A stretch of DNA of 15,530 nt, taken from the IMG/VR virus record IMGVR_UViG_3300012346_000220, positions 83,826 to 99,355 of that record. One strand, 5' to 3'. Of this stretch, positions 1 to 15,530 are shown piece after piece; the stretch's first letter is position 1, and each line of letters starts with the position of its first letter. The notes under the pieces are model-generated. The model was not told where the DNA came from. It was given only the letters and a program-made list of their open reading frames with translations, and ran no database searches. The position numbers and the translations under genes were made by a program. Origin of the DNA: a virus (lineage: Duplodnaviria; Heunggongvirae; Uroviricota; Caudoviricetes).

Positions 1-509
1 GGCAGGGTTGTTTTCAATGCGGTCTGTTCGCCGGATTTGCGTGACTCGCTCAGGGCTTCTTGGAAGTCATTGGGCGCGTAGTTGTAGGCAATCGAAACAG
101 AGCCGGGGTCTGTCGCACCAAAGTCAATAGCACGGCCACAATTGGTTTCGGTGCTTGTTTCGGTGGTCGTGCCGCTGTCGCCTGTATAGCTGGTCACTTC
201 GCAGCTTGCAGAATACTGACCTTTTGCGGTAGTTCCGCCCGAGACGTAAGTGCCCCAATTTGTAGAGTCAACGTCTGCCAGGGTGATTGTCCCCGAACCA
301 GTTGCTTGCACCACATAAAGACTGTCGTTGATTTCTTCCATACCGACAACACCAGCAATTTTGACCACATCACCCACGGCAAAAGTGCCAGCAGCAGTAA
401 CGACTGCTGGACTTGCGTTGGTGATAGCGGTGATGGCTGTTGTAGCAGCATAACCCGTGACAACTTGGAATGTGGTTCCAAGGAATTTATATCGTTTACC
501 GAGAGACAT
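1..509 (-). CDS. Major tail tube protein, 5' part (runs off the left edge; not in ORF track)
   Basis: Hand translation from ATG at 509, preceded by AAGGAAAAATC: MSLGKRYKFLGTTFQVVTGYAATTAITAITNASPAVVTAAGTFAVGDVVKIAGVVGMEEINDSLYVV...GTTTETSTETNCGRAIDFGATDPGSVSIAYNY..., open to the edge. Directly follows the tail terminator gene; Thr/Gly/Ala-rich. Confidence 0.85.
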   Translation of the reverse strand, partial: MSLGKRYKFLGTTFQVVTGYAATTAITAITNASPAVVTAAGTFAVGDVVKIAGVVGMEEINDSLYVVQATGSGTITLADVDSTNWGTYVSGGTTAKGQYSASCEVTSYTGDSGTTTETSTETNCGRAIDFGATDPGSVSIAYNYAPNDFQEALSESRKSGEQTALKTTL

Positions 510-533
510 GATTTTTCCTTTCAGGATAGTGGG

Positions 534-556
534 ATTTTATACGCTAGAGCCATGAA
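534..556 (-). promoter_or_regulatory. Putative late-promoter motif, copy 3 (TTCATG-N8-GTATAAAAT), upstream of the tail tube gene
   Basis: Minus strand reads TTCATG GCTCTAGC GTATAAAAT, with the same boxes and spacing as the copies at 9825-9854 and 11787-11816. It overlaps the stop codon of the upstream gene and has no -35 match. Confidence 0.45.
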
Positions 557-905
557 CTGTCACGCGCAAAATTGCGCGGTAAGTCTTTGTTTCTGCGTCA
601 TATTCTTGCAGGGGTGCAAGGTTTAGGGATGCGGGAACAGAAAGACCGTTTAAAGCCGTTCTAACTTGATCCCTAAGCGTTGCGCGTTGGGTTGCAGTGG
701 TTGCAACAATGTCTATTTGAAATTCAGAGTTGTCTGTTTCTTCAATGCCTGAGCCACAGGAATCCTCAAAGATTACCCCGCCAATCAGGGTGTACCGAAT
801 AGCAGGCCAAACAGGAATCGCAGGGGGCTGCGGATAGGTGTCAGGGTAGACCCGATTTGAAACCAAGCCTTTTAGCGCGTCAAAGATTAACTGTTCGTGG
901 CTCAT
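537..905 (-). CDS. Tail completion/terminator protein (DUF3168, SPP1 gp17-like)
   Basis: 122 aa; RVYPDTYPQ, PAIRYTLIGG, FQIDIVATT and C-terminal YDAETKTYRAIL fit this family; canonical position; ATGA overlap with the upstream gene. Confidence 0.85.
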   Translation of the reverse strand: MSHEQLIFDALKGLVSNRVYPDTYPQPPAIPVWPAIRYTLIGGVIFEDSCGSGIEETDNSEFQIDIVATTATQRATLRDQVRTALNGLSVPASLNLAPLQEYDAETKTYRAILRVTVHGSSV

Positions 906-1348
906 TGTCTTGCCTTAAAAACTGCGATTCGTTTTGCAAGTCTTGTTTTAATGGCCTCTGTCGCCTTTTGGACATTCTGAGAAAGGGCCGGGGTTAGGAA
1001 AGGCTTAGCAGGCAGTTTGACTGTTCCAAATTCCAAAAACCTAGCGTAGTAAGCATCCTTACCCAATGCGCCTTTTCCGGCCTTTGCCCTTGTCACATCT
1101 GACTTTTTGCCAACCCTAACCGAAACCCCATATTCTTCGGTCAAGTTTGTATTGCGTTTGCGCTTCATCACAATGGCTTTTTGCAGGTTGCCCGTGTCCA
1201 CTGGTGCATTCTTTCGCGCCTGCGCCCTGACAACACTAGCGCCAGCGGCTACCGCTTGCCTAGCGGCTTTCTGAGCCATGTCTAGGCGTAAACCCTTCAG
1301 GGCTTCGCCAAGCTCTTTGAGTCCGTCAATTCGTACTGTTTCAGCCAT
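902..1348 (-). CDS. HK97 gp10-family putative tail/neck component
   Basis: Start moved to ATG 1348 (MAETVRIDGLKELGEALK, 148 aa). Motifs ARKNAPVDTGNL, YYARFLEFGT and PAKPFLTPAL. Confidence 0.9.
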   Translation of the reverse strand: MAETVRIDGLKELGEALKGLRLDMAQKAARQAVAAGASVVRAQARKNAPVDTGNLQKAIVMKRKRNTNLTEEYGVSVRVGKKSDVTRAKAGKGALGKDAYYARFLEFGTVKLPAKPFLTPALSQNVQKATEAIKTRLAKRIAVFKARQ

Positions 1349-1673
1349 CGTTAGTCCCAAAGGCTCCAATGATTGTTTGGTATTCCCTGCGTCCAACTTC
1401 GTCAATTGACTTGATGTTGTAAACCTTGCCTTCAAGGGTAAACCGTGCTGTCTGTTTCAGGTCTGCAACTGTCGGTGTGTGGCGAATCTGAATACCGACT
1501 TCCTGAGCGCCAAGCGTCTGAGCGCCGCCGTAAAACTCACGGCCTTTGCTTGATAGCTTACGCGCCCAAACAGTTGCCACGGTTGACCATGTGACTTCTA
1601 AATCACCCAATGCCGATTGAGTCTCTGTCTTAGACTCAATCAACACCCGGCGGTCAAATTTACCGGCATCCAT
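1341..1673 (-). CDS. Head closure / head-tail joining protein (SPP1 gp16-like)
   Basis: 110 aa; MDAGKFDRRVLI, ALGDLEVTWSTVATVWA, GREFY, YNIKSI; position after the connector; TAATG coupling. Confidence 0.9.
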   Translation of the reverse strand: MDAGKFDRRVLIESKTETQSALGDLEVTWSTVATVWARKLSSKGREFYGGAQTLGAQEVGIQIRHTPTVADLKQTARFTLEGKVYNIKSIDEVGRREYQTIIGAFGTNDG

Positions 1674-2218
1674 TACGCCATCCCCAGGCTGACTCGGTGG
1701 TGACGCAAATAGGCTTCTTCCACCCGAATGACTGCCTCTGTGTCTGTTCCACCTCGCATATCGTAAAGCTGGTGCAAGATCATCAGCATGGCCGTTTTCA
1801 CATCAGGGGCCATTGCGGTCGTGTTGGTGGTGTAGGTGACAACCAACTGATCGGGCATTTCCGTGGGAGTGATCGTGGCAGGAATAGCCAAAAGATTAGC
1901 GGTGTACTCAACAGGGTTTGTTCCATCAGTCACCGTGACGATTGTATTGACTGGTGACAAGGGCAGTTCGTAGCTTTGGGGTACGGGTTGATTAGGAAAA
2001 GTCCACGGGTAAAGCGGGTCTTCCTCTGTCTTAATCACGGCTCGGATTGTTTGCCCCGTAAATGCCAAACCCGTAAACCGTTCAACGTGCGCCCGTGCTG
2101 CTTTGATGTAATCCTGAATCAAAGCATCCTCAAAGTCTGAATCGACTCTGAGGTGCATCTTGGCTTCGGCCAATGTGATTGGCTCGACCGTAGGCTGTAC
2201 CGTGATGATAAAGCTCAT
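1673..2218 (-). CDS. Head-tail connector protein (HK97 gp6 / SPP1 gp15 / phiE125 gp8-like)
   Basis: 181 aa; EPITLAEAKMHLRVDSDFEDALIQDYIKAARAHVERFTG at the N-terminus and DVKTAMLMILHQLYDMR at the C-terminus. Confidence 0.92.
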   Translation of the reverse strand: MSFIITVQPTVEPITLAEAKMHLRVDSDFEDALIQDYIKAARAHVERFTGLAFTGQTIRAVIKTEEDPLYPWTFPNQPVPQSYELPLSPVNTIVTVTDGTNPVEYTANLLAIPATITPTEMPDQLVVTYTTNTTAMAPDVKTAMLMILHQLYDMRGGTDTEAVIRVEEAYLRHHRVSLGMA

Positions 2219-3033
2219 TTTTCCCCCAGCTTGTAGGTGTCAGGCCGATTGAGTTTAACAAGGCTCAGGTCTTTCCCGTCCGTGCCGCGTTTTGCCGCCA
2301 ATTGCCACGAATCAGAGGTTCCAGGCTTATCGACTGTATCGGCAAGGCAAACCCACAGGCTTCCCGATTGGGTGACTGTGTGGCCTTTCTTGTACTCGCC
2401 GTTTGACTCTTTCCAGACACCTTTATAGATCATAGCTGGAACCGCCATCTTTGTGATGTGGTCAGCCCCGCCCGTCATTTTGGTTTTAACGGCAAAGGTA
2501 GCTTCGTCAATCTGGTGGACTTCAATCGCTGAAACACCACGTAAGACTACATCCCATCCAGCCCGATGCGGCTCGATACCGTCTAGCGGGTCTGTCGCTC
2601 GACTTGCCTTAAATACACCGCCATCGTGTTGGGCGTATGTGCCTTTTGCATAACTCTTGGCAGGGTTAATCTCAGGCAAGATATCAATCTGCAAAGCATC
2701 GCGGCCATCAACCCCGTCAACACCGTTTGAAGGGGCTTCGGGTTGCTTGATGTTTTCGGCAAGCCATGAACTTACCAATTCTTTCACTTGCTCAGGGTTG
2801 ACGCTTTCGCCATCCTTCCCATCTTTTGGCGCAAACGACTGCACCATTTCTTTTAGGCGGGTTTCTAGCGGTTCCATTGCTGCGTCAACATCCCGGCGAA
2901 TGGTTGACTTTGCCAAGCTAATGATTGTGCGCCGTTGGTCTTGTTGCAATTCCGCCTTAACTTTTTCCATCTCTTTGGAGATAGTCTGTTTAGTGGATTC
3001 GACAAGCGCGTCGATGATTTTTTCCAAGTCCAT
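2215..3033 (-). CDS. Coiled-coil / short collagen-motif protein of portal-proximal type, with two small CBM5/12-like C-terminal repeats
   Basis: 272 aa; helical N-terminus, KDGKDG and GVDGVDGRDAL motifs, then SYAKGTYAQHDGGVFKA and EYKKGHTVTQSGSLWVC. Function unknown. Confidence 0.7.
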   Translation of the reverse strand: MDLEKIIDALVESTKQTISKEMEKVKAELQQDQRRTIISLAKSTIRRDVDAAMEPLETRLKEMVQSFAPKDGKDGESVNPEQVKELVSSWLAENIKQPEAPSNGVDGVDGRDALQIDILPEINPAKSYAKGTYAQHDGGVFKASRATDPLDGIEPHRAGWDVVLRGVSAIEVHQIDEATFAVKTKMTGGADHITKMAVPAMIYKGVWKESNGEYKKGHTVTQSGSLWVCLADTVDKPGTSDSWQLAAKRGTDGKDLSLVKLNRPDTYKLGEK

Positions 3034-3043
3034 TTTTTACCCT

Positions 3044-5773
3044 TTAGGCATTGTTCATAGATGTGATGTGTTGGCGAAGTTTAACTAGGCTTTGCTTGTT
3101 GGATGCAAAGCCCGTGCCCTTGATCTCAGCAAGCTCGACCTTGATAACGTCTAGCTTAATGCCGTTTTCAATCACCTCGGGAGCCTGAGCCAATTGAATC
3201 TCAGCGCCTGAATACAGCGAATGTACATAGACCCCTTTGACTGCTGGATAGCGGTCTTTAACGGTCGTTGTAAGGTCAACAGTAAGGTAATCGAAACCGG
3301 GAGCAGTGTCGCCAATAAATCGGTACTTGTTGTTAGCTGTGGTGAAGTCGCCGACCTTTGTTCCAGTCTCGTAATCAGCCGATGCCGTGGCGCTCGTGAT
3401 TTTCCAAATCTCGTAAGTGCCGCGACCGCCAGCAATCGTGATCTCAGAATTCCCGTTACCGTCTTCTCGGGTGATGGTAATCACCTCAGTGGTATTGGCC
3501 GTAATCGTTGCAGGTGGGATTGCAATCTCGGTCTGATAACGATCATCACCAGCGTAAGCCGTGGACTTAGTGGTAATCACTGAACCCGTCACCGAATAAA
3601 CCAGCGTCGCGTCCTTGTTAATCAGGTGCGAGAAGTTGCCGATCTCCAAAGACGTACCAGCTCGGGCAACCATTTGGCCTAGCTTGATGCCTTGCTCACC
3701 TAATCGGAAATAGGCTGTGCGATCGTAGAACTTGCTAGAAGTCTCGATAGCCGTGTAAGCCGCCACCGTTGCTTTTGTGGTTTCTGTGATGCCCACGTCT
3801 TCAACATAGATCGGCTCATAGAACAACAAACCGCCAGCGTTAGCCGCAAAGCTACCTGATTGGCGTTGTTTGCCGTATTGCTCAATTGCCCATGAGTAAG
3901 TCCCAGTAGTACCCGGTGCAATGTAATATGGATAATCACCCGCGCTAGTCACTTCTTGCTGGAAATACTTTGTAACGCCTGAAGCGTCATAGATAATCAG
4001 CGAAGAACCAACCGTGACGTTTTCAAACTTCCATGTTGTCGATGTACCAGCAGTAGAGGCGTAAATAGCTGTGATCTGGCCTGTACCGTTTAGCGTGACC
4101 GTTGGGAAGTAAACATAGGTGAATTTTGTCCCACTAGACAAAGTGACACCAGTGTTCACAATCAATGACCAACCTGTGTAACCAGTCAGGTTTTCACCAG
4201 TACCAGAAACAATCAGCGCGTCTTTTGCCGCCGCCTCAAATGCCGTTGATGTGCCTTGGAATTTGTACGCCTTAGTTGCGTCATACAAATCGTCAAGCGT
4301 AGCGTTAGCCGTAGCCGTGACAGTCTTAGCCACGGGGTCAACCGTGAACTTAGTACCTAACAAAGCCAAAGCAGCCGTGCGAGACAAAGTGACGTTCGTG
4401 TCGTTGAACATCGTCCAAGCCACCGTCTTACCGCTGTTGCCCATCAAGGTTTGGCGGGTCACTGCTTGAAGGAAGCTGTATCCACCAAGGTAGATATTGA
4501 AGTCAGACGAACTGTTGCCAAAGTTGCTTCGGTAGTCGTAGTTGACCGTGGCAGAGGTTAGGTTGAGGTTTACACCCGCCAATGTCAGTACATCACCCAT
4601 GCTGATAGCGCCACCAGAGGCAGACGATGCAATGTAGGTGCGATCGTTGACGTAGTTGCTAACAGTCGAACTCAGGCGAGAGCCGTTGTTTGTGTCCTTG
4701 ATGTAAGCCACCACCTCAGACGCACCAACTGCCACGTTTGACGAATTTGTGACGTTTAAAGTCAAAGTCTCAACCACTGGCATATCCAAATATGCGTTGT
4801 TTGCCAGCTTCCCATAGACGGGGAATCGGTCAGGGTTTTTCACCGTGATGACTTGCTGAGTGCTCACCGTTTGGTTGGTAATCAAGTCAAAAGAGCTTTG
4901 GTTGCCAATGAACACCGGGTTCAACATCGTGCGGTTTGCACCACCACCAGCAGCAGACTGGAAGCCAGCACGCTCAAACTTCACGCCAAAAGCGTTCCAA
5001 CCAGGATTCAGGAACAACAAAATGTTGTTTGTAATGCCCTGAAGCGTGATCGCATTAAAAGTCGGCGCAGTGGAAATGAATCGGAATTGTGTATCAGCAC
5101 CGTTCCACATTGACCAAACACTGTCGTAACTGTTGCTAATCAGTGATGCGTTACTGATAAGCAATGAACTGCAAGTCTTAATGACCCCGCCGTTCCAGTT
5201 AATTGTCCCGTTTAGGAAATGGACACCATGGTTAGAAAACTGCCCACCAGAATAAGTCGAAGCAAGCCCCGTACCTTTTGAATACGTTACTTGGCTGTTA
5301 ACCGTCCGTGCAATGCCGTAGTTGTAAACCGCGCCTGTGTCGGTAATAAAACCTTGTTGTAAAGCAGTTGTAATCTCGTACAAATCAGGGTCATGAGTAA
5401 ACGTCCCCATGATGCGAAGCTGATTTGAGCCAAGGTTATAAATCGTACGCCGAGCTACACCAGTGCCTGTATCAATCGTTGTCACACCCGTCAAAGCAGC
5501 CAAACCAGTAGGGTCTGTGTCCGTGCCAGTCTGGGTAATGTACTGTCCCGAAATGCCCACGCCCGTGCCAGTTGCAGTAGCAGCGCGGCTAATTGTGACA
5601 GTAGCGCCTGGGCCAGTGCCCGAAATTGCTGTAATGATCGTATCGGCTGGAATACCAGTTCCGTAGACGTTCATGTTCACAAAAACTTGCAACGTGCTGT
5701 TGACGTTGGTCAGGCTTGTACTGCCGTTCGTTGTGTTTGCCGAAATCGTAGGCGCTGATCGTGCAAAAGCCAT
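3044..5773 (-). CDS. Large Thr/Gly/Asn-rich fibre- or spike-like protein (probable beta-helix plus beta-sandwich domains)
   Basis: 909-aa ORF, TAATG-coupled to the upstream ORF, beta-rich composition, no signal peptide, amphipathic helical C-terminus. The CDS is secure; the function is inferred. Confidence 0.7.
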   Translation of the reverse strand: MAFARSAPTISANTTNGSTSLTNVNSTLQVFVNMNVYGTGIPADTIITAISGTGPGATVTISRAATATGTGVGISGQYITQTGTDTDPTGLAALTGVTTIDTGTGVARRTIYNLGSNQLRIMGTFTHDPDLYEITTALQQGFITDTGAVYNYGIARTVNSQVTYSKGTGLASTYSGGQFSNHGVHFLNGTINWNGGVIKTCSSLLISNASLISNSYDSVWSMWNGADTQFRFISTAPTFNAITLQGITNNILLFLNPGWNAFGVKFERAGFQSAAGGGANRTMLNPVFIGNQSSFDLITNQTVSTQQVITVKNPDRFPVYGKLANNAYLDMPVVETLTLNVTNSSNVAVGASEVVAYIKDTNNGSRLSSTVSNYVNDRTYIASSASGGAISMGDVLTLAGVNLNLTSATVNYDYRSNFGNSSSDFNIYLGGYSFLQAVTRQTLMGNSGKTVAWTMFNDTNVTLSRTAALALLGTKFTVDPVAKTVTATANATLDDLYDATKAYKFQGTSTAFEAAAKDALIVSGTGENLTGYTGWSLIVNTGVTLSSGTKFTYVYFPTVTLNGTGQITAIYASTAGTSTTWKFENVTVGSSLIIYDASGVTKYFQQEVTSAGDYPYYIAPGTTGTYSWAIEQYGKQRQSGSFAANAGGLLFYEPIYVEDVGITETTKATVAAYTAIETSSKFYDRTAYFRLGEQGIKLGQMVARAGTSLEIGNFSHLINKDATLVYSVTGSVITTKSTAYAGDDRYQTEIAIPPATITANTTEVITITREDGNGNSEITIAGGRGTYEIWKITSATASADYETGTKVGDFTTANNKYRFIGDTAPGFDYLTVDLTTTVKDRYPAVKGVYVHSLYSGAEIQLAQAPEVIENGIKLDVIKVELAEIKGTGFASNKQSLVKLRQHITSMNNA

Positions 5774-5916
5774 TATTCGTCCTTATTTGGTGTAGTGTCG
5801 TCAGGCTTTGGAGGCTTCTTTCGCCCGTAATACCGACCCTGCAATACTTTCAGTGCCCCTAGTCCTAAAACAAAGGGTATGCCGTAAACAACAATGTCGG
5901 CAAGTACGGCTGACAT
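5773..5916 (-). CDS. Small single-pass membrane protein, 47 aa (not in ORF track)
   Basis: MSAVLADIVVYGIPFVLGLGALKVLQGRYYGRKKPPKPDDTTPNKDE. Fills the gap exactly, with TAATG overlaps at both ends (5916 and 5773); hydrophobic N-half and basic then acidic tail. Confidence 0.8.
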   Translation of the reverse strand: MSAVLADIVVYGIPFVLGLGALKVLQGRYYGRKKPPKPDDTTPNKDE

Positions 5917-6212
5917 TAGACAGCCTCAAACATCGCTGATTTGTTTACTGAAGGTGCGATTTCTAGGCCAATTCCAGCCGCTACAAGGGTGTATGCGCCT
6001 TCAGGTGATGCGTCCCATGTCAGATAGGTTTCACGGCCTTCAAGCGAGTAAGTCGATTCACCCGCCCAAACCATGTTCTCGTCAAACAATGTGTATTTGA
6101 ACGTGACCGAATCAAACAAGTTATCACTGATAGACACCACGTTAAATTGAGTGGCTTGCATTTTTTTGCCATTTGCAAAGGCAAGTTGGGGCTTAATAGA
6201 AACTGTTCTCAT
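5916..6212 (-). CDS. Hypothetical soluble protein, possibly fibre-associated or chaperone
   Basis: 98 aa, beta-rich with a C-terminal helix; coupled to the downstream ORF. The function is a guess from context only. Confidence 0.6.
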   Translation of the reverse strand: MRTVSIKPQLAFANGKKMQATQFNVVSISDNLFDSVTFKYTLFDENMVWAGESTYSLEGRETYLTWDASPEGAYTLVAAGIGLEIAPSVNKSAMFEAV

Positions 6213-6390
6213 TTTGCAACCTTTGGATGAACGAAACTGAAGTAGTAAATAAGGATGATTGAGCCGATGTCCTTACTGAGCCAGAGAGGGAAAACATGGT
6301 CAATCGGGTAAGTGCCAAACTGGAAAAAGTGAATTGATCGAAATGTTTGCACACCAAGACCAACCAAAAAGACACCATTGCGTGACTCAT
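6209..6390 (-). pseudogene. Small membrane-protein gene apparently split by a 1-nt frameshift at a T5 run (6366-6370)
   Basis: ATG 6390 is ATGA-coupled to the upstream gene. A different frame (LVGLGVQTFRSIHFFQFGTYPIDHVFPLWLSKDIGSIILIYYFSFVHPKVAK) ends at TGA 6209, ATGA-coupled to the downstream gene, and has no ATG. One extra T joins the two into a 60-aa protein. Confidence 0.45.
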
Positions 6391-6740
6391 TTGTTGTTGC
6401 CCTTAACCACGTCTTTCATTTCCAAAATGTCTTTGTCTTCGTATTTTTCAAAGAAGTTACGCAAAGCATTCAGAGCGAATGGTGATATGGCGCCAATCAC
6501 AACACCAATAAACAAAACCAAATCAGCCTTTGATTGATCTACACCAAGCCAAATCAAAACCGCACCACCAGCCGTCAAAGCCAAGGTGATAGCAATGGCC
6601 GTGCTAATCATCGCAGCGGCAATGATTCCCTTATGCTTGATAAATTTAGGTTGCCACAGCACGTTCATGATGCTCACCCCTGCTAAAGCGCCAACGGCCA
6701 AAAGGATTTTATTCAGGGTGTATTGTGAGAAATCAAACAT
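6387..6740 (-). CDS. Putative holin-like membrane protein (3 hydrophobic segments)
   Basis: 117 aa; three hydrophobic stretches separated by short polar loops and a highly charged C-terminal tail (FFEKYEDKDILEMKDVVK), i.e. class I holin-like topology. Confidence 0.55.
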   Translation of the reverse strand: MFDFSQYTLNKILLAVGALAGVSIMNVLWQPKFIKHKGIIAAAMISTAIAITLALTAGGAVLIWLGVDQSKADLVLFIGVVIGAISPFALNALRNFFEKYEDKDILEMKDVVKGNNK

Positions 6741-6749
6741 GGCAAGCCT

Positions 6750-8267
6750 TTAAGAATAAGAAACCGATTCAAGATCACCAGACCCATTGTAAGTCAGGGT
6801 CTTTACTAAATCTATGCCCGAAGGGGTAGCACCTGACAGAGTAATCGTGCCCAAATCACCAGACCCCAAATAGCCCAAAGTCTTGATGATGCCGTTTGCG
6901 TAAGTGATAACCGTCAAGTCGCCCGAGCCGTTGTACGTCAATTCGTAATCAGAGGCTTTCAGGTTCTTGGAAACTGTCTCAAACGTGTCACCCAAAAAGC
7001 GGTTTTCGTCAATCGGCGTGACACGCACCATGATCTCGCCGTTTGTTGATTCGCTTGTAACTACAAATGCGGTAGGAATTTTCAAGCCTGTTAGCGGCTC
7101 TACGTTTGTGAGCTTTCCTACCTCAGTAGTAGAAATATATAAAACGTCACCCTCTGCCCATTCAGTCGTATCGAATCCGCGCACTTTGCCAGTGTCAACA
7201 ATAATGCCCGTTGCATTTTCTGCAATGTCAGCATTCGCCACACCTAAATAATATTTGTAATTATTAGGGTCTGTGCCATCCATCGGCGCAATTGTGATAA
7301 CGCCATTGTTACCAATCGTGCCAGTTGCCATTACGGGCGTACCCATAGGGATAACAGCGCCCGAAGTGTTACGGCCTGAGACAACCAGCTTAGATGATGT
7401 GCCACCACCCCCACCGCCTACTGGCACATAGGCTAAACCGTCCCACACGTACATGGTGTAAGGGTCTGTAGATGTGTCAAAGTACAAAATCTGTGCTTTG
7501 CCATTAACGGGGAAATTAGCCGTACCGTCTGCGAATTGCTGGATGGTCAAAGAGCCTGCACCACCACCAGAGGAAACCCCTGGCATTCCTTTCAGGTCAA
7601 CCCACTCACCCCATGCGCCTGTTGGCTTTTCAAAGCGTATGCGAGTGCCATCCCATTGGTGATTGGGCATATCGCCTGTGTCACCCTTTGGGCCGCGCTC
7701 GCCAGTCTCGCCTTTGTCCCCTTTGTCGCCCTTGTCGCCTTTATCCCCTTTGAGAGATGCCAAGAACTCAGACAACGAGCCATTGTTTCCAGCGGCAATC
7801 CAAAGATCGTAGGCCGATTGACCATCAAGGCCGATCAAAGCCTTTAGCCATTCGCCTTCAGTGCCTTCAAAGCCTTTTTGCAAAGCGATTTCATAGGCGC
7901 TTAAACCATCGGCGCCATTCAGCGACAAAAGCCAAGATTCGATGGAACCGTCAAAGCCTTTTGACACTGCAACCTGATAAGCATCAAGCCCGTCCAAGCC
8001 TGTGATTGACTTCACAAACTCAGCATCTTGCATGATGGATTTAGCCACCGATTCACGGTGTTCAATGGCTTTTTGCTGCGCGTCTAGTGCATCAGACAAC
8101 TCACGGTCTTGAAGGTCAATCAGAGCCTTTAAAACGTCTTCAGGGCCATCAAAACCAGTGTCTAAAGCGGCCATGTAACCGCCATCACGATAAGCCTTTG
8201 AAGCGAATTCCTCGATAGTGCCTTCGTAGCCGTTCAAACGGGCTTTGTCGTATGCAGTCAGGGTCAT
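6750..8267 (-). CDS. Mosaic collagen-like fibre protein
   Basis: 505 aa; AY-x4/5-G[FY]-x-G-x4-[WF]L repeats, 9 Gly-X-Y triplets, a HQWDGTRIRFEKPTGAWGEWVDLKG module, Gly linkers, a beta domain (DUF2190/cement-like by recall) and terminal LTYNGSGDL repeats; ATGA-coupled to portal. Confidence 0.75.
   Translation of the reverse strand: MTLTAYDKARLNGYEGTIEEFASKAYRDGGYMAALDTGFDGPEDVLKALIDLQDRELSDALDAQQKAIEHRESVAKSIMQDAEFVKSITGLDGLDAYQVAVSKGFDGSIESWLLSLNGADGLSAYEIALQKGFEGTEGEWLKALIGLDGQSAYDLWIAAGNNGSLSEFLASLKGDKGDKGDKGDKGETGERGPKGDTGDMPNHQWDGTRIRFEKPTGAWGEWVDLKGMPGVSSGGGAGSLTIQQFADGTANFPVNGKAQILYFDTSTDPYTMYVWDGLAYVPVGGGGGGTSSKLVVSGRNTSGAVIPMGTPVMATGTIGNNGVITIAPMDGTDPNNYKYYLGVANADIAENATGIIVDTGKVRGFDTTEWAEGDVLYISTTEVGKLTNVEPLTGLKIPTAFVVTSESTNGEIMVRVTPIDENRFLGDTFETVSKNLKASDYELTYNGSGDLTVITYANGIIKTLGYLGSGDLGTITLSGATPSGIDLVKTLTYNGSGDLESVSYS
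7668..7748 (-). repeat. Collagen Gly-X-Y repeat (GDK x4, GET, GER, GPK, GDT, GDM)
   Basis: Imperfect 9-nt tandem repeats, directly visible; nine consecutive triplets in the translation. Confidence 0.9.
7749..8000 (-). repeat. Three tandem ~28-aa repeats (G..AY..A...GF.G....WL..L.G)
   Basis: GLDAYQVAVSKGFDGSIESWLLSLNG / DGLSAYEIALQKGFEGTEGEWLKALIG / DGQSAYDLWIAAGNNGSLSEFLASLKG; two degenerate copies at the extreme N-terminus. Confidence 0.85.
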
Positions 8268-9604
8268 GCCAAACCTTTCTGAATGCGTGAGATAAGCGCC
8301 CGTGTTACTTCTTCGGTGTCGTCATCCTCGACATCTTCAATGATTGGCTCTGGCACGGCTGGTGGGTTTGCCATTTGCTCAAACTCCATTTGGCGAAGTT
8401 TTACCAAGTCGCTCAAAGCGTAATACTGCTGCTGTGTATATACAGACTCGCCACCGTCAACGGGGGCCATGTTCAAACGCTTACGGGCCTCGTTGATGGA
8501 TGCCACCTTCAAAGACTCGCCAGCGGTCTTAAAGCGGCTTTCTGTGTCCATGCGTGTCAGCCCTTCAAGGTCAAACTGCATATGAGTGCCCTGTGGCAAT
8601 CCAAGACCATCATCAAGCACCGACTCCATGCTTTCAATCAATGGCTGCAAGCACCCGGAATAGTACTCAAGGTTCAGCATTTCCACGTTGTTTGAGATCG
8701 GGGCCGATCCGCTACCAAGTTTGTAGCCGGGGTAACGGAAAGCGCGGCCAATGTCTTCAACAGTCCACTTCAATTGTTCGATCAATTGGGCATCAGTGGC
8801 CGATACGGTCATTCGCTCAAACTTTAAACCGTCACCCAAAACAGCAACCTTTCCAGCTTTTGCGCCGGAGTAGTTGTTATCCCAATGTTCTTTCAGGCGC
8901 TTTGCAGCGTCATCTGATATGCGTCCAGGCGCTGTGAGAATACCGCCGGGGCTTGATTTGTTCTTGAAGAATCCCGCGCTATTTTGTTGGATAGCATTGC
9001 CCATTGTTGCAGAATATCCACACGCATAGATCGGGCCGATGCCGACTAAGGGATGGAACAAACAAGCGTGACGATCATGGATGATTTCAGAGGCGGGGAC
9101 TGTCACATCCATATTGCCCGTCAAATTGTCTTGCTTGATTTGGTAGTAGACATCGCCGCTATCCGAAACCAGCACCGTGACAAATGATGGCTCCAAAATG
9201 AACAGCTTTTCTACCAAGCCTTGAGCGTTTTTAGACTTCAGGGCATAAGTATTTCCCGTCAACAGCTTGGACAAAAGCCAATGCTGCACAAACTGAAAGC
9301 GGGTTTGATACTGGTTTGGTTTGCGGATAAGTCTAGGAACTGCGCCCGTGCGCTGTTCTGTCAGGATGCCGTTATTGTCTTCCCGCATAACCGACAAGTG
9401 CAGCTTGGCAATATCGGATGAAATACCAGTAACGCAGGCGTAAATAGCAGAGAAACGAAAGAGGTTTTCTTTCGGGTCAATCTCAATGTTTTGCTGCCAT
9501 GCGCCGGGGTAGGACTCACGGATGATTGATTGCCAGCCACCAGCGCGACTGTCAACATTGTTCAGGGCTTTGGTTCGCCCAAACTCAAAGCCCATGAATT
9601 TCAT
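8264..9604 (-). CDS. Phage portal protein, HK97 family
   Basis: 446 aa; SAIYACVTGISSDIAKL, KPNQYQTRFQF, LLTGNTYA, GIGPI, PGGIL, GDGLKFE, DAQLIE, SINEARKRLNMAPVDGG. Confidence 0.97.
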   Translation of the reverse strand: MKFMGFEFGRTKALNNVDSRAGGWQSIIRESYPGAWQQNIEIDPKENLFRFSAIYACVTGISSDIAKLHLSVMREDNNGILTEQRTGAVPRLIRKPNQYQTRFQFVQHWLLSKLLTGNTYALKSKNAQGLVEKLFILEPSFVTVLVSDSGDVYYQIKQDNLTGNMDVTVPASEIIHDRHACLFHPLVGIGPIYACGYSATMGNAIQQNSAGFFKNKSSPGGILTAPGRISDDAAKRLKEHWDNNYSGAKAGKVAVLGDGLKFERMTVSATDAQLIEQLKWTVEDIGRAFRYPGYKLGSGSAPISNNVEMLNLEYYSGCLQPLIESMESVLDDGLGLPQGTHMQFDLEGLTRMDTESRFKTAGESLKVASINEARKRLNMAPVDGGESVYTQQQYYALSDLVKLRQMEFEQMANPPAVPEPIIEDVEDDDTEEVTRALISRIQKGLA

Positions 9605-9804
9605 TATGCGGCCTTCAGGTCTTTACGGGAATAGGTGCGTTTTGGATTTTTAGCTTCTTCTTTTTGTTCAACAGCTTCAGCCTGAACTGCTTTGGTTTCT
9701 GTCTCAGGTTCAACAATAGTGCCGCGCTTAACCAAGACCAAAAGACGCGCATCGCGGTCTGAATATTCACGAATTTGACCGGATTTCAATAGAACTTTGG
9801 GCAT
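9604..9804 (-). CDS. Small hypothetical protein between capsid and portal
   Basis: 66 aa; strong AGGAGG RBS at 9811-9816; TAATG-coupled to portal; basic C-terminus. Confidence 0.8.
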   Translation of the reverse strand: MPKVLLKSGQIREYSDRDARLLVLVKRGTIVEPETETKAVQAEAVEQKEEAKNPKRTYSRKDLKAA

Positions 9805-9824
9805 TTATGGCCTCCTATGCTTGA

Positions 9825-9854
9825 ATTTTAACCTTTTATGAATGAAATAGGCAA
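9825..9854 (-). promoter_or_regulatory. Putative promoter, motif copy 2 (TTGCCT-18-TAAAAT)
   Basis: Minus strand TTGCCTATTTCATTCATAAAAGGTTAAAAT, immediately after the terminator; 20/30 ungapped identity to copy 1. Confidence 0.55.
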
Positions 9855-9855
9855 G

Positions 9856-9879
9856 AAAAAGGGGCCGAGTGGCCCCTTT
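9856..9879 (-). terminator. Rho-independent terminator after the capsid gene
   Basis: AAAGGGGCC-ACTC-GGCCCC followed by TTTTT on the minus strand, about 20 nt after the capsid stop codon. Confidence 0.85.
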
Positions 9880-9899
9880 CCCGATCACCTTTTGGGCGA

Positions 9900-11780
9900 T
9901 TATGCGTAAGCTGCACCAGAAATGTACTGGCAGGCTGCGCTGCGGCGCTTAGACCAGTTGATGTAACGCTCTGCGCGGATAGCGATTTCGTTATGTTGGA
10001 ACATAGAACGAGTTGCCACCGAAGTAGGTGCGCTGTCCATCATCAAGGTAGCTTCGCGGCTAGTGTCGATCATCACTTGACCGTCATCAGCCAAGTAGAT
10101 TTCAGATGCGGCAACCAAGGCCACCACACCCGAAGGCACGTGCTGAGAAACGATCACTGGCAAGCCCAACAAAGTGCCGCCGTTCATGGTCATGCCAGGG
10201 AATTCGGCTTGGCCCAATGCGTTTTGCATCAAGCTGAATGCCAAAGCCTGTGTGCTTTGCATAATCCACACACCATCAGACAATGGGATATTGGCTGTGA
10301 TGAAGCGGCCCATCATGACTTTAGCGTCAACCTTGAACGCATCGTAATCTGTACCAGTTGCAGCCACAGCAGTAGCGCTATTGGTGATAGATGCAGGAGA
10401 CACGTTAGACACGGCAGCTTTTGCGGGGTTCACAAAATCCACATCCAAGCGAGCGATCAAGGCTTGAGCCAAGCTATCACGCACCAGCAATTCAGCGGAT
10501 GGGCTAGACATACGAACCAGCTCGTCAGTCAACACGGCAATGTTTGCAACCTTGGCCCAACGCAATTCAACATCATTGAAGTCAAATTTAGTCAGTGGCT
10601 TTGGAGCGCCCTCACCAACCCAGTAGCCTTCACCACCGCTTGTTTCGCCTTTGATTCGAACGTTGAATGGGATAGAACGCAAAGCAGGGATGCCCATTGT
10701 GCCAAACTTACCAATGATGGTTTGTGGGCGCAAGAAGCTAATGAAGTCACCAGCAAAGTCGTTATATTGAACCAATGGCTCGGCCCAAGTTGCATCGGTT
10801 GTTGTGCCAGATGCAACAGCAGCCTTCAAAACACCTTGAATGCGGTGGCTGTCAGGATATTGAGCTTTGGCGATTTGCTCGGCTTGCATCAGGTTGCCCT
10901 TAGCTTGAGCCAAGCACTTGGCGTAACGTGCGAATTCTTGACCAGGGGCCAAATTGTCACGCACGGTAATCACGCTAGAACGTGCAGCGGTAGCGGCTTT
11001 TTCGGTTGTACCTGCCACGGGGGTGGCAGTGTTCAGACCAGCTTGTTCAGCGGCTTGTAAGCGGCTCAGGTGCTTTTGCACTTGCTCGATTTCGGCCACA
11101 GCGTCATCGTGCTTGGTGGCTTCTTCAGCGTCCAAGGTGCGGCCTTCATCAGCGGCTTTGGTCAGGACGGACTTGACCACTTCGGCCAGTTCGGTTTTGC
11201 GGGCTTCAAAGCCCTTGATTTGTTCAGCAAACGTTTTCATTTGAGTTTCCTTTGGGGAGTGGATAGAGACTGTTTTCCCCAATGCGCGGGGCGTGGTTTT
11301 TGAGGTTTCGTCTGTTCGGCCAGTCGAGGCCAGTGACTTCACCATCAAAATGCTTGCTTCGGCGTTAGCCGGGATGGTCACGGCGCTCAGTTCAAACACT
11401 TCATAGCGTTTAAAGTGCATACCGTAACCATCAGCGTTCTTAAATTCTTCGTATTCTTTCGGGCGAAATCCGATGCTCAGACCTTTGACAAGTCCGGCTT
11501 TGATTTGCTCATAGGCTTCGTCAACGTAACCGATGCCTTTGGCAATTCGGGCGACAATCTCAATGCCTTTTTTCGTTACTTTGGCCTCAATCACCTCTCC
11601 AATTGGTTTGGAATGGTCATGCTGAGACAACAAAGGAAACGGCAAATTGAACTCAGCGCCAGCCGGGTCAACGATGTCGTTAGAGCGATCAGGGGTAGGA
11701 GTTGACGCGATGCCCCGAATAATTCGGTCATCACTTCCCATGCCCTTTTCAATGGTAAATAGCGAATATGCTTTGTTCAT
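9900..11780 (-). CDS. Fused prohead protease (HK97 type) and major capsid protein
   Basis: Protease motifs LLSQHDHSKPIG, GLSIGF and ELSAVTIPAN; then a coiled-coil delta/scaffold region; then HK97-fold capsid motifs WVGEGAPKP and AIRAERYINW. Start placed at ATG 11780 (MNKAYS, 626 aa) rather than TTG 11816. Confidence 0.93.
   Translation of the reverse strand: MNKAYSLFTIEKGMGSDDRIIRGIASTPTPDRSNDIVDPAGAEFNLPFPLLSQHDHSKPIGEVIEAKVTKKGIEIVARIAKGIGYVDEAYEQIKAGLVKGLSIGFRPKEYEEFKNADGYGMHFKRYEVFELSAVTIPANAEASILMVKSLASTGRTDETSKTTPRALGKTVSIHSPKETQMKTFAEQIKGFEARKTELAEVVKSVLTKAADEGRTLDAEEATKHDDAVAEIEQVQKHLSRLQAAEQAGLNTATPVAGTTEKAATAARSSVITVRDNLAPGQEFARYAKCLAQAKGNLMQAEQIAKAQYPDSHRIQGVLKAAVASGTTTDATWAEPLVQYNDFAGDFISFLRPQTIIGKFGTMGIPALRSIPFNVRIKGETSGGEGYWVGEGAPKPLTKFDFNDVELRWAKVANIAVLTDELVRMSSPSAELLVRDSLAQALIARLDVDFVNPAKAAVSNVSPASITNSATAVAATGTDYDAFKVDAKVMMGRFITANIPLSDGVWIMQSTQALAFSLMQNALGQAEFPGMTMNGGTLLGLPVIVSQHVPSGVVALVAASEIYLADDGQVMIDTSREATLMMDSAPTSVATRSMFQHNEIAIRAERYINWSKRRSAACQYISGAAYA
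11238..11252 (-). promoter_or_regulatory. Internal in-frame translation start (AAGGA-7nt-ATG) at the protease/capsid boundary
   Basis: CCAAAGGAAACTCAAATGAAAACG; would give a 446-aa scaffold-capsid product starting MKTFAEQIK. Confidence 0.7.
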
Positions 11781-11786
11781 GGACAT

Positions 11787-11816
11787 ATTTATACCAAAAT
11801 TGCATGAAGTGGGCAA
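11787..11816 (-). promoter_or_regulatory. Putative promoter, motif copy 1 (TTGCCC-17-TATAAA, with TGn extended -10)
   Basis: TTGCCCACTTCATGCAATTTTGGTATAAAT in the terL-protease intergenic gap; canonical sigma70 spacing. Confidence 0.65.
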
Positions 11817-11829
11817 ATTTTATTAGGGT

Positions 11830-13485
11830 TTACCCCAAAACAAGCATCTGATAACCACCACCAGCGGACTCAGGATTCAGGGAAATCAGCGAAACTGCAT
11901 CAAGCGCGGCCATTAAACAGTCGATCTTTCCAGACCCTGAACCCGCCTTTGTAATGATTACTGCGTTGCCCCTTGGCTCGACTTTGGCGTTAGATACGCA
12001 CCATGTCATTAAGGGTTGACCGCCGTGAATCATGGCTTTTTCAGCCAATTTGCGCTCTGCCGTTTTTATAGATCCGCTCATCCTCCAACCTTGAGAGATT
12101 CCAATGATCTTTTCAGGGGGTATATCTGCCCCGTGCAAGGCTTCGATGATGCCGCCCAATCCATGCGGGTCAACACCTATTTTGTCTAGCAGTCCAGAAG
12201 TCTCGACCTTGGCGCAAATCTCCGCGACTCCCTCAACATCCTGCCCAATCCTGTCCACAATGGTCAAATCACCGTCATTTTTGAAGTCATTAAAGCGGCT
12301 TGCCTCTTGTTTGTGGCGTTTCATCACGCTCGGATGCGCCCATGCGTGAGTCCATAGCATCCAATTTTGCTGACCTTTTATCCGTCCGATCACGGCCAAA
12401 CCAAGCAAGTCATCAAGGCCACCACCGTCAATTCCAATATCCGCGACCTCGCATTCGGCCAGGATTCGGTCTAATGTGACGGGTTTTGCGTCCTTGCACT
12501 GTTCCCAAAAGTCAGCGCCAGCCCATCCATCAGACTTTAAAGCCATGCCGATTTCGACATTTAAATGCTGAGATGCCCATCGCCTGAGTTCTTCCTCACC
12601 CGATGCTTCGGCTCCCTCATAGTCTGGAATCAATCGATCTACCGTGATTGACCGCCCGTTATTGGGTGTAACCATGTGCCAGTTGTTTGTGTTTCGCCAG
12701 TCAACATCACGGGGGAATTCGTACAGGATAGGCAAGACAGGGGCGATTAGCTTTCCATCCCTGACCGACCTAGCCTTTTGCAGTTCAGCCTTAAAAACCC
12801 CTGTTGGTGGTCTTTCTGACTGCGTGGTGATGGTAAGCAAAAAGCCTTCAGGCTGTGAAATAAGACCACCGCGAAGCTGTCCAAGCACTCGGTCAGCGTT
12901 ATGGTTTTCAGCGATAACGTGCAATTCATCCAGCAAAACCCCGGCAGGTTTCGCACCTGTCACGATCTTTGGATCAAAGGATTTAACTTTAAGGAATGCC
13001 CCTGTTGGTCGGTAAGTTACCTGTTTGATGTGGTCACGAACGTGGAATTTAGCCTTCAAGACTTCATCGGCTTCAATCATTCCGACTAGCTGAGAATAGG
13101 CAAGGTTCGCCACATCATGAGTCGGGGCCACCATCAGGTATTCAGCACGGGGACGGCGTGACATTAGCACCGCCGTTAGCATAATGGCTGCGCCTTTTGT
13201 GGTTTTCGAGTTCTTCTTGGGGACTAGTTCAAAGACTTCGCGGATATGCCGAACGTCATTTATCGGGTCATAGCTGCCAAACAAAGCGGCTACCAAATCC
13301 CGCGCCCAATCTCCGCAAGCCTCTGCCATTACGGGCTGTTTTGGCACGTCAGGAAGCCTCAAACGGTTAAAGATAGCCACCGCCCGATCAGACTCACCCC
13401 TAAACAATGGCAAATCAGGAACAAGCGTTCGGCCTGTCCTTATTCTGTTTTCCCAATCAGGGCAGGCGGTTAACCAATCACTCAT
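11830..13485 (-). CDS. terL: Terminase large subunit
   Basis: 551 aa; Walker A variant LVPKKNSKTT, Walker B VLLDELH, nuclease motifs IGIDGGGLDD, VDPHG and KIDCLMA. Confidence 0.97.
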   Translation of the reverse strand: MSDWLTACPDWENRIRTGRTLVPDLPLFRGESDRAVAIFNRLRLPDVPKQPVMAEACGDWARDLVAALFGSYDPINDVRHIREVFELVPKKNSKTTKGAAIMLTAVLMSRRPRAEYLMVAPTHDVANLAYSQLVGMIEADEVLKAKFHVRDHIKQVTYRPTGAFLKVKSFDPKIVTGAKPAGVLLDELHVIAENHNADRVLGQLRGGLISQPEGFLLTITTQSERPPTGVFKAELQKARSVRDGKLIAPVLPILYEFPRDVDWRNTNNWHMVTPNNGRSITVDRLIPDYEGAEASGEEELRRWASQHLNVEIGMALKSDGWAGADFWEQCKDAKPVTLDRILAECEVADIGIDGGGLDDLLGLAVIGRIKGQQNWMLWTHAWAHPSVMKRHKQEASRFNDFKNDGDLTIVDRIGQDVEGVAEICAKVETSGLLDKIGVDPHGLGGIIEALHGADIPPEKIIGISQGWRMSGSIKTAERKLAEKAMIHGGQPLMTWCVSNAKVEPRGNAVIITKAGSGSGKIDCLMAALDAVSLISLNPESAGGGYQMLVLG

Positions 13486-13901
13486 TGAACAGGGCCAGAG
13501 GGAAGCAACTCACCCCAGCTAGTGCCTTCATGATTTGTCTTAGCTTCTTCCTCGACCTGTTCTTTCTTGCCTAGCTTTTCGTCAACGGTCTTTTTGGCGT
13601 AAATATAGGGAAGCAAGGCTTTTGCTGCGTCAATCCGAAAACGGTCTTCAACCCCTGCATCAGTCATTACACCCGTCAAAAACTTTAGCGGGTCTTCATG
13701 TTCTGGAATGTCAGTAACCCGGATTTGCTTTTTGTCTTGGGTTTGCTTTTCAGGTTTTGTTTCTGATTTCTTTGGTTTGACCGCTTTTGCTTTCGGCTCA
13801 GGCTTTTGATTTGCCTGAATAGTAAAGCCCATCCCAATCGGTTTACGACCAGCGCCAGGGCGAAAACCACCCCATTGTTTTTCGTCTGTCTCTTGTTTCA
13901 T
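13482..13901 (-). CDS. terS: Terminase small subunit
   Basis: 139 aa directly upstream of terL (ATGA overlap); WGGFRPGAGRKP and PLKFL...RIDAAKALLPY...GKKE motifs. Confidence 0.85.
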   Translation of the reverse strand: MKQETDEKQWGGFRPGAGRKPIGMGFTIQANQKPEPKAKAVKPKKSETKPEKQTQDKKQIRVTDIPEHEDPLKFLTGVMTDAGVEDRFRIDAAKALLPYIYAKKTVDEKLGKKEQVEEEAKTNHEGTSWGELLPSGPVQ

Positions 13902-13944
13902 ATTAGACCTTCAAAGTTTGTTTCTTGATTTTAGACTAGCTCAG

Positions 13945-14020
13945 AAAAAAAATCTGTAAACGAGAAAGGGCGCGGTTTCTGAGGGTTGACCTCTTTTTTT
14001 AATAAATCTACCCCCCTACC
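13945..14020. other. Probable cos (cohesive end) region
   Basis: Non-coding gap between HNH and terS. Minus strand reads GGTAGGGGGGTAG...AAAAAAA...ACCGCGCCCTTTCTC...TTTTTTTT, a layout I associate with 3'-overhang cos phages. The exact cut site is not determinable here. Confidence 0.6.
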
Positions 14021-14046
14021 CTTGACGGTTTTGACAGTTTGGCGTG

Positions 14047-14355
14047 TCATATGTCCAAGGCTCCACCCGATGCGCGAATGCTGGCCTCTTGGCTGCTCTT
14101 ATCCTTATGGCAGGCAGTGCATAGGCTTTGGCGGTTGTTGTCTGACTCTTTGCCACCAGCCCATAAGGGCACGATGTGGTCAACCTCTACCGCTGGTGTC
14201 ACTATCCCTTGTTTCATGCAAATCTCGCAGGCTGGATTAGATAATAGCTTTTCTCGCCTGATCTTTTGAAGTGCTGACCCTCTTATGCGTGTGGTACTGC
14301 TTAGGCTTTGTGGGCCTGTCCTTAGCGTTTGGAGGGATGGCTTGAGGGTTTTCAT
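14047..14355 (-). CDS. HNH endonuclease, packaging-associated (HK97 gp74-like)
   Basis: 102 aa; CEIC...VDHIVPL.AGG...NRQSLCTACH..K; immediately upstream of terS. Confidence 0.93.
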   Translation of the reverse strand: MKTLKPSLQTLRTGPQSLSSTTRIRGSALQKIRREKLLSNPACEICMKQGIVTPAVEVDHIVPLWAGGKESDNNRQSLCTACHKDKSSQEASIRASGGALDI

Positions 14356-14681
14356 TCAACGATTTTTGCGCTGCAAGTAACGGCTGTGTAGCAGTTGTAT
14401 TTACTCATTTCAAAGATGTTGCCGTTTAATGATTTGCACTCAGGTGCGGTTGTCTTGGCGTTAGGTGGGATTTGATTCCTAATTGCCTGGATTGCTGCCT
14501 CGACTGTTGCCACCTTTTCCCACGGTAAGAACTGGCAGGAATGTCCTACAACATCGCCTTTGGTCTTAATCGTGGTGTTGCCTACCAATTGCCCGTCTGA
14601 TTGGGTTGTTTGGTCGTGTGGCAAGAATGTCGAGCATCCTGTCATTAGGATGGCGGCTGTAATGGTGATGATGGTTTTCAT
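14352..14681 (-). CDS. Lipoprotein with RcsF-like four-cysteine domain
   Basis: 109 aa; signal peptide ending LMTG-C16; LVG...GDVVGHSCQ and CYTAVTC match the RcsF pattern as recalled; AAGGA RBS. Confidence 0.7.
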   Translation of the reverse strand: MKTIITITAAILMTGCSTFLPHDQTTQSDGQLVGNTTIKTKGDVVGHSCQFLPWEKVATVEAAIQAIRNQIPPNAKTTAPECKSLNGNIFEMSKYNCYTAVTCSAKIVE

Positions 14682-14833
14682 TTGGATTTCCTTTGGTTTT
14701 TGTCAATCTTTACCGCTGTTTCATTTGTGGTGAATCTGCATCCGTTAGCGCATTCGTAGCGTCTGTAGGTTCCTTGTGGTCTTTGGCGCGTTTCAAGAAC
14801 AAAGCTCCATGTTTTGCATTGTGGGCATTTCAT
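14678..14833 (-). CDS. Stand-alone zinc-ribbon protein, 51 aa (NrdR N-terminal / Ogr-Delta-like; not in ORF track)
   Basis: MKCPQCKTWSFVLETRQRPQGTYRRYECANGCRFTTNETAVKIDKNQRKSK; C-x2-C-x21-C-x3-C; AAGGA RBS; ATGA overlaps at both ends. Confidence 0.8.
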   Translation of the reverse strand: MKCPQCKTWSFVLETRQRPQGTYRRYECANGCRFTTNETAVKIDKNQRKSK

Positions 14834-14970
14834 GTCTTGGATTCCTTTATTGCATCACAAATCCCGTGAGCGCAAAGAGAAAAGACAAGCAAACATGGTG
14901 CAAGAAACGGGTGCATTAACCCGGCAATTACAGAAAGACAAAGACAACCGAAAAGCAGAATAGGGCTCAT
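14830..14970 (-). CDS. Small hydrophobic Cys-rich peptide, 46 aa (not in ORF track)
   Basis: MSPILLFGCLCLSVIAGLMHPFLAPCLLVFSLCAHGICDAIKESKT; ATGA overlaps at both ends fill the gap exactly. Confidence 0.65.
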   Translation of the reverse strand: MSPILLFGCLCLSVIAGLMHPFLAPCLLVFSLCAHGICDAIKESKT

Positions 14971-15242
14971 GGCTGGCTTTTTTCTGTGATGCTGTGGGCG
15001 TCAATTTGTCCAAGTTTTAGCGCGGTGTAACCAGTGGCCGTTTTCACCAAGGTCAACCCATGCTGTCGCAAAGCCTCCGAAATCTGTTGCTCATCCGTCT
15101 GCGGCACAGGTGCTGGCTGTGCTGACAGAGATTCAAGCGCCTCTCTTGCGGCTTGAAGCGCAACGGTGGTGGTGTGAATTGGCCTTGTCTGCTCAACGTG
15201 ATACTCCATCATGCTGATAAGGTCTTCAATCAGTTGTTTCAT
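14967..15242 (-). CDS. Hypothetical phage protein
   Basis: 91 aa; ATGA-coupled on both sides; helical N-half and AQPAPVP linker. Confidence 0.7.
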   Translation of the reverse strand: MKQLIEDLISMMEYHVEQTRPIHTTTVALQAAREALESLSAQPAPVPQTDEQQISEALRQHGLTLVKTATGYTALKLGQIDAHSITEKSQP

Positions 15243-15530
15243 GTGTTCTTCTCCTTGAGTTTGGCTTCAATGGCTTTGACAACCATTACAAAGTTATCAA
15301 TCTTGCACATATCGCAATCTTCAAGGCCGTTTTCCGATGACCACCAGTTTCTGATTTCCTCATCCGTCAGCCAAACCCATTGCCGCTGTGCTGCGGGTGG
15401 GGTGGTGTAGAGGGGCGTTGCGTCATCCCAGCATTTCGATTCGTAATAGATGCGAATTCCGTTTTCATCCCTGTACCACGCCACAGGCTCCTGCACAGGT
15501 GCTGCAAGGGCTTTAAGTCCTGCCTCTACA
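15239..15530 (-). CDS. Hypothetical phage protein of EPVAW...PLYT type (5' end outside the window)
   Basis: The frame stays open upstream of GTG 15496 to the edge (VEAGLKALAAPVQEPVAW); QEPVAW, PLYTTPP, WVWLTDEE and AIEAKLKEKNT are motifs I recall from small accessory phage proteins. Confidence 0.7.
   Translation of the reverse strand, partial: VEAGLKALAAPVQEPVAWYRDENGIRIYYESKCWDDATPLYTTPPAAQRQWVWLTDEEIRNWWSSENGLEDCDMCKIDNFVMVVKAIEAKLKEKNT

Follow-up and report, generated by a model that had tools for sequence, protein, structure and literature searches.

In Escherichia coli, the lipoprotein RcsF acts at the outer membrane as the sensor of the Rcs phosphorelay, and it is a model for Gram-negative sensing of outer-membrane damage; RcsF structures include PDB entries 2Y1B, 2L8Y, 6T1W (with BamA) and 9BIY (with IgaA). 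The globular domain of RcsF lodges inside the BamA barrel (bioRxiv 10.1101/823146), its disulfides are non-consecutive, C74-C118 and C109-C124 (PMC5651002), and the loop of residues 55-65, which includes F63 and R64, is the contact with IgaA (bioRxiv 10.64898/2026.05.08.723598). When the linker is removed, about 50% of E. coli RcsF stays in the inner membrane, and Rcs is turned on constitutively (bioRxiv 10.1101/2021.01.05.425367). The Rcs system is confined to enterobacteria (PMC5651002). [quoted passage not shown] An earlier note on the DNA described here knew of no described RcsF-like system in phages, and this is in line with literature searches and with the absence of the family described below from cultured phages, PHROGs and PADLOC.

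We analyzed a stretch of 15,530 nucleotides ("the window") from the 99-kb record of an uncultured phage and found the following features around a gene for a putative lipoprotein, P0001.

14678 to 14833, minus strand: Zn-ribbon ORF of 51 amino acids, upstream of P0001 (Zn_ribbon_NrdR, E 6.3e-6; Ogr_Delta, E 6.8e-4; both slightly under the cut-off)
14687 to 14694, minus strand: Shine-Dalgarno sequence AAAGGAAA, 6 nt before the P0001 ATG and within the 3' end of the upstream ORF (from the sequence)
14352 to 14681, minus strand: gene of the probable RcsF-fold lipoprotein P0001 (109 amino acids, stop codon counted in; ORF and translation)
14634 to 14681, minus strand: P0001 signal peptide and lipobox (residues 1-16; L12-M13-T14-G15-C16; from the sequence, with a weak LPAM_1 match)
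14565 to 14633, minus strand: short, polar P0001 tether (residues 17-39; from pLDDT and the BLASTP segment)
14355 to 14564, minus strand: P0001 core domain, RcsF-like, with Cys 49, 82, 97 and 103 (residues 40-109; AF2 model, Foldseek, VIA and hhalign)
14047 to 14355, minus strand: HNH endonuclease gene, downstream of P0001 (PF01844, E 4.8e-12; phrog_589, E 6.6e-22)
13482 to 13901, minus strand: terminase small subunit, TerS (phrog_641, E 1.3e-14)
11830 to 13485, minus strand: terminase large subunit, TerL (TerL_ATPase and TerL_nuclease domains)

The lipoprotein, its lipobox, its four further cysteines and the adjoining HNH gene were thus as the earlier note had described them. The P0001 ORF starts with ATG, and ATGA overlaps join it to both neighbours, the first formed by the stop of the Zn-ribbon ORF and the start of P0001 and the second by the stop of P0001 and the start of the HNH gene. 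Downstream the order is HNH, TerS and TerL, so that P0001 heads the packaging block. Judged from this arrangement, translation of P0001 is predicted to be coupled to that of the Zn-ribbon gene upstream and of HNH, TerS and TerL downstream, and the gene evidently shares both transcription and translation with its neighbours. We also considered P0001 as an independent moron; we looked for a promoter, a terminator or a GC shift of its own at the gene and found none, and this reading was set aside for that reason. Comparison of P0001 with an 83%-identical homologue on contig L001 gave a dN/dS of 0.14 at a dS of 0.81, and the sequence evidence indicates that P0001 is a real phage gene under purifying selection.

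The N-terminal part of P0001 was compared with that of RcsF. Residues 1-16 are close to identical in P0002-P0004, and the serine at position +2 after the lipid cysteine means that P0001 is without the Asp inner-membrane retention signal. The tether is predicted to be disordered to about residue 36, with a pLDDT below 50 for mature residues 1-20 in the structure model. As the earlier note had observed, the Pro-rich linker of RcsF is missing; 33 residues separate C16 from C49, compared with 58 between the lipid cysteine and the first domain cysteine of RcsF, and Pro21 is the sole proline ahead of the domain, with no Pro-rich run. The tether includes the stretch QLVGNTTIK, which is similar to the RcsF loop ELVGKPFR. 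In a one-on-one BLASTP comparison, residues 31-50 of P0001 showed 9 identities in 20 with residues 57-75 of RcsF (E 0.007 for that single comparison); the RcsF sequence given in the earlier note agrees with the annotated K-12 record. In the loop alignment, F63 and R64 of RcsF correspond to I38 and K39. This likeness of residues 31-40 (QLVGNTTIKT) to RcsF 57-65 (ELVGKPFRD) was found only in the P0001-P0003 clade; it is missing from the rest of the phage family and lies in the segment predicted to be disordered. A complex prediction for P0001 and the periplasmic domain of E. coli IgaA, run with this stand-in host and without controls, gave a score of 0.00, which speaks neither way on binding.

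The core domain of P0001 was modelled by AF2 with a domain pLDDT of about 90 and a strand, helix, strand, short helix, strand topology. Its four cysteines, C49, C82, C97 and C103, align with C74, C109, C118 and C124 of RcsF, and for this reason disulfides 49-97 and 82-103 are predicted, the same pairs that the earlier note had expected. We found G46, C49, A63, C82, C97 and C103 (P0001 numbering) to be invariant in all 39 phage and RcsF-family sequences. RcsF was the top structural match for each of three models. For the model whose input was four phage sequences only, the top four Foldseek matches were RcsF, with probabilities of 0.60-0.99 (0.97-0.99 for three crystal chains); for the deeper model, the top five were all RcsF, with TM scores of 0.55-0.61 for four of the five; and the ESM Atlas's own model landed on RcsF clusters with a TM score of 0.64. 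The four-sequence and Atlas models were built with no RcsF-family sequence as input, whereas the deeper model is not independent evidence because its alignment includes such sequences. The Foldseek E-values for RcsF were weak (0.01-0.05 for the four-sequence and deeper models). With VIA, the P0001 model matched RcsF with Z-scores of 8.3 (2.4 Å over 69 residues) and 8.2, and the next fold reached a Z-score of 5.7; DUF74/YbjQ and dodecins also matched, at Z 5.0-5.7.

At the sequence level, the relationship with RcsF emerged by way of profiles. The Pfam RcsF model (PF16358; gathering threshold 29 bits) gave no match to P0001 at E <= 1 and none in the whole 99-kb phage record, and within the phage family it matched 2 of 21 members weakly (best E 0.017). 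Direct searches with P0001 of Pfam, NCBIfam, PHROGs, PADLOC and, by phmmer, PDB returned only signal-peptide matches, and HMMER profiles from phage sequences alone (A1, A3) did not reach RcsF in PDB. A 12-sequence profile (A2) matched RcsF in PDB with E-values from 1.7e-8 to 4e-6 and with all four cysteines aligned. Using hhalign, we obtained 96.2% for A2 against RcsF, 97.1% for the phage-only profile A3 against the RcsF-family alignment A4, and 94.2% (E 1.1e-7) for the phage profile against the RcsF family when signal peptides were removed and only the domain was compared; with E. coli RcsF as the only target, the phage-only profile reached just 59.8%. Of the profile check proposed in the earlier note, the Pfam part thus failed and the profile-profile part, at 94-97%, bore out the RcsF-like fold.

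The connection also runs through a chain of links, in which the phage family scores 26-56 bits against an intermediate group and that group scores up to 31.8 bits against Pfam RcsF; the bridging proteins P0007 and P0011-P0013 match Pfam RcsF at 20-29.4 bits. Taken together, sequence profiles and models indicate that the similarity of P0001 to RcsF exceeds chance at both the profile and the fold level. We conclude that the P0001 core is a real but remote homologue of the RcsF globular domain, reached through intermediate sequences, and consider the assignment of P0001 to the RcsF fold highly probable.

The best-scoring relatives of the phage family, at 26-56 bits, are atypical RcsF-family lipoproteins of other Pseudomonadota (L032, L034, P0007, P0011, P0012 and P0013), whereas canonical RcsF scores only 3-19 bits. 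The earlier note had proposed a captured or mimicking RcsF fold; given this large difference and the failure of Pfam RcsF, a recent capture of RcsF was not borne out. The atypical proteins and the P0001 family have in common the motif VxGHSC[QK], the start C-[SA]-P-F-V-P after the lipid cysteine and NC[WY]...C near the C-terminus; the atypical proteins are longer (121-129 amino acids) and have an extra N-terminal strand, which the shorter P0001 lacks. Two of them are chromosomal, L032 in genome G151 and L034 in genome G349, and the neighbours of L032 are phage-like (DUF5681, TubC_N). One atypical protein is fused to Sel1 repeats. IgaA was missing in all four of the genomes with atypical RcsF-family proteins that were checked, including G151 and G349. 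The presence of RcsF-family proteins in genomes without IgaA, together with the fusions, indicates that the fold is reused outside Rcs. Fusions of an RcsF-family domain to trypsin-like peptidases were also noted, under automatic Atlas cluster labels only.

The P0001 family comprises about 30 sequences, all metagenomic, which were collected by searching 1.84 billion representatives exhaustively with a profile and by consulting a word index; wherever the context was long enough to read, it was phage-like. A tblastn search with P0001, its naturally soluble relative P0024 and E. coli RcsF of 50,697 cultured phage records revealed no phage homologue, a search of plasmids gave no match, and the family is not represented in PHROGs or PADLOC. 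The RcsF query did match a contig of a Salmonella chromosome and a fragment record of 2.9 kb (RcsF residues 1-30 only) filed among the cultured phage records. Pattern scans with A1, A3 and A8 over genome, viral and metagenome contigs found nothing, and a scan with A7 found two short IMG/VR contigs only. A search of E. coli Sakai for RcsF-like genes turned up rcsF and yjeI only. In about 9 of 21 phage members the lipobox is missing and a plain signal peptide is present instead, which indicates that outer-membrane anchoring is not essential to the function of the family. The genomic settings are variable: beside TerS and Mob_Pre, upstream of HNH, after Mom, or at the ends of replication operons, while on contig L011 the family gene adjoins a Rap1a-like gene and a YadA-anchor gene. 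As read from these contexts, the gene has evidently changed position among phage genomes. In a close relative of the present phage (HNH 88% identical), the gene has kept its first ~98 nt, but its domain is 42% identical and comes from the other subfamily; the domain thus appears, on sequence comparison, to have been swapped between close relatives. Domain diversification of this kind is typical of arms-race genes. The sequence searches indicate that the P0001 family is a rare, separate, phage-borne branch of the RcsF fold.

Host clues were obtained from other genes of the phage. The best relative of TerL (65% identical) is in a prophage of a freshwater Pseudomonadota MAG, in which RcsF was searched for and not found. 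TerL is about 50% identical to that of alphaproteobacterial prophages and equally to that of Salmonella and Stx phages. Matches of the tail fibre stood at no more than 24-27%, most of them with enterobacterial phages, and no tRNA genes were found in the phage.

Our best guess is that P0001 faces the periplasm and binds an envelope protein of the host, possibly a barrel in the outer membrane, and we give this explanation as a whole, an RcsF-fold phage lipoprotein binding a host envelope protein, a probability of roughly 0.45. P0001 would be exported by Sec, lipidated and oxidized in a Dsb-dependent manner, and would then sit on the periplasmic side of the outer membrane. In that position its RcsF-like domain would engage an envelope protein of the host, in the likeliest case at the periplasmic mouth or lumen of an outer-membrane barrel (BamA or a receptor porin, for example), a step modelled on RcsF-BamA and, comparably, on T5 Llp-FhuA. 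Such binding would alter the cell surface during infection, either to exclude other phages or to shield progeny from debris. The specific mechanism, in which P0001 at the outer membrane binds a β-barrel and thereby alters the cell surface, is more tentative than the explanation as a whole, and we would sooner doubt it than rely on it. The position of P0001 in a late-type operon, and not as an independently expressed moron, counts against the best explanation, as do the family members without a lipobox, the missing link to Llp or Cor beyond the signal peptide and the remoteness of the RcsF homology.

P0001, or its soluble relatives, might instead mimic a signal by reaching IgaA or an analogous sensor and switching Rcs and the capsule response on or off. 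Residues 31-40 of P0001-P0003 resemble the IgaA-contacting loop of RcsF, linker-less E. coli RcsF activates Rcs constitutively (bioRxiv 10.1101/2021.01.05.425367), and family members without an anchor would be free in the periplasm. We nevertheless regard this as distinctly unlikely. Rcs occurs only in enterobacteria (PMC5651002), and nothing puts the phage on such a host; the MAG with the best TerL relative (65%) yielded no RcsF; the loop likeness is limited to three close sequences and to a segment predicted to be disordered; and the family is nearer to atypical than to canonical RcsF (26-56 against 3-19 bits), with IgaA missing from all four atypical genomes. A bolder proposal, that phages carry a stripped-down RcsF as a stress-sensor decoy, which would take BamA or porin docking sites or engage the inner-membrane regulator and so control stress and capsule signalling or OMP assembly, with the domain swaps as the trace of an arms race, seems very unlikely to us. 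Rather unlikely, in our estimate, is an accessory role for P0001 in the periplasm with some other target, neither a barrel nor a signalling protein, for example a cell-wall hydrolase or a competitor's periplasmic toxin that it would inhibit or bind in an immunity-like manner; the fold would then be no more than a stable scaffold held by disulfides. The occurrence of lipoprotein and soluble secreted forms in one family would make the periplasm as such the site of action, the Rap1a-like and YadA-anchor neighbours on L011 resemble an envelope-directed cargo cluster (the function of Rap1a being that of the Pfam family name), and genomes that lack IgaA also contain RcsF-family domains, which are found besides in fusions with Sel1 or, by Atlas labels, trypsin-like peptidases. 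However, the Rap1a adjacency was seen once, and P0001 had no match in PADLOC or to an inhibitor family.

Two further explanations concern what kind of protein P0001 is. In lambdoid phages, lysis genes lie near the terminase genes, and a small phage lipoprotein with cysteines in that position could be an o-spanin subunit (Rz1-like) or another lysis regulator. However, the endolysin of this phage (phrog_465, E 4e-56) is encoded about 24 kb off, after the tail fibre genes, and its cassette has membrane proteins and a 77-amino-acid lipobox ORF that is a better o-spanin candidate; P0001 is modelled as a folded globular protein and not as a Pro-rich extended peptide, no overlapping i-spanin gene is present at its locus, and some relatives are without a lipid anchor. 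A lysis role is hardly credible on these grounds, and the spanin reading was set aside because the phage has a separate lysis cassette elsewhere. It could also be argued that P0001 is not an RcsF homologue, and that convergence or chance produced a small two-disulfide α/β domain of the broad YbjQ/dodecin-like shape. Short Cys-rich domains can inflate profile scores, the direct searches gave no RcsF match, the Foldseek E-values of 0.01-0.05 are weak, and DUF74/YbjQ and dodecins match at Z 5-5.7. We see only a slight chance of this, as the links from the phage family through the intermediates to Pfam RcsF are significant, six positions are invariant in 39 of 39 sequences, RcsF leads the next fold by 2.5 Z units, and hhalign against YjeI/DUF4156 gave just 17.6%. 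P0001 likewise had no Pfam match to DUF4156 (YjeI) or YbjQ/DUF74 (the 17.6% being that of A3 against YjeI).

With the linker gone, and in some members the lipid anchor too, a phage-only branch of the RcsF fold would amount to a naturally minimal version of the RcsF domain, which could reveal what the fold binds by itself. The occurrence of RcsF-family proteins in bacteria without IgaA suggests that the function of the fold is older or wider than Rcs. Should its target be BamA, a porin or a stress sensor, P0001 would represent a new class among the few envelope-directed phage proteins, beside Llp, Cor and Bor. The rarity of the family limits the value of the finding.

Compared with the described phage proteins, P0001 resembles Llp and Cor in being a small phage lipoprotein at the outer membrane and facing the periplasm, this location being predicted for P0001. 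The mature proteins start alike, with C-S-T-F-G-P-K-D in Llp and C-S-T-F-L-P-H-D in P0001. The Cor-family profile phrog_1119 matched residues 1-23 of P0001 only (E 0.0097), and Llp (8a60_B) matched the phage profile over residues 2-48 with an E-value of 0.66; these matches involve the signal peptide plus a few residues at the start of the mature protein, with no homology to P0001 in the mature domains of Llp or Cor, and Llp was absent among the structural matches listed for the P0001 models by Foldseek and VIA. RcsF and P0001 have in common that they are lipoproteins with the same globular fold, four cysteine positions, the G-x-S-C-Q motif and the helix Ala, and the P0001 clade also shares with RcsF a short stretch, LVG followed by a hydrophobic-basic pair, ahead of the first strand. 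Several differences were present. In particular, RcsF has a disordered 30-residue Pro/Lys-rich linker (residues 16-50) that serves for OMP threading and reach, whereas P0001 has a polar tether of about 20 residues, and strand 1 of RcsF has no counterpart in P0001. Unlike RcsF, P0001 is encoded by a phage, and some of its relatives are without a lipid anchor.

The RcsF-like lipoprotein proposed in the earlier note was confirmed. Its gene has a Shine-Dalgarno sequence, AAAGGAAA, 6 nt 5' of the ATG and lies in the following run of overlapping or adjacent genes.

14678-14833, minus strand: zinc-ribbon ORF of 51 aa, upstream; its stop overlaps the start codon of the lipoprotein ORF (ATGA)
14352-14681, minus strand: lipoprotein ORF (product P0001), 109 codons, ATG start
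14047-14355, minus strand: HNH endonuclease gene; its start overlaps the lipoprotein stop (ATGA)
13482-13901, minus strand: TerS, after the HNH gene
11830-13485, minus strand: TerL, after TerS

A protease-capsid fusion and a portal gene were found further along the same block, after TerS and TerL. A consensus scan revealed no promoter or terminator flanking the lipoprotein gene, and its G+C content of 0.47-0.48 was like that of its neighbours. The gene is therefore not a self-contained moron but belongs, within the operon, to the block at the head of the packaging genes. Comparison with an 83%-identical homologue on the metagenomic contig L001 gave a dN/dS of 0.14 (dS 0.81), which indicated that the frame is translated and under purifying selection. 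We also observed a 46-aa, very hydrophobic and Cys-rich ORF (14830-14970, minus strand) between a 91-aa ORF and the zinc-ribbon ORF, with ATGA coupling on both sides and no family match; it is possibly a small membrane protein.

P0001 is an exported protein, lipid-anchored by sequence rules, in which a short tether leads to a two-disulfide domain with the RcsF fold. Its N-terminus is a lipoprotein signal with the lipobox L-M-T-G-C16 and Ser at position +2, and further cysteines occur at positions 49, 82, 97 and 103, exactly as the earlier note had read them. The Pro-rich linker of RcsF, which that note had reported missing, was indeed absent: the first domain cysteine follows C16 by 33 residues, compared with 58 in RcsF, and the segment between the two is polar and contains one proline only. 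In ~9 of the 21 phage sequences of the family, the signal peptide is a plain one that lacks the lipobox cysteine; thus, the lipid anchor is optional for the family. After the lipid cysteine, P0001 (residues 16-23) and T5 Llp (PDB 8a60_B) both read C-S-T-F-x-P-x-D, a match that is not significant (E 0.66), and the bridging proteins begin C-[SA]-P-F-V-P, a recurring likeness to this start. A start of this kind may act as a motif for tethering or sorting.

The similarity to an RcsF profile predicted in the earlier note held in profile-profile comparison but not against Pfam, where P0001 had no RcsF match at E <= 1. Single-sequence searches with P0001 retrieved no PDB chain and nothing useful from NCBIfam, and PF16358 (Pfam RcsF) was found nowhere in the whole 99-kb virus record. 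Pairwise BLASTP against E. coli RcsF, which was taken from the annotated K-12 record and agreed with the sequence given in the note, aligned only P0001 31-50 with RcsF 57-75 (9/20 identities, E 0.007 for one comparison). Three relatives were obtained by a word-index search, and an exhaustive HMMER search of 1.84 billion representatives with a profile built from them yielded nine usable relatives besides one false positive, a repeat protein. The relatives P0007, P0011, P0012 and P0013 matched Pfam RcsF at 20-29.4 bits (cut-off 29). The 12-sequence profile aligned all four cysteines with those of the RcsF chains in the PDB (E 1.7e-8 to 4.4e-6), and its hhalign comparison with E. coli RcsF gave 96.2%. 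To avoid circularity, an alignment of 21 phage-only sequences was compared with one of 15 cellular RcsF-family proteins. Only 2 of the 21 matched Pfam RcsF, both far under threshold (best E 0.017). The two alignments matched at 97.1% (E 6.5e-11), and at 94.2% (E 1.1e-7, 65 columns) once signal peptides and tethers were removed, whereas the phage alignment reached only 59.8% against E. coli RcsF alone and 17.6% against YjeI (DUF4156). G46, C49, A63, C82, C97 and C103 were invariant in the joint 39-sequence alignment.

The structural models bore out the RcsF-like fold suggested in the note, with RcsF the best match by two methods. An AlphaFold2 model for which only the four closest phage sequences were used was of low quality (pLDDT 56), yet RcsF supplied all four of its best Foldseek matches in the PDB (probability 0.60-0.99, TM up to 0.56). 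With the 39-sequence alignment, the domain reached a pLDDT of ~90 and the best five Foldseek matches were RcsF chains at probability 0.99-1.00 (TM 0.55-0.61 in four, lower for the NMR model), followed by a first other match at E 1.4. In a scan of 48,161 chains that did not rely on Foldseek, RcsF also ranked first, with Z-scores of 8.3 (2.4 Å over 69 residues) and 8.2, ahead of a DUF74/YbjQ protein (5.7) and dodecins (~5.3-5.5). The ESM Atlas single-sequence model of P0001 fell on RcsF clusters with a TM of 0.64. Disulfides 49-97 and 82-103 are expected in P0001 by homology to C74-C118 and C109-C124 of RcsF (PMC5651002).

Among 401 sampled Pseudomonadota genomes, 14 encoded an RcsF-family member, five canonical with a Pro-rich linker and nine atypical; eight of the nine passed the Pfam RcsF cut-off, and L034 fell below it. 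IgaA, the inner-membrane partner of RcsF, was found in one canonical genome and in none of the four atypical genomes tested, which indicated a use of the RcsF fold beyond the Rcs phosphorelay. In a subgroup-HMM comparison that is partly circular, since the phage profile itself recruited the intermediate group (L032, L034, P0007, P0011-P0013), the phage proteins reached 26-56 bits against this group, compared with only 3-19 bits for canonical RcsF and 1-17 bits for a third type, 'TNLD'. Several atypical proteins from loci L032-L045 also matched DUF4156 (YjeI) and YbjQ_1 weakly, which hints that these families and RcsF form one superfamily. The best-scoring 'chromosomal' relative (L032:2-926) has neighbours matching DUF5681 and TubC_N, which are often phage-associated, and may itself belong to a prophage, close to a gene resembling a small terminase.

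The P0001 family comprises ~30 sequences, every one metagenomic, and all readable contexts were phage-like and varied.

L001:442-1981: the closest homologue, P0002, adjoining TerS and a Mob_Pre (relaxase-type) gene
L003: a member 5' of an HNH gene
L011:1955-4092: a secreted member between a YadA-anchor gene (upstream) and a Rap1a-like gene (downstream), near tail genes on a 25-kb phage contig
Another context: after a Mom gene
Another context: after ThyX and nucleotide-metabolism genes
Another context: at the end of a replication operon

The L001 context may be a satellite or phage-plasmid rather than a full phage. The L011 run looks like a set of envelope-directed cargo genes, Rap1a being, by its Pfam name, a T6SS amidase immunity family. 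L003 (225-1657, against window 14047-14700) presents the same slot in a close relative, with an 88%-identical HNH. The first ~98 nt of its lipoprotein gene match the window at 86% identity and are followed by a domain of another subfamily (42% identity), and the slot holds two additional ORFs (134 and 84 aa). The 23-nt lipoprotein/HNH junction of the window recurs identically where the L003 lipoprotein gene ends, and L003 has one further copy of 28 nt at 89% identity. This position is a hot-spot for cassettes in which the domain is being exchanged, and the differences look like cassette exchange at conserved seams. At BLAST sensitivity, neither plasmids nor 50,697 records of cultured phages contained the family, and PHROGs and PADLOC lacked it as well; in IMG/VR, only two short contigs carried it. 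P0001 is phage-specific, mobile and diversifying. Full-text literature searches brought up no publication describing an RcsF homologue encoded by a phage.

In the periplasm, P0001 would act as a binder of a host envelope protein. The target that we favour is a barrel of the outer membrane (BamA or a receptor porin), at a probability of about one in three, because the globular domain of RcsF lodges in the BamA lumen (bioRxiv 10.1101/823146), small inner-leaflet phage lipoproteins such as T5 Llp block receptors (PMC9586334; bioRxiv 10.64898/2026.03.26.714494) and the swapping of the domain among close relatives is suggestive of an arms race. Action on host Rcs signalling is attractive, given that, in E. 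coli, RcsF without its linker stays in the inner membrane and activates Rcs constitutively (bioRxiv 10.1101/2021.01.05.425367), but it requires an enterobacterial host, and the nearest relatives of the phage family come from IgaA-less genomes. As to the host, TerL shared 65% identity with that of a prophage in a freshwater Pseudomonadota MAG that yielded no RcsF, and ~50% with alphaproteobacterial prophages as well as with Salmonella and Stx phages; the tail fibre gave weak matches only. Another periplasmic target is a possibility that the anchor-less family members would fit.

A role as a lysis gene or spanin is unlikely, since the phage has a separate and distant lysis cassette.

G000 (full virus record) 73586-75174 (L046:9587-11174), minus strand: lysis cassette, outside the window, after the tail fibre genes

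This cassette, ~24 kb away, contains an 84-aa two-TM holin-like ORF, a 125-aa ORF and the endolysin (phrog_465, E 4e-56), accompanied by membrane proteins and a separate 77-aa ORF (lipobox LVTAC) that overlaps a 158-aa membrane protein gene and is a candidate o-spanin.

P0001 also differs from RcsF in its loop, first strand and linker. The IgaA-contacting loop of E. coli RcsF (residues 55-65, including F63 and R64; bioRxiv 10.64898/2026.05.08.723598) is echoed by QLVGNTTIK in P0001-P0003 only and is absent from the rest of the phage family. The first strand of RcsF has no counterpart in P0001. Whereas residues 16-50 of RcsF form a disordered linker, P0001 has a short polar tether between C16 and C49, of which ~20 residues are predicted to be disordered.
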